Source of the DNA: Terriglobia bacterium
GTDB taxonomy: Bacteria; Acidobacteriota; Terriglobia; Acidiferrales; UBA7541
DNA length: 64,000 nucleotides
Assembly: GCA_963695545.1 (NCBI GenBank)
Contig: OY968796.1
Coordinates: 1,408,001 to 1,472,000 of the forward strand
Reading direction: 5' to 3'
Shown: piece after piece, positions 1 to 64,000 of the stretch
Position numbering within the stretch: the first letter of the stretch is position 1
Layout: every line of letters begins with the position of its first letter
The notes under the pieces: model-generated
Databases searched by the model: none
What the model was told of the DNA's origin: nothing
What the model saw: only the letters and a program-made list of their open reading frames with translations
Position numbers and translations under genes: made by a program

Positions 1-124
1 GTCTTGGCGCAGGGCGCCCCGATCGTTTTTCGATCGTTCGGGCGTCGCTCGCAATTTGATTCTTTTCGCGCCGAGTGAGTTGCAAAGGTATTCTAAGGGG
101 TGCGCTCGCGTGGGCGATAGTGTG

Positions 125-151
125 GGAACTGCGAGCGCCTCAAAAGCGTAA
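125..151 (+). promoter_or_regulatory. Possible ECF-sigma promoter (GGAAC-N17-CGTAA) upstream of the ABC permease pair
   Basis: GGAAC at 125-129 and CGTAA at 147-151 with a 17-nt spacer, about 45 nt upstream of ATG 197. Confidence 0.35.
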
Positions 152-196
152 CTTAAAGCGCCGGGTGACGTACTAACGGCCGAGGATCCGAAGAAG

Positions 197-1453
197 ATGT
201 TCTGGAAGCGCGGCAAATCCGGAGGCACGGGCGTGGCCGTCGGCGAGACTCTGCTTCTCGCCCTCGACACGCTGCGCGTGCACAAGCTGCGGAGTTTCCT
301 CACGCTGCTGGGAATTATTTTGGCCGTCACCACGCTGGTGGCCGTGATGTCGATTGTGAACGGGCTGAATCTGTACGTTGCGAGCAAGATCGCCAATCTC
401 GGCGCGAACAGCTTTGTGGTGGCCCGCTTCGGCATCATCACCAACGCGCAAGAATGGTTCAAAGCACAGAGCCGGCCATACGTGGCCGCGAGCGATCTCG
501 ATTTACTGAAAGACCGCATGCAACTGGCCTCGCAGATCGCGGCCGTGGAAGATTCCACGCACGACGCACGTTACGGAAACGTGCTGAATGAAAATGCGGA
601 TCTGATCGGCGCGACCGCAAACTACGGGGACATTCGCAGCATCGGCGTGGCCTTGGGCCGCGGCATCACGCCTTCGGATGATGCGCACCACGCATCGGTC
701 TGCGTGCTGGGCGCCGACGTGGCCGCGAAACTTTTTCCGAACGAGGATCCGTTGGGCAAAACGATCCGCGTGGAATCCGAGAGCTACCAAGTGGTGGGCG
801 TGGCGGCGACCATCGGCAGCGTGCTGGGAATCTCGCTGGATAATTTCGTGATGGTGCCGTTTCGCACGTATGAAAAGCAGTGGCACACGCCGACCGGCTC
901 GATCACGATGTTCGTCGAAGCCAACAGCGGAGATCAAATGGACGCCGCGGCGGACGAGGTGCGCATGATTTTGCGCGCGGCTCGCCACGTTCCGTATGAC
1001 GCCCCGGACGATTTTGGAATCATCATGCCCAGTTCGATCATGAATCTTTGGCAGGAAATCACGGGCAATATTTTCGCCATCGCCGTGTGGCTCACCTCAG
1101 TGTTCCTGGTGATCGGCGGCATCGTGATCATGAACATCATGCTCGCCAGCGTCACCGAGCGCACGCGCGAAATCGGTATTCGCAAAGCGCTCGGAGCGCG
1201 CCGGCGTCACATCATCCTGCAATTCCTTTTGGAATCGGCAACGCTCTCGGCGGTCGGCGGCGTGATGGGCCTCGCGCTGGCGTTGGGGATTGCGGCGCTC
1301 GTTCGCGCGACAACATCGATGCCGATTTCGACTCCCTGGAGCGTAATCGCGACGGCCCTTGCCATGTCCACCACCGTGGGATTGTTCTTCGGGATTTATC
1401 CGGCAGTGCGCGCGTCGCGCCTGGATCCGATTGTGGCCTTGCGCGCGGAATAA
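197..1453 (+). CDS. ABC transporter permease, MacB/FtsX family
   Basis: N-terminal KLRSFLTLLGIIL, periplasmic domain, GGIVIMNIMLASVTERTREIGIRKALGA, C-terminal LDPIVALRAE. Confidence 0.93.
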   Translation: MFWKRGKSGGTGVAVGETLLLALDTLRVHKLRSFLTLLGIILAVTTLVAVMSIVNGLNLYVASKIANLGANSFVVARFGIITNAQEWFKAQSRPYVAASDLDLLKDRMQLASQIAAVEDSTHDARYGNVLNENADLIGATANYGDIRSIGVALGRGITPSDDAHHASVCVLGADVAAKLFPNEDPLGKTIRVESESYQVVGVAATIGSVLGISLDNFVMVPFRTYEKQWHTPTGSITMFVEANSGDQMDAAADEVRMILRAARHVPYDAPDDFGIIMPSSIMNLWQEITGNIFAIAVWLTSVFLVIGGIVIMNIMLASVTERTREIGIRKALGARRRHIILQFLLESATLSAVGGVMGLALALGIAALVRATTSMPISTPWSVIATALAMSTTVGLFFGIYPAVRASRLDPIVALRAE

Positions 1454-1506
1454 ACGGCTAGCGAGAGCAACGGAAGTCGACCGTAGGCTACGAGGGAATA
1501 CCGCCA

Positions 1507-2745
1507 ATGGCGCAGGACGTTAAGGAAAATCTGGTGCTGGCGTTCGACACGCTGCGGTCGCACAAGCTGCGCAGCTTCCTCACGATCTTAGGGGTGATCA
1601 TCGGCGTATCCGTGCTCATGCTGGTAGGCGCGCTGATCGCCGGCTTCAACCAGAGCGTGGTGGACAACATCACCAGTTTCGGCGGCGATTCTGCGTACAT
1701 CTCCCGGCTCAATTCGGGGCCTACCGTCACGCGTCCCACCAAGGAGCAACTCGAGCGCAAGCCGCTCACCGTGGAAGATGCCGAAGCAATTGCGCAGAAT
1801 CCGCACGTGAAAGCGGTCACCGCGTGGATCGGCTTTTGGCAGGTGTCGCACAACGTGTTCTACCAAACTAACGAAGTGGACGCCGTGGATTTCCGCGGCA
1901 CGTTCGCCAACTACCCCGAGGTCTACGCCAACGCCGCGATGCAGGAAGGGCGGTACTTCACCGATACCGAAAACGAGCATCGTGAGAAAGTCACCGTGCT
2001 CGGCCACGATGTCGCGAAGGCTTTGTTTGGCACTTTGCCCGCCGTGGACAAGGAAGTACGCATCGACGGCTCAACGTTCCGCGTGGTCGGCGTGCTCGAA
2101 AGACCCAAGGGAAATTTCGGCGCAAATGATGAAGACCGCCGCGTGCTGATCCCGCTCGACACGTTTATGGAAATCTATCCGGCCGCCAACGAAATCAGCA
2201 TGCGCGTGCAAGGCCTCACGGGAATGCTGGATCAAGCCGTCGACGAGACGCGCGAGACGTTACGCCGCCGGCGCCGCGTGCCATACAACCAGCCCGATAA
2301 TTTCTCCATTCAAACCGCCGAAGAATCCGTCGAGCAATTCCATCAGATCATCGGCATGGTCGCGCTGGCTATGGTGGTATTGAGCTCGATCGGTTTGCTG
2401 ATCGGAGGCGTTGGCGTGATGAATATCATGCTCGTCAGCGTCACCGAGCGCACCCGCGAAATCGGCGTGCGCAAAGCCATCGGCGCGCGCCGCCGCGACA
2501 TCGTGCGGCAATTTTTATTCGAAGCCGTGGCGTTGACGGGCACCGGCGGCGTTCTCGCCGTTGCGATCACCGGCGGAATCATCGTGCCCGTGATTCGTTG
2601 GACCACCTTGATGAAGGCCGTGATTCCGGCGTGGGCCATTGCGATCGGCCTAGCGGCGTCGATCTCGGTTGGTCTGATATTTGGCGTGTGGCCCGCGGCG
2701 CGCGCCGCGCGTTTGGATCCGGTGGAAGCGTTGCGCTACGAGTGA
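1507..2745 (+). CDS. ABC transporter permease, MacB/FtsX family (tandem paralogue)
   Basis: KLRSFLTILGVIIGV, GGVGVMNIMLVSVTERTREIGVRKAIGA, LDPVEALRYE. Confidence 0.93.
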   Translation: MAQDVKENLVLAFDTLRSHKLRSFLTILGVIIGVSVLMLVGALIAGFNQSVVDNITSFGGDSAYISRLNSGPTVTRPTKEQLERKPLTVEDAEAIAQNPHVKAVTAWIGFWQVSHNVFYQTNEVDAVDFRGTFANYPEVYANAAMQEGRYFTDTENEHREKVTVLGHDVAKALFGTLPAVDKEVRIDGSTFRVVGVLERPKGNFGANDEDRRVLIPLDTFMEIYPAANEISMRVQGLTGMLDQAVDETRETLRRRRRVPYNQPDNFSIQTAEESVEQFHQIIGMVALAMVVLSSIGLLIGGVGVMNIMLVSVTERTREIGVRKAIGARRRDIVRQFLFEAVALTGTGGVLAVAITGGIIVPVIRWTTLMKAVIPAWAIAIGLAASISVGLIFGVWPAARAARLDPVEALRYE

Positions 2746-2795
2746 AAACGCTCGTTTTGGTACGCTTCGATGGATTGGGCTGTTCCGCAACGACA

Positions 2796-2842
2796 CCACA
2801 ACATCTAGACACTTTGGACACCGACACCCGAATATTTTGTAT
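2796..2842 (+). promoter_or_regulatory. Tandem NrdR boxes
   Basis: CCACAACATCTAGACA (2796-2811) and CCCGAATATTTTGTAT (2827-2842) resemble the NrdR consensus acaCwAtATaTwGtgt; 31-bp spacing; directly upstream of the nrdJ promoter. Confidence 0.75.
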
Positions 2843-2859
2843 TTTTTTGCAAAACCCAC

Positions 2860-2888
2860 TTGACAGCTTTTCGCGATCTCTGTAGATT
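2860..2888 (+). promoter_or_regulatory. sigma70 promoter for the nrdJ transcript
   Basis: TTGACA 2860-2865, 17-nt spacer, TAGATT 2883-2888. Confidence 0.7.
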
Positions 2889-2893
2889 GCGCC

Positions 2894-3230
2894 CTCAGAT
2901 TCGGAGAATCGTATTCGGGACGGCGCGACTCCTTTTCACCCCGGGAACCGCTGGCCGAACCGAAACGTAATCGACCGGGTTTCGCCCAAACAACGAGGGG
3001 GCTTCCCTTTCCCTCCCCGTCGCCAGCCCGATGCTTCAGGCCGGCGAGGCGCTTTCGAAGCGGCAGTGCGCGTCATGAAAATCGCGTGCAACCGCTGCGT
3101 AGGAGTTGCGTCGTCTTCGGACGCATTTGGGTACCTTGGGACGATTTTTCGAATCCAGCGGCGCCTGCCTGAGAATCAGGCACCGCGAACTCCTAATACG
3201 CAATTAGGAGTACAATAGACGGGTTCGCAC
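2894..3230 (+). ncRNA. Candidate structured cis-regulatory leader RNA upstream of nrdJ
   Basis: Two nested 15-bp long-range helices with G-U pairs (2898-2912/3141-3155 and 2919-2933/3101-3115) plus several local hairpins; no convincing ORF. Confidence 0.5.
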
Positions 3231-3267
3231 ACCGACGAGCCCGCCGGCCTGCGCGGAGGCGGAAAAC

Positions 3268-6117
<2,850 letters not shown>

Positions 6118-6215
6118 GGGCCGCAACTGGCCGCGATCGCGGAAACATCCGCAACGGAGATCGGCGTGCGCCGGGGGCGTAGCGCGCGCCGCATTCCAAA
6201 AAGTTCCTGATAGTC

Positions 6216-6701
6216 ATGACCGCGCCGGCGATCGAACCCGTGCTTCGCGTCGGGCAATTAATTCCTCCGCTCGCCGCGCGCGCCCCGGATGGCACGCCGG
6301 TCCAGGCCTGGGACTTCCGGCAAAAACGAAATCTCGCCATCGTGTTTCTGCATTCAGAGTGCGTCACCTGCGCGGGGTTCCTCGAGCGCCTCGCGCGTCG
6401 CGCCGCGGATTTTCCTGAGCGCGATGCAGCCGTCCTGGTGGTCTTGTCGCACTTGCCTCTGCCGGGCAGCTCTCTCCCCGCGCCTCTCGTGCTCACCGCC
6501 GATCCCACCGGCAATTCCAGTGTCCATTATTTTGGGAAGAAGGCGGCAAACGCGGGCGGCCCTGGCCCGGTCGGAGTGTTCCTAGCCGACCGCTACGGCC
6601 AGCTTTCGATGCAGTGGGTAGGCGGCGAGGCGAGCCAACTGCCCAGCGCCGAAGAGATCCTCGGGGGTCTTCTAGAAACGCAGCATGCCGGAGAAGGATG
6701 A
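6216..6701 (+). CDS. Redoxin/AhpC-TSA-like thioredoxin-fold protein
   Basis: LRVGQLIPPL...WDFRQKRNLAIVFLH followed by CVTC; GVFLADRYG motif. Confidence 0.65.
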   Translation: MTAPAIEPVLRVGQLIPPLAARAPDGTPVQAWDFRQKRNLAIVFLHSECVTCAGFLERLARRAADFPERDAAVLVVLSHLPLPGSSLPAPLVLTADPTGNSSVHYFGKKAANAGGPGPVGVFLADRYGQLSMQWVGGEASQLPSAEEILGGLLETQHAGEG

Positions 6702-6750
6702 CGTCGTTCGCGACATCCGAGACGCTCGGGGTGTCGGCTGGAAGCGCTTA

Positions 6751-6787
6751 GAAAAGGAAAAGGGGCCCCACCCCGGGCCCCTCTTTC
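6751..6787 (-). terminator. Intrinsic terminator (U-rich tail on the minus strand; possibly bidirectional)
   Basis: Stem AGGGGCCC 6761-6768 / GGGCCCCT 6775-6782; the minus strand continues TTTCCTTTTC. Confidence 0.75.
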
Positions 6788-6871
6788 TTACTTGCACTCA
6801 CCCCGTCCCGCCGTAGCGGGACATTAACCACCACCCCTACAGCCACCCCGGGAAAAAAACCGAACTCTTGC
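6751..6871 (-). ncRNA. Candidate sigma54-dependent small RNA of about 120 nt with four GGGGUG motifs
   Basis: Lies between a sigma54 promoter and a terminator; C(UACG)G hairpin at 6805-6822 on the minus strand; CACCCC on the plus strand at 6769, 6799, 6832 and 6844. Confidence 0.65.
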
Positions 6872-6881
6872 CCATTACTAG

Positions 6882-6897
6882 TGCAAGTGCCATGCCA
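6882..6897 (-). promoter_or_regulatory. sigma54 (RpoN) -24/-12 promoter
   Basis: Minus strand reads TGGCATGGCACTTGCA versus consensus TGGCACG-N4-TTGCW, with exact GG/GC spacing. Confidence 0.75.
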
Positions 6898-7033
6898 GCC
6901 GCAGGTCGCGTTCGAAATACCTCGTAACTCATTTTATTCTAGTAGGTTAGCCACATAGCGGCGCCGGCGTGTGCTACCGCCGGCGCGAATAGCCCTATGC
7001 TTTCTCACAAACCAGAAGCCCGCGCCTACAAAC

Positions 7034-7052
7034 TTTGGGAGAATTCTCAAAA
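7034..7052. promoter_or_regulatory. Palindrome, candidate upstream activator site for a sigma54 enhancer-binding protein
   Basis: TTTGGGAGAATTCTCAAAA contains the perfect 10-bp palindrome GAGAATTCTC, about 170 bp upstream of the predicted +1. Confidence 0.4.
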
Positions 7053-7076
7053 TGGGCTCCCCCGGGACAACTTCGC

Positions 7077-8417
7077 CTACGCCCCGATCGCCGAATGGAT
7101 CGCCGCCGCCAGCGCCTTGGCCCACCGCGCGACGTCCTTTTCGCGCTCGGCTTCCACCATTACCCGCACTTTCGGCTCAGTGCCCGAATACCGCACCACC
7201 ACGCGGCCTGCGTCTCCCAGCGCCCGCGTGGCCTCGGCAAATACGCGCGCGAACGCCGGCAGCGAATCGAGCGGCGGTTTCGAGATCACCTTCACGTTAA
7301 CGATGGTCTGAGGAAAAATCTTGAGCCCGCGCATCAGATCGTCGAGCGGCCCGCGCAGCGAGACAAGGCAAGCCATCTTGAGCGCGGTCAGCAACCCGTC
7401 GCCGGTTGTAGCATCGTCGAGGAAGATCACGTGACCCGATTGCTCGCCGCCCAAATTGCATCCGCCGCGCAGCATTTCTTCCAGAACGTAGCGGTCGCCG
7501 ACCGGCACGCGGGCGAGCTTTAGGCCGTCTGCCGCCAGAGCGCGCTCCAGGCCCAGATTCGCCATGATCGTTCCCACTACGCGCGCGCATTTCAGCTGCC
7601 CGGCGGATTTCAGATAGCGCGCCGCGGCCAGCAGCACGCCGTCTCCATCGACGACGCGTCCGGTCGAGCTCACGAACACGGCGCGGTCGGCGTCGCCGTC
7701 AAAGGCCGCGCCCAGCGCGGCGCCCGTTTCCAGCACGGCCTTGCGCAACGCATTCGGATGCAGCGAGCCGCAATCCGCATTGATGTTGCGCCCATTCGGC
7801 TTGTCGTGGATCGCGGTCACCTCGGCTCCGAGGGAGCGGAATAATTCCGGACCAAGCGTCGATGCTGCGCCATTCGCGCAGTCGAGCGCGATTTTCATTC
7901 CCTCGAGATTCGCGCCGGGAATTGCGCGCGATCGCAAAAAATCCAGATACTCGCGCCCCAACGACGGTTCCGAATGCATTTCCGCGCGTTGCGCGGTTCG
8001 CGGCCCGATCGCGCTCAGAATCTCCTGCCCGAGGCGTGCTTCCACTTCGTCGGGGAATTTCATTCCCGTCGCGGCGATTAGTTTCACGCCGTTGTCGTGA
8101 TAGGGATTGTGCGAAGCGGAGATCACCACTCCTGCGGAAAATCCCTTGGCGCGAACCAGGTGCGCGACGCCGGGTGTGGTCAGCACGCCGGCCGAAGTGG
8201 CGGCGATGCCATCTTCGGCGAGGCCCGCGGCGATTTCTTGCGCGATGTGCGGGCCCGATTCGCGCGTGTCCATGCCCACGAGCACGCGCGGCTTCGTTTC
8301 GCGCTGCAGCAGAAAATGGCCCAGCGCCCGCCCGACGCGATACAGCGTGTCGTCATCGAGCGGGGGAGTGCCGGGTACGCCGCGAATTCCATCGGTTCCG
8401 AAAAGTTCTTTTGGCAT
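7077..8417 (-). CDS. glmM: Phosphoglucosamine mutase
   Basis: LFGTDGIRG, VISASHNP, FDGDADR, GGEQSGH, RYSGTEP. Confidence 0.96.
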   Translation of the reverse strand: MPKELFGTDGIRGVPGTPPLDDDTLYRVGRALGHFLLQRETKPRVLVGMDTRESGPHIAQEIAAGLAEDGIAATSAGVLTTPGVAHLVRAKGFSAGVVISASHNPYHDNGVKLIAATGMKFPDEVEARLGQEILSAIGPRTAQRAEMHSEPSLGREYLDFLRSRAIPGANLEGMKIALDCANGAASTLGPELFRSLGAEVTAIHDKPNGRNINADCGSLHPNALRKAVLETGAALGAAFDGDADRAVFVSSTGRVVDGDGVLLAAARYLKSAGQLKCARVVGTIMANLGLERALAADGLKLARVPVGDRYVLEEMLRGGCNLGGEQSGHVIFLDDATTGDGLLTALKMACLVSLRGPLDDLMRGLKIFPQTIVNVKVISKPPLDSLPAFARVFAEATRALGDAGRVVVRYSGTEPKVRVMVEAEREKDVARWAKALAAAIHSAIGA

Positions 8418-8508
8418 TGCGCCGGTCCGCGCGGAGCACGCTGCTTCAAAAGGATGGACGGCCCATTCGGGTCATGAGGCTCAGTCGGCGAAGTGTACCA
8501 CGGCGCGA

Positions 8509-8919
8509 CTAATCGCCATGCGCCGGCGGCGGAGCGCGTCGCGGCGAGATCACAATTTGAAAGTCCGACGGCGAGATACGCGCCACCGTTGCCCCGAATG
8601 GAACCTCCACCATTTGCGGATCGAGGTGTACGCCGAGGTCACCGGGCTTCGCGTTGCTCAGATCCACGCTCACGCTCAAGTCGCTGGTCGTCAAGCGCCG
8701 GACTAAAGCCGAGCGGCCGCGCACGCGCACGTGAATCGTCGTGGGAACGTCGCTCGAGATTTCAAGCGTCGGCGGAATGTTTACGAATTCGAGCGGCAGC
8801 GCAAACCCCACCTCGGAGATGGGCTCGTCCGTGTACGTGGTCCACAGCACGCAGGAAATCGCCAGGGCCGCGAGTTTCAGCCACCAGTTGGGGAAGATGT
8901 ATGTGCGCAGCCAGCGCAT
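8509..8919 (-). CDS. cdaR: CdaR/YbbR-domain regulator of diadenylate cyclase (single YbbR domain)
   Basis: N-terminal TM segment NWWLKLAALAISCVLW, one YbbR-like beta domain, located between cdaA and glmM. Confidence 0.8.
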   Translation of the reverse strand: MRWLRTYIFPNWWLKLAALAISCVLWTTYTDEPISEVGFALPLEFVNIPPTLEISSDVPTTIHVRVRGRSALVRRLTTSDLSVSVDLSNAKPGDLGVHLDPQMVEVPFGATVARISPSDFQIVISPRRAPPPAHGD

Positions 8920-8922
8920 AAT

Positions 8923-9759
8923 TTATTTCCTCAGCGCCGCCGTCGGCGCGCCCGCTCCTGCCAGCGTCTGTCTGCGGCGGCCCGTCAGCGAAATCAAACG
9001 CTCCTGCAGTTGATCGGCAGTCACATCGAGTTCGATCCCCCCGCCCGTGGCTATGGAAATCGCGCCGGTCTCTTCCGAGACCACCACGGCAATGGCATCG
9101 CTTTCCTCCGTGATGCCGATCGCGGCGCGGTGGCGCGTGCCGAGCTGATTTGAGAGAGCCGGGTTCAGCGAGAGCGGCAGAAAGCACGCCGCGGCACAAA
9201 TGCGGTCACGCTGCAGGATCACCGCGCCGTCGTGCATCGGCGAGCCGGGACGAAAGATCGCAATCAGCAGGTCGTAGCTCAGATTGGCGTCGAGCGCGAT
9301 TCCGCTTTCGATGTACGTGCTCAGGCTGACGTCTCGTTCGATCACCACCAGCGCGCCGATTCGATTCTGCGAGAAATGGCCCGCAGCGAGAACCAGATCG
9401 TCGTACGGCGATCCGGTGCGCTGCCCCAGTAAGTGGCCGAACGAGAACTGGCGGCCGAATCGTGCCAGCGCCCTGCGAATTTCCGGCTGGAATAATACGA
9501 TCATGGCGATCGCAAAATACGGGAGCAGCGTCGTCAGCAGCCATTCCACCATGCCCAGACGCGCCCAGCGCGCGCCTTCATCGAGCAGGAACAGCAAAAG
9601 CAACGCCACCGCCATTTGCAGACCGCGCGTGCCGCGCAACAATTTCAGCAGGTAGTAGATCAAAACCGCAATGATCAAAATGTCCAGCGCCGAGCGCACA
9701 TTCAAGCGCCCGAGCGGCAGGCTAGGAAGGAGTGCGGCGAGCCCACTCATGGGAGTCAC
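8923..9759 (-). CDS. cdaA: Membrane-bound diadenylate cyclase
   Basis: Three N-terminal TM segments, FQPEIRRAL, catalytic HDGA and GTRHRAA, VVSEETG; the start may instead be ATG 9750. Confidence 0.93.
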   Translation of the reverse strand: MTPMSGLAALLPSLPLGRLNVRSALDILIIAVLIYYLLKLLRGTRGLQMAVALLLLFLLDEGARWARLGMVEWLLTTLLPYFAIAMIVLFQPEIRRALARFGRQFSFGHLLGQRTGSPYDDLVLAAGHFSQNRIGALVVIERDVSLSTYIESGIALDANLSYDLLIAIFRPGSPMHDGAVILQRDRICAAACFLPLSLNPALSNQLGTRHRAAIGITEESDAIAVVVSEETGAISIATGGGIELDVTADQLQERLISLTGRRRQTLAGAGAPTAALRK

Positions 9760-9929
9760 TGCCTACCCTAGCGCGGGTTCGCGCGAGGGGCAAGCGCGCT
9801 TGTGTCCCCTGGGAAACCGAGCTCGGCGGGGGAGGGTGTTGCAGGCAACAGCGAAGTTTCGTTTTTTGGCAACATACCGGCGTTGCTGTACGCGGCCGAT
9901 TCTAGCCTCATGGTAATGTGAATTCAGCC

Positions 9930-10991
9930 ATGCTCGTCGACAATATTCGATTCACGGCGCGCCCGAATGCGACGCAGCGGATCATCGCCGTCGCGATCGT
10001 CTTCGCGTGCCTCTACGTGGCTTCAAGCGTGGTGATGACGCTGTTGCTGGCCATTTTGGCCGCTTACTTTCTCGATCCGTTGGTCGGGGCGCTCGAGCGC
10101 ATGCGCATTCCGCGCGCAATCGGTTCCTTGCTCGTTCTGCTTGCGGCCATCGCGCTTCTCGTGTGGTTCGGCTACTTGATCTCCTCACACGCCAGCGCCT
10201 TCGCCGAGGATTGGCCGCGTTACAGTCAGGTGCTTCGCCGGGAAACGGTCACGCTCGACAACAATCTAGCCGCCGTCGAAAAGCAGGTCGGCGCCGTCGG
10301 GCCCGGAGTGGACGATCGCAACCGCCCCACCATTCGCGGTGAAGAACTACAGTTGCTTCGCGAGGTATTTCTGCGCGGCGTCGGTTCGATCTACTCGATC
10401 CTGCTGCTCGTCACGTTCCTTCCCTTCCTGATTTTCTTCATGCTCGCGGCCAAGCGCCGGATTTGGCGCTCGACGCTGCAATTGTTTCCCGAAGAAGAAC
10501 AGCCCAGCGTTGAAGAAGCGCTCGGTCAGGTCAGCGCGATGTTGCGTGGCTACATGGTCGGAAACGCGCTGGTCGGTTTGATCCTGATGTTCGCCAGTGG
10601 ATTATTTTTCTGGATGATGCATCTGGATTATCCCTTCCTTGGCGGCGTGGTTTCGGGCCTGCTGAACATGATTCCGTATCTCGGCGCGGTGCTCGCTTGG
10701 CTTCCGCCGTTTCTGATCGGCATGGCGCAGTGGCAGAGCGTCGGTCCGTTCCTGTGGATTGCCGGGGCGCTCTTGACGTTCCACATCATCGCGTTGAATT
10801 TGCTCGTGCCCGCGATGGTCGGCCGGCGCGTGCAGTTGAGCGCCCTGGCCGTCACCGTCGCGCTGCTATTCTGGGGCTGGTTGTGGGGCGCGATCGGATT
10901 GATCTTGGCGATTCCGATCACGGCGACGATCAAAGTAGTTTGCGATCACGTGGAAGATTGGCGGCCGATCGGCCGTTGGCTGGGATCTTAG
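9930..10991 (+). CDS. AI-2E family transporter
   Basis: Multiple TM segments; LAAYFLDPLV, NMIPYLG, FWGWLWGAIGLILAIP; start uncertain (9918 or 9930). Confidence 0.88.
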   Translation: MLVDNIRFTARPNATQRIIAVAIVFACLYVASSVVMTLLLAILAAYFLDPLVGALERMRIPRAIGSLLVLLAAIALLVWFGYLISSHASAFAEDWPRYSQVLRRETVTLDNNLAAVEKQVGAVGPGVDDRNRPTIRGEELQLLREVFLRGVGSIYSILLLVTFLPFLIFFMLAAKRRIWRSTLQLFPEEEQPSVEEALGQVSAMLRGYMVGNALVGLILMFASGLFFWMMHLDYPFLGGVVSGLLNMIPYLGAVLAWLPPFLIGMAQWQSVGPFLWIAGALLTFHIIALNLLVPAMVGRRVQLSALAVTVALLFWGWLWGAIGLILAIPITATIKVVCDHVEDWRPIGRWLGS

Positions 10992-11027
10992 CGGTGCCCT
11001 TCGCGATTTTCTCCGCGCGAGCCAACG

Positions 11028-11735
11028 CTAGCGCGAATTTTCCCCTCTGATATTTTTCTCCATCCCCGCAGCGCGCATTGCGTGCAGCTCGGCAACGATC
11101 TCCGCGAGATTCCCTTCCTGCTGAAACATGCGAATCGCGGCGATTCCGGCGGCGCCGGCCGCGAAGCAATCCGCGGCGTTAAATTCCGTGATTCCGCCGA
11201 TGGCCAGCACCGGAACCCGCGCGCCGTGGCATGCCGCTGCCAGGCGCTCGAGCCCTTGCGGCAGACCGAATGAAGATTTGGAAGGCGTTGCGAACACGGG
11301 CCCGAAGAAAACGTAATCCGCGCCCGCGCGCTCGGCTGCGCGCACGGCTTCGGCAGAATGGCAAGAGACGCCGATCGCGAATTTGTTTCGACCCACTGCG
11401 GCGCGCCACGCGGCCACCCGCGCAACTGGCAACGACGTTTCGCCGAAGTGCGCACCGTCCGCGCCGGCTGCAAGCGCGACGTCCAACCGATCGTTCACCA
11501 GAATGCGCGCGCGTCCGCCGATCGCCTCAACCGCACGGCGAACCAGCGCCTCAAGCGGGCGCGCCTCAAGATCCTTCTCGCGCACTTGGATCCAATCCGC
11601 GCCCGCGGATGCGGCGCGTTCAATCGAAGAAATAAGCGCTGCGTTGGAATCCCCGTCGCCAGACGCCGTAGCGCCCGGCAGACTCTGCCGGTCCGTCACG
11701 TAGCAAAGTATGGGAGTCGTCGCGTTCCCGATCAT
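11028..11735 (-). CDS. thiE: Thiamine phosphate synthase family protein
   Basis: IQVREKD, VNDRLDVA, GVSCHS, FGPVFATPSK, LAIGGI. Confidence 0.85.
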   Translation of the reverse strand: MIGNATTPILCYVTDRQSLPGATASGDGDSNAALISSIERAASAGADWIQVREKDLEARPLEALVRRAVEAIGGRARILVNDRLDVALAAGADGAHFGETSLPVARVAAWRAAVGRNKFAIGVSCHSAEAVRAAERAGADYVFFGPVFATPSKSSFGLPQGLERLAAACHGARVPVLAIGGITEFNAADCFAAGAAGIAAIRMFQQEGNLAEIVAELHAMRAAGMEKNIRGENSR

Positions 11736-11875
11736 GTTGCGATTTCACGCCGTCACAGCCACTCGCGCGTCGCTCGAGTGTAGACGCCACTTCCCGGGCG
11801 CGCCATCGGTTTGATCGATGCGCCCCGCGCAGGCATTTCAAGCAATGCCCTCCGCGCAGACCGGCCTCGAAGTGA

Positions 11876-12118
11876 TTAATTTCGCGTGGCGACCCGCACC
11901 GGATCGTTGCGCAGCATCTCCGCCGCCATGAATATATCGAGCGCCCCCAATCCTGAAACCGCTCCGCGGACCGAAGGGTGCAAAACGTAGGGAATCATCT
12001 CGGGAAATCGACTGAGGAAATAATTGTGTTCCCACAAACCGAGCCAGGGAAGCATAACCAGCAAGACGCCGAGCAGAAGAAAATCCAGGCTCAAAAGGAC
12101 TCGGAGCAGTCGGTTCAT
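11876..12118 (-). CDS. Small hypothetical membrane protein
   Basis: MNRLLRVLLSLDFLLLGVLLVMLPW...RGAVSGLGALDIF, two hydrophobic segments; starts 10 nt after the TPR gene stop. Confidence 0.65.
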   Translation of the reverse strand: MNRLLRVLLSLDFLLLGVLLVMLPWLGLWEHNYFLSRFPEMIPYVLHPSVRGAVSGLGALDIFMAAEMLRNDPVRVATRN

Positions 12119-12128
12119 CCCCGCGCGC

Positions 12129-14828
12129 TCATCGCGCCTTATCGAAAGCGGCGAGGCGCTCAGCGACGTCCCGGTAGTCGATATTCGTGGCGTACACTTC
12201 GGCGAAACTCTTTTGCGCGCCCACCGGATCGCCCGCAAGATCCTGGGCCACGCCCAGATCGTAATGCAGCGCGAGCTGCGTTTCGTGATCGAGGTCGGGG
12301 ATTTTCAAAGCGCGTTGGTACCACATGGCGGCGATCGCGGGCTGCCCCTTCTCCATGAACGACAGCCCAAGCAGAGTACAACATTGCAACGCGTAACGGA
12401 ACGCCTGGTCGCGATCGCTGACCTTGGCCACTTTCTGGAATTCGCTGATGGCCTCTTCCAGCAAACCCATTTCGCGATAGGCCACGCCGAGATTGTAATG
12501 CGTCTCGATGTCTTCTTCCGCCGTGTCGATCTCGCCCAACTCGGCGCGAAATTCTTCAAACACCTGGTGCAAATGATCGGTGGCCGCAACGGACATGCCT
12601 GCCGGCTCGCCGGCCGTCGAAACAGGTTGGGATTCTGCCGCGGCAATCGGCGCAACAGGCATCGGCGCCGGCGGCACAACCGCCGCGGGAATATGCGTCG
12701 CCGCGGCGTTCGCCGCAACCGGAGTCGGCTCTGGCACACGCGCCGCATGTGGAACTGAGGAAGCCTGCGCGGGCTGCTCATCTCCCACCAGCAGCGCCGC
12801 GATGTCGTCGAAGCCCGTCGCCAAATCCGCAAGCAGCCGCTCGGAGGAAAGCTCCTCCTCCGCCTCGGTAGCAGCCTCGAGCTCGAATTCATATTCCATG
12901 TTGGCGGCAGGTTCCAGAGTCGCGTGCTCCGGAGCCGAACTCGCCGCCAAGCCCACGGGCACCGCAGCGGCGTCCTCGGCCGCGAGGGCGGGCAATTCTT
13001 CCTCCGCCGGTTCGACCGGCGCCACCGGCTCCGTCTCCACCGGCGCTTCGATCTGCTGCGAAAGCGCGGCCCACTCCTCCGAGAGGTCCACTTCGTGGAC
13101 GGCCACGTCCTCGAGTTCTTCAATTCCTTCGTCGGTTTCCGCGGCCGCCGGACGCACCTCGAATTCCGCGTGTTGCGGTTCCGTAGCAACGTTCTCGGCT
13201 TGCGCTTCAATCACCGGCACGGAAAATTCCGCCGGCGCGGCAGGCCCGGCAGTTTCCTTCGGTTGCGTATCCCCGCTCGCGTCCGCAGCGCGCTCGAAAC
13301 GTCGGCGCAATTCCGTGTAGCGCTCCGCGCGTCCGCGGTCGCCGCGGCCGAGCCACAATTGTTCGAGTTCCGCGGCCAGATCCGCTGTGCGCCGCTCTTC
13401 CCCGGCGCCCAGGTTCAAATCGAGCAGCCGCTCGAGCACCGGCGCGTGCGCGTGCGCGCGCTGCCGGACTTCTTCGAGCAGCTCGATTGCTTTGTGCGTC
13501 AGCCCGTAGCTCGAAAACAGATCGACGTCGGTGAGCGCCTGCGCCACGAAGCGCTGCGTTTCATCGTCCAGCGCAGGCTCCGCGGACGGCGGCGCGGCAG
13601 CGGGCGCGGCTTCGGCCGGAGCCATTTTCACGAATGGTTGCACGTCGGCCATCGGTTCCAGGCCCAACTTCGCGCGTAATTGCACATAGCGCCGCCGCGT
13701 GGCTTCATCTTCCGGATTGCGGTCCAGCAACTGTTCGTAGGCCACGCGAGCGCGCTCCAGATCACCCGCCTGTTCCGCCGCGCGCGCCAGGCGCGCCAGC
13801 ACGTCCGGCATGCGGAATGAATCGTTGTTGCGTCCGAACAACTCGATAAGCCATTCGAGCGGCTCGAAGCGATCCGGCATTTTTTCCGACGCGCGGTCCA
13901 GCGAGCGCTCCAAACCTTCGTGGTCGTTCTCGGTCATCGCCGCGCGGATGCGGCCCAGCAGTTTCAGCGCCGGTTCAAGCTCGCCAGCCTCCAGCAGCGC
14001 GTCCGCCACGGTATGCGCCGGGCGATGATGTTTCGGGTTGCGCGAGAAGATTTTTTCCGACAACTCGATCGCCGGTTCATACGTGCCGCCCGCCAGATAT
14101 TCCGCGATCAAAAGATCCGCTCCCGGGCCGCCATCTTCGATTCCGGGAAACATCGCCAGCAGCGCAACGCCTTCGGTGCGCTTGCCCGAAGAAATGAACA
14201 CGCGCGCCTTCAGCAGCAGCGTCGCCGCGTCCTTTGGCTCGAGTTCAAGTGCCCGTCCCACCAGGCGCAGCGCCTCCGCGTGGTCGCCCTGCTCATGCAA
14301 TCGTTGCCCCGCGCCGCGGTATGCTTCCACCGCCTCGCCCGTCTGACCCATCGCCACGCACAGCTCGGCCATCCGAATTTGCACGCGCAGATTGTCCGGC
14401 TCGGCCTCCAGCAAACGCTTCAGCAGCATCGCTCCCTGCTGCTGCCGCCCCGCTTTCAAATGCGCTTCGGCCATTTGCAGATAGAGTGGCCGCGCTTCGC
14501 TCATCACGCCTTGCTGCACGTAAAGCTCCGCCAGCCGCTCGAGAGGCCGGGTTTCTTCGGGCGCGAGCTTGGCTACTTTCTTGTAAATGGCGATGGCTTT
14601 GGTGGTGAATCCGTCGTTGATGAAAATCTGCGCCAGGCGCTCGAAATATTCCAGCGCCTGAAACGTCTCGCCCTGGCGCACCAGCAAATCGCCCACGGTC
14701 ATCAGGATCACCTGATCCCGCGGTTCTTGCTTCAGGATATGCTGATACTCGCCGATAGCCTGCGCAACCTTCCCCTGTTGCAGGTATTTCTGCGCGGCTT
14801 CGATCAACTTGGTTTTGTTGTAGGCCAT
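12129..14828 (-). CDS. Large tetratricopeptide-repeat protein with an acidic linker
   Basis: N-terminal TPR array, Glu/Ala/Pro-rich middle, C-terminal TPRs (ETHYNLGVAYREMGLLEEAISEFQK). Confidence 0.85.
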   Translation of the reverse strand: MAYNKTKLIEAAQKYLQQGKVAQAIGEYQHILKQEPRDQVILMTVGDLLVRQGETFQALEYFERLAQIFINDGFTTKAIAIYKKVAKLAPEETRPLERLAELYVQQGVMSEARPLYLQMAEAHLKAGRQQQGAMLLKRLLEAEPDNLRVQIRMAELCVAMGQTGEAVEAYRGAGQRLHEQGDHAEALRLVGRALELEPKDAATLLLKARVFISSGKRTEGVALLAMFPGIEDGGPGADLLIAEYLAGGTYEPAIELSEKIFSRNPKHHRPAHTVADALLEAGELEPALKLLGRIRAAMTENDHEGLERSLDRASEKMPDRFEPLEWLIELFGRNNDSFRMPDVLARLARAAEQAGDLERARVAYEQLLDRNPEDEATRRRYVQLRAKLGLEPMADVQPFVKMAPAEAAPAAAPPSAEPALDDETQRFVAQALTDVDLFSSYGLTHKAIELLEEVRQRAHAHAPVLERLLDLNLGAGEERRTADLAAELEQLWLGRGDRGRAERYTELRRRFERAADASGDTQPKETAGPAAPAEFSVPVIEAQAENVATEPQHAEFEVRPAAAETDEGIEELEDVAVHEVDLSEEWAALSQQIEAPVETEPVAPVEPAEEELPALAAEDAAAVPVGLAASSAPEHATLEPAANMEYEFELEAATEAEEELSSERLLADLATGFDDIAALLVGDEQPAQASSVPHAARVPEPTPVAANAAATHIPAAVVPPAPMPVAPIAAAESQPVSTAGEPAGMSVAATDHLHQVFEEFRAELGEIDTAEEDIETHYNLGVAYREMGLLEEAISEFQKVAKVSDRDQAFRYALQCCTLLGLSFMEKGQPAIAAMWYQRALKIPDLDHETQLALHYDLGVAQDLAGDPVGAQKSFAEVYATNIDYRDVAERLAAFDKAR

Positions 14829-15139
14829 CGACGACGCTCTATCCGTTCACCCGACGCGCTTCCCGCGCGCGGTTCCAGCAATACGCTCCGCGCGGCCGTT
14901 TAAAGCCATGCGTTCCGCGCGGTCCGGCTTCGCTCACGGCGGAACCTCGGCGAACCGGAACGCCTCGAAGCCTCACGCAGCCGCGTTTGCGCAGTCCGGT
15001 GCGATCCTCGGCAGGAACGGCCAGTATTAAATGCTATAGCGCGCCCACGCTTGCGGAGCAGTTTCACGCTAGCACGCGCCGAAAAGCCAAGTCAACGCGC
15101 CCCGCGCCAACCTGTGCGCGGAAGTTACCAGCATTAAGG

Positions 15140-15832
15140 TCACACTGCGGGCGTGCCCGGCGCGTGACCGAGCGGGAGGAATTCCTGCGTCGCGCCCGAT
15201 GCCCAGCAGCACGATTCGCGCACCGGAGCGAAGGAAAAGCGATGATGTGGCGTGGGCCCAAACACGCGCAGCGCCTCCAGATGATCCGGCGTCGCGTAGC
15301 CTTTGTTGTGTCTCAATCCGTAATTCGGATAGACCGAATCCCACTCTTGCATCATGCGATCGCGCGCCACCTTCGCCAGTATTGACGCCGCCGCGATCGA
15401 CACCGATCGCGCGTCGCCCTTGATCAGCGAGCGCTGCTCCACCAGCACGTCCAGTCGCATCGCGTCGATCAGCAAATAATCCGGCGGCACGGGCAGTTGG
15501 CCCAGCGCTTCGGTCATCGCCTGGCGGCTGGCTTGGTAGATGTTCCACGCGTCGATGCGCTGCGCGTCGGCCTGCGCTACGGCCCACACCAGCGCGTGTT
15601 CGCGGATGCGCTCCGCCAGAATTTCGCGGCGCTCCGCAGTAAGTTTTTTGGAATCGTCCAGACCCACAATCCGCCGGCGCGGATTCAGCACCACCACCGC
15701 GGCCACCACCGGCCCGAACAGCGAGCCGCGCCCCACTTCGTCAAGCCCCGCGATGCGCAGCCAGCCGCGCTGCCGCGCTTCGCGTTCGTAGCGAGAAGAG
15801 CAAAGCCGCCCCATCCCCGCGAATTTTAGCAC
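15140..15832 (-). CDS. rnhB: Ribonuclease HII
   Basis: AGLDEVGRG, GLDDSKKL, IKGDA, SIAAASILAKV, HNKGY. Confidence 0.95.
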   Translation of the reverse strand: MLKFAGMGRLCSSRYEREARQRGWLRIAGLDEVGRGSLFGPVVAAVVVLNPRRRIVGLDDSKKLTAERREILAERIREHALVWAVAQADAQRIDAWNIYQASRQAMTEALGQLPVPPDYLLIDAMRLDVLVEQRSLIKGDARSVSIAAASILAKVARDRMMQEWDSVYPNYGLRHNKGYATPDHLEALRVFGPTPHHRFSFAPVRESCCWASGATQEFLPLGHAPGTPAV

Positions 15833-15865
15833 GCCTGAATTGTTTGTGGCGAAGCCGCGTGGCTT

Positions 15866-16128
15866 CTCATTCCGAAGAATACGCGATGCTTGCGCCGAGG
15901 CCTGCTGGACTGAGGAATTCTTCTACCGCCCCTCGCCCGCGCGCCTCCAACCTGGTCATCCCGAGGAGCGAAGCGACGAGGGATCTCTCTGCCGCCGCGC
16001 CACCAGGCCCCCTTGCACTTGTAGGGCCGGAGCTTGTCTCCCCCCGGGGTGCCGTGCTTTTGTAGGGTGCGCCGAAGGCGCGCTGCGGCGGAAACTCGCC
16101 GCTCGCCACTACCCACTCGCCACTGCCC
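15866..16128. repeat. Cluster of REP-like palindromes and heptamer repeats between rplS and rnhB
   Basis: GTCATCCCGAGGAGCGAAGCGACGAGGGATCT at 15955-15986; GTAG-led hairpins at 16021 and 16062; heptamers CTCGCC(A/G)/CTACCCA at 16095-16122. Confidence 0.55.
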
Positions 16129-16517
16129 TATTCGCTTGCGACCTTCTCCGGCTTCGCGGCCCGCTCGACCTCGACGCGCTCGATGCGCGCCGCTTTGCCC
16201 TTCAGGCCGCGCAGGTAGTAAAGCTTCGAGCGTCGCACCTTGCCCTGGCTGAGCACCTCAATCGCGCTGATCGCCGGCGAATGCGCCGGAAAGATGCGCT
16301 CGATCCCGATGCCGAAGCTCACGCGCCGCACCGTGAAGCTCGAGCCGGTCTGCACGCCGCGCTTCTTGATCACCACGCCCTCGAACGGCTGGATGCGCTC
16401 TTTTTCTTCGTCGCCTTCCTTCAGGCGCACGTGCACCCGAATGGTGTCGCCCGGCCGGAACTCCGGAAGGTCCTTCCGCACTTGCCCCTGCTGCATTTTT
16501 TCAATGGTGATATTCAT
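16128..16517 (-). CDS. rplS: 50S ribosomal protein L19
   Basis: [50 protein letters not shown]. Confidence 0.97.
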
Positions 16518-16684
16518 AGCAAACTTTCCTGCCGGCAAGCCCACCTAGGCGGGACCAGCTAAGTTTTTTCCAGCGGGCGACATGCCCAGCCCGCACCCGA
16601 AACACAATCACCGATTCTAACGGATAACCCCCCGTTTGCCTAGGTCTGTACTAGAATCGCGCATGTAGCGTTGATGCGGATTTT

Positions 16685-16779
16685 GTAGCGCCAGCCTTCA
16701 GGCTGGCAGCCTTTCTCTGGCCTTTTCTGGCATTGAATCGAATATCCTAAACCCTTGCCAGCCTGAAGGCTGGCGCTAC
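16685..16779. repeat. Inverted REP pair (REPIN-like) upstream of the RAYT gene
   Basis: GTAGCGCCAGCCTTCAGGCTGGC at 16685-16707 and its exact reverse complement at 16757-16779. Confidence 0.9.
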
Positions 16780-16781
16780 GC

Positions 16782-17324
16782 GTGCAGACCAAAATGCCGA
16801 AAAACCTGAATCGTAAGAACATCCGACTGCCAGCCCCGAACTACACGGGAATCCGGGAATATTTCGTCACGATCTGCTGCCACAAGCGCGCGCCGCTGTT
16901 AGCCCGGAGCGAGAACGTTCTTCCAATTCTGGAGCAACTCAAATCATCAGCCCTCAGCTATTCCTTCTCCGTCCACGCCTCCTGCGCCATGCCCGACCAC
17001 CTCCATATCCTCGTGGCGGGCGCGTCGGATTCGAGCCGCCTGCTCAATTTCGTGAAATCTTTCAAGCAACGCACCGGATATGAATTTCGTAAGCGAACAG
17101 GAGCACAACTGTGGCAGTTCAAGTCCTACGATCACATCCTGCGCCGCGGCGATGGCATGGAGCGCGTCGCTTGGTACATTTGGATGAATCCAGTACGGAA
17201 AGGACTATGCAATCAGCCCGCGGAATTCCCATACTCGGGCTCATTTACCATGGAGTGGCGAGACCAACCACAACCGCAGCGTCTCTGGAACCCGCCGCGC
17301 GCGCCGCTGCAGCGCCACGGCTGA
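16782..17324 (+). mobile_element. REP-associated tyrosine transposase (RAYT, IS200/IS605 Y1 HUH family)
   Basis: RKNIRL, YFVTIC, MPDHLH (HUH), WQFKSYDHILR, YIWMNPVRKGL; flanked by GTAG REPs; the start may be ATG 16794. Confidence 0.9.
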
Positions 17325-17347
17325 AGGCGACTTATGCTGTTGCACGT

Positions 17348-17370
17348 GTAGCGCCAGCCTTCAGGCTGGC
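17348..17370 (+). repeat. REP copy downstream of the RAYT gene
   Basis: Identical 23-mer GTAGCGCCAGCCTTCAGGCTGGC. Confidence 0.9.
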
Positions 17371-17415
17371 GCTTTTTTCTTGATGTCGGGCAAACAAAAT
17401 ATTTCGGAGGCTCTG

Positions 17416-17631
17416 ATGAAACATGCAAACATCCTCATAGAAGTTCGTGGCGGGGTAGTCGTCGCTGTGTACTCGAACGATTCCCAATCGCGCGTATTCC
17501 TTTTGGATTGGGATGAACAAGGCGATCACATTCTTCGCGATCATGTTGACGCGGTCCCATACCCAGTTGATAGTTTTGGCGCGATGCCGGCCGACACCGA
17601 AAAACGTTTCCTCGCCGCAACGAAGGATTAA
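17416..17631 (+). CDS. Small acidic hypothetical protein (71 aa)
   Basis: GGAGG RBS 5 nt before ATG 17416; MKHANILIEVRGGVVVAVYSND...LLDWDE; ends 24 nt before the DpnI-like gene. Confidence 0.65.
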   Translation: MKHANILIEVRGGVVVAVYSNDSQSRVFLLDWDEQGDHILRDHVDAVPYPVDSFGAMPADTEKRFLAATKD

Positions 17632-17655
17632 AGTGGCAGAGGCCATTAAGCGGCG

Positions 17656-18423
17656 ATGAACCTCCAGATGGACCACGCGTGCGCAGAGAGCTACCGCAGC
17701 CGCTCCCAGGCAGCCCGCATGGTCACGGAACTATGGGGATCGCAGCAATTATACTGCGCATCATGCACCTCTCCCGTTTTAGAACGAGCCTCGAATAACA
17801 CCAAGGCTTTCGATTTCAGCTGTCCCGGCTGTAGCGCCTTTTATCAACTGAAGAGCAGCAAGGCCTGGAACGAAAGCCGGATCGTGGACGCGGGCTACCA
17901 CGCGATGATGACAGCAATCATGGAAGATCGAACGCCAAACTTGCTCATCCTGAATTACACGCTCAATTGGTCTGTCCTCAATCTGCTTTTGGTCCCTTCG
18001 TTCTTTTTCTCGCCAGCGGCCGTCGAAAAGCGGAAGCCGCTGGCGCCTTCCGCCCGCCGCGCGGGATGGATCGGCTGCAACATCCGACTGGATGCGATTG
18101 CCCCAGAGGGCAAGCTTCGAATCGTTCAAAATGGCATTGAGTGTGCTCAGGCCGATGTACGCCACAGATACGCAGCCGTCAGACCCTTAGCGGCCCTTCC
18201 CGTGTCTGTCAGGGGATGGGCACTCGATGTGCTCAAGGTCGTGCGGCAAATTGGCAAATCCGAATTCAATTTGGACGACGCATATCGCTTCGAGGACGAC
18301 CTCCGTCGACTGCATCCCCAAAACAGAAACGTCCGACCGAAAATCCGTCAACAACTCCAAGTTCTTCGGGACATTGGCATCGTCAAATTCGTTTCGCCGG
18401 GCAGATATCGGATCGTCGTCTAA
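17656..18423 (+). CDS. DpnI-family (Dam-replacing protein domain) modification-dependent restriction endonuclease
   Basis: SQAARMVTELW, two CxxC zinc motifs, KRKPLAPSARRAGWIGCNI and C-terminal winged-helix KIRQQLQVLRD, matching recalled DpnI motifs. Confidence 0.9.
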   Translation: MNLQMDHACAESYRSRSQAARMVTELWGSQQLYCASCTSPVLERASNNTKAFDFSCPGCSAFYQLKSSKAWNESRIVDAGYHAMMTAIMEDRTPNLLILNYTLNWSVLNLLLVPSFFFSPAAVEKRKPLAPSARRAGWIGCNIRLDAIAPEGKLRIVQNGIECAQADVRHRYAAVRPLAALPVSVRGWALDVLKVVRQIGKSEFNLDDAYRFEDDLRRLHPQNRNVRPKIRQQLQVLRDIGIVKFVSPGRYRIVV

Positions 18424-18521
18424 CGAATGGGCAGGTCACCCCACCCTGACCCTAGCCGCGCGCGCCACGAAAAACATGGGTATTTTTCACCCATTCTATT
18501 CGAATTAACTTATAGATAATA

Positions 18522-18551
18522 TTGACATTACGTTGGCGCTCGTGCTATCAT
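18522..18551 (+). promoter_or_regulatory. Strong sigma70 promoter with extended -10
   Basis: TTGACA 18522-18527, 18-nt spacer ending in TGC, TATCAT 18546-18551, AT-rich upstream tract. Confidence 0.65.
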
Positions 18552-18679
18552 CGCGCATGATCCTCGAACGACATTCGCTGTTCGCCCGCCCGCGCCGGAT
18601 TTCCCGATCCTTTCCACCTTCCGCGCGCCCTATTTCCCCCGCTCAAATTCAGCTGTTTTCGCACTTTTTGCGCCCCAAC

Positions 18680-18803
18680 TCTTTTAGAATCACCAGTTCT
18701 GAAAAACGCCATTTTAAACCTTCTGGAATCAATACTTCTGGCGCAAAGGACTTAAAGTCGAGCAGAATCAACACTTCTGAAAAACACCCGGGGGGTAGGG
18801 GGG
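18680..18803 (+). repeat. Three 39-bp-period imperfect tandem repeats followed by a G-rich tail
   Basis: RGAATCAm(y)AsTTCTG cores at 18686, 18725 and 18764; ends CACCCGGGGGGTAGGGGGG. Confidence 0.75.
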
Positions 18804-18982
18804 ATGCAGGTACGCCATGCATCGGATTTTTCGATTCTTCCCTGGAGCGGCGTTATCAAGAAACACCCAGGCGCGCGCTGGCGTTCGAGGGCAACACGCG
18901 CGGAGAGGTGGGCATCTGTAGGACAGCGGCTGGTGGGTTGTGGCTCGCCAGCGAACGGCGGAGCGGGCGCGGGGTGAAGATG

Positions 18983-19004
18983 GAGGCCTGAAGGCCTCTG
19001 CTAC
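18983..19004 (-). repeat. Variant REP in inverted orientation
   Basis: Minus strand GTAGCAGAGGCCTTCAGGCCTC: same GTAG foot and GCCTTCAGGC core as the RAYT REPs, with a compensated stem. Confidence 0.65.
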
Positions 19005-19193
19005 GAAGGGCGCTGAGCTGGCGGGGGGAATCGGTGCGCGGGTTGACTTGGGCTGGGGGCGGTGGTATCTAAGCCGGTCGGCTTGGTTGGGAATGCCCAC
19101 CTGTAGTGACTCGCAGGTTTGCTAAGCTTAGTGGCCGGAAGCTTGTTCAGGCGGGCTGTCGGTACGGCCCGCGCGCGAAACGAAAGGTTGCGA

Positions 19194-20630
19194 ATGTTGC
19201 GTCGGTGGATATTGCTGCTCGGAGTGGCGTCGGTCGCGCTGGTGGGCGGCTGCAACGACTTCAATACCACGCTGGGAACGCCGCAAAACTCCACCACGAT
19301 TTCGTTTTTGTCGCCGGCGGGCGGGAACGTGGGCGGCTCGGCGTTCACGCTGACGGTGGAGGGCGGCACCTTCCTGAGCAACTCCGTGGTCGAATGGAAT
19401 AACACCCCGCGCGTGACGACTTATATCAGCGGGAACATTCTGCTGGCGCAGATCAACGCGAGCGATCTGGCGACGGCCGGGTCGGCGAGCGTTCTGGTGT
19501 ACACGCCGGGAACGGCGATGTCGGACCCGGATCAGGGAGAAAACATCATCGCCACGTCGAACGTGATTCAGTTCGTGGTGCAGGCCGCGAGCGCGCCGCT
19601 GCCGGTGATCACTTCGGTTTCGCCGGCCACCGAAACGGCGGGCGGCCCCGCCTTCACGTTGAAAGTGTTTGGCACGGGGTTTCTGCAGCCTGCAACGAAC
19701 TGCGCCTTACAGACCACCGGATCGATGGTTTATTGGAACGGCAGCGAAGTCACCGAGACCCAAAACACTCCCACCTGCATGGCGACGACAACCGCCACGA
19801 CGTTTGTGAGTTCCACCGAAGTGGATGTGGCCGTACCGGCCTCTTTCATCGCGACATCGCAAACCGCGCGGATCACGGTTTTCAACCCGCCGACGGGATC
19901 GCCGGCCACGGGCGGCGGCAGCTCAAATACCTGGCCGCTTTCGGTCTCCGGTGGCGGAGGAGGCAACGCGCGCGCGGAAGCGCTGGCGCAAGCCGAGGCT
20001 TCTTCGGCGGCGACGTCGCTTTCGCCCGCGATCAGCACGGACGCGCGATACGTGGCGTTCGTCGGGCCGGTGCCGGATCCGACGACCAACGCGAGCACGG
20101 GCACGGACAACGTGTATGTGCGCGATACGTGCACGGGCGCGCCGTCGGGGTGCACGCAGACGACGACGCTGATTTCCGTCGCGGCGGATGGAGTTTCGGC
20201 GGCGGATGGCGAGAGCGAATCGCCGTCGATGAGTGCGGATGGGCGCTACGTCACGTTCGTTTCCTACGCGGACAATTTGGTGGCGGCGGGAGCGAGCGGG
20301 TTGGGCGATATTTTTGTGCGCGATACCTGTACGGGCGCGCCGGCGGCGTCGAGCTGCACGCCGACGACCACGCTGATTACCGCCGCGCCGGATGGCTCGT
20401 TCGAGAATGGCGCGAGCGATTCGCCTTCGATTAGCGCGAGCGGGCGCTACATTGTGTTTTCGTCGCTGGCGACAAACTTGGTGGCCGGCACGGCGACGAC
20501 GTCATCTGGGCCGGAAATTTATTTGCGTGATCTGTGCGTGGGCGCGCCGGCCGGTTGCCAGGCCACGACGATTCAACTCTCGGTGTCGAGTTCGACTTCG
20601 AGCCCAAGCTCGACGGACTCCGGCCCGTAA
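19194..20630 (+). CDS. Predicted lipoprotein with two IPT/TIG domains and three TolB/PD40-like repeats
   Basis: Signal peptide ending VGGC; PVITSVSPA...FTLKVFGTGF; repeats PAISTDARYVAF, PSMSADGRYVTF, PSISASGRYIVF. Confidence 0.8.
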   Translation: MLRRWILLLGVASVALVGGCNDFNTTLGTPQNSTTISFLSPAGGNVGGSAFTLTVEGGTFLSNSVVEWNNTPRVTTYISGNILLAQINASDLATAGSASVLVYTPGTAMSDPDQGENIIATSNVIQFVVQAASAPLPVITSVSPATETAGGPAFTLKVFGTGFLQPATNCALQTTGSMVYWNGSEVTETQNTPTCMATTTATTFVSSTEVDVAVPASFIATSQTARITVFNPPTGSPATGGGSSNTWPLSVSGGGGGNARAEALAQAEASSAATSLSPAISTDARYVAFVGPVPDPTTNASTGTDNVYVRDTCTGAPSGCTQTTTLISVAADGVSAADGESESPSMSADGRYVTFVSYADNLVAAGASGLGDIFVRDTCTGAPAASSCTPTTTLITAAPDGSFENGASDSPSISASGRYIVFSSLATNLVAGTATTSSGPEIYLRDLCVGAPAGCQATTIQLSVSSSTSSPSSTDSGP

Positions 20631-20711
20631 GCTCGTAGCCCGGCTGGAATTTTTCTGTATTGTTGGCGCTCGATTTTTTTGCGCTGTCGCTCGCGTCCGG
20701 CGAAAGAACAT

Positions 20712-21809
20712 CTAGTTCGGCAAAAGAAAAAGCCTCTCGGCGGAAAGATCGACCTGCCACGGTTGCGGTTCGTTTTTGAATGTTTCCCAGACGTCTTTTG
20801 AGATTTCGGCTTGTAGTTGGAAATCCGTGCTCGCGGAAGCCCGCGCGTGCAATCGCAAGTAGAGCGTGACGCGAAACGGCGCTTCGGTCGCCGCGGCGAG
20901 CCAGCACGGAAAGGTGTTCTCGCCAGCGCCGCCGCTCGCCCCGCGAACCTGCGCATCCGCGGCGTGAACGCGCACATGGTGCGCGCGAATCGCGATGTGT
21001 CCGAGCGTGCTCGGCACGGATTGCGCGACGCGCAGGCGGCAGCCCCAGTCGAGAGCCTCGATTGCGCCGTCGGGCGTGGCGCCGGCGCGCGAGAAATTCT
21101 TGCAACCGGTGAGCCGCGCGACCTCGAAATTTGGCGGGCGGCGAAACAAATCTTCCTTCGGTCCGGCGGCGGCGATTTTTCCGTTCGCCAGCACCACGAG
21201 TTCGCCACAGAAGCGATAGGCTTCCTCGAGATTGTGGCTGACGAACAGGGCGACGCCGCGGTATTTCGCGAGCGCTTCGCGCAATTCGCGTTCGATCTCG
21301 CCGCGCAGATGCGTATCGAGCGCGGAAAACGGTTCGTCGAGCAGCAGCGCTTCGGGCTCGGGCGCGAGCGCGCGAGCAAGCGCCACGCGCTGCTGCTGGC
21401 CGCCGGAAAGCGCCGCGGGAGAGCGGGCTTCGAGTCCCGCAAGGTGCAGCGCGGCAATCTGACGCGCGATGCGGCGATCGCGCTCATCTTTCGGCAGATC
21501 GGAAATTCCGAAGCCGATATTTTCGGCGACGGTGAGATGCGGAAATAGCGCGTAATTCTGGAAAAGAAGTCCGACACGCCGATCGCGGCTGGGACAATCG
21601 ACGCCGGCGGCGGAATCGAACAAGACGCGTCCATCGAGCACGATGCGGCCGCGATCGGGGCGCTCGAGCCCCGCGATCGTGCGCAGTGTTAAACTTTTTC
21701 CGGCGCCTGAAGGGCCCAGTATGCCGAGCGGCGCGCCCGAAGCGCGGAAAGCGACTTCGAGTGAAAATCCGCTGGGCAATTTCTTTTCGATCTGGACGTC
21801 AAGTTCCAC
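20712..21809 (-). CDS. modC: Molybdate ABC transporter ATP-binding subunit
   Basis: GPSGAGKS, LSGGQQQRV, LLLDEPFSALD; GTG start with a GGAGA RBS; follows modB. Confidence 0.88.
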   Translation of the reverse strand: MELDVQIEKKLPSGFSLEVAFRASGAPLGILGPSGAGKSLTLRTIAGLERPDRGRIVLDGRVLFDSAAGVDCPSRDRRVGLLFQNYALFPHLTVAENIGFGISDLPKDERDRRIARQIAALHLAGLEARSPAALSGGQQQRVALARALAPEPEALLLDEPFSALDTHLRGEIERELREALAKYRGVALFVSHNLEEAYRFCGELVVLANGKIAAAGPKEDLFRRPPNFEVARLTGCKNFSRAGATPDGAIEALDWGCRLRVAQSVPSTLGHIAIRAHHVRVHAADAQVRGASGGAGENTFPCWLAAATEAPFRVTLYLRLHARASASTDFQLQAEISKDVWETFKNEPQPWQVDLSAERLFLLPN

Positions 21810-21817
21810 GATATTTT

Positions 21818-22498
21818 TTATCTCTCCGGAATGCGGCGGCGCCGAGCGGCGCGCGCCCAGACGCCGAGCGCGAGAAGCACGGCGAGCGAAACGATCAGCA
21901 CAATCATCACATCGCCGAAGGCCTCGCGCATTTGTCCCGCAGCGATGTCGAAATAAATCGCGAGCGGCAAAGTTTCCGTGCGCCCGGGAATATCGCCCGC
22001 GAGCATTAGCGTGGCGCCGAATTCGCCGAGCGCTCGCGCGAAGGCAAGTGTTGTACCGGCGAAAATGCCGGGCGCGGCGAGCGGCAGCGTTACGCGGCGA
22101 AACACGCGCCACTCAGAAGCGCCCAGCGTGCGCGCGGCGTCGGCAAGACCGGGCTCGAGCTGCGCGAAGGCTCCCCGCGCCGTAATGTAAACCAGCGGAA
22201 ATGAAACCACGGCGGCGGCGATCACTGTCGCGGGCCAGGAAAAAACCACGACCGCACCGAAATGCAGCAGCAGGCGGCCAAGCGGGCCGTTTCGGCCGAA
22301 CAGCAGGAGGAGAAAAAATCCGACCACCGTGGGTGGAAGAATCAACGGCAGAAGACACAGCGCGTCGAGCAAGTCACCGAACGCGCGGCGCTTTCGTTCG
22401 CGCCATTCAGCCGCGCCGACGCCGAGCACGAGCGCCACGGCCGTCGCCGCCAGCGAAGTCTTGAGTGAAATCCAGACGGGAGCGAGATCGAACGCCAT
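21818..22498 (-). CDS. modB: Molybdate ABC transporter permease
   Basis: LPLILPPTVVGF, AARTLGAS, FARALGEFGATLM. Confidence 0.93.
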   Translation of the reverse strand: MAFDLAPVWISLKTSLAATAVALVLGVGAAEWRERKRRAFGDLLDALCLLPLILPPTVVGFFLLLLFGRNGPLGRLLLHFGAVVVFSWPATVIAAAVVSFPLVYITARGAFAQLEPGLADAARTLGASEWRVFRRVTLPLAAPGIFAGTTLAFARALGEFGATLMLAGDIPGRTETLPLAIYFDIAAGQMREAFGDVMIVLIVSLAVLLALGVWARAARRRRIPER

Positions 22499-22512
22499 CG
22501 AGTCCGGGTGCG

Positions 22513-23319
22513 TCAGGGAGCGGCGGTGCGAAAACCGTAACGGAGGAAAATGGCGCGGGCCACGTCGCTCTCGAGGAAGTGAAGATAATTCTCCGCTTCG
22601 GTCGGATGCGCTGAAGATTTCATCGCGGCTGCAGGATACACAATTTGTGGCGCGGCGCCGGGCGGGGCTTCGGCGGCAATGCGCACGCGCTGCGAAATCG
22701 CGGCGTCCGTAGCGTAAACAATTCCGGCATCGGCGCTGCCCGTTTCGACGTAAGCCAGCACTTGGCGCACATCGCTTCCGAAAACGGCCTTGCGGCGCAC
22801 GGCGTCGTAAATGCCCAGCGTGGTGAGCGTTTGCTGCGCGTACATTCCGGCCGGGACGCTGCGCGGATCACCCAACGCAACAGTGCGGACATCGGCGCGC
22901 AACAAATCCTGAAAGTTCCTGATTTCGCCGACGCCGCGATTATCTTTGGGGACGATGAGCACGAGACGGTTCGTGAGCAGATCCACGCGCGTGTCCGCGC
23001 GCAGCAAACCTTTTGATTCGAGCGCGTCCATCTCCTCGGGCGCGGCGGAAATGAAAGCGTCCGCCGGCGCGCCTTGCTCGATTTGCATTTCGAGTGTGCC
23101 CGAGCCGCCGAGATTGAGCGAGATGGAAACGTCCGGATGCTGCTTTTGATAGAGATCGTCCACTTCCCCAAGCGCATCCTTCAGGCTGGCGGCCGCGGAA
23201 ATCAGCAACTCAACGCGTGGCGGCGGAGGCGGCGCCGCGAAAATGCATGCGATCGGCGCGAGCGCGAGGGCCGCGAGGCATAAAGATGTTTTCAGTCGTC
23301 GCATCGGGAGTGGTCGCAT
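22513..23319 (-). CDS. modA: Molybdate ABC transporter substrate-binding protein
   Basis: SAAASLKDA, GGSGTL, QIEQGAPAD, SVPAGMYA, DAGIVYATDA; start 23319 or 23304. Confidence 0.92.
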   Translation of the reverse strand: MRPLPMRRLKTSLCLAALALAPIACIFAAPPPPPRVELLISAAASLKDALGEVDDLYQKQHPDVSISLNLGGSGTLEMQIEQGAPADAFISAAPEEMDALESKGLLRADTRVDLLTNRLVLIVPKDNRGVGEIRNFQDLLRADVRTVALGDPRSVPAGMYAQQTLTTLGIYDAVRRKAVFGSDVRQVLAYVETGSADAGIVYATDAAISQRVRIAAEAPPGAAPQIVYPAAAMKSSAHPTEAENYLHFLESDVARAIFLRYGFRTAAP

Positions 23320-23335
23320 GCGCGCGGCTCGCGTC

Positions 23336-24256
23336 CTAGTGGGCGGAGGCTTCTTGTTCGTGAGCGTGGTACGAAGAGCGCACCAACGGTCCGGATTCGA
23401 CGTGGCGGAAACCGATGCGCTCGCCCCACTGTTTGTATTCGGCAAATTCATCGGGATGCACGAAGCGAATCACGGGCAGATGCTCCGGCGTGGGCTGCAA
23501 ATATTGGCCGAGGGTCAGGATGTCGGTGCCCTGGCGGACCAGGTCTTCCATCGCGGCGCGCACTTCTTCGCGGCGCTCGCCGAGGCCGAGCATCATTCCG
23601 GTTTTGGTCGGGGTGCGCGGGGCAAATTGTTTTGCGCGCAGCAACAATTCGAGCGAGCGCTCGTAAACCGCGGCCTTGCGGACTTGCGAATAGAGACGCG
23701 GCACGGTTTCCACATTGTGATTGAGCACATCGGGCCGCGCCTCGAGCACAGTTTCGAGCGCGGACCAAACGCCGCGAAAATCCGGAATTAGAACTTCGAC
23801 CTTGCAGCCCGAAACGCGCTCACGAATCGCGTGGATCGTCGCGGCGAAAATCGCGGCGCCGCCATCGGGTTGATCGTCGCGATTCACTGAAGTCACCACC
23901 GCGTAGCGCAAGCCCATGCGCTCGACGGCGCGCGCCACGCGCTCGGGCTCATCTTCATCGGGCGGACCGATCGGCCGGCCCGAAGGAACCGCGCAGAAAC
24001 CGCAGGCGCGCGTGCAGATATTGCCGAGAATCATGAACGTCGCTGTGCGGTGCTCCCAGCATTCGCCCATGTTGGGGCAGCGCGCGCTTTCGCAGACAGT
24101 GTGCAGATCGAGCGTGCGCAAGATGCGCTTCAATTCCTGATAATTCGAGCCGCCGAAAAATCGCACGCGGAGCCAAGGCGGACGCGGATGCGAGTCCGGC
24201 GTCACCGGCATGCCGGAGTCGGGCGAGTTCGAGAGGATGTTAAAGGGAGAAGCCAT
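23336..24256 (-). CDS. lipA: Lipoyl synthase
   Basis: CESARCPNMGEC, CTRACGFC radical SAM motif, GQYLQP, LVRSSY. Confidence 0.96.
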   Translation of the reverse strand: MASPFNILSNSPDSGMPVTPDSHPRPPWLRVRFFGGSNYQELKRILRTLDLHTVCESARCPNMGECWEHRTATFMILGNICTRACGFCAVPSGRPIGPPDEDEPERVARAVERMGLRYAVVTSVNRDDQPDGGAAIFAATIHAIRERVSGCKVEVLIPDFRGVWSALETVLEARPDVLNHNVETVPRLYSQVRKAAVYERSLELLLRAKQFAPRTPTKTGMMLGLGERREEVRAAMEDLVRQGTDILTLGQYLQPTPEHLPVIRFVHPDEFAEYKQWGERIGFRHVESGPLVRSSYHAHEQEASAH

Positions 24257-24375
24257 AAGGTTACGGTAGCAGAGCTTATTCTACGCAACGGGCAGAGGGC
24301 GTACAACCGGCGGTGTCGCGAGGTAGGGGCAGTTTGGGAACCGCGCGAACGAGGCGTCACATCCTGGGTCAGGAC
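24227..24375. repeat. Direct repeat copy A (lipA 5' end plus upstream region)
   Basis: Aligns with 27804-27953, including an identical 25-mer AGCAGAGCTTATTCTACGCAACGGG. Confidence 0.85.
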
Positions 24376-24567
24376 TTCCATGCACCACTTGTCTGGTAAT
24401 CCGACTAACACAGGCAAGCGGACTGAGAGCGCGCAACTTGCCACAACGGGTCTTCTGATTCGGAATAGCTTCCGGTTACCCCTTAATCCGTCCAGAGTCG
24501 ATGCCAAGCGTGGAGATTACTTCGCACTAGCCGCCCTAGCAGGACCTATGCAATCACCGCGTGCGGA

Positions 24568-25311
24568 TCAAATCGCGGTGCGTCCACCGTCGACCGCGAG
24601 TTTCGCGCCGTAAATAAAACTAGAGCGATCGGTCGCCAGGAAGACAATGGCCTCGGCAATTTCGTCCGCGGTGGCCGGGCGACCCGCCGGCGCCTGCGCG
24701 GCCAGTTGCTCTAGGCTCTCGCCCATAGCGTCGGTGCCTTCCGTGCGCGTGGGTCCAGGGCTTACCGTATTGACGCGGACACCGCTGTGGCCATATTCAG
24801 CCGCCCACGATTTGGTCAGCAGATTAATAGCTGCCTTGCTCGAGCCATAGAGACTCATGCCGGACACTCCGTAATCGGCAACCATCGTGGATACGTTGAC
24901 GATTGCCCCAGTGCCTCTTTTCGCCATCAGGGGAGCTAGTTCCGCGACCAGGAAGTAGGGCGCCTTGACGTTGAGCGAATACACCCTGTCAAACTCTTCC
25001 TCCGTCGTTTTATTCGTTGGCCCGAACGGGAAGATTCCCGCATTGTTGATCAGAATATCGACGTGGCCGTTTCCGAGCTCAATCGCTCTTCTCGCCGCTT
25101 CGCGCACACTCGACGCGTCTCGAAGATCGGACGAAATATAATCCGCTTTACCTCCGGTCGCACGGATTTCGGCCAGCGTCTCATCGCCGCGTTTCACGTT
25201 TCGGCCTACGACGATGACGTGAATGCCAAGCTTCGCCAGTTTTTTGGCAGTCGCTCGGCCGATACCGCTTGTTCCTCCTGTAATGAGTGCCGTCGCCAAG
25301 TTTGTCGTCAT
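24568..25311 (-). CDS. Short-chain dehydrogenase/reductase
   Basis: TGGTSGIG, NNAG, YGSSK catalytic motif, VSPGPT. Confidence 0.93.
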   Translation of the reverse strand: MTTNLATALITGGTSGIGRATAKKLAKLGIHVIVVGRNVKRGDETLAEIRATGGKADYISSDLRDASSVREAARRAIELGNGHVDILINNAGIFPFGPTNKTTEEEFDRVYSLNVKAPYFLVAELAPLMAKRGTGAIVNVSTMVADYGVSGMSLYGSSKAAINLLTKSWAAEYGHSGVRVNTVSPGPTRTEGTDAMGESLEQLAAQAPAGRPATADEIAEAIVFLATDRSSFIYGAKLAVDGGRTAI

Positions 25312-25418
25312 TCGCAACTCCCGTTTCTGTTTTCGTGCCGGAAATTACCGCGTGCAGGGCGGGATAACCATCGCCGCAAATGGCCGATACATCGCACTAC
25401 AGCGCTGGATATGTTTGT

Positions 25419-26885
25419 TCACCCGGCACTGGCCAATTGCATGGACTGGTTTTGCGCCGAAGGTTCGGACGAGAACAGCGCGCCAATACCCTCCGCGAGC
25501 GTCGGGTGAGTGAGGACCGCATCGCGCAGAGCGGTAAAAGGCAGCCCTGCGATGATGGCAACCTGAACTGAGGACATGGTCTCGCCTGCCTCGACAGCAA
25601 AGGCCGTGAAGCCCAGGATGCGATCGCTATCCGTGGCCACCAGCGCCTTTAGAAATCCACACGTTTCAGAAAGCGTACGGGCGCGGAGCACGTTTTCCAT
25701 CGGGATTTTGAACAAGCGGTAGGCGATACCTCGCGCTTTGGCTTCTTTCTCGCTCAGGCCAACGCGGGCGAGTTCCGGATCGGTGAAAAGGCAGAAAGGA
25801 ACTTGCCGGCCTGTGGTCACGCGCTTACCGCCATTCAGGTTGTCGTGGACCACGCGAAAATCGTCAATGCTGATGTGCGTAAACTGCGGGCTGCCCGCCA
25901 CCTCGCCGATGGCCCACACCCCGGGCGCCGTGGTTTGAAGCCGCTCGTTGACTTTCAGGTATCCCCGATTTGTCAGTTCGACACCTGCCAGGTCCAGCCC
26001 CAGCCGCTCCGTGTTTGGAGCGCGGCCCGACGCGACCAGCACATGGCTGCCTTCGATGGTTTTCTCCGCTCCGTTTTGCTCCACAACAATTCTTACCGAC
26101 TCGCCCGATTTACCCGATACGCGCTTGAGCTCAGCATTCAGAAGAATGTCGATGCCCTCGTCACGGAACAGTTCGCCAAGAGCTTGCGTCACGTCTTGGT
26201 CTTCTCGATAAACCAATTGTGCGTTGCGCTCGATCACCGTGACATTGCTGCCAAATCGGCGCATGGCCTGGGATAGTTCGAGACCAACATAGCCGCCCCC
26301 GATCACCAGCAGATGTTCGGGGACCTCATCGAGTTCGAGTGCTTCCACGTGCGTGAGTGGCCGCGCGTCGGGAAGGCCGGAAATTGGATCGAGCGCCGCG
26401 CGCGTGCCGGTGCTGATGATCACGTTGGTTCCGCGGAGTTGGCGCGTTGTTCCATCAGGCAGCGTGACCTCCACAGTTCGAGGGCCGATAAAGTGTCCAG
26501 TGCCGAGAATGAATTCCGCTCCGGTCTTTTTATAATTGTCGAGATACAGATCGTTCAAAGCCGACACCATCCTGCGTTTACGGCCTCGCACTACGGTCAT
26601 ATCCACCGCGAAATCTTTCCTGGGGATGCCGAACTCTTCGCTTCTGCGAACGTACGATGCGACCCTGGCGCTGTGAATAATGTTCTTGCTGGGCAGGCAG
26701 GCGATGTTCGGGCAGGATCCGCCGATATATTTGCGGTCGATCAACGCCACACGCTTCCCCTCGCCGGCAAACGTCCACGCAGCAATAGTCGATCCCGTGC
26801 CGCCGCCCAGGATCACCAGATCGAATTCCTCCGGGCCCGGCTTCTTAGGCAGCTGAGCCGGAGAAGCGCCTTCCAGGGTGTCCAT
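25419..26885 (-). CDS. Pyridine nucleotide-disulfide oxidoreductase (RclA/MerA-like)
   Basis: GGGTGS FAD motif, GGSCPNIACLPSK redox disulfide, GGGYVGLE, HPTLAE; lacks MerA C-terminal Cys-Cys. Confidence 0.88.
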   Translation of the reverse strand: MDTLEGASPAQLPKKPGPEEFDLVILGGGTGSTIAAWTFAGEGKRVALIDRKYIGGSCPNIACLPSKNIIHSARVASYVRRSEEFGIPRKDFAVDMTVVRGRKRRMVSALNDLYLDNYKKTGAEFILGTGHFIGPRTVEVTLPDGTTRQLRGTNVIISTGTRAALDPISGLPDARPLTHVEALELDEVPEHLLVIGGGYVGLELSQAMRRFGSNVTVIERNAQLVYREDQDVTQALGELFRDEGIDILLNAELKRVSGKSGESVRIVVEQNGAEKTIEGSHVLVASGRAPNTERLGLDLAGVELTNRGYLKVNERLQTTAPGVWAIGEVAGSPQFTHISIDDFRVVHDNLNGGKRVTTGRQVPFCLFTDPELARVGLSEKEAKARGIAYRLFKIPMENVLRARTLSETCGFLKALVATDSDRILGFTAFAVEAGETMSSVQVAIIAGLPFTALRDAVLTHPTLAEGIGALFSSEPSAQNQSMQLASAG

Positions 26886-26955
26886 ATGACTTTCCCTTTC
26901 TCAGAGGTGCAGCGTGACTTGACGGATCGAGACGCGCGGCGATACCGCCGCTGGT

Positions 26956-27747
26956 TCAATGCTCGGCGCGCATTGATTTGACGAGATCTGCTGCCGAGGC
27001 GCCTTCGAGCGAAAGGCCGTAGCCAACTTCCCGCACAATACGCTCCTTCAACGGTTGGATGAAATGCACGCGCGTATTGCGCCGGGTCGCTTCCGGAGCT
27101 TTCAGATACAACTCAGCGAATTCCCGTGCCCGGCTAAGCGCTTTACCGTTGGGCACAACTTCGGCAACCACTCCCCATTCGTACGCTGTGCGCGCGGTCA
27201 ATGGCTTCGGGTTCAGCAGAAACGCTTCGGCCCTGCCCGCCCCGGCCCGGTAACTCCATGCGGTAAAGATTCCATCACCCGGCACAATGCCGCCGGCGAA
27301 GTGCGGCAGATCGTTAAAGGTCGCGCCTTCGCCCGCCACAATCACGTTGGCCAGCAGGGCGTACTCGGAATGCACGTACGCGCGGCCTTCGATGGCCGCG
27401 ATCACAGGCACGCGAATATTCGCCAGATTCTCGAGAATCTGAACGCCCTCGTCGTGGACTTGACTCCAGACGCCAGGGTCGGCAACGTTACCAAATGAGG
27501 CAAAGTCGATGCCCGGGATGAACTCCCCGCCGGTTCCCGTGAAAATCACGACCTTGTTCGCACGGTCCTGCGCGATGCGGTAAAAGGCGTCAACGAAATC
27601 GGTATGATCCGGCGCCGTGAAAGTCAGTGGCTTGCCGTTGGTGTGGAACTCGGCAACCAACACACCCTGGGCGTCTCGGGCCAGCCTCAAGCTGCGGTAG
27701 ACGGTGAAATATTCGGGTTGCATCACGTTTGTGGCAGTCGCGGTCAT
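26956..27747 (-). CDS. Enoyl-CoA hydratase/isomerase (crotonase) superfamily protein
   Basis: VIFTGTGGEFIPGID, PVIAAIEG, HSEY, DLPHF, IVPGDG; resembles the 6-oxocamphor hydrolase subgroup. Confidence 0.8.
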   Translation of the reverse strand: MTATATNVMQPEYFTVYRSLRLARDAQGVLVAEFHTNGKPLTFTAPDHTDFVDAFYRIAQDRANKVVIFTGTGGEFIPGIDFASFGNVADPGVWSQVHDEGVQILENLANIRVPVIAAIEGRAYVHSEYALLANVIVAGEGATFNDLPHFAGGIVPGDGIFTAWSYRAGAGRAEAFLLNPKPLTARTAYEWGVVAEVVPNGKALSRAREFAELYLKAPEATRRNTRVHFIQPLKERIVREVGYGLSLEGASAADLVKSMRAEH

Positions 27748-27803
27748 GGCGGTCTCTATCCTTTCTTCTGCTCGTGCGATTGAAATATCAGAGCGTGCGG
27801 CTC

Positions 27804-27953
27804 GTTCGAGAGGATATTAAAGCGAGAGGCCATTAGCTTCGAGCAGCAGAGCTTATTCTACGCAACGGGATGAGGGCACACAACCGGAGGGCTCGCGAAG
27901 GAGTGCGCAGGTTGCGAGTCGCGCGAACGAGGCGTCATATCTTAAGCCCGGAC
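27804..27953. repeat. Direct repeat copy B (diverged duplicate of the lipA 5' end and promoter)
   Basis: Minus-strand ATG 27833 encodes MASRFNILSN versus LipA MASPFNILSN. Confidence 0.85.
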
Positions 27954-28077
27954 GACATTTGATTGACGACGTCCTCATGCCGATGAACTTTTACCTGCCG
28001 GCGTGCGTACTCTTATTCAGCCGCCCGGACTGTAAAACGATCTGGCGTGGATATAAAATTTTCGCCGACGCAAGGTG

Positions 28078-30531
28078 ATGACGCCGCTCCTGCAGGACAT
28101 CCGCTACGCAATCCGCATTCTGGTGAAGTCGCCGGGCTTCACGGTTATCGCGATCCTCACGCTGGCTCTGGGGATCGGGGCCAATACGGCTCTGTTTTCG
28201 GTGGTCAATGGCGTCCTGCTTAACCCGCTTCCGTACGAGCAGCCTGATCGCCTCGTCGCGCTCTATTCGCACACGCGAACGTTCACACACTCCTCCATCT
28301 CGTATCCAAATTTCCTCGATTGGGTGCGTGAGAATCGCACGTTTGCCGGCATGGCAGCGTTCCGCAGCGATGATTCCAACATGACCGGAATGGGCGAACC
28401 CGAGCGCGTGAAGATGGAAATGGTTTCGGCGAACTTCTTCTCCGTTCTCGGCGTGAAGCCCCTTATCGGCCGCTCGTTTTTGCCTCCGGAGGATCAGCTC
28501 GGCGCTGCGCCTGTGGTGATGATCAGCGATGGAATCTGGCAGCGGAAATTTGGCGGCGCACCCGGTGCCATCGGCAGAACTCTCACGTTAAACGGCACGG
28601 ATTATACGATCATCGGAGTCGTGCCCAATGACTTTCATTATCACAGCGGCAATTTCCGTACGAACACGGACGTCTTCGCGCCCATTGGCCAATGGAACGG
28701 GCCGCTTTTTCGCGATCGCCGCACCGGCATGGGAATGGATGCCGTCGGGCGGCTCGCGCCGGGCGTCACTTTGGCGCAGGCCCAAGCCGATATGGATTCG
28801 GTCGCGAACAACCTCGCGATTGCATTCCCTAACGCGGACAAGGGTAGCGGCGTCACGATGGTCACGCTCCGAGAGGATGTCGTCGGCAACATTCGCCCGT
28901 TTCTTCTCGTGCTTCTGGCTGCCGTGGGATTCGTGCTGCTGATCGCCTGCGCCAACGTGGCCAACTTGCTTCTTGTCCGCGCCACGGGCCGCGCGCGCGA
29001 ATTCGCCATTCGCGCCGCGCTGGGCGCCAATCAGGCGCGCGTTGTGCGTCAACTGCTCACCGAAAGCGTGTTGCTTTCGCTTATCGGCGGAGCGCTCGGG
29101 TTGACGCTCGCGGCGTGGGGCACTCGCGCGGCGCTTCGCGTGCTGCCGGATGCCCTGCCGCGCGCCAACGAAATTCATCTTGATGTGTTCGTGCTGCTTT
29201 TCACGCTCGGCATATCGATTCTTGTGGGAATTGTCTTTGGGCTCGTTCCCGCGCTCAAGACGGCCCATCGCGACTTGCACGAAACCCTGAAGGAAGGCGG
29301 CCGGGGTGGCAGCGGGTTGCGCCATCGCACCCAAAACACTTTCGTTGTGATCGAAGTGGCCCTTGCGCTCGTGCTACTGGTCGGCGCCGGCCTGATGATT
29401 CGCAGCCTGGCCGTGCTCTCGGGAGTAAGCCCGGGCTTTAATCCGCACAATGCGCTGGAATTCAACATCGGTTCCTCCCAACCCTTGGGCGGGACGCCGG
29501 ATCAGATTCGCGCAGTGTTTCTTGGGCTGCACGATTGCCTCGCTGCCGTACCCGGCGTGCAGTCCGTATCGCTCGAGGTAGGTTCCACGCCGATGCAAGG
29601 CGATTCGGACGTCGGCTTTTGGCTCGAAGGTCAGCCTAAACCCACCAGCGACACCGATATGAAGACGGCTCTCTTCTATTCTGTTCAGCCGGACTATCTG
29701 ACGGCGATGGGAATTCCCCTGCTCCGCGGACGGTTTCTAACGGTCGATGACAATCAACACTCGCCACCCGTGATCGTCATCGACAAGGAGTTCGCCCGCC
29801 TCGCTTTCGGCAATGACGATCCCATCGGCAAACGGGTGAATCTTGAGATCATCGGCACCGCGCCGCAAGTCGTCGGCGTGGTAGGCCACGTTAAGCAATG
29901 GGGCTTGGACGAAGGCAGCCATTCGCCCGTGCTGGCGCAGTTCTATTTCCCTATGTCGCAGGTCCCTGATCAATTTATGCCGCTTCTGGCGCGCGGCGTC
30001 GGAGCCGTGGTGCGCACCGATGGCTCGCCGCTCTCCGCGGTCGGAGGACTCCGCCACGCGCTTCAAGAATTCAACGGTCAGGCGGTGATGTATGGTACGC
30101 AGCCGCTGGACGAAGTCATCTCCGATTCCATCGCTTCGCGCCGCTTTGCGATGATTTTGCTGGGCGTTTTCGCCGGGCTCGCGCTGCTTCTTTCAGCGAT
30201 CGGCATTTACGGCGTGATCTCCTACATCGTTGGCCAGCGCGTTCACGAAATCGGCATACGTTTGGCGCTCGGAGCGCATCCCGCGGACGTCTTACGACTT
30301 GTCCTCGCGCAAGGCACGAAACTGGCGCTCGTAGGCGTCGCGATCGGCATTGCCGCGGCGCTCGCGCTTACGCGGCTGATGACAAAAATGATTTTCGGCG
30401 TCAGCGCCCACGATCCGCTCACGTTCGTGGGAGTGGCGATCATCCTTGTGATGGTCGCGCTCGCGGCATGCTACATTCCCGCCCGCCGCGCGATGCGCAC
30501 CGACCCGATGGTCGCTCTGCGGTACGAATGA
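28078..30531 (+). CDS. ADOP-family duplicated ABC permease
   Basis: LLQDIRYAIRILVKSPGF, LGIGANTA, LLIACANVANLLL, two MacB/FtsX modules, DPMVALRYE. Confidence 0.92.
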   Translation: MTPLLQDIRYAIRILVKSPGFTVIAILTLALGIGANTALFSVVNGVLLNPLPYEQPDRLVALYSHTRTFTHSSISYPNFLDWVRENRTFAGMAAFRSDDSNMTGMGEPERVKMEMVSANFFSVLGVKPLIGRSFLPPEDQLGAAPVVMISDGIWQRKFGGAPGAIGRTLTLNGTDYTIIGVVPNDFHYHSGNFRTNTDVFAPIGQWNGPLFRDRRTGMGMDAVGRLAPGVTLAQAQADMDSVANNLAIAFPNADKGSGVTMVTLREDVVGNIRPFLLVLLAAVGFVLLIACANVANLLLVRATGRAREFAIRAALGANQARVVRQLLTESVLLSLIGGALGLTLAAWGTRAALRVLPDALPRANEIHLDVFVLLFTLGISILVGIVFGLVPALKTAHRDLHETLKEGGRGGSGLRHRTQNTFVVIEVALALVLLVGAGLMIRSLAVLSGVSPGFNPHNALEFNIGSSQPLGGTPDQIRAVFLGLHDCLAAVPGVQSVSLEVGSTPMQGDSDVGFWLEGQPKPTSDTDMKTALFYSVQPDYLTAMGIPLLRGRFLTVDDNQHSPPVIVIDKEFARLAFGNDDPIGKRVNLEIIGTAPQVVGVVGHVKQWGLDEGSHSPVLAQFYFPMSQVPDQFMPLLARGVGAVVRTDGSPLSAVGGLRHALQEFNGQAVMYGTQPLDEVISDSIASRRFAMILLGVFAGLALLLSAIGIYGVISYIVGQRVHEIGIRLALGAHPADVLRLVLAQGTKLALVGVAIGIAAALALTRLMTKMIFGVSAHDPLTFVGVAIILVMVALAACYIPARRAMRTDPMVALRYE

Positions 30532-30594
30532 CCAGTCTTCTGGGAGTGGCCTCGCGGCGCGCGATGGCCGTCGAGTCGTCGTCCGGGTCTCTTC

Positions 30595-30609
30595 TATTGC
30601 TTTCCAATA
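30595..30609. promoter_or_regulatory. Inverted repeat, candidate PadR operator
   Basis: TATTG-CTTTC-CAATA about 50 nt upstream of the PadR gene. Confidence 0.4.
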
Positions 30610-30658
30610 TGAGTCGTGGCAATCTCCGAATGTTTCCCCATAGGATTTCGGGGTAGCC

Positions 30659-31003
30659 ATGACGACCAACAAAGCTGACGTCCAGCAAGGCACACTTGCG
30701 TTGATGGTCTTGAAGACACTCGAGACCATGGGCTCGCTGCACGGATACGGCATCGCACGCCGCATAGAGCAAACCAGCGGAAATCTCTTGTCGGTGAATT
30801 ATGGCACGCTGTATCCGGCGCTGATGAAACTCGAACAGGAGGGCTGGATCGCTTCCCAGTGGGGATTGTCGGAGAGCAATCGCAAGGCGAAGTATTACCG
30901 GCTTACGCGAGCGGGGCGCAAACAACTGAAGCGGGAGTCGCTCGACTGGCAGCAGGCTACCGAGATCCTCGGGCGATTTTTGAATCCGGGCGAGGAAATC
31001 TGA
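30659..31003 (+). CDS. PadR family transcriptional regulator
   Basis: QGTLALMVLKTL, HGYGIARRIEQ, GTLYPAL, NRKAKYYRLTRAG. Confidence 0.93.
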   Translation: MTTNKADVQQGTLALMVLKTLETMGSLHGYGIARRIEQTSGNLLSVNYGTLYPALMKLEQEGWIASQWGLSESNRKAKYYRLTRAGRKQLKRESLDWQQATEILGRFLNPGEEI

Positions 31004-33666
31004 TGGGTGCGATGCGCGGGTGGTTCTTTCGACTGGGTGGGCTATTCGGAAAGAAGCGACGCGACCGTGACCTGGCGGACGAAATCGACGGCCACCTGGA
31101 AATGCACATACAGGACAACCTGAAATCCGGGATGTCGCCCGATGCCGCGCGCCGGGCTGCACTGCTCAAACTGGGCGGCCTGGAGCAAACAAAAGAGGCG
31201 TGCCGCGATCAGCGCGGACTTCCGCTCATCGAAAGCTTGCTGCAGGATGTGCGTTTCGCGCTGCGCGCGCTACGCAAATCGCCGGGATTCACGGCCGTCG
31301 CCATCGTGACGCTCGCGCTCGGAATCGGCGCGAACACCGCGATTTTCAGCGTGGTCTACGCCGTGCTTTTGAAACCACTGCCGTTCCCGCATCCCGGCCA
31401 GTTGGTCTTCTTGTCCGAAGCGAAACCGCAAGACGGGATCACAGCGGCGGGCGCATCGTACGACAATTTCACGGAGATTCGCGCGCAAAACCGGGCCTTC
31501 AGCGAACTCGCCGCCTTCGCAACGCACGAGCTCACGCTTACCGGCCGCGGAGAACCGGCCGTCGTCGATACCGGCGACGTCACGCCGGAACTTTTCGCGC
31601 TGCTGGGTACGAAGCCGGTTGTCGGCCGCACGTTCACGAGCGAAGACAACAAACAAGGCGCTCCGCCCGTGGTGATCCTCAGTGAAAGAGTTTGGCGCGA
31701 GCGCTTCGCCGCGGATCCGAACGTGATCGGCTCCTCGGTGAGCCTCGATCATCGTGCGTACACGGTCGTCGGCGTGATTCCTGATGAAGCCAGCGTGATC
31801 TTCTCGCCAGCGCGAATCCAATTCTGGATTCCCGTCGCGCAGGACCCGCTCTTCGGGCCGTGGATCCCGCGTCAGGATCTGCGCTGGCTCCCGATCATCG
31901 GACGTCTGAACCCCGGCGTTTCCGTCGCGCAAGCGCAGTCTGAAATGGACGTGGTCGCCGCGCACTTGGCCATGAAATTCCCCGCTGAAAATTCCGGATG
32001 GGTCATTCGACTCGAGCCGCTTCAGCGCGTGATTGTGGGCGACGTAAGGACCGCGCTTCTGGTGCTTTTCGGAGCCGTCGGCCTCGTGCTGCTGATGGCT
32101 TGCGCGAATATCTCAAACCTTCTGCTGGCTCGGGCCACCTCGCGCGGCAAGGAAATCGCTCTGCGCATCGCGCTTGGCGCAGGACGCGCTCGCGTGGTGC
32201 GCCAACTCCTGACCGAAAGCGCGGTCCTCGGTTTGCTCGGAGGCGCGGGGGGAGTCCTGCTTGCTTATTGGGGCGTGCACGCGTTCAGCTCATTGCTTCC
32301 TGAAAATCTTCCTCAAATCAATGCTGTTCGCGTCGACGGCGCTGTTTTGTTCTTCGCGCTGACGCTTGCGCTCCTGGCGGGGATGCTCTTCGGACTCGCG
32401 CCTGCTTTTTTTGCCGTGAGGACCAACGTGCAAGGCACACTGAAGGAAGGCGCCACGCACTCGAGCGAATCTGGCGCTCGCCGCTTCGCCCGCAGCGTCC
32501 TGGCCGCCAGCGAAGTCGCGCTGGCCATGGTGCTGCTGGTGGCTGCCGGCGTTCTGCTTCGCAGCTTCGCTGCGCTCACCTCGGTGAACCCCGGCTTCAA
32601 CATCGCGCAGGTGGTGAAAGCGGACATCCAGCTGCCGCGATTTCAGTACTCGAAGCCCGAGCAGTGGACCGCGTTCTCCGATGAACTACTTCGCCGCTTG
32701 CAATCGCAGCCGGGAATGAACGACAGCGCCATCGCCGTGCCTCTCCCGCTGAACAAGCAAGGCGCCGCGAGTCTCCCTTTCGAGATCATGGACCATGCGG
32801 CGTTGGCGAAAGGCACTCCCGAAAGCGCGGATTTCGTCTCGATCAGCCCAGGATATTTCCATGTGATGGGAATAGCGCTGCTTCGCGGCCGCGCATTCAA
32901 CGAGCAGGACGTGGCGTCCGCCCCGCGCGTGACCATCATCAGTGAAGCGTTCGCGCAGCGCTTCTTCGCGAACGAGGATCCCATCGGCAAACAGCTGGTC
33001 TTTAGCTTTCCGCCCAATCCCGGCGTTCCGCGCCAGATTGTTGGCATCGTGCGAGACGTTCGCGATGTGTCCATCGGCCAGGATCCCGGCCCCATGATGT
33101 ACGTTCCATTCAGTCAAATGCCGTTCTGGGGAGGAGAAGTGGTGGTGCGCAGCGAACTCAACGTGGGTAGTGTCGCCGCCACCATTCGCCAGGAAGTGCA
33201 CGCGGTAGATAAAGACTTGCCCGTCACGGGCGTCGTTCCCATGTCTGACCTCATCGATACTTCCGTGGAGCAGCCGCGATTTCGTACATGGCTGCTCGGC
33301 TCGTTCGCCGTGATGGCTCTGGTTCTTGCAGCTGCCGGAATTTTCGGAGTCATCTCGTACTCCGTTTCCCGCCGGACGCATGAGATCGGAATCCGCGTCA
33401 CTCTCGGAGCCTCGCCTGTCAACGTCATGCGTCTAATCCTCACCGAGTCCACGCGCCTGGTGCTCATAGGATTAGCGGTCGGCATTCCCATCTCGCTTGG
33501 ACTCGGCCGTTTCCTCTCGAATCTCCTGTTCGGCATCCACGCTGCCGACCCAGCCACCTTCACCGCTGTGGCATTCCTTCTATTTACAGTCGCAACTCTA
33601 GCCGCCTACATCCCCGCTCGGCGCGCGACCCGCGTCGATCCCATGATCGCGCTGAGGTACGAGTAG
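31003..33666 (+). CDS. ADOP-family duplicated ABC permease with permease prefix domain
   Basis: ATG overlaps the PadR TGA; DLADEIDGHLEM prefix, LLQDVRFALRALRKSPGF, DPMIALRYE. Confidence 0.92.
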   Translation: MGAMRGWFFRLGGLFGKKRRDRDLADEIDGHLEMHIQDNLKSGMSPDAARRAALLKLGGLEQTKEACRDQRGLPLIESLLQDVRFALRALRKSPGFTAVAIVTLALGIGANTAIFSVVYAVLLKPLPFPHPGQLVFLSEAKPQDGITAAGASYDNFTEIRAQNRAFSELAAFATHELTLTGRGEPAVVDTGDVTPELFALLGTKPVVGRTFTSEDNKQGAPPVVILSERVWRERFAADPNVIGSSVSLDHRAYTVVGVIPDEASVIFSPARIQFWIPVAQDPLFGPWIPRQDLRWLPIIGRLNPGVSVAQAQSEMDVVAAHLAMKFPAENSGWVIRLEPLQRVIVGDVRTALLVLFGAVGLVLLMACANISNLLLARATSRGKEIALRIALGAGRARVVRQLLTESAVLGLLGGAGGVLLAYWGVHAFSSLLPENLPQINAVRVDGAVLFFALTLALLAGMLFGLAPAFFAVRTNVQGTLKEGATHSSESGARRFARSVLAASEVALAMVLLVAAGVLLRSFAALTSVNPGFNIAQVVKADIQLPRFQYSKPEQWTAFSDELLRRLQSQPGMNDSAIAVPLPLNKQGAASLPFEIMDHAALAKGTPESADFVSISPGYFHVMGIALLRGRAFNEQDVASAPRVTIISEAFAQRFFANEDPIGKQLVFSFPPNPGVPRQIVGIVRDVRDVSIGQDPGPMMYVPFSQMPFWGGEVVVRSELNVGSVAATIRQEVHAVDKDLPVTGVVPMSDLIDTSVEQPRFRTWLLGSFAVMALVLAAAGIFGVISYSVSRRTHEIGIRVTLGASPVNVMRLILTESTRLVLIGLAVGIPISLGLGRFLSNLLFGIHAADPATFTAVAFLLFTVATLAAYIPARRATRVDPMIALRYE

Positions 33667-33970
33667 TTCTCCGCGCAGGTGGTCACGAGCCATTCTTTCG
33701 CTGACCTTCCCGTACGAGCCGATCGACCTTGGCTCAGTGATGATAAGCGCTGCCGGCTCAGGCGGTCGATTACCGGCCTTCTCTCAAACTGACCCACCGC
33801 CGATCGAGATAGTGGAGGCGAGGACACTCCGATCGGAACCACATTGGAACAGTGTTGTTGTTGTACAATTACCACACCCAGTCCGGAAACATGATTTAAT
33901 TCATTGATTGCAAAGGACTAATATTGTATCGCAACGGCCTTTGAGCTGCACTATTATAGGGCAGACGCTT

Positions 33971-34897
33971 ATGCATTGGCAGACTACCATTGGGCGACAG
34001 GTTGAGATGCACGGCGTCGGATTGCACACGGCGGTGAAGAGCCGGTTGCGATTGGTGCCGGCACCGGCCGACACGGGGATCGTATTTCGGCGCGTGGACC
34101 TGGACGGTTTCGAGATCGAAGCGCAGGCGCGGAACGTGGCTCGCGTGAGCTACGCGACGAGCCTGATGAAGAAAGGCGTGCTGCTTTCGACTACTGAGCA
34201 CCTGCTGGCGGCGCTCTATTCCTGTGGCGTGGACAACGTCTACGCCGAAGTGGACGCGCTCGAGCTGCCGATTCTGGACGGATCCTCTCAACCGTTCATT
34301 GAAATGCTCGAAGAGGCTGGAATCCGCAGCCTGCGCAAACGGCGCCGCTATCTGAAAGTGGTGAAGCCGTTTGAGGTCGCCGAAGGCGATCGCCGCATCG
34401 GAGTGTATCCGTCGGATCACTTCAGCGTGCACTGTTTGGTGGACTATGCGCACCCGGATGTTGGGCAACAGGAGATTGCGCTGAACGTGACGCGTGAAAC
34501 ATTCAGCAAGATGCTCGCGCCGGCGCGCACGTTCGGCTTCACGCGGGACTTCGACGGGCTGCGGGCCATGGGACTGATTCGCGGCGGCTCGCTCGAGAAC
34601 GCCATCGTGCTGGATGATAGCGGCATCCTGAATGGGCCGCTGCGCTTCCCGAACGAATTCGTGCGACACAAGGCGCTCGATCTGATCGGCGATCTCGCGC
34701 TGGTCGGGAGGCCGCTATTGGCGCGGGTCGAAGCGCATAAAGCGGGACACGCTTCGCACACGCAATTGGTGAGCCGGCTTCTGGCCGATACCTCGCTTTG
34801 GACGGAAACCACCGACCCGGCGTCGAGCGAAGCGGAAGCAGCCGAAACATTTGAAGCGACGCCGGCCCCGATCGCCGCACCGGGCGCAACCCCGTAA
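33971..34897 (+). CDS. lpxC: UDP-3-O-acyl-N-acetylglucosamine deacetylase
   Basis: GVGLHT, TTEHLLAAL, PILDGS, ARTFGF, RHKALDLIGD. Confidence 0.95.
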   Translation: MHWQTTIGRQVEMHGVGLHTAVKSRLRLVPAPADTGIVFRRVDLDGFEIEAQARNVARVSYATSLMKKGVLLSTTEHLLAALYSCGVDNVYAEVDALELPILDGSSQPFIEMLEEAGIRSLRKRRRYLKVVKPFEVAEGDRRIGVYPSDHFSVHCLVDYAHPDVGQQEIALNVTRETFSKMLAPARTFGFTRDFDGLRAMGLIRGGSLENAIVLDDSGILNGPLRFPNEFVRHKALDLIGDLALVGRPLLARVEAHKAGHASHTQLVSRLLADTSLWTETTDPASSEAEAAETFEATPAPIAAPGATP

Positions 34898-35033
34898 TTT
34901 CATTCCACTCGCAATCGAGGACCTTGGCTGTTTCACGGGCTGAAGCTCCAACCTCGTAAAGATGGCGGATTGACCGCCGAAACTGCTCCTCCGGATTGTC
35001 AAACGCACCTTAACATCGGAGAATCGTTCTCCA

Positions 35034-36545
35034 ATGTCTCGATCGGACATCGTGATCGTTGTGCTCGCTGCGGGCAAAGGCACGCGACTGAAATCCGCGC
35101 GCGCAAAAGTTCTGCACGAGGTTGGCGGCAGGACGCTGGTGGATCATGTGGTGCACGCGTGTTTGCCGCTTCGGTCGCGCGAGATCGTTGCGGTGGTGGG
35201 ATATCAGGCCGATGAAGTCCGCGCGGCGGTGGAACCGCTGGGCGTGCGCACGGTTTTACAAGAGCCGCAGCGCGGTACCGGGCATGCGCTGCTCGTTGCG
35301 CGCAAGGCGATTGGGAGCGCGCGCCACGTTTTGGTTGTGCCGGGGGATGCGCCATTGCTGCGGGCCGAGACGCTTTCGGCGCTGGTGCGCGCGCACCTAC
35401 AATCGGGCGCAGCGGCGACGATTCTCTCCGCCGAGGTTGCGAATCCGGCGGGCTATGGGCGCGTGGTTCGCAACGACGATGGCAGCGTGGCCGCTATCGT
35501 GGAAGATTCGGCGGTGAATGAAGAACAGCGCGGAATCCGTGAAATCAATTCAAGCACGTACTGCTTCGCGCTCGAACCGCTATGGCCTTGCCTTGCGCAG
35601 CTGAAGCCGACAAACGCGCATCGCGAACTCTATCTGACCGATGCCATCGCGCTGTTGCGTTCGCGCGGACAAACGGTGCAGGCCGTGATGGCCGCGGACG
35701 CGAACGAAATTCTGGGCTGCAACACGCGCGCGGATTTGGCGGCGGCGGACAGCATTTTTCGCGCGCGCAAGCGCGACGCCGTGATGGAGTCCGGCGTGAC
35801 GATCCGGCTGCCGGAGACGGTGCTGATCGATCCGGAAGTCACGGTGGGAGCGGACACGGTGATCGAACCGTGCGTGCAACTGCTGGGGCGCACGCGGATC
35901 GGCGCTGAGTGCAAGATTGGAACGGGAAGCGTGCTGATCGACGCGGTGCTCGAAGATCGCGTGATCGTGAAGCCGCATTCGGTGGTTCGCACAAGCCATT
36001 TGGGGCGCGGATCGAGCGTCGGTCCGTTCGCGCACTTGCGCGATGGAGCGCGCCTGGAAGAAAACGCGCACGTGGGCAACTACGTGGAAGTAAAAAAAAG
36101 CACGCTCGAACCGGGCGCGAAGGCCATGCACCTGACGTATTTGGGCGATGCTCGAGTGGGGCGCGAAACGAACATCGGAGCGGGCACGATCACCTGCAAT
36201 TACGACGGCGTGCGCAAGAACGCCACGATCATCGGGCGGCGCGTGTTCATCGGCAGCGATTCCGCGCTGGTGGCGCCGGTGCGCATCGGGGACGGGGCGT
36301 ATGTGGCCGCGGGATCGATCATCACGGAGAACGTGCCGCCGAACGCGCTGGGCATCGCGCGAGGACGGCAAGTGACTAAACTTGGCTGGGCTACGGCGCG
36401 GCGCAGAGAGCAGGCGGCCGCGGCGTCGGCTGGCGCGAAGCGGCCGAAGAAAAAGAGCGCGTCGCGAAGCAAAGCCTCGCGGCGGCGCCGTGCGTCGCCG
36501 AAAAAATCTTCGCGAAAATCCGCGCGCAAATCTTCGCGCCGCTGA
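35034..36545 (+). CDS. glmU: Bifunctional UDP-GlcNAc pyrophosphorylase / glucosamine-1-phosphate acetyltransferase with a basic C-terminal tail
   Basis: LAAGKGTRLKS, GTGHA, GYGRV, ELYLTD, hexapeptide repeats, NIGAGTITCNYDG. Confidence 0.95.
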   Translation: MSRSDIVIVVLAAGKGTRLKSARAKVLHEVGGRTLVDHVVHACLPLRSREIVAVVGYQADEVRAAVEPLGVRTVLQEPQRGTGHALLVARKAIGSARHVLVVPGDAPLLRAETLSALVRAHLQSGAAATILSAEVANPAGYGRVVRNDDGSVAAIVEDSAVNEEQRGIREINSSTYCFALEPLWPCLAQLKPTNAHRELYLTDAIALLRSRGQTVQAVMAADANEILGCNTRADLAAADSIFRARKRDAVMESGVTIRLPETVLIDPEVTVGADTVIEPCVQLLGRTRIGAECKIGTGSVLIDAVLEDRVIVKPHSVVRTSHLGRGSSVGPFAHLRDGARLEENAHVGNYVEVKKSTLEPGAKAMHLTYLGDARVGRETNIGAGTITCNYDGVRKNATIIGRRVFIGSDSALVAPVRIGDGAYVAAGSIITENVPPNALGIARGRQVTKLGWATARRREQAAAASAGAKRPKKKSASRSKASRRRRASPKKSSRKSARKSSRR

Positions 36546-36616
36546 CGAGATAGAAAGCAAAATTCTCCGCCGGTGCGGCTGTGCTACAATGAATTTATCC
36601 GGAGGGCGCAATCGAA

Positions 36617-37327
36617 ATGCAATTCGGCGTCGTAGTGTTTCCTGGATCAAACTGCGATCACGACGCTTGGTACGCTCTCGGCACGGTCCTCGGCCAGAAC
36701 GTTCGATTCCTGTGGCATCAATCTGAAAATCTCGAAGGGTGTGACGCCGTGATTCTTCCCGGCGGGTTTTCTTACGGCGATTATTTGCGCACCGGCGCGA
36801 TCGCGCGATTTTCGCCGGTGATGGGCGCGATCGAGAAATTCGCGCGGCGCGGCGGATTGGTGCTGGGCATTTGCAATGGATTTCAGATTTTGTGCGAAGC
36901 GGGATTGCTTCCGGGAGTGCTGATGCGCAACACAGGTCTGCGATTTGTGTGCAAGCAGGTTCACGTTCGCGTCGAAACCACAGATACGCCGTTCACGGCC
37001 GCCGCCGAGATGGGGCGAGCGCTGCGCATGCCGATCGCGCACGCGGAAGGAAGTTATTTTTGCGATCCGGAGACACTCGCTGAACTTGAACGCAACGCGC
37101 AGATCGTATTTCGCTACTGCACGCCTGATGGGCGCATTACGGCGGAGGCCAATCCGAACGGCTCGCTACAGAACATCGCAGGAATTTGCAGCCGCGAGCG
37201 CAACGTTATGGGATTGATGCCGCATCCGGAGCGCGCGGCGGAAGAAATTTTGGGATCGGCGGACGGCGCGGTGGTGTTGCGGTCGACCATCGCGTCGCTG
37301 GCGCGCGCGGGAGCCGTGTCGGCGTAA
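36617..37327 (+). CDS. purQ: FGAM synthase glutaminase subunit
   Basis: [31 protein letters not shown]. Confidence 0.96.
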
Positions 37328-37394
37328 GCGCGCGAGGTTCCCGATTAAAACTGCCGGACGCGGAATTCTTAACACGGTTCGTTGAAAGACAGGG

Positions 37395-39692
37395 ATGCTC
37401 GAAACCGAAGTCAGGGCCACGATTGAATTGGCGGCCGAACACGGCTTGACCGCCGATGAATACGCGCGCGTCCTCAAAATTCTCGGCCGCGAACCAAATC
37501 TTACCGAGCTGGGCGTTTTTAGCGTGATGTGGAGCGAGCACTGCTCGTATAAGTCCAGCCGCGCGCATTTGCGGCGCTTGCCGACGCGCGCGCCGCAGGT
37601 GGTACAAGGGCCGGGCGAGAACGCCGGAGTGGTGGACATCGGCGACGGGCTCGTGGCCACATTCAAATTGGAATCACACAATCATCCGAGCTACGTCGAG
37701 CCGTTTCAGGGCGCGGCGACGGGCGTGGGCGGAATTTTGCGCGACATTTTCACGATGGGCGCGCGGCCGATCGCGGTGCTCGATTCGCTGCGGTTTGGGC
37801 CGATCGCGGTTGAGGCCGGCACGGACGCGGCTACGGCGGCGCGCAACCGGCGGTTGCTGGACGGCGTGGTGCGCGGCATCGCGTTTTACGGAAATTGTTT
37901 CGGCGTGCCGACAGTCGGCGGCGAAGTTGCGTTCGAGGCGGGCTACTCGGGCAATCCGCTGGTCAATGTTTTGGCGCTGGGTATCGCGAAAAAAGAAGAT
38001 TTATTTTTTGCGCGAGCGAGCGGCGAAGGCAATCCGGTGTTGTATGTGGGCGCAAAGACGGGGCGCGACGGGATTCACGGAGCTTCGCTACTGGCCTCGG
38101 CGGAATTTAACGAGGCGAGCCAGGAAAAACGTCCGAACGTGCAGGTGGGAGATCCATTTCTCGAAAAATTGCTGCTGGAAGCATGTCTTGAGGCGATGCA
38201 GACCGGCGCGATCGTGGCGATTCAGGACATGGGCGCGGCGGGACTGACGAGTTCGTCGTGCGAGATGGCTTCGCGTGGCGGCGTGGGTATCGAGATGAAT
38301 CTGGATCTTGTGCCGCAGCGCGAAATCGGAATGAGCGCTTACGACATGCTGCTAAGCGAATCGCAGGAGCGCATGCTGCTGGTGGCCGAGCGCGGGCGCG
38401 AAAACGAAGTGCTGGCGGTTTTTACGAAGTGGGGATTGGATGCGGTGGAGATCGGGCGCGTCACCGGCGATGGATTGTTGCGCGTGCTGCATCGCAGAAA
38501 TGTTGTTGCGGAAATTCCAGCGCAGGCGTTGGCGGACGAGGCGCCGGTTTACCAGCGTCCTATTGCGGCGCCGGCGCGACCGGCTGCGCGTGTTGAAGTG
38601 CCGTTGACGGCGGCGGGGGCGGACTTAACGCCAAATTTTCTGCGCGTGCTTGCGTCGCCGAGCGTTGCGTCGAAGCGCTGGATCTTCGAGCAGTACGACT
38701 ACATGGTGCGCACGAACACGCTGGAAGGTCCGGGTGCGGGAGACGCCGCGGTGTTGCGCGTGAAACCTACGCGGCGCGGGCTGGCATTGTCGGTGGATGG
38801 AAACGGGCGATGGTCGCGTCTGGACCCGCGCATGGGAGCGAAAGCGGCGGTGGCCGAAGCGGCGCGCAACGTGGCGTGTGCGGGGGCGCGTCCGTGGGCT
38901 GCGACGAACTGCCTGAATTTCGGCAATCCGGAAAAGCCCGAAGTGATGTGGCAATTCAGCGAAGCCGTGGACGGAATCGCGGAAGCGTGCGCGGCGCTGG
39001 AAATTCCGATCACCGGCGGGAACGTGAGCTTTTACAACGACACGCTGGGGCGATCGATCGATCCCACGCCGGTGCTCGGTGTGCTTGGTGTGTTGGAAGA
39101 TGCGGCGCACGCGCTGGGCATGGCGTTCCGGGCTGAGGGAGACGTCGTGATTTTGCTGGACGGGCTCGATGATAATGCGGCCCCGGCGGCCGGTGACGCG
39201 GCTAGTTTTTCGTCTTCCGAATACGCCAAGACGATCCGCGGCATCGTCGGAGGAATTCCGCCGTCGGTGGATTTGGCGGCGGAGAAGCGCCTCGTTCGAT
39301 TGCTCGAAGCGGCGGCGCGGGAACAGGCGATTGCATCGGCGCACGACGTGAGCGACGGAGGATTGGCGATCGCGCTGGCGGAATGCTGCACGGCAAGCGA
39401 CGAATTTTCCGTGGATGCGCGCATCGAAGCGGCGGAACCAGCCGAGCACGCCTGCTTTGGCGAGCGTGGCGCGCGCGCGATCGTTTCGTGCGATGCGGCG
39501 CGAGTTGCCCGGCTGCGCGCACTTGCCTCACAATATGGCGTGCGGGCCGACGAAATTGGGCGCGTTGAGCGCGGTGCATTTCGCGTGGCGTGCGGTGAAG
39601 CAGTTGTGGTGAACGCGGCGATGGAATCGGTGCGCGAGGCGTGGGGCGGCGCGCTGAAGCAACTGATGGAATCTGAAACGCACGGGACGTAA
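37395..39692 (+). CDS. purL: FGAM synthase subunit (small PurL)
   Basis: [47 protein letters not shown]. Confidence 0.96.
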
Positions 39693-39722
39693 AGAGCACG
39701 CGCGGCGGAAGACGAACACAAA

Positions 39723-41201
39723 ATGGCCTTTCACGTCGACGACGATCATTTCCACGACCATTGCGCCGTCTGCGGGGTGTACGGACATCCCGAGGCGGCC
39801 AAGCTGGCTTACCTTTCGCTCTACGCGTTGCAGCATCGCGGTCAGGAATCGGCCGGAATCGTTTCCAGCGATGGCCAGCGGCTGCACGCGCACCGGCAAA
39901 TGGGTTTGGTTCAAGACGTTTTCCAGCCGGATGTTTTGGCCGGGCTCAAGGGTTCACTGGCGATCGGGCACACGCGCTACTCGACGGCGGGCGACACATC
40001 GCTTGCGAACGCGCAGCCCATCGTAATCGATTGCAATAAAGGCCCCCTCGCGGTGGGGCACAACGGCAACTTGACGAACGCGCTGGAATGCCGGCGGCGG
40101 CTCGAGCATCGCGGCTCGATCTTCCAGACGACCAGCGACACCGAAGTGATCGTGCACATGGTGGCGCGAAGCGCGGCGCGAAATTTGTCGGGCGCGCTGA
40201 CGGACGCGCTGCTGCAGGTGGAAGGCGCGTTCTCGCTCGTGGTGCTGACGCGCGATGAGTTGTGGGCCATTCGCGATCCGCGCGGTTTTCGGCCGCTGGC
40301 GCTGGGGCGGCTCGGCGACGCGTGGCTTGTGGCCTCGGAGACGGCGGCGTTCGATTTGGTTGGCGGAACGTATCTGCGCGACGTTGAGCCGGGCGAAATG
40401 GTGCGCATATCGCGCGCGGGGCTTGAATCGCTGTCGTTCGCGCCGGAAAAGCCGCATCAATATTGCATTTTCGAGCATGTTTATTTTTCGCGGCCGGATA
40501 GCGTGGTCTTCGGGCGGCCGGTGTACCGCAGCCGCGAAAATCTCGGCCGCTTGCTTGCGCGCGAACATCCGGCCGACGCCGATATCGTCGTGCCCGTGCC
40601 GGATTCGGGCACGCCGGCGGCAATCGGGTACGCGCTTGAATCCGGCGTGCCGTACGGCATGGGCCTGATTCGCAACCATTACATCGGCCGCACGTTCATC
40701 GAACCGGTGCAGGAAATTCGCGATTTCGGCGTGAAGCTGAAACTGAATCCCGTGCGCGAACTGCTGCAAGGCAAACGCGTGGTGCTGGTAGACGATTCGC
40801 TGGTGCGCGGCACGACCAGCCGGAAGATCGTGCGCATGGTGCGCGAAGCGGGCGCGACGGAGGTGCACGTGCGCATCAGTTGCCCGCCGATTATTTCTCC
40901 GTGTTATTACGGGATCGACACGCCCACGCGCGAGGAGTTGATCGCCGCCGGGCCTTCGCGCATTCGGCCGATTATGAGCGATGCGGATCTGGCCGCCCTG
41001 CCGCGCCCGATGACTTCCGAGCAGAGAACCATCGAAGAAATTCGCCGCTTTTTGGGCGCGGATTCGGTGGGATATCTTTCGCTTGAATCGTTGCGCGACG
41101 CCGTGGGAGACCGCGACGAAAAATTCTGCACATCGTGCTACACGGGAAGTTACCCGACGGAGCTCGTGCAACTGGAAACGGCGGCGCATCGTGACGCTTG
41201 A
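39723..41201 (+). CDS. purF: Amidophosphoribosyltransferase
   Basis: Short propeptide before the catalytic Cys, LQHRGQE, GHTRYST, VDDSLVRGTT, Fe-S type cysteines (CIFE, CYYG, CTSC). Confidence 0.96.
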   Translation: MAFHVDDDHFHDHCAVCGVYGHPEAAKLAYLSLYALQHRGQESAGIVSSDGQRLHAHRQMGLVQDVFQPDVLAGLKGSLAIGHTRYSTAGDTSLANAQPIVIDCNKGPLAVGHNGNLTNALECRRRLEHRGSIFQTTSDTEVIVHMVARSAARNLSGALTDALLQVEGAFSLVVLTRDELWAIRDPRGFRPLALGRLGDAWLVASETAAFDLVGGTYLRDVEPGEMVRISRAGLESLSFAPEKPHQYCIFEHVYFSRPDSVVFGRPVYRSRENLGRLLAREHPADADIVVPVPDSGTPAAIGYALESGVPYGMGLIRNHYIGRTFIEPVQEIRDFGVKLKLNPVRELLQGKRVVLVDDSLVRGTTSRKIVRMVREAGATEVHVRISCPPIISPCYYGIDTPTREELIAAGPSRIRPIMSDADLAALPRPMTSEQRTIEEIRRFLGADSVGYLSLESLRDAVGDRDEKFCTSCYTGSYPTELVQLETAAHRDA

Positions 41202-41931
41202 AGGCGGCGGAGCGCCGGAAAACGTAAGGCAGGAGCGCGCGCACACCCAGCGTGGCGGGAAAACGCCGAACGGGAAAATGCTCAGCGGGAAAGTCTGGCG
41301 CGAAGTCGTTTCCTGGTTCTGGGTAATTCTTGTATTTCTTTTCGTCGAAGGCACGCTGGTGCAGGCACGGGTGATTCCGAGCGGCTCGATGGAAGACACT
41401 GTGTTGATCGGGGATCATTTGATCTTGAGCCGGATCGGTTACGACGCGGGCATCCCATTCACGCGCTGGCAAGTGCCGCTGTGGCGCGAACCGAAACGGC
41501 AACAAATCATCGCATTCCGAGCACCGTTCACCGAGGATGGCGGAACGCCCGATCTGATAAAACGCACCATCGGATTGCCCGGCGACACGGTCGAAATCAA
41601 GCAAGGCGTAGTATTCGTAAACGGCCAAGCATTGTCCGAGCCGTATCGCCCCGATCCACCGAATCCGATGGACAACAGCGGACCATACAAAGTGCCCGCG
41701 GGGAACTATTTCATGCTGGGCGACAATCGAGAAAATTCCTTCGACAGCCGCTACTGGGGATTCGTTCCCCGGGAGAATATCATAGGAACGCCAGTTCTTA
41801 TATATATGTCCATCGACGCGCCGGAAGAAGCCTGGGAACCCGGGCACCTGAGCGAGCGGTTCGAGACGTACCTCAGCGCTGCCATTCATCCGAGTGAGAT
41901 TCGCTGGAAGCGCATGTTCCGCACGTTTTAG
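41191..41931 (+). CDS. lepB: Signal peptidase I
   Basis: IPSGSMEDT, LIKRTIGLPGD, GDNRENSFDSRYWG; start uncertain (GTG 41191 or ATG 41278). Confidence 0.9.
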   Translation: MTLEGGGAPENVRQERAHTQRGGKTPNGKMLSGKVWREVVSWFWVILVFLFVEGTLVQARVIPSGSMEDTVLIGDHLILSRIGYDAGIPFTRWQVPLWREPKRQQIIAFRAPFTEDGGTPDLIKRTIGLPGDTVEIKQGVVFVNGQALSEPYRPDPPNPMDNSGPYKVPAGNYFMLGDNRENSFDSRYWGFVPRENIIGTPVLIYMSIDAPEEAWEPGHLSERFETYLSAAIHPSEIRWKRMFRTF

Positions 41932-41980
41932 AATTTTTTAGATCGCGATCAAGCCCCTTCGGAATAGAGGAAAATTCTGC

Positions 41981-43027
41981 ATGCGCTATGCCGATGCAGG
42001 CGTAAGTATTTCGGCCGCGGATGAAGCCAAGCGGCGCATCCGGCGCCTCGCGTCGCGTACATCGCGCCGCGGCGTGCTGGGCGGCGTCGGCGCGTTCGGC
42101 GCGCTGTTTGCGCTGGACACCAAGCGCTGGCGCGAGCCGGTGCTGGTTTCAAGCGCGGACGGAGTGGGAACGAAAATCAAGATCGCCTGCGCCATGGGCG
42201 TGCATCAAACTGTCGGCGCCGACCTCGTCTATCACTGCGTGAACGACATCCTGACGCAGGGCGCACAGCCGCTCTTCTTTCTGGACTATCTGGCACTGGG
42301 GCGCATGGATCCCGACGTTGTCGAGCAAGTGCTTGAAGGGATCAGTCGCGCGTGCCACAAAACGGGCTGCTCGCTGGTGGGCGGCGAGACGGCGGAAATG
42401 CCGGGAATGTACGCGCCGGGGGAATACGATTTGGCGGGATTCATCGTCGGCGTGGTCGAGCGCAGCCGCTTGCGCCGCGCGAAACTTCCCAAGGCGGGCG
42501 ATATTCTGCTCGGATTGCCTTCGAGCGGATTGCATACCAACGGCTACTCGCTCGCGCGAAAGCTTATTTTTGAGGTTGCGGAGCTCACGCCGGACGCGTA
42601 CGTGGCCGAAATTGGAAACAAGATCGGTGCGGAGCTGCTGATACCGCATCGCTGCTATTGGCCGATGATGAAGCGCATTGTGGCGCAGGATTGGCTTTCC
42701 GGAATGGCGCACATTACCGGCGGCGGAATTCCGGGCAATCTTCCGCGCGCGTTGCCGCGCGGGGTGCAAGCGGTTGTGGAGCTTGGCTCCTGGCCCGTGT
42801 TGCCGATCTTTAAATATTTGGCTGCGTTGGGAAATTTGAATCGCGAAGAGATGCTGCAAACGTTCAATCTAGGATTGGGCATGATTCTGATCGTGCCGGA
42901 GCGCAGCCTCCGGAGCGTCGAGGCGGAACTGAAACGGCGCCGAGAAACATTTCATCGCATCGGCGTGGTGCGCAGCGGCGATACGCGCAAGCCGCAGGTG
43001 GTATACACGGGACAGTTGCAGGTCTGA
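41981..43027 (+). CDS. purM: Phosphoribosylformylglycinamidine cyclo-ligase
   Basis: YADAGV, DGVGTK, GGETAEMPG, GLHTNGYSL, HITGGG. Confidence 0.96.
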   Translation: MRYADAGVSISAADEAKRRIRRLASRTSRRGVLGGVGAFGALFALDTKRWREPVLVSSADGVGTKIKIACAMGVHQTVGADLVYHCVNDILTQGAQPLFFLDYLALGRMDPDVVEQVLEGISRACHKTGCSLVGGETAEMPGMYAPGEYDLAGFIVGVVERSRLRRAKLPKAGDILLGLPSSGLHTNGYSLARKLIFEVAELTPDAYVAEIGNKIGAELLIPHRCYWPMMKRIVAQDWLSGMAHITGGGIPGNLPRALPRGVQAVVELGSWPVLPIFKYLAALGNLNREEMLQTFNLGLGMILIVPERSLRSVEAELKRRRETFHRIGVVRSGDTRKPQVVYTGQLQV

Positions 43028-43110
43028 TCCGCCGTTCTCGAATTCGGCGCCCGCGCGCGATTCAAATGCGCCGAGGGGTTGCGCCAACCTTGTGCTAACT
43101 TTATCCGGCT

Positions 43111-43746
43111 ATGACCAAGCGCATTGGAGTGTTGCTATCGGGCCGCGGCTCGAATTTTGACGCCTTGGCGGACAGCGTTGCCGCGGGCCGCATTCCCGAT
43201 GCGGAAATTTCGATCGTGATCAGCAATCGCGAGGGCGCCGAAGGAGTGGCGCGGGCGCAGGCGCGCGGGATTCCTGTGCGCGTGATTCCGTCGAAGGGTC
43301 TCGAGCGAGAGGCCTACGATCGCATGGTGGTCGCTGCGCTCGATGATGGGCGCGTGAATCTGGTTTGCCTCGCCGGATTCATGCGCTTGCTTTCGCCTTA
43401 TTTTGTGGCCGCGTTTTCCAATCGCATCCTGAATATCCACCCATCGCTACTGCCGGCCTTTCCTGGACTCGAGGCGCAGCGTCAGGCGCTTGAGTACGGC
43501 GTGAAATTTTCCGGCTGCACCGTGCATTTCGTGGACGAGAATCTGGACGCAGGGCCGATCGTCGCGCAGGCCATCGTGCCGGTGCGCGATGACGATACGC
43601 CGGACACGCTGGCAGCTCGCATTCTGGCCGAGGAGCATCGCATTTACACCGAAGCCGTGCGGCTGGTTCTCTCGGGGCGCTATCGTGTGGTCGCGCGGCG
43701 AGTGGTGGCGCTCGACGCGGCGGAGGCGCCGCAGGCCAAGCGATGA
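43111..43746 (+). CDS. purN: Phosphoribosylglycinamide formyltransferase
   Basis: [33 protein letters not shown]. Confidence 0.96.
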
Positions 43747-44978
43747 CATCTGCTAAAAACTTTCTTCCCGTCGAAGAACAGCTCGGGCGTTTGCGCCGCG
43801 GCGCCGCGGAAATCATCCGCGAGGAAGAGCTGCAAGCGAAGCTGGCGCAATCGGCGCAAACGGGCAAACCGTTGCGGGTCAAGCTTGGCGTCGATCCCAC
43901 GGCACCGGACCTGCATCTGGGCCATACCGTGGTGTTGCGCAAGCTGCGCCACTTTCAGGAGCTTGGGCACACGGCAATTTTCCTGATCGGCGATTTCAGC
44001 GCGATGATCGGCGATCCCACCGGGCAATCCGAAACGCGGCCGCCGCTGACGCGCGAGCAGGTGGACGCCAACGCGAAAACGTACCTCGCGCAAGTGGCGA
44101 AGATTCTCGATCCGGAGAAAACCGAAGTTCGCTACAACAGCGAATGGCTTGGAAAAATGACCGGCGAGGATTTGATTCGGCTGTGCGCGCACTATCGCCT
44201 GGCGCGGATGCTGGAGCGCGAGGATTTTCATAATCGCCTGGAAGCCAACCTTCCGATTTCGGTGCATGAGCTGCTTTATCCGCTGCTGACGGCATATGAT
44301 TCCGTGGCGCTGAAATCGGATGTGGAGCTCGGCGCGACGGAGCAGAAATTCAATTTGCTGGTGCACCGCGAAATTCAGCGCGAATACGGCCAGCCTTCAC
44401 AAGTGGTGATGACCATGCCGATCTTGGTCGGGCTCGACGGGCAAAGGAAGATGTCCAAGAGCCTGGGGAATTACGTGGGCATCACGGAGCCGGCGGGCAC
44501 GATGTTCGGCAAGTTGATGTCGATCTCGGACGTGCTGATGTGGTCCTACTTTGAATTGTTGAGCGAGCGGCCGACGGCGGAAATCGCCGCATTGCGCGCG
44601 GGAGTCGAGGCGGGCGCGCTGCACCCGATGGACGCGAAGATGGGACTCGCGGAGCAGATCGTCGCCAATTTCCACGGGCCTGATGCCGCGAAACACGCCG
44701 CGGAAGAATTTCAACGCGTGTTCCGCGATCGCCAGGCGCCGGCGGAGGCGCCGGTGCGCAAGATTCGGCCGGGCTCGCCGCAAAAACTTTCGGCGCTGCT
44801 GGTGCAGCTTGGTTTGGCGGCGTCGCGCAGCGAAGCCGAGCGGCTGATGAAGCAGGGCGGCGTGGAAGTGGACGGCGCGCGCGTGAGCGACATCAAGCGA
44901 GAAATGGACGTATCGCGGCCGGGCGGATTCTTACTGCGCGCAGGGAAAAAGAAATTTCTTCGGGTGGTGGTCGAGTAG
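43743..44978 (+). CDS. tyrS: Tyrosine--tRNA ligase
   Basis: [17 protein letters not shown]-terminal S4 domain ending GKKKF. Confidence 0.96.
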
Positions 44979-45010
44979 CGAATCCAGGATAGCCCATTGC
45001 CGGCGGCGCC

Positions 45011-45931
45011 TTATTGCTCAGAACGCGCCGGATAGACCCGCGCGAACAGAAGCATCGCCAGCACCACCACGAGGACACCGGTCACGCTCCCCTCCGGGCC
45101 GACCGCTCCACCGGTGAGCCAGGCGGGGCCGTGGAACGTCGAGTGAAGCAGGGTTCCGGGCGCGACGGTTCCGCTGTCGGGGGCCGAGAAGAGGAACGTC
45201 TGGCCGAAGTCCCACGCAGCGTGCAGGCCCACTGCGAACCACAAACTTCCGGTTCGGCGCAGCGTCAGGCAGAAGAGCATCGAGATCAGGAAAATCTCCG
45301 GCACTCCGACCCACCCCTCTCCGCCGTTGGTCAGGTGCACGGCTCCGAACACCGCGGAGAGCACCGAGGCGGCCGGCCAAAAGCCGATGCCTTCGGCGAG
45401 CGTCGCGAGCGTGTAGCCCCGAAAGAAAAATTCCTCCCACAGGCCGACGGTGCAGAATCCCGTGGCCCAAGCCAATGTTTCCCAGAGGAGCTTTTCGCCG
45501 TGGAGCGCGATCCCGCCGAATGAGAATCCACCCGCGCCGGCGATTAGAAGGATTACGACGGTCATCATCACGAGTCCCCAGACGGCACCGCGCCAGAATT
45601 GTCCGCCAAACGCCGAGCGAACCGCCAGGCCGTAGGAATCAAACGGGCGGCGCTCGATGCGCGACATCACGATTGAGGCGACGATCGTTGCGAAGAGCGA
45701 GCATATTTCTTGCGTCAGCACCGTCGCGGGCGTCACTACGGATCTAGATATGGGCAGCGGCAGTCCCACTAGCGTCGCGGCGAGAAATGCCAGCGTCACA
45801 AGCGGGAAGAAGATCAGTAGAAAAATCGCGAGCCGCCAGCCGGCGCGCAAGCCGTCGCCTCCAAGAAAGATGCTCTCCCATCCGGTCGGCGGAGCTGCGG
45901 ATGGTGTTGGAGTCGAGGGCTCGCTGGCCAT
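45011..45931 (-). CDS. CPBP family intramembrane glutamic endopeptidase (Abi/CAAX II)
   Basis: EEFFFRGY, FGAVH, GLHAAWD, TGGAVGPEG. Confidence 0.9.
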   Translation of the reverse strand: MASEPSTPTPSAAPPTGWESIFLGGDGLRAGWRLAIFLLIFFPLVTLAFLAATLVGLPLPISRSVVTPATVLTQEICSLFATIVASIVMSRIERRPFDSYGLAVRSAFGGQFWRGAVWGLVMMTVVILLIAGAGGFSFGGIALHGEKLLWETLAWATGFCTVGLWEEFFFRGYTLATLAEGIGFWPAASVLSAVFGAVHLTNGGEGWVGVPEIFLISMLFCLTLRRTGSLWFAVGLHAAWDFGQTFLFSAPDSGTVAPGTLLHSTFHGPAWLTGGAVGPEGSVTGVLVVVLAMLLFARVYPARSEQ

Positions 45932-46150
45932 TCATTCCTCCGGGAAGCCGCGCGGACATCTCCAAACGATCAGTCGCATTCTCTAATCCCGATCCTAATT
46001 GTCGGCGCTTGCAAGCGAAATGCAAAGAAAAAGCGGAGCCTTGCATCCAGAATACTCACGCGGGCTTTGTCAACTGTGGCGCCGCGCGATGGGACGGATA
46101 TAATTGGGCGGAGTTGGGATGGCGCTTCTGTGCCCCGCGGATCGGATCGC

Positions 46151-47398
46151 ATGAAATTATCGAGCGTTCGTTCTTTCTTGCTTTCGTACCGCATGCCGGA
46201 GCCGGTGCGGCTTCCGTTCTATGGAGGCGAACGGACGATTCTGAAGCGCGACGCCATGCTGATTCGCGTGGACGCGGCGCGGGATCTGGTGGGCTACGCG
46301 CCGGGACCCGCGAGCGAGAAGGCGCATCTCGCGATTCAAACCACGATCGCGCCGTTTCTTGAGGGCCGGGAGATTTCCGATCTCGACGCTCTCCGCGCTG
46401 AGTTTGTGGCGGGGCGTGGCCGGAATTTGGAATTGGCCAAGGTTTATTGCGCAGTGGAGGTCGCACTTTACGATTTGCTAGCGCGTGCGCAGGGCGTGCC
46501 ACTTTCCGAAATGATCGGCGGACGCGTGCGCGATCGTATTCGGCTGTACGGCAGCGCCGGAATGTACATGCCACCTGAGAAATACGCCGAGGAAGCCGCG
46601 GCCGTGCAAGCGATGGGTTTCCGCGGATACAAGATGAGGCCGGCGCTCGGCCCGGAGAAGGACGTTGAGACAGTGCAGCTCATGCGCCGCGCCGTCGGGC
46701 CGAATTTTGCGCTGATGGTGGATGCGCACGCGTGGTGGCGCATGGGCGACCTCAGCTACGACTACGCGACGATCGAGCGGCTCGCCCGGGAAATGGGGAG
46801 CGAAAAGGCGGCGTGGCTTGAAGAGCCCTTGCCGCCCGACGATCACGCGGCCTATCGCAAGCTCAAGCAAGCGGGAATTTTGCCGCTGGCGAGCGGCGAA
46901 CACGAGCCGAACGAGGAGCGCTTTCTCGATCTGATTTGCACGCGATGCGTCGATTACGTGCAGATGGATGTGTGCTGCCAGGGCGGTTTCGCGATGGCGC
47001 GGCGGATTTTCGCGGCGATTGCCGCCGAAGGGCTGAAGTTTGCATTTCACAGCTGGGGCACGGCGCTCGAGGTTCTGGCGGCAGCTCAATTGGGAATTTG
47101 CTGGCCGGAGAGCGTGGTCGAGTGGCTCGAATATCCGTGCTATTCGACGGAGACGCGCGCCGGAATGTATCCGTTTCCGCTGGCCGAAGAGATTTTGAAG
47201 CAGCCGCTTGAAATCGCCGCAGGCGATTTGATTGTGCCGCGCGCGCCGGGATTGGGAATTGAGATCGACGAAAGCGTGATCGAACGCTACCCGTGGATTC
47301 CTGGGCCGTGGTCTTATTTTCGGATCGATTCGCCGCCGGAAATGCTGGCCGTCACGTCCGACCACAGCGTGCAGTGGGATGGGAAAGAGGCGCGCTGA
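46151..47398 (+). CDS. Mandelate racemase/muconate lactonizing enzyme family protein
   Basis: ALYDLLAR, LMVDAH, WLEEP, ASGEH, PGLGIEID. Confidence 0.88.
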   Translation: MKLSSVRSFLLSYRMPEPVRLPFYGGERTILKRDAMLIRVDAARDLVGYAPGPASEKAHLAIQTTIAPFLEGREISDLDALRAEFVAGRGRNLELAKVYCAVEVALYDLLARAQGVPLSEMIGGRVRDRIRLYGSAGMYMPPEKYAEEAAAVQAMGFRGYKMRPALGPEKDVETVQLMRRAVGPNFALMVDAHAWWRMGDLSYDYATIERLAREMGSEKAAWLEEPLPPDDHAAYRKLKQAGILPLASGEHEPNEERFLDLICTRCVDYVQMDVCCQGGFAMARRIFAAIAAEGLKFAFHSWGTALEVLAAAQLGICWPESVVEWLEYPCYSTETRAGMYPFPLAEEILKQPLEIAAGDLIVPRAPGLGIEIDESVIERYPWIPGPWSYFRIDSPPEMLAVTSDHSVQWDGKEAR

Positions 47399-47408
47399 AT
47401 CTATTATC

Positions 47409-47873
47409 TTATTTGTCGGGCTCAGCGAGCCGCTTCAATCGCTTGAGGAAATCGCGATTTCTCCGCGCGACGGCGTGGCGCGTTAGGATCCAGTTCACCG
47501 CGCGCGCCACAAATCCGGTAAATTCGTAATCGCTGCGCATGCGCAGGAGAGTTCCGGGCGTTCCGCCGATTTCGACGGGCTCGAAATCCCAGCGCTCGGT
47601 GCCGCGAAGGCCAGAGCGGTCCTCGAAGCGCCACTCAAGCGTCTCTCCCCACCGGCACTCCGTGACCACGGCCGTATGCGATACCTGCCTGCGGCCGATG
47701 CGCCCGGAGATGCGCACCTTTTGCGCGACGGCGAATTCCGCCGCGCCGTCGGACACCTCAAACTCCGTTTGTGTGTTCGGGCCGTACCAGTAGCCGATTC
47801 GTTGCGGAATAAAATAGGCGAAAAGCCGGCGAGGCGAGAGGGCGACGTGCACTTGCGTCTCGATGCGCGTCAT
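47409..47873 (-). CDS. SRPBCC/polyketide cyclase-like protein
   Basis: START-like beta-rich pattern ending in a C-terminal helix (FLKRLKRLAE). Confidence 0.65.
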   Translation of the reverse strand: MTRIETQVHVALSPRRLFAYFIPQRIGYWYGPNTQTEFEVSDGAAEFAVAQKVRISGRIGRRQVSHTAVVTECRWGETLEWRFEDRSGLRGTERWDFEPVEIGGTPGTLLRMRSDYEFTGFVARAVNWILTRHAVARRNRDFLKRLKRLAEPDK

Positions 47874-47949
47874 GGTGATTGAGTATGCCTTTTACCACGA
47901 CGCTCGGCACGCGGTCGTGCGCGGGTTTTGCGCGCGCACGACGCATCGC

Positions 47950-49332
47950 TCACTTCACGAACCTCGGCGGCTCGCCTTTCGACCACGGATCATAAGTGCG
48001 CGCAAATCGAATCCGCTCGTCGACCGAGGGATGGTCTTCAAACCAAATTTTATCGATCCATGACGGATGAGGCTCTTCAAGATCCACTTCGCCCAGAATC
48101 TCGAAGGCGCGCGCGGCAACTTCAGGCGCGTCCGGCACGATTCCGTGGATCACTTCGAGGCCGAATTGATCGGCTTGATGCTCGAAATACCGGCTGACGG
48201 CGTTATCGATCGGCGTGAACAGAAAACCGAAGATGGAAAGGAGCAGGAACAAAATCGGGAGCGAAGCCAAGTCGTCGGGCGCGCGAATGGAACACTTGCC
48301 GCCGCGCCAGGCCAGCAGCGAGCGCAGAAAGCGATCGCCCAAGAAGAAAAAAATCAGCAGCACGACGGACGAAAACGCGATGCCCTTTGGAATATGATGG
48401 AGAACGTAGTGTCCCATTTCGTGGCCGACCACGAAGAGAATTTCCGGCGGCGTCATGCGCGCAATCGTAGTGTCCCACACGACGACGCGCTCGGACGCGC
48501 CGATGCCGGAGACGTAGGCGTTGACAGAGTTCACTTTCGCGCTGGCGGTCATTTCGTAGATGCGGTCTTGCGGAATATCCAGACCGCCGTGGCGCACGAG
48601 CTGCTCGATTTCAGCCGCGAGCGCCGGCTGCGTTTTCGCGAGCGGCTTGAAATCGAAGAAACGCGGTTCGATCACGAACGGGCTGATGAAAAGCAGAAAA
48701 ATCAGAATCGGGATCGAAGCCAGCCAGAAGTAGAACCACCAGCGTTTTGGGCTTCGGCGAAGAGTGGCGTACAGAATCCACACCAGGAAAATGGCGAGGA
48801 TCATGCTGAGCCCTTCGGCTTTCAGCCAATCGAGAAACCACGGGGCCCAGCCTTCGATCGATTGGTGAAACCGCCGCTCGATGCATTGCTGCCAGATGGA
48901 AATCGGCAAACTCGCGATGTCGATCGTAAGCAGCAGCAACGGTGCGTAAAGAAGGGCTTGCCAAAAATGGTGGAGGGGCGCCGCGCGCTCGGCCAAATCG
49001 CGATAGAGCGGCGCAACTCGGAATTCCAGGATCACAATCAAGAGCAGCAGGCCGTACGCGAAATCAACGAAATACAGATGATGCTGCGCGCGGCTGTAGG
49101 CGATCGCTTCGTCGGCCGTGGCGGCCGGCGGCTGATACGTTTCGGGCGCTTCGTTCGGCGAGGTAGCTGGGGCGGCGCTGGATGCGGCGGGAGACGCGGC
49201 TTGGCCAACGGGGGCTTGCGCGCGGGCCGTGACTCCGGGCAACAGCAACTGCGCCGCGAGGAACAAAACCGCAGCGATCCAAAATCTTGATCGCAGTCGA
49301 CGCCCACGCGAACTACGGAGCGGCAATTTCAT
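47950..49332 (-). CDS. M48 family metallopeptidase (Ste24-like)
   Basis: Multiple TM segments, NAYVSG, HEMGH, EHQADQF, DHPS. Confidence 0.92.
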   Translation of the reverse strand: MKLPLRSSRGRRLRSRFWIAAVLFLAAQLLLPGVTARAQAPVGQAASPAASSAAPATSPNEAPETYQPPAATADEAIAYSRAQHHLYFVDFAYGLLLLIVILEFRVAPLYRDLAERAAPLHHFWQALLYAPLLLLTIDIASLPISIWQQCIERRFHQSIEGWAPWFLDWLKAEGLSMILAIFLVWILYATLRRSPKRWWFYFWLASIPILIFLLFISPFVIEPRFFDFKPLAKTQPALAAEIEQLVRHGGLDIPQDRIYEMTASAKVNSVNAYVSGIGASERVVVWDTTIARMTPPEILFVVGHEMGHYVLHHIPKGIAFSSVVLLIFFFLGDRFLRSLLAWRGGKCSIRAPDDLASLPILFLLLSIFGFLFTPIDNAVSRYFEHQADQFGLEVIHGIVPDAPEVAARAFEILGEVDLEEPHPSWIDKIWFEDHPSVDERIRFARTYDPWSKGEPPRFVK

Positions 49333-49350
49333 CGAAGCGCGGTACGTGCG

Positions 49351-49983
49351 TTAGGCTTCCTGGCCAGCATCGGGGCCAGCGAAGGCGCCGCGCAGGCCGG
49401 CTTCAAGTCCCGTGGCCAAGGCCCGCCGGGCGCGCCAGATGCGCGCCTTCAGAGCGTTCGGCGTAACGCCGAGCGCTTTGGCGGTTTCTTCCGTGCTCAA
49501 TTCCTGGATCTTGCGCATGCGGAACGACTCACTGAGCGCCGGAGAAAGCTTTTCGAGATTCTCCTCGACGCGGCCGGCCAATTCGACTCCGGCATAGACC
49601 TGCTCTGGATTCGGGCCCGGATCGGCGAAGCGCTCGGCGGCCGGCTGCTCCTCCGCGCTGAGCGATTCGTCGAGCGAGACGGCGGGGCGCGCCTTCAGGC
49701 TGCGCAGGCGCATGCGAGCGGCGTTGATCACGATGCGCGTGAGCCATGTCGAAAATTTCGCGCGGCCCTCGAAGCGCGGCAAGTTGCGATATGCGGCCAG
49801 CAATCCTTCTTGCACCGCGTCTTCGGCATCTTCGCGATTGCCAAGAACGCGCAGCGCAATTTGGTACAGGGCGCGCGTGTTGCGGGCGAAGAGCTTATTG
49901 AGCGCCTCGGAATCGCCTTCGAGCGCCTTGCGCACCAAGGGCGCCTCGGGATCGCTCTTGCCCTGCTCGTTGTGGGCTGACAT
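49351..49983 (-). CDS. ECF RNA polymerase sigma factor
   Basis: DAEDAVQE, FSTWLTRIVIN, region 4 HTH STEETAKALGVTPNALKARIWRAR. Confidence 0.92.
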   Translation of the reverse strand: MSAHNEQGKSDPEAPLVRKALEGDSEALNKLFARNTRALYQIALRVLGNREDAEDAVQEGLLAAYRNLPRFEGRAKFSTWLTRIVINAARMRLRSLKARPAVSLDESLSAEEQPAAERFADPGPNPEQVYAGVELAGRVEENLEKLSPALSESFRMRKIQELSTEETAKALGVTPNALKARIWRARRALATGLEAGLRGAFAGPDAGQEA

Positions 49984-50006
49984 GGTCCGCTTCTCCTATC
50001 TCCATT

Positions 50007-51590
50007 CTAATGCATGGATGCAGATCCGGCTTTATGCGGCCGCATCTTTTTCAACAAGAACATGCAGGGCACGATGGCCAGCGATATAAGGGCCAAAGTC
50101 CTGAAATCGTCCACGTAGGCCAGCATGGTCGCTTGCCGCTCGATCATTCCGTAGAGCAACGCCTGCGCCTGAGCCGCCGCCTGGGCGATGCTCGATCCGT
50201 GCGCGATCAAATTCTGCGCCGTGCCGGAGAGCATGGAGCGGTAAAGATCCGAGAGCGGCGTGGCGTGGCCGACGAGATAAGCCTCGTGCACTTGTGAGCC
50301 GCGCTCGATCTGCGTGGTCACCATGGAGATGCCGACGCTTCCGCCGATGTTGCGCGCTAGGTTGATGATGCCGGTGGCGTTGCTGGTTTTTTCCTTGGGG
50401 ATGAAATAGAACGCCATGACGTTGACCGGCACGAACAAGAAAGCCATGCCGCAGCTCTGATAAATTCGCGCCATCAGTGCCGTATGGAAATCGAGATCGA
50501 GATCGAAATGCGACATGTAGAGCAGCGAAACGGCGAGGATGGCCGCGCCGAACGTCACTAGCCACCGCGCTTCAACCCTTCCAAGCAGCCAGCCTACGAA
50601 CGGCAAAATCGCGATCAACACCAGCGCGCCGGGCGAAAGAACCATGCCGCTGGCTAAAGCCGTGTAGCCGAGAAGCGTCTGCAACATTTCGGGTAAGAGC
50701 ACGGTCGTGCCGTAAAGCACCAAACCCAGAACGAACATCGTGAGCGTGGCCAGCGCGAAATTCCGCTCGCGGAGAAGTCCGAAGTCCACGACCGGCGCTT
50801 TCGAGCGCAACTCCCAAATCACCATGCTCACCAGACACACCACGGCGATCACGGCGCAGGCCACCATGAAGTGCGAGCTGAACCAATCGTCGCGCTCGCC
50901 CTTATCGAGCAGGATCTGCAGCGCGCCGAGGCCCAGGCCCAATAGGCCGATGCCCATGTAGTCGATCTTCAGCGTGCGCAGATTTTCTCGCTTCAGGTAC
51001 GGCGGATCGGAGATCAGGAACTGCGTCATCAGCAGCGAAACCACTCCGACCGGAATGTTGATGAAGAAAATCCAGCGCCAACTGAAATTGTCCGTGATCC
51101 ATCCGCCAAGCGTCGGACCAACGGCCGGTGCGAAGACCACTCCCATCGCATAGACCGCCATTGCGGCGCCTTGCTTGGCCTTTGAAAAGCTCTCGACCAG
51201 AATCGCCTGCGACACCGGCTGCAGCGCGCCGCCGCCGATGCCTTGCAGCACGCGGAAGGTGACGAGAAGCGGCAGCGTGGGCGCGAGACCGCACAGGAAC
51301 GAGCTGATGGTAAACAGGCCGACGCAGAACATGTAGAAGTTTTTTCGTCCGAACAAACGCGAGAACCATCCCGAGAGCGGCAGCACGATGGCGTTTGAGA
51401 CCAAATAACTGGTGACCACCCAGGTGCTTTCGTCCACGCTGGCCGAAAGGCTGCCGGCGATGTGCGGCAGCGCGATGTTGGCCACGCTGGTGTCCAGCAC
51501 TTCCATGAACGTGGCCAGCATGACGGTCACGGCGATCAACCACGGGTTGATCTCGCCGTCACGCTGCGTGAATGAAGGCATGTCGCTCAT
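50007..51590 (-). CDS. DHA2 family MFS efflux permease (EmrB-like)
   Basis: FMEVLDTSVANIALP, GPTLGGWITDNFSWRWIFFINIP. Confidence 0.93.
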   Translation of the reverse strand: MSDMPSFTQRDGEINPWLIAVTVMLATFMEVLDTSVANIALPHIAGSLSASVDESTWVVTSYLVSNAIVLPLSGWFSRLFGRKNFYMFCVGLFTISSFLCGLAPTLPLLVTFRVLQGIGGGALQPVSQAILVESFSKAKQGAAMAVYAMGVVFAPAVGPTLGGWITDNFSWRWIFFINIPVGVVSLLMTQFLISDPPYLKRENLRTLKIDYMGIGLLGLGLGALQILLDKGERDDWFSSHFMVACAVIAVVCLVSMVIWELRSKAPVVDFGLLRERNFALATLTMFVLGLVLYGTTVLLPEMLQTLLGYTALASGMVLSPGALVLIAILPFVGWLLGRVEARWLVTFGAAILAVSLLYMSHFDLDLDFHTALMARIYQSCGMAFLFVPVNVMAFYFIPKEKTSNATGIINLARNIGGSVGISMVTTQIERGSQVHEAYLVGHATPLSDLYRSMLSGTAQNLIAHGSSIAQAAAQAQALLYGMIERQATMLAYVDDFRTLALISLAIVPCMFLLKKMRPHKAGSASMH

Positions 51591-51642
51591 CGTTATTGAT
51601 AGTGCCCAGGCTGAAAGTTCCCGGCGGCGGGGCGCGCCTCTC

Positions 51643-52923
51643 CTACTGAGTCAGAATCGTGACGTCCACATTCATCCCAGGCCGGAGAATGGCTTTTTCC
51701 GGCGGAATCGGATCGAGCAGGATCTTCACCGGAATGCGCTGCACGACTTTGACAAAGTTGCCCGTGGCGTTTTCAGGCGGCAGAAGCGAAAGGCGCGCGC
51801 CCGTTGCGCCTGCGATCGAATCCACGTGCCCCGTAAAAGTTTCGTCGTACATGTCCACGTGAATTTCGGCTTTTTGGCCCGCGTGAACGTCGGCCAGTTG
51901 CGTTTCCTTGTAGTCGGCCGTCACCCACACGTCGTTCAGCGGCACGATCACCAGCAAGCCCTGGCCCGGCTCGACGATCTGGCCAACTTCGACCGATTTG
52001 TGCGTCACCACGCCGTCGACCGGCGCCAGAATGTTCGTGTAGCTCAGTTCGAGTTCGGCGGCGTCCAGATCGGCTTGGGCCTCTGCCACGCGCGCGCGGG
52101 CCGCGGCCGCATCCGAGGCGCGGACGGTCACCATCTTGGAACCGGCGCGCGCTTCGGCCAGGTGCGCGGTGGCCGCGTGAAGATTGGCGTCGGCGATTTG
52201 CTCTTTCTTCTCCGCCTGTGCGAGTTTTTCTTTATCGGCCTGAAGCTGGCCCGCGGCCACGCTCGCCGCTTCCACGTAGCCGTCGTAATCCTGCTGCGAA
52301 ATTTCCGCTTTATCCGCTAGCGGTTTCATGCGCGCGAGATCGGCTTGCGTCTTGTCATACGCTGCTTGGCTCTTTGCGACGTTGGCCTGCGCGTAGGCCA
52401 CGTCGGACGAAGTGGCTTCCTGATAGGCCGCTTGCGAGCTGGCGGCCTCAGCTTCGGCGGCACTGACGTCGCTGGTTGACGTCGCCTGCGTCAGCGGAAC
52501 TTCCGTCGATGCGCCGTTCGCTTGGCTTTCGGCCAGCGCCAACGCCGCGCGGGCTTGGTCCACCTTGGCTTGACTGTCGCGCGGGTCAATGCGCACGAGG
52601 ACTTGACCAGCTTTCACCTGCTGATTGTCCAGCACGAGTATTTCGGAAATGTTGCCGTAAATTTTCGAGGCGATCGGGGTGACGTGCGCGTCGACTTCAG
52701 CGTCGTCGGTTGAAACGCGATTGCGAAAATAAAAATACATTGCCAGCACGATCATGAGCGCCACTACGCCGGCCGCGGCCAGAATCCGCTTGCGCGCGGG
52801 TGTGAGCGCGGAAGCGGGAGCGGATGGCTCCGCGCCGCCGCTGCCGGCTGCAAGGCTGGCTGTGGCTGGTCTCGATTCGAGTTCGAGTGTTTCCGTGCTT
52901 CGTGTATCGTTTTCACTTGGCAT
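51643..52923 (-). CDS. HlyD/EmrA family membrane fusion protein
   Basis: VSTDDA, APVDGVV, LLPPENATGNFVKVVQRIPV; ATG 52923 overlaps the end of the TolC gene. Confidence 0.92.
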   Translation of the reverse strand: MPSENDTRSTETLELESRPATASLAAGSGGAEPSAPASALTPARKRILAAAGVVALMIVLAMYFYFRNRVSTDDAEVDAHVTPIASKIYGNISEILVLDNQQVKAGQVLVRIDPRDSQAKVDQARAALALAESQANGASTEVPLTQATSTSDVSAAEAEAASSQAAYQEATSSDVAYAQANVAKSQAAYDKTQADLARMKPLADKAEISQQDYDGYVEAASVAAGQLQADKEKLAQAEKKEQIADANLHAATAHLAEARAGSKMVTVRASDAAAARARVAEAQADLDAAELELSYTNILAPVDGVVTHKSVEVGQIVEPGQGLLVIVPLNDVWVTADYKETQLADVHAGQKAEIHVDMYDETFTGHVDSIAGATGARLSLLPPENATGNFVKVVQRIPVKILLDPIPPEKAILRPGMNVDVTILTQ

Positions 52924-54325
52924 AGAGCGACTCCATTTGTCCGGTCGAGCGGGCCAGATCCGCGCGCGCTTGGTTGTAGCTGTAGAGCGCGGCAATTTGA
53001 TTGTCGCTGGCGCGCGCGAGGGCGTCCTGCGCCTGGATCACCTCGATGTTGTTGGCCACGCCCGCCGAGAAGCGATCGCGCGCCTGCTGTACTTCTTGCT
53101 GTGCCAGCGAAACGCCCTGGTTCGCCACGTCGACTTCGTTGCGGGCCGAGGCCAGCTCGGCCGCGGCGGTTTTGACGTCGAGCGCGATTTGATTTTCGAG
53201 ATCCTGGCGTCGCTGCGCAATTTTTTTCAATTCCAAATCGCCCAAAACGTCTTCGGCGTGGATGCGACCGCCGGTAAAAAGCGGCACGTCAAACACGACG
53301 GCGTAGTTGTAAGTCGGGATGCCGGTCGCGCTCGAGAGGCCTTCGTAGTCCCAATTGCCGACGACGCGCATCGAGGGCCAGCGCGATTCGCTCGCCGCGC
53401 GCTTCTCATCCGCCGCGGCACGCTCTTGGGCTTCGAGCGCGCGCATCTCGGGACGCGCGGCGTAGGCCGCTTCGAGGCTCTGCTCGATGTTGGCCTCGGG
53501 CGTTTCAAAGAAACTGAGCGCGTCGTCGAGCTCAATCGTCTGGCTCGGGTCCACGTTCAGCAATTGCGCGAGGCCGTAGAGCGAGGTCCGCTCGGTGGTT
53601 TGCGCCACGAGCAGCACCTGCGTTTCGTTTTGCAGCTCGACGTTGGCGCGCAGCGTATCGATTCCGGTCCCCGCGCCGTGCTGCTGCAAATCGTTCGCTT
53701 GATCGTAAAGCGCTTTCGCCAGATCGGCGCGCGATTGCGCGGCGCGCACGTCGGCCGCGGCACGCAGGCAGCCCAAATATTGTGAGACAACCAGCAGCGT
53801 GATTTGTTCGCGCACCGATTGGCGGTCCGCATCGCTCGCGCGAACGTCTTCGCCCGCGGCCTGCCACCGCCGCCACAGCGAAAGGTCCAGCACGGACATC
53901 GAAAATTGCGGCCCCGCCGCGAAAACTTGAAATGGGCCGAGATGTTCCGGCAGGCCCGCGAACGGCTCGCCGAATTCAGCTTCCAGGTTTGCGCGGATCA
54001 CGGAGTCCGAAGCCTCGAGCTTGGCCTGCGGCAATAGCGCCGAGCGCGCCACGTTTTTGTTTTGCACGCTCTCGGCCAGATTGAGCGCGGCAATTTGCAC
54101 TTGCGGATTTTGCCGCAGCGCCAGCGCGACGGCGCCTTGAAGTGTCAGGTGCAACTCGGCTGGCTGCGGAGCAGGAGAATCTTGCGCGTAGGCCGATCCC
54201 GCGAGGATAGCGAGGCCCGCGAGCGCGAGCGGCAAAATCGCTCCGCGCCGAAGGGCGCGGGTCGCCAATTCAACGCGCCGAACCAGCGCGGTAAGTTCTC
54301 GATAATTCCTAGTTTTCAGCATCAC
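52913..54325 (-). CDS. TolC family outer membrane efflux protein
   Basis: LTLQGAVALALRQNP, VPLFTGG, RFSAGVANNIEV, helical repeats. Confidence 0.9.
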   Translation of the reverse strand: MMLKTRNYRELTALVRRVELATRALRRGAILPLALAGLAILAGSAYAQDSPAPQPAELHLTLQGAVALALRQNPQVQIAALNLAESVQNKNVARSALLPQAKLEASDSVIRANLEAEFGEPFAGLPEHLGPFQVFAAGPQFSMSVLDLSLWRRWQAAGEDVRASDADRQSVREQITLLVVSQYLGCLRAAADVRAAQSRADLAKALYDQANDLQQHGAGTGIDTLRANVELQNETQVLLVAQTTERTSLYGLAQLLNVDPSQTIELDDALSFFETPEANIEQSLEAAYAARPEMRALEAQERAAADEKRAASESRWPSMRVVGNWDYEGLSSATGIPTYNYAVVFDVPLFTGGRIHAEDVLGDLELKKIAQRRQDLENQIALDVKTAAAELASARNEVDVANQGVSLAQQEVQQARDRFSAGVANNIEVIQAQDALARASDNQIAALYSYNQARADLARSTGQMESLYAK

Positions 54326-54367
54326 GCCAACCTATTTCATCCCCGTTTCTGAGACGGCTTGCTGATG

Positions 54368-54394
54368 TGACGGCGCAAAGAAAAAACAATTACA
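54368..54394 (-). promoter_or_regulatory. Candidate ECF-sigma promoter for the efflux operon
   Basis: Minus strand TGTAAT-N16-CGTCA, about 45 nt upstream of the TolC start. Confidence 0.45.
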
Positions 54395-54555
54395 GCACAC
54401 CTGAAATGCCATCCCCATTAGATTCTGATCGGAGCGACGGGATGCGGAAATGTCGCCGAATGTTCAGGATAGCATCGGGGTTTGTGGCGGCTCAACCGGA
54501 GACGCGAATGCGTGATTCGCCAAGTACGCCACAGCCATTTGAGCCGGCAGGCCGC

Positions 54556-55203
54556 TCAACTCTTCGGCAAATTCTCTGGGTTGCGGACGATGATCAGGAG
54601 GCGCTCGATCTCGTCCCGATACGGAGCGAGAAAACTTCGGTTGGCGGCGCCGGCTTCCGCGATGCGCCGCTCAAGCGGAGTGCGCGGCGGAGCGGAAGCC
54701 TCGCTCGATTTTTTCTCGCCGGCCACAAGCTGTGGATCCGGCACCACGGCCTCGACGGCGAGGGCGATGCCGAGATACGTGTCGGGATCAATGTGCTGCT
54801 CTTCGGACACGATTTGATCCATCTGCGTGCCGATCTCTGATGCACGTTCCAGTGTTCGCGCGTCCGACGAACTCGGCACGTGTCCCGCGGCGGCAGCAGC
54901 GATTATTTCCCGCGCCTGGGCGAGGGTGGCTTTGTCGTCCGCAGTGGGATTTTGCACGCGGGCGGCGGCGGCGCGCATCACGTTCAGATACAACTCGACG
55001 TCGCTCGCGGTGAGTGGATCAAGTTTCTGTTCAGTGAGCGGCGGGATGCCTGTGGAAGTCGGTGTGGTCGGACCTGCAGTTTGCGCGATCGGTGGCGGAT
55101 GGTTTCGATTGCATCCGGCCACGGTGAACGTCGCGAGTAACGCCAGCGCAGCCATACGACTGAGCGCCACGCTCCGCGGCGAACTGAACCCACTCATCGA
55201 CAT
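54556..55203 (-). CDS. Hypothetical lipoprotein
   Basis: Signal peptide with lipobox VAGC, Pro/Thr linker, helical domain. Confidence 0.65.
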   Translation of the reverse strand: MSMSGFSSPRSVALSRMAALALLATFTVAGCNRNHPPPIAQTAGPTTPTSTGIPPLTEQKLDPLTASDVELYLNVMRAAAARVQNPTADDKATLAQAREIIAAAAAGHVPSSSDARTLERASEIGTQMDQIVSEEQHIDPDTYLGIALAVEAVVPDPQLVAGEKKSSEASAPPRTPLERRIAEAGAANRSFLAPYRDEIERLLIIVRNPENLPKS

Positions 55204-55302
55204 TTATTTTTCACGGCGCGCGAAAATCATAGGCGCGCGGCGGCGGATGCGTCAATCGAAACCGGGCACAACGTCGCGGCTGTGGAAAACATAAATTATT
55301 TA

Positions 55303-55358
55303 TTGACAGTCTCTCTCTCTAACCGCATAATTATGCATGTAGTTGCATAATCTTGGCA
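55303..55358 (+). promoter_or_regulatory. sigma70 promoter overlapped by tandem ARG boxes
   Basis: TTGACA 55303-55308, 17-nt spacer, CATAAT 55326-55331; CGCATAATTATGCA and TGCATAATCTTGGC about 20 bp apart. Confidence 0.8.
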
Positions 55359-55385
55359 TGGGTGGTCACGGAGTCCACGTCGACA

Positions 55386-55841
55386 ATGGCTGCAAGGGTC
55401 CAGAAACGGTTTCGGCAAGGGCAGATACTGAAGCTCGTCTCGAATGCGCCGATTTCGAGCCAGCACGAATTGCGCCGTCGCCTCGCGCACGTGAAGGTGC
55501 GCGTCACACAGGCAACGCTATCGCGCGACATGGCCGAACTGAAGTTGGTGAAAACCACCTCCGGCTACAAACCTCTGACGGACCCAGGCAACGACGCTTC
55601 GCCGCTGCCGCCGCTCGAGCGCGCCCTGCGCGAATTTCTGCTCGATCTGCGCCCCTCGGATAATTTGCTGGTTTTGAAGACGCCGCCGTCCGGTGCACAG
55701 CCGCTAGCCGCCGCACTCGACGCCGCGCGAATGAAAGAAGTCGCCGGCACGATCGCCGGCGACGATACGGTGCTGGTGATCGCGGCATCGCGTCAGGCCC
55801 GCGCCACATTGCAGAAGCGCATGGAGGAGATGATCCGGTGA
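55386..55841 (+). CDS. argR: Arginine repressor
   Basis: TQATLSRD, GTIAGDDT. Confidence 0.95.
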   Translation: MAARVQKRFRQGQILKLVSNAPISSQHELRRRLAHVKVRVTQATLSRDMAELKLVKTTSGYKPLTDPGNDASPLPPLERALREFLLDLRPSDNLLVLKTPPSGAQPLAAALDAARMKEVAGTIAGDDTVLVIAASRQARATLQKRMEEMIR

Positions 55842-56875
55842 CGGAACCCACACGGGTCGCCGTCGTCGGAGCTACGGGCTACGCAGGTTTCGAATTGGCC
55901 CGGCTTCTTCTGCGGCACCCACAAATCCCGACGCCCACGTTTTACCTCCGCGAGAGTTCCGCGCCGGGGGTGCGCTGCATTTCCGAATTGTATCCGCAAC
56001 TGCGCGGCGTGGCCGAGGCGCCCTGCCGCACGCTTTCGGTGGACGCCATCGCCGCAAGCGGAGCGACGGTCGCGTTTCTTTCCACACCGCATGAGGCTTC
56101 GGTCGAGCTCGCGCCTGCGCTGCTCGACGCCGGCTTGCGCGTCGTGGATCTTTCGGGAGCGTTCCGCTTCCGCGAGCCCGAGAAATTTGCGCAGTGGTAC
56201 AAATTGCCGGAGCCTCCGCGCCGCTGGACCGAGCAAGCCGTCTACGGCTTGCCCGAGCTCTATGCCGATAAATTGCCGAAGGCGCAGCTCGTGGCCAATC
56301 CTGGTTGCTATCCGACGTCGGTGATCCTGGGATTGAAGCCGCTCGTCGAATCCGGATGGATCGCGCAAGGCCGCGGCGTGGTTTGCGATTGCAAATCCGG
56401 CGCGACGGGCGCGGGTAAAGAACCGAAGCGCGAACTGCAGTTCGCCGAAGTGGACGAGAATTTCCGCGCCTATGGCTTGTTCTCACATCGCCACACGCCG
56501 GAAGTGACGGACCACACGGGCCTCGATCCGCAGGAAATTATTTTTTCGACGCACCTGCTGCCACTCGTGCGCGGAATTCTCTCGACGCTCTACGTGTGGC
56601 TCGACAAGCCGAAGAGCGGCGAAGAAATCGAAGGCTTATACCGCAAGTTCTACGCGGGCCGGCCGATGGTTCGGATCTGGCCGGCGGGGCGCCTGCCGGA
56701 GTTGCAGCACGTGGCGCACACGAATTTCTGCGATATCGGTTTCGCGCTCGATCCTTCGGGCGAACGGCTGGCCGTGGTTTCGTGCCTGGATAATTTGGGC
56801 AAGGGCGCGGCGGGCCAGGCCGTGCAGAACATGAACGGAATGCTGGGAATTGAGGAGGCAATGGGACTCCGATGA
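55838..56875 (+). CDS. argC: N-acetyl-gamma-glutamyl-phosphate reductase
   Basis: GATGYAG, ANPGCYPT, DNLGKGAAGQA. Confidence 0.96.
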   Translation: MTEPTRVAVVGATGYAGFELARLLLRHPQIPTPTFYLRESSAPGVRCISELYPQLRGVAEAPCRTLSVDAIAASGATVAFLSTPHEASVELAPALLDAGLRVVDLSGAFRFREPEKFAQWYKLPEPPRRWTEQAVYGLPELYADKLPKAQLVANPGCYPTSVILGLKPLVESGWIAQGRGVVCDCKSGATGAGKEPKRELQFAEVDENFRAYGLFSHRHTPEVTDHTGLDPQEIIFSTHLLPLVRGILSTLYVWLDKPKSGEEIEGLYRKFYAGRPMVRIWPAGRLPELQHVAHTNFCDIGFALDPSGERLAVVSCLDNLGKGAAGQAVQNMNGMLGIEEAMGLR

Positions 56876-57690
56876 GAATGGTCGTCAAATTCGCCGGCGC
56901 TCTTCTGGATGATCCAAAGACCGTCGAGTCGTTGGCTCGCCAAGTGGCGCAGCTATCGCAGCAAGGGCACGAGCTGCTCGTGATCCATGGCGGCGGAAAG
57001 ATTTTCACCGCGACGCTCAAGCGCATGGGCATGGAGAGCAATTTCATCAACGGACTCCGCGTGACGGATCGCGAAACGCGCGACGCCGCGGTCATGGTAT
57101 TCGCCGGTCTGCTGAATAAGCGCCTCTCGGGCGCGATCTCGGCGGCGGGTCAGCCGGCGGTTGGAATCTGCGCGTCCGATTCCGCATGCTTCCTGGCTGA
57201 GCCGATGGTTCACAACGAAGTCTCGGGCGGACTGGGCTACGTCGGTTACCTAACCGGCGTGAACCTGGAATTTTTGGAATCGCTGTGGAAGTCCGGCCTT
57301 GTGCCGGTCGCGCCGCCGCTCGGCCTTGGCGTTGACGGCGAACTTTATAACATCAACGCCGATCACATGGCCGCAGCCTGCGCCGAATTTATTCACGCCG
57401 ACCGGCTGATCTATCTCACTGACGTCGCGGGCGTGCTCGATGGTCCGAAAGTGGTCAAGGTGCTTTCCTGCGAAGAAGCCGAGGATTTGATACGCCATCA
57501 AAAGGTTTCCGGCGGAATGATCCTGAAACTCGAAGCCTGCAAGCGCGCGCTTTCCGGCGGCGTGGGCCAGGTGCGCATCGTCGGCGGGACACATCAGCGC
57601 GGCCTGCTTTCCGCGGCCAATGGCGAAAAGGGTCCGGGCACGCGCGTGCTGCCCACATTTCCGGCGACCGCGGCAGCGGTGATGCGGTGA
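56872..57690 (+). CDS. argB: Acetylglutamate kinase
   Basis: HGGG, GLRVTD, NINAD, LTDVAGV, SGGMILK. Confidence 0.94.
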   Translation: MRMVVKFAGALLDDPKTVESLARQVAQLSQQGHELLVIHGGGKIFTATLKRMGMESNFINGLRVTDRETRDAAVMVFAGLLNKRLSGAISAAGQPAVGICASDSACFLAEPMVHNEVSGGLGYVGYLTGVNLEFLESLWKSGLVPVAPPLGLGVDGELYNINADHMAAACAEFIHADRLIYLTDVAGVLDGPKVVKVLSCEEAEDLIRHQKVSGGMILKLEACKRALSGGVGQVRIVGGTHQRGLLSAANGEKGPGTRVLPTFPATAAAVMR

Positions 57691-59006
57691 AAGCGAAGTC
57701 GAAACACGCGCGGCGGAAACCATCGCCTGCGGCCAGGCCTGCAACCGGAAAAATGGCGCAGGCTCTGCGCGACGAAGCCCGCCACCTGATGAATACCTAC
57801 AAGCGCCCTGCGCAGGTCTTCGTGCGCGGGCGTGGCTGCTATGTCTACGATCAAAAGGGCCGCGCGTATCTCGATTTTCTCGGCGGCATCGCGGTCAATG
57901 CGCTGGGCTACGCGCATCCGCGCATCGTTCGCGTGATTCGGCGGGAATCGGCGCGCGCGATTCACGTCTCAAATCTGTTTCACAACCCGTATCAGGGTCC
58001 GCTGGCGCGCAAGCTCGCGGAATGGTCCGGTATGGACCGCGCGTTTTTCACCAACAGCGGCACCGAAGCGGTTGAAGGCGCGCTGAAACTGGCGCGTCTT
58101 GCGGCGCATGCGAAATCCGGCGGCAAGAAAACGCGATTCCTGGCGCTTGAAAATTCCTTCCACGGACGCACGTTCGGCGCGCTTTCGATCACTTACGGCG
58201 CAAAGTATCGCGATCCGTTCGCTCCGCTGGTGCCCGGCGCGGAATTCGTGCGTTTCAACGACGTCGCCGATCTTGAATCGAAATTCGACGACTCCGTCTG
58301 CGCCATCGTCATCGAGCCGATTCAGGGTGAGGGCGGAATTTATCCGATCAGTCCCGCCTTCTGGCAGAAATCGCGCCAATTGGCCACGCGTTACGGCGCC
58401 GCACTGATCGCCGACGAAATTCAGTGCGGCTTGGGCCGCACCGGTCGCCATTTCGCTTACCAGCGCTTGCCGGGATTGCCGGACATCGTTGTGGTGGCGA
58501 AATCCCTTGGCGGCGGTTTGCCGCTCGGATCGTTTTTGGCGCGCGAAGAATTCGCGTCCGCGTTTTCGCCGGGTCTGCATGGCTCGACCTTCGGCGGCGG
58601 GCCGCTGATCTGCGCCGTTGGCCTTGAATTCCTGGCCACGGTTGAAGAAGAAGATTTGCTCGAGAACGTCCGAGCACGCGGCGCGCAGCTTCGCAAGGGC
58701 TTCGCGCAATTGGCGGCCAAATTTGATTTCATTCGCGAGTTTCGCGGCGAAGGATTGATCCTCGGCCTGGACCTGCGAGTGGAAGGCGGTCCTTACGTCG
58801 CGGAAGCCATGCGCCGAGGCTTGCTCATCAATTGCACGCACGATCACGTGCTTCGCTTTCTCCCGCCGTTCATCCTCACGGCGCGGCAAGCGGAGCAGGG
58901 ATTGGCTGTGCTCGAATCCGTGCTTGCCGAGACCGCGCGTCCGCAGGAAGTCGCGACGCCAACCGGCGGCGAAGCCGCTGCGCTCGAAATGGCGGCCGCC
59001 AGGTGA
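57687..59006 (+). CDS. argD: Acetylornithine aminotransferase
   Basis: NSGTEA, FHGRT, EPIQGEGG, DEIQCGLGRTG, AKSLGGG, HGSTFGG; start may be ATG 57753. Confidence 0.93.
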   Translation: MKAKSKHARRKPSPAARPATGKMAQALRDEARHLMNTYKRPAQVFVRGRGCYVYDQKGRAYLDFLGGIAVNALGYAHPRIVRVIRRESARAIHVSNLFHNPYQGPLARKLAEWSGMDRAFFTNSGTEAVEGALKLARLAAHAKSGGKKTRFLALENSFHGRTFGALSITYGAKYRDPFAPLVPGAEFVRFNDVADLESKFDDSVCAIVIEPIQGEGGIYPISPAFWQKSRQLATRYGAALIADEIQCGLGRTGRHFAYQRLPGLPDIVVVAKSLGGGLPLGSFLAREEFASAFSPGLHGSTFGGGPLICAVGLEFLATVEEEDLLENVRARGAQLRKGFAQLAAKFDFIREFRGEGLILGLDLRVEGGPYVAEAMRRGLLINCTHDHVLRFLPPFILTARQAEQGLAVLESVLAETARPQEVATPTGGEAAALEMAAAR

Positions 59007-59013
59007 TCGCGCG

Positions 59014-59955
59014 ATGAACGCACTCGCTCCCACAGTCGAAGCGGCCAACGATCTGCTCACCGGCACCGAATGGGGCCCCGCGCAGGTGCGCGAGTTGCTT
59101 CAGCTCGCTGCTGACGTCAAGGCGCAGCCGGAACGCTATCGCGGCGCTTTGGGTGGCCGGTTTCTGGCGATGATCTTCGAGAAGCCTTCGCTGCGCACGC
59201 GCGTGACGTTTGAAGTCGGCATCCAAAGCCTGGGCGGCTCGGCTATTTTCTTGGATCACTCGAATGCGCGCCTTGGCGCGCGCGAATCGATCCCCGACGT
59301 GGCGCGCAATTTATCTCGCTGGGTCCAGGGAATCGTCGCGCGAGTCTTCGAGCAAAAAACGCTCGAAGTTCTCGCCGAGTACGCTTCGATCCCGGTCGTC
59401 AACGCGCTTTCCGACCGCTTCCATCCATGCCAGGCGCTTTCGGATTTCTTCACGCTCGAAGAGCGCTTTGGCGCCCTGCGCGGCTTGAAGCTCGCGTTCA
59501 TCGGCGACGGCAACAACATGTGCCATTCGCTGCTGCTCGCAGGGGCGCGCGTCGGCGCGCATCTGCGCGTGGCCTCGCCTGCGGGCTACGCGCCCGATCC
59601 GCAGATCGTCGCCGAAGCGCGGCGCACGGCCAAAGAAACGCGCGGCAAAATCGAATTGTTCCGCTCGCCGCAAGAAGCTGTTGCGGGCGCGCAAGCGGTC
59701 TACACCGACGTCTGGACCAGCATGGGCCAGGAATCCGAAACCGACGAGCGGGCCGCGAAATTCGCGCCCTATCAAGTGAACGATGAATTGATGTCGCTCG
59801 CCGCGCCGGACGCCGTGTTCCTGCATTGCTTGCCGGCGCATCGCGGCGCGGAAGTCACCGACGCCGTAATGGATGGGCCGCGCTCGATTGTCTTCGATCA
59901 AGCGGAAAACCGCCTGCATGTGCAGAAAGCCATCCTCTTGAAGCTTCTGGGTTGA
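59014..59955 (+). CDS. argF: Ornithine carbamoyltransferase
   Basis: [28 protein letters not shown]. Confidence 0.95.
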
Positions 59956-59968
59956 AAGGAATTCCCCC

Positions 59969-61162
59969 GTGCCAAAGAAAGCGGTGCTCGCCTATTCAGG
60001 CGGGCTCGACACTTCGATCATTATCCCGTGGCTGAAGGAGACGTACGGCTGCGAAGTCATCGCCATGATTGGCGACGTCGGCCAGCAGGAAGATCTCGAA
60101 GCGGCCCGAAAAAAAGCGCTGGCGACCGGCGCGTCGAAAGCCACCATCGAAGATCTGCGCGAGGAGTTCATCACCGAATATATTTGGCCGACGCTTCGCG
60201 CCGGCGCCGTTTACGAACACAAATATTTGCTCGGCACTTCTTTCGCGCGACCCGTGATCGCCAAGCGCCAAGTGGAAGTGGCACTTGCTGAGGGCGCCGA
60301 TGCCGTGGCCCACGGCTGCACGGGCAAGGGCAACGATCAGGTGCGTTTTGAATTGACGTACAAGGCGCTCGGACCAAAATTGCAGATCCTCGCGCCTTGG
60401 CGCGAATGGAAAATCGCTTCGCGGGAGGACGCCATCGCTTACGCCAGCGCGCACGGCGTGCCCGTCGAGCAATCCAAGGCCAATATTTACAGCCGCGATC
60501 GCAATATCTGGCACTTGTCGCACGAAGGCGGCGTTCTTGAAGATCCCGCGAACGCCCCGGACGAAGCCATGTGGCAATGGATCGCTCCGCCGGAAAAAGC
60601 GCCCGCCACTGCGGCCGAAATTGAAATCGGATTCGAGGCCGGCACGCCGGTTTCCGTGAACGGAAAGCGTTTGGCGCCGCTTGCGCTGCTCACCGAGCTC
60701 AATCGCGTTGCCGCCGAACACGGAATTGGCCGCATCGATCTCGTTGAGAATCGTTTGGTCGGCATGAAATCGCGCGGCGCTTATGAAACGCCCGGAGGCA
60801 CGCTTCTTGTTGCCGCGCATCGCGAACTCGAGGCGCTGTGTCTCGATCGCGAGACCGCGCATTATTCCCAGATGCTTTCGTTGCGCTACGCCGACATGGT
60901 TTATTACGGCCTGTGGTTCACCGCGCTGCGCGAGGCCATGGATTCCTTCTTCTCGAAGGCGCAGGAGCGCGTCACCGGCGCCGTCGGCCTCAAGCTCCAC
61001 AAAGGCAATCTCACGATCACGCGCCGCACCTCGCCCTATTCGCTTTATCAAACCGATTTGGCCAGCTTCAGCATGGACCACTACAACCCGAAGGACGCCG
61101 AAGGCTTCATCAATCTTTTCGCGCTGCCGGTCACACTCGCTGCGCGGAAGGAGATTCCGTGA
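59969..61162 (+). CDS. argG: Argininosuccinate synthase
   Basis: [34 protein letters not shown]. Confidence 0.96.
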
Positions 61163-62580
61163 GCGCCGGCGACGACTCCGGTTCCGGTAATAAGTTGTGG
61201 GGCGGCCGGTTTGAACGCCCGCCGGATAAAGTCTTCTACGAGTTTCAGCGCTCATTTTCCTTCGATCGCCGGCTTTTGCCGTACGAACTCGCCGTGGATC
61301 GTGCCTGGGCGCGCGCGCTCGAAGCCGTGGGCGTGCTGACTCGCGACGACGTGCACCGCACGATCCAGGCTCTTGAAGCCATCGGCACTCGCGCGGCAAG
61401 CGAACCCTCGTGGCTTGATGCTTCGCCCGCCGAGGACGTGCATTCCTTCGTCGAGCAGGCGCTCGTCGAGCGCGTGGGCGCGCTCGGCTACAAATTGCAC
61501 ACCGGCCGCAGCCGCAACGAACTCGTGGTCACGGATTTTCGTCTCTTTGTCCGCGACGCTTGCCGGCACACTCTCGCGCGGCTGGCAGGACTGATCCGCG
61601 CGCTCGTCGAGCAGGCCTCGCGAAATCTCGATGTGCCCATGCCGGGCATGACGCACCTGCAACACGCGCAGCCGATTCTGCTTTCCCATTTTTTGCTCGC
61701 GCACGCGGAGGCTTTTTTCCGCGACGCCGACCGCGTGAAAGCCGCGCGCGCCTCGGCTGACGCTTGCCCGATGGGCTCGGGCGCGCTGGCCGGCTGCGCT
61801 CTGGCCATCAACCGCGAGGCGCTGGCGCAGGAATTGGGTTTTTCGCGTCCCACGGCGAACAGCCTGGACGCCGCAAGCGATCGCGATTTCGCGCTCGATT
61901 ATCTCTATGCGCTGGCCGTCACGGCCACGCACATTTCGCGCCTCGCCGAAGATTTCGTGCTCTTCGCCTCGCAAGAGTTCGGTTTTCTCCTGCTGTCCGA
62001 CGAATTTTCGACCGGCAGCAGCCTGATGCCGCAAAAGAAAAACCCGGACGCTTGGGAATTGCTGCGCGGCAAGACTGGTCGCATTCAAGCGGCGCTCTCG
62101 AGCCTGCTCGTCACGCTAAAGGGATTGCCATCGAGCTACCAGCGCGATTTGCAGGAAGATAAAGAACCACTGTTCGCGGCCCACGATCAGACTGTCGCCA
62201 TTCTTGAAATCGCCGCTGGCGCGACAGCCGCTTCGCGTTTTCACGAAGCGCGATTGCGTCAAGCCGCCGCCGATCCTGCTCTGGTTTCAACCGAAGCCGC
62301 CGACTATTTGGTTCGCCGGGGCGTGCCGTTTCGCCAGGCGCACGAAATCGTCGGAAAAATCGTGCGCGAAGCCGAACGCGCCGGCGGTTCCTGGGCCGCA
62401 CTTCCGTTCGAACAACTCAAGAAATTTTCGCCGTTATTCGAGGCCGATCTGTACGCTGCGCTCACGCCCGAGGCGGCCCTCGCTGCCCGCGCGGTTCACG
62501 GTGGAACTTCTCCCGAACGAGTGCGCGAGGCTGTGGCCGCGGCCAAAAAACGTCTCGACGCATTTGAGGCTTCGGCGTGA
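61159..62580 (+). CDS. argH: Argininosuccinate lyase
   Basis: [29 protein letters not shown] overlaps the argG stop. Confidence 0.96.
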
Positions 62581-63812
62581 GCGTGAAATTGACCGCACGC
62601 ATTTTGCCGCGCGGTTTCCGCTTCGCGGGTATGCACTGCGGCATCAAGAAAAGCGATCGCCTCGATCTCGGCTGGATCGTGGCTGACGCGCCTTGCACTG
62701 CTGCCGGCGTTTTCACCACCAATCGCATCAAGGCCGCGCCCGTCGTGCTGTCGCAAGCGCACGTGCGCCGCGCCGCATCACGCATGCGCGCCGTGGTCGT
62801 GAATTCGGGAAACGCGAATTGCGCCACCGGACCCGACGGCATGGAAGCTTCGCGCGCGACCGCCGTCGCCGCAGCGCGCTTGCTCGGATGCCGGCCCGAA
62901 CAAGTGCTCATCTGTTCGACCGGAGTGATCGGCGTGCCGCTGCCGGTGGACCGCATCGTCGGCGCGCTGCCGCGTTTGCTGCCGCAACTGGCGCGCGATG
63001 CGGCTTCCTACGAAGCGCTTGCGAAATCCATCTTGACCACGGACACGCGCCTCAAATGCGCCGCCGCGAGTTTCCGCATCGGCGGACGCACCGTGCGCGT
63101 GCTCGGCTGCGCCAAAGGCTCGGGCATGATTCATCCGCAGATGGCCACCATGCTCGCGTTTGTGATCACGGACGCGGCCGTTCCAGCGGGCATCTTGCAG
63201 CGCGCGCTGCGGGAGGTTACTGCGCGCACGTTCAATGTGATAACGGTCGACGGCGATACCTCGACCAACGACACAGTTCTGGTATTCGCAAGCGGGGCTT
63301 CGGGGGCGCCCGTCGTTCGCGCGGCGAAAGGAAGCAATTATCGAAATTTTGTCGCGGCGCTTGAAACTGTTTGCCGCGAACTCGCTCTCGCCATCGTCGC
63401 CGATGGCGAAGGCGCGAGCCACCTTGTCAAAATCGAAGTCCGCGGCGCGGCTTCCGATCGCGACGCGTATCTCGTCGCCACGACCATCGCGCATTCGCCG
63501 CTCGTCAAAACCGCCGTGGCGGGCTCCGATCCCAATTGGGGCCGTATCCTGGCCGCCGCGGGACGTTCGGGCGCGAAGCTCGATCCCGATCGCGTCGAAA
63601 TCTGGTTCGGCGGAGTCCGAATGTACGGCCAGCCACGCGGCGGAGGCGCGTCGCGCCCGCTGCCGTTTGATGAAGCAGACGCTCACCAGCGCCTGCTGGC
63701 TAATCAGGTCGACATAGGCGTCGATCTGAAGAAGGGCCGCGGCCGAGCCTGCGCCTGGACCTGCGACTTCACCACCCGATACATCGAGATCAACGCAAGC
63801 TACCGCACCTGA
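62577..63812 (+). CDS. argJ: Bifunctional glutamate N-acetyltransferase / ornithine acetyltransferase
   Basis: NSGNANC, KGSGMIHPQMATML, DTSTND, DGEGA, DPNWGR, INASYRT. Confidence 0.96.
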   Translation: MSVKLTARILPRGFRFAGMHCGIKKSDRLDLGWIVADAPCTAAGVFTTNRIKAAPVVLSQAHVRRAASRMRAVVVNSGNANCATGPDGMEASRATAVAAARLLGCRPEQVLICSTGVIGVPLPVDRIVGALPRLLPQLARDAASYEALAKSILTTDTRLKCAAASFRIGGRTVRVLGCAKGSGMIHPQMATMLAFVITDAAVPAGILQRALREVTARTFNVITVDGDTSTNDTVLVFASGASGAPVVRAAKGSNYRNFVAALETVCRELALAIVADGEGASHLVKIEVRGAASDRDAYLVATTIAHSPLVKTAVAGSDPNWGRILAAAGRSGAKLDPDRVEIWFGGVRMYGQPRGGGASRPLPFDEADAHQRLLANQVDIGVDLKKGRGRACAWTCDFTTRYIEINASYRT

Positions 63813-64000
63813 ACTCGTCGCCCCAGCACGTACTTATCGCGGCAATACCAGATCAGCTACGGCCCCGCCCCGCTAAGTCCTTAGGTTCTGCATACTTTCC
63901 GTTGAAGTAATATTCTTTGGTTGACGCGATTCCCATTTAGGGAGAAGATGCCCGCCATCGCTGAGGCGGCGAGGGTTCCCGCGGAGCAACAAGTCTTCAT

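What the first reader, a model, noticed from the sequence alone, without database searches (positions are those of the whole stretch)
6751..7052. Unannotated sigma54-driven small RNA with four GGGGUG motifs downstream of cdaA-cdaR-glmM
Seen, all on the minus strand and in functional order: a palindrome at 7034-7052 (about -170); an AT-rich dyad TAACTCATTTTATTCTAGTAGGTTA at 6925-6949; a -24/-12 promoter TGGCATGGCACTTGCA at 6897-6882; a predicted +1 near 6871; then about 120 nt with no credible ORF. That stretch holds GGGGUG four times (6849-6844, 6837-6832, 6804-6799, 6774-6769), a 7-bp stem capped by a C(UACG)G tetraloop (6822-6805), and a terminator whose loop is exactly GGGGUG, followed by a U-rich tail. 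The UNCG loop and the longer U-tail agree with the promoter on strand. Known: enhancer, IHF site and -24/-12 box is the standard sigma54 layout; sigma54 sRNAs include CrcZ, GlmY and Qrr; sponge RNAs such as CsrB and CrcZ display repeated single-stranded motifs. Inference: a new sponge or multi-seed sRNA. GGGGUG could titrate an RNA-binding protein, pair with C-rich targets, mimic a Shine-Dalgarno sequence, or form a G-quadruplex from the four G4 runs.
Basis: partly seen in the sequence, partly recalled or inferred. Interest (0 to 1): 0.88.

Follow-up and report, generated by a model that had tools for sequence, protein, structure and literature searches.

The report
Sigma-54 small RNA beside glmM
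A previously undescribed small regulatory RNA gene, apparently switched on through the sigma-54 system, sits just after the glmM gene in one family of uncultured soil Acidobacteria; what it regulates is still unknown.

Summary
This is the only place in the 4.16-Mb genome with four GGGGTG in 120 nt on one strand (expected 8.5e-5).

It is a single-copy small-RNA gene of about 115 nt on the minus strand. It is absent from Rfam.

- **Distribution:** a covariance model built without the promoter finds it in 118 of 134 genomes of the window's own family (records are named Acidobacteriota, Terriglobia or Ca. Acidoferrum). It finds nothing credible in 131 genomes of other families of the class.
- **Promoter:** 20 of 20 model-found copies from different genomes carry a GG-N10-GC sigma-54 element at the same distance. 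Two conserved upstream boxes lie 30-34 bp apart.
- **Structure:** 18 of 26 base pairs show compensatory changes.
- **Location:** the gene follows glmM in 48 of 63 loci and usually supplies the first terminator after it.

The sponge or multi-seed reading fails. Only the first motif is conserved, as the core CCCGGGG. The third is its pairing partner. The second and fourth are lineage-specific.

Target, activator and expression remain unknown.

The parts
7025..7041 (-). Upstream box 1 (CTCCCAAAGTTTGTAGG), about -162 from the predicted start. Candidate enhancer-binding-protein site.
   Evidence: It is conserved at a fixed distance from the promoter across the family. A loose regular expression finds it in 48 of 75 upstream regions. 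The pairing of box 1 with box 2 is unique in the own genome.
6994..7011 (-). Upstream box 2 (TTTGTGAGAAAGCATAGG), about -131. The second candidate activator site.
   Evidence: A box-2-like sequence is present in 68 of 75 upstream regions. The ends of the two boxes lie 30-34 bp apart in 49 of 50 cases, about three helical turns.
6925..6950 (-). Box 3: a conserved CTAAC (6950-6946) followed by an AT-rich stretch, lying between the enhancer boxes and the promoter.
   Evidence: Most relatives show CTAACyC...TTTCAA at this position. It fits the E. coli IHF consensus no better than shuffled sequence (best 1 mismatch in 9 of 68 regions, against 8.6% of shuffles at 0 or 1 mismatch).
6882..6897 (-). 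Sigma-54 type -24/-12 promoter, TGGCATGGCACTTGCA.
   Evidence: Read. A GG-N10-GC element lies at the same distance in 12 of 12 synteny-found copies. The same holds in 20 of 20 copies found by a model that holds no promoter columns. rpoN is present in the genome.
6752..6872 (-). The small RNA itself, from the predicted start near 6871 to the end of the U-tail. About 115-120 nt.
   Evidence: Model R2 matches 6872-6756 at 38.8 bits, with genome-wide E = 4.6e-7. The start is inferred from the promoter geometry and has not been measured.
6843..6854 (-). Conserved element TTCCCGGGGTGG (invariant core CCCGGGG). UCCCG(G) forms the 5' strand of helix P1 and GGUGG sits in an internal loop.
   Evidence: It is unique in the genome. 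It is identical in 12 of 12 synteny-found copies. Variants among 20 model-found copies leave only CCCGGGG unchanged. Pairing is shown.
6823..6842 (-). Lineage-specific insertion that carries the second GGGGTG (6837-6832).
   Evidence: It is present in G000 and G003. It is absent from G004 and from the other relatives aligned.
6805..6822 (-). Helix P2: GTCCCGC-TACG-GCGGGAC.
   Evidence: Its position is conserved while the sequence varies. All 7 pairs of the two inner helices show compensatory changes.
6799..6804 (-). G-run (the third GGGGTG). It is the 3' strand of helix P1 and pairs with the CCC of the conserved element.
   Evidence: The pair table shows CG in 33, 33 and 31 rows, flanked by U-G/U-A and G-U/G-C pairs. 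The probability of being unpaired is 0.03-0.11 for the four G.
6752..6785 (-). Intrinsic terminator: stem 6785-6758, loop GGGGTG 6774-6769, then a U-rich tail. It can also terminate the convergent + strand ORF.
   Evidence: It is predicted on both strands. Six of its 8 modelled pairs covary. It is the only terminator-like site between the glmM stop codon and the convergent ORF.
7077..8417 (-). glmM (phosphoglucosamine mutase), the last gene of cdaA-cdaR-glmM. It is the conserved upstream neighbour.
   Evidence: All four PGM/PMM domains are found. glmM lies on the same strand within 2 kb upstream in 48 of 63 family loci and in 0 of 17 chance hits.

Best explanation
**What it is.** A single-copy gene for a structured small RNA of about 90-120 nt, confined to one family of Acidobacteriota. 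Public records of that family are named Terriglobia, Ca. Acidoferrum or Acidoferrales.

**Transcription (inferred).**
- It starts at a sigma-54 (-24/-12) promoter.
- A so far unidentified enhancer-binding protein is proposed to activate that promoter. Its likely sites are two conserved boxes ending in (T)GTAG. They lie about 160 and 130 bp upstream and about three helical turns apart. A third conserved box lies between them and the promoter.
- Transcription ends at a strong intrinsic terminator.
- In most genomes this is also the first terminator after cdaA-cdaR-glmM. The RNA therefore has the layout of a 3'-end small RNA with its own promoter. The same sequence probably also forms the 3' end of the operon transcript.

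**Fold (shown by covariation).**
- A short 5' tail.
- A long bulged hairpin made of helices P1 and P2.
- An A-rich linker.
- The terminator.

**Functional site (inferred).** The 5' strand of P1 holds CCCGGGG, which never varies, while its partner strand does vary. This points to a sequence-specific role beyond pairing.

**Mechanism (inferred).** The most likely mechanism is a trans-acting regulatory RNA that uses this element, with GGUGG displayed in an internal loop. It could pair with C-rich RNA targets or bind a protein. Base pairing is somewhat more likely. Its output would be tied to amino-sugar, cell-envelope or c-di-AMP physiology by its fixed place after glmM.
For: **Conservation by synteny, with no motif demanded.** Twelve of 16 same-family genomes carry promoter, motif, hairpin and terminator within 1.5 kb after glmM. 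A thirteenth carries them further downstream.

**Distribution of model R2, which holds no promoter columns.**
- It matches 118 of 134 genomes of the family, with one strong match per genome.
- In other families of the class it gives 4 weak hits in 131 genomes. All four are terminator-like hairpins only.

**Promoter.**
- 20 of 20 model-found copies from different genomes have GG-N10-GC, with TGG 15-27 nt before the model start.
- rpoN is present. So are about 16 enhancer-binding proteins.
- No sigma-70-like promoter is predicted in 6600-7200.

**Upstream boxes.** They sit at a fixed distance and spacing and are unique in the genome.

**Structure.**
- 94.8% of cells pair, against 78.1% in shuffles (0 of 500 shuffles reach this).
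- 18 of 26 pairs show changes on both sides.
- The covariation score is 0.449, against at most 0.126 when the partners are slid.

**Strand.** P1 holds many G-U pairs. These would be A-C mismatches on the other strand.

**Not coding.** 32 of 73 copies have no ATG at all. The ATG at 6875 reads ATA in G004.

**Link to glmM.**
- glmM lies upstream in 48 of 63 loci.
- A terminator-like site lies between glmM and the promoter in only 6 of 36 close loci. The same scan finds the RNA's own terminator in 29 of 36.
Against: **No expression data.** No RNA run was listed for this organism. The transcript, its ends and its sigma-54 dependence are therefore all inferred.

**Weak points in the sequence evidence.**
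- The promoter pattern alone occurs at the chance rate in this genome (8 hits).
- The folding energy of the window's own copy is unremarkable (z = -1.35).
- The covariation counts come from an alignment fitted to the model's structure. That alignment also held 2 spurious opposite-strand rows among its 36.
- Of the 63 family loci, the pattern scan required the motif and promoter in advance. They are not independent evidence for either feature.

**No activator identified.**
- No enhancer-binding-protein gene lies nearby.
- A presence/absence comparison over 8 genomes gave no clean candidate.

**No target found.**

**Upstream boxes.** They match no known activator consensus that I tested.
Confidence: 0.8

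Rival explanations
1. One reading: a sponge or multi-seed RNA that displays four single-stranded GGGGUG units, or folds them into a G-quadruplex, to titrate a protein or many targets.
For: In the window's own copy the four motifs are far beyond chance. It is the only such cluster in the genome (expected 8.5e-5). G-rich GGGGU-like runs recur two to four times in most family members. A terminator loop with GGGGUG or GGGUG also appears in two distant copies, L054 and L055.
Against: - Motif 2 lies in an insertion found only in G000 and G003.
- Motif 4 reads GGTG in G003 and G004, and UUGCACC or other sequences elsewhere.
- Motif 3 is base-paired to the CCC of motif 1, in a helix whose flanking pairs covary.
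- The predicted unpaired probability is below 0.2 for the G-runs of motifs 2 and 3.
- The hexamer GGGGUG is itself not invariant. The variants GGGGUA, GGGGUU, GGGGGU and GGGGGA occur.
- G-runs locked in conserved C-G helices argue against a quadruplex.
Confidence: 0.06
2. A functional analogue of enterobacterial GlmY/GlmZ. In this reading a sigma-54 and two-component-controlled small RNA adjusts amino-sugar supply (glmS or the glmM operon), either by base pairing or by occupying the RapZ-like protein.
For: - It has a fixed position right after glmM.
- The layout is a sigma-54 promoter with activator sites more than 100 bp upstream, as described for glmY (passages of PMC4152352 read).
- The genome has glmS but no glmS ribozyme.
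- A RapZ-like gene lies directly after rpoN.
Against: - No match to any Rfam family, GlmY and GlmZ included, even at E up to 10.
- The GlrR site TGTCN10GACA is found in 0 of 75 upstream regions.
- There is one copy per genome, not a homologous pair.
- Crude duplex energy with the glmS 5' region is no better than for 19.5% of 400 random genomic windows.
- RapZ-like proteins are widespread (7 of 14 control genomes), so its presence says little.
Confidence: 0.1
3. Not an independent RNA. On this reading the conserved sequence is only the structured 3' untranslated end and terminator of the cdaA-cdaR-glmM transcript, and the promoter-like element is not used.
For: In most loci there is no terminator between glmM and this element (6 of 36 have one; for the window). 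The operon transcript should therefore include it. There are no expression data to show an internal start.
Against: - The -24/-12 element is kept at a fixed distance in 20 of 20 copies found without it.
- Two further boxes are conserved 100-160 bp upstream at a fixed spacing. A 3' untranslated region gives no reason for this.
- The gene keeps the promoter and boxes in 15 of 63 loci that have no glmM within 2 kb. It also keeps them where other genes (DUF4349, ECF sigma/anti-sigma) and their own terminator intervene.
Confidence: 0.05
4. A sigma-54-dependent leader or attenuator that controls a downstream gene in cis, or a gene for a very small protein.
For: In some relatives a same-strand gene follows 0.5-0.8 kb downstream: a PilZ protein, seryl-tRNA synthetase or Ffh. 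About half of the copies contain an ATG-started frame of 10 codons or more (36 of 73).
Against: - The downstream genes differ between lineages. In the window the next gene is convergent.
- A strong terminator with a U-tail always ends the element.
- 32 of 73 copies have no ATG, and the frames are not conserved.
Confidence: 0.03

Closest known systems
GlmY / GlmZ of Enterobacteriaceae (sigma-54 and GlrK/GlrR-controlled small RNAs that regulate glmS)
   Same: Both are small RNAs transcribed from a sigma-54 promoter, with activator sites more than 100 bp upstream and a further element in between (PMC4152352, passages read). Both have a genetic link to amino-sugar metabolism. Both are dedicated: here the upstream site is unique in the genome.
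   Different: - No sequence or structure similarity (no Rfam match).
- Different activator sites (0 of 75 with TGTCN10GACA).
- No activator gene next to it.
- One copy instead of two homologues.
- No overlapping sigma-70-like promoter predicted.
- A different phylum.
- The target is unknown.
CrcZ/CrcY (Pseudomonas, CbrB and sigma-54) and CsrB/RsmZ-type sponge RNAs (recalled, not checked in a call)
   Same: CrcZ shares the sigma-54 and enhancer-binding-protein control. The window's own copy also looks like a sponge, with a short motif repeated.
   Different: Sponge RNAs keep many copies of the motif in single-stranded positions across species. Here one copy is conserved, half of it is base-paired, and the other copies are lineage-specific.
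Qrr small RNAs (Vibrio, LuxO and sigma-54) and Pxr (Myxococcus) (recalled, not checked in a call)
   Same: Each is a short trans-acting RNA whose synthesis depends on sigma-54 and one dedicated NtrC-type regulator, and which ends in an intrinsic terminator.
   Different: No Rfam family matched. There is a single copy per genome. The architecture differs: one long bulged hairpin carrying the conserved element.
3'-end small RNAs with their own promoter, such as MicL or DapZ of enterobacteria (recalled, not checked in a call)
   Same: The gene sits at the 3' end of an operon, has its own promoter after or within the last gene, and shares the operon's terminator.
   Different: The promoter here is of the sigma-54 type with a distant enhancer, which has to fit into the 190-440 bp after the glmM stop codon. 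Sharing of the terminator is inferred from sequence only.

Membership tests
Sigma-54-dependent promoter | GG and GC dinucleotides ten bases apart in a TGGCAC-N5-TTGCW-like element | tested here: met
   The window reads TGGCATGGCACTTGCA at 6897-6882. The element is kept in 12 of 12 synteny-found copies and in 20 of 20 model-found copies, 18 as TGGCA and 2 as TGGAA.
Sigma-54-dependent promoter | rpoN and enhancer-binding proteins encoded in the genome | tested here: met
   The Sigma54_DBD domain scores 190.3 bits at G000:C1:308430-308903. PF00158 gives 22 matches, 16 of them at 88 bits or more.
Sigma-54-dependent promoter | Upstream activator sites about 100-200 bp from the promoter | tested here: inconclusive
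   Two conserved boxes lie at about -162 and -131 with a 30-34 bp spacing. This fits the definition. However, they match no known consensus tested (GlrR 0 of 75, NtrC-like 0 of 75, NifA-like 2 of 75), and no binding protein has been identified.
Sigma-54-dependent promoter | Transcription start about 11-13 nt after the GC element, dependent on rpoN | not testable with these tools
   No RNA run was listed.
IHF-assisted enhancer looping | A WATCAANNNNTTR site between the enhancer and the promoter | tested here: not met
   The best match has 1 mismatch in 9 of 68 regions, 2 in 36 and 3 in 23. This is close to shuffled sequence. A different conserved box (CTAACyC...TTTCAA) occupies the position.
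GlmY/GlmZ RNA families (Rfam) | A match to the family covariance models | tested here: not met
   No Rfam match at the gathering threshold in the window. There is none at E up to 10 in 6600-7150 apart from 4 unrelated weak hits. None is found in six relatives' loci.
GlmY/GlmZ regulatory system | GlrR sites TGTCN10GACA upstream | tested here: not met
   Found in 0 of 75 upstream regions.
Sponge or decoy RNA (CsrB, RsmZ, CrcZ type) | Several copies of one short motif, conserved and single-stranded | tested here: not met
   One conserved copy only. The G-runs of motifs 2 and 3 are predicted to be paired, and motif 3 pairs with motif 1.
Structured non-coding RNA | Base pairs kept through compensatory changes | tested here: met
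   18 of 26 pairs change on both sides, and 0 of 500 shuffles reach the observed score. Slid controls fall to 0.126 or less against 0.449. The caveat is that the alignment was fitted to the model.
3'-end small RNA with own promoter | Own promoter downstream of the last coding sequence, and a terminator shared with the operon | tested here: inconclusive
   Sequence agrees. No other terminator is found in the window, and only 6 of 36 loci have a terminator-like site in between. Shared use of the terminator needs transcript mapping.

The most novel reading that the evidence does not exclude
This RNA is the output of a dedicated two-component and sigma-54 pathway. That pathway would feed back on cell-envelope precursor or c-di-AMP homeostasis in Acidobacteria. 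It would be an independently evolved counterpart of the GlmY/GlmZ circuit. It is built into the 3' end of the cdaA-cdaR-glmM operon, so that one sequence serves both as the operon's 3' end and as a separately induced regulator. It would act through the invariant CCCGGGG element on glmS, on the operon itself or on the RapZ-like protein.
Probability: 0.1. Interest if true: 0.8.

Novelty: new member of a known kind. Interest (0 to 1): 0.55.

Why it matters
Regulatory RNAs of Acidobacteria, a dominant but mostly uncultured soil phylum, appear to be little explored. Three full-text searches combining Acidobacteria (or glmM) with small RNA and sigma-54 or RpoN found no description of this RNA.

This finding gives a complete and widely conserved regulatory unit: enhancer boxes, a sigma-54 promoter, a structured RNA with one invariant element, and a terminator. 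It is found in 118 of 134 genomes of one family.

It can be used directly in several ways:
- as an Rfam-type family;
- as a marker for annotation;
- as an entry point to one sigma-54 regulon of these organisms.

Its fixed position after cdaA-cdaR-glmM suggests a link to envelope or c-di-AMP physiology that can be tested. The limits are that the function is unknown and that the hosts are known here only from metagenome-assembled genomes.

Tried and rejected
- **Expression.** No RNA holder was listed for window 5500-9500, so no reads were laid.
- **Earlier findings.** Nothing was found by sequence.
- **First alignment.** RNAalifold on a MAFFT alignment of all 73 copies gave a meaningless consensus, because the subfamilies were misaligned. 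I replaced it with model-based alignments.
- **Targets by exact complement.** The 12-mer complement with up to 1 mismatch is common and only about twice its reversed control in 41 genomes. No second conserved site stood out.
- **Complement sites in the own genome.** The 10-mer complement occurs 16 times outside the gene. Seven of these lie in a repeat that flanks IS200-like transposase genes. I take this as coincidence, and I did not check it in relatives.
- **Sm/Hfq-like gene as target.**
  - One site lies in the 5' leader of an Sm/Hfq-like gene.
  - The complement is not conserved. CCCCGGG occurs within 170 nt upstream in 1 of the 18 loci whose start I could place. Nine further loci had no start placed. 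Rejected.
- **glmS as target.** Crude duplex energy was -71.2 kcal/mol, against a background of -65.7 +/- 6.6. Of 400 random windows, 19.5% were as low or lower. This is uninformative. An earlier run of the same script timed out.
- **Activator by presence/absence.** I compared 4 genomes with the RNA and 4 without.
  - No protein is present in all of the first group and absent from all of the second.
  - The nearest candidate (locus L151) is present in 4 of 4 positives and missing from 2 of 4 negatives.
  - 17 of 131 loci gave no extractable protein. Inconclusive.
- **Hidden copies.** A looser pattern run over five model-negative genomes gave three hits, none homologous.
- **IHF and known activator consensus sites.** Not met.
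- **Small ORF.** Rejected.
Full report
**1. The observation**

- Promoter: TGGCATGGCACTTGCA at 6897-6882.
- GGGGTG: at 6849-6844, 6837-6832, 6804-6799 and 6774-6769.
- Hairpin: GTCCCGC-TACG-GCGGGAC at 6822-6805.
- Terminator: its loop is GGGGTG (stem 6785-6758), followed by a T-rich tail.

The cluster of motifs is not chance. GGGGTG occurs 941 times on both strands of the 4.16-Mb genome. This is the only 120-nt stretch with four on one strand, where 8.5e-5 are expected.

Two cautions apply.
- The strict promoter pattern occurs 8 times in the genome, about the chance number.
- The folding energy of this copy is unremarkable (z = -1.35; 20 of 200 shuffles fold as well).

**2. Context**

| Feature | Window position | Strand | Basis |
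|---|---|---|---|
| glmM | 7077-8417 | - | |
| YbbR-domain gene (cdaR) | 8509-8919 | - | |
| cdaA | 8923-9759 | - | |
| Convergent 161-aa ORF, no Pfam domain | 6216-6701 | + | |

- The scan of 6600-7200 predicts no sigma-70-like promoter. It predicts a single, bidirectional terminator.
- Rfam has nothing. There are 0 matches at the gathering threshold in the 64-kb window. There are four unrelated weak hits at E up to 10 in 6600-7150, and two unrelated weak hits in six relatives' loci.
- The genome encodes rpoN and about 16 enhancer-binding proteins.

**3. Relatives**

*BLAST.* It found the region only in two species of the same genus (3 of 61 genomes, counting G000). Aligning them showed what is and is not conserved.
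- The promoter is kept.
- TTCCCGGGGTGG is kept.
- The hairpin followed by GGGGTGA is kept.
- The terminator stem is kept.
- Two upstream boxes are kept.
- The second GGGGTG lies in an insertion absent from G004.
- The terminator loop reads GGTG in both relatives.
- The ATG at 6875 reads ATA in G004.

*Synteny.* I then looked downstream of glmM without demanding any motif.
- Twelve of the 16 genomes of the window's own family, G000 included, carry a TGGCA-N7-TGC element within 1.5 kb. About 45 nt later comes TTCCCGGGGTGG, then a hairpin of varying sequence, a G-run and a terminator.
- None of the 8 genomes from the two other families of the order does.
- One of the four apparent negatives (G013, a genome flagged as unpublished) has the gene about 1.2 kb further on, behind an intervening gene.

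*Pattern scan of one genome per species.* The pattern was promoter plus motif.
- Sixty-three of the 80 have the full architecture (58 by a script, 5 more by eye).
- Seventeen are chance hits without hairpin or terminator.
- Almost all of the 63 are named Acidobacteriota, Terriglobia, Ca. Acidoferrum or Acidoferrales.
- Because the scan demanded promoter and motif, these 63 cannot be used as evidence for either.
- glmM lies on the same strand within 2 kb upstream in 48 of the 63 and in 0 of the 17.
- Where there is a gap, DUF4349 or ECF sigma/anti-sigma genes intervene.

**4. Structure**

Single-sequence folds of the copies mostly show the same plan.
- A 5' tail.
- A long helix P1, whose 5' strand contains UUCCCGG and whose 3' strand is the G-run after the inner hairpin.
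- An internal loop that holds GGUGG.
- An inner hairpin, P2.
- A linker.
- The terminator.

I built two covariance models. Neither contains promoter columns.
- R1 came from 44 copies of the largest subfamily.
- R2 came from 31 copies of all subfamilies aligned by R1. One of those rows is from the unpublished G013.

The pair counts were made on a model-fitted alignment of 36 rows. Two of those rows were spurious opposite-strand terminator matches.
- 94.8% of cells pair, against 78.1 +/- 0.9% in shuffles (0 of 500 reach it).
- 18 of 26 pairs change on both sides.
- The covariation score is 0.449, against at most 0.126 when the partners are slid by 1-3 columns.
- All 7 pairs of the two inner helices covary, as do 6 of the 8 terminator pairs.

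The alignment leans towards the model's structure, so an independent test is still wanted. The many G-U pairs in P1 fit the minus strand only.

In P1 the CCC of the motif pairs with GGG in 33, 33 and 31 rows. The flanking partner bases vary (U-G/U-A, G-U/G-C). One strand is therefore frozen and the other is free.

In the window's own copy:
- The G-runs of motifs 2 and 3 are predicted to be paired.
- Motif 4 is the terminator loop.
- Of motif 1, only GGU is unpaired.
- The insertion also offers an alternative pairing with the P2 region. That fold is 2.7 kcal/mol more stable than the fold with the conserved P2.

**5. Distribution and the unbiased promoter test**

*Within the order.*
- R2 finds one strong match per genome in 118 of 134 genomes of the family.
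- The window's own copy scores 38.8 bits (E = 4.6e-7).
- Three weak matches fall in the other two families. I inspected two of them, and neither is homologous.

*Within the class.* Sixteen of 19 family genomes match. Four of 131 genomes of other families give weak hits. All four are only terminator-like hairpins.

*Genera without the gene.* Genera g6 (1 of 10), g28 (0 of 4), g24 and g2 mostly lack it. One g6 genome has a divergent copy with a longer leader. A looser pattern found no hidden copy in five negative genomes.

These counts include the unpublished genomes G013, G065, G097 and G114. No conclusion depends on them alone.

*Promoter test.* I fetched 20 model-found copies from 20 genomes.
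- All 20 have a GG-N10-GC element with TGG 15-27 nt before the model start. Eighteen read TGGCA-N7-(T/G/C)TGC and two read TGGAA.
- All show the upstream boxes.
- The same set shows the true invariant. Variants such as AACCCGGGGTGG, TGCCCGGGGTGA, TTCCCGGGGTAG and TTCCCGGGGGAA leave only CCCGGGG unchanged.

**6. The upstream region**

Across 75 upstream regions:
- Box 1 (consensus cTCCCAAAGAaTGTAG; window 7041-7025) and box 2 (CTGTGAGAttTTGTAG; window 7011-6994) sit at a fixed distance from the promoter.
- Their ends lie 30-34 bp apart in 49 of 50 scorable cases.
- A third box (CTAACyC...TTTCAA; window CTAAC at 6950-6946) lies between them and the promoter.
- The box pair is unique in the own genome.

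None of the known sites tested is present. GlrR-type sites occur in 0 of 75 regions, NtrC-like in 0 of 75, and NifA-like in 2 of 75. The E. coli IHF consensus fits no better than in shuffled sequence.

It overlaps the left part of box 1.

**7. Relation to the operon**

- In the window no terminator lies between the glmM stop codon (7077) and the RNA's terminator.
- In 36 loci where glmM ends 188-439 nt before the promoter, a terminator-like site lies in between in only 6. The same scan detects the RNA's own terminator in 29 of 36.
- The operon transcript should therefore usually end at the RNA's terminator. This is the layout of a 3'-end small RNA with its own promoter. It is an inference from sequence.

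**8. Function**

I could not find a target.
- The complement of the element is common and shows no second conserved site in 41 genomes.
- In G000, seven of its 16 other occurrences lie in a repeat that flanks IS200-like transposase genes.
- One occurrence lies in the leader of an Sm/Hfq-like gene. That match is not conserved: it is seen in 1 of 18 loci where the start could be placed.
- The glmS 5' region pairs no better than a fifth of random windows in a crude test.
- The genome has glmS without a glmS ribozyme. A RapZ-like gene lies next to rpoN. This keeps a GlmY/GlmZ-like role possible but unsupported.
- A small presence/absence comparison of enhancer-binding proteins gave no clean activator candidate.
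- No coding potential is conserved.

**9. Comparison with known systems**

- It works like the known sigma-54-dependent small RNAs. GlmY/GlmZ was compared using passages of PMC4152352 read. CrcZ, Qrr and Pxr are recalled from memory.
- It is placed like 3'-end small RNAs with their own promoter (MicL and DapZ, recalled).
- It is not a member of any Rfam family.
- It fails the defining feature of sponge RNAs.

**10. Literature**

- Full-text searches for Acidobacteria with small RNA or sRNA and sigma54 or RpoN gave one unrelated review and nothing else.
- A search on glmM, sRNA and sigma54 gave only the GlmY/GlmZ review.
- For Ca. Acidoferrum I saw only the search listing.

**11. Verdict**

- This is a real, conserved and so far undescribed small-RNA family with a well-defined sigma-54 control region.
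- It is a new member of a known kind.
- Expression, activator and target are open.

Noticed in passing
G000:C1:1475606-1476417, 1478626-1479438 and 1198761-1199599 (3.6 kb or more beyond the window's end; loci L235, L236): Units of about 810-840 nt encode an IS200-like Y1 transposase (PF01797). They are flanked by inverted 120-130-nt repeats made of two hairpins. This resembles REP-associated transposases. The repeats contain the exact 10-11-nt complement of the small RNA's conserved element.
   Followed up: partly
window 6216-6701 (+): A convergent 161-aa ORF with no Pfam domain ends 50 nt from the shared terminator. Homologues (35-52% identity by tblastn) lie convergent to the RNA gene in several relatives.
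   Followed up: partly
window 6961-6986 (-): A strong 9-bp G+C hairpin (GCGCCGGCG...CGCCGGCGC) with no U-tail lies between upstream box 2 and box 3. It is not conserved in the two closest relatives.
   Followed up: no
G000:C1:308430-309418 (loci L001, L355): A RapZ-like gene lies directly downstream of rpoN.
   Followed up: no
G000:C1:3864261-3864599 (loci L356, L357): A 113-aa Sm-like protein scores 25.2 bits against Pfam Hfq, below the cut-off of 27. It is conserved in 45 of 46 family genomes. It may be the family's Hfq equivalent.
   Followed up: partly
loci L046, L051, L084, L091, L099: Five records carry the full RNA gene, and three of them also an Acidoferrum-like glmM. They are labelled as other phyla (Eisenbacteria, Baltobacteraceae, Saccharimonadales, Verrucomicrobiia, Dormiibacterota). 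The bins may be mislabelled or mixed.
   Followed up: no
largest subfamily (alignment A4, for example L063 and L068): In the largest subfamily the P2 apical loop (AACCUCGAC, containing CCUC) and the terminator loop (UUGCACC) are nearly invariant. CACC in the terminator loop could pair with GGUG of the internal loop. Neither loop is conserved in the window's own lineage.
   Followed up: no
window 3268-6117 (+): A class II (B12-dependent) ribonucleotide reductase with a C-terminal TSCPD domain lies upstream of the convergent ORF.
   Followed up: no
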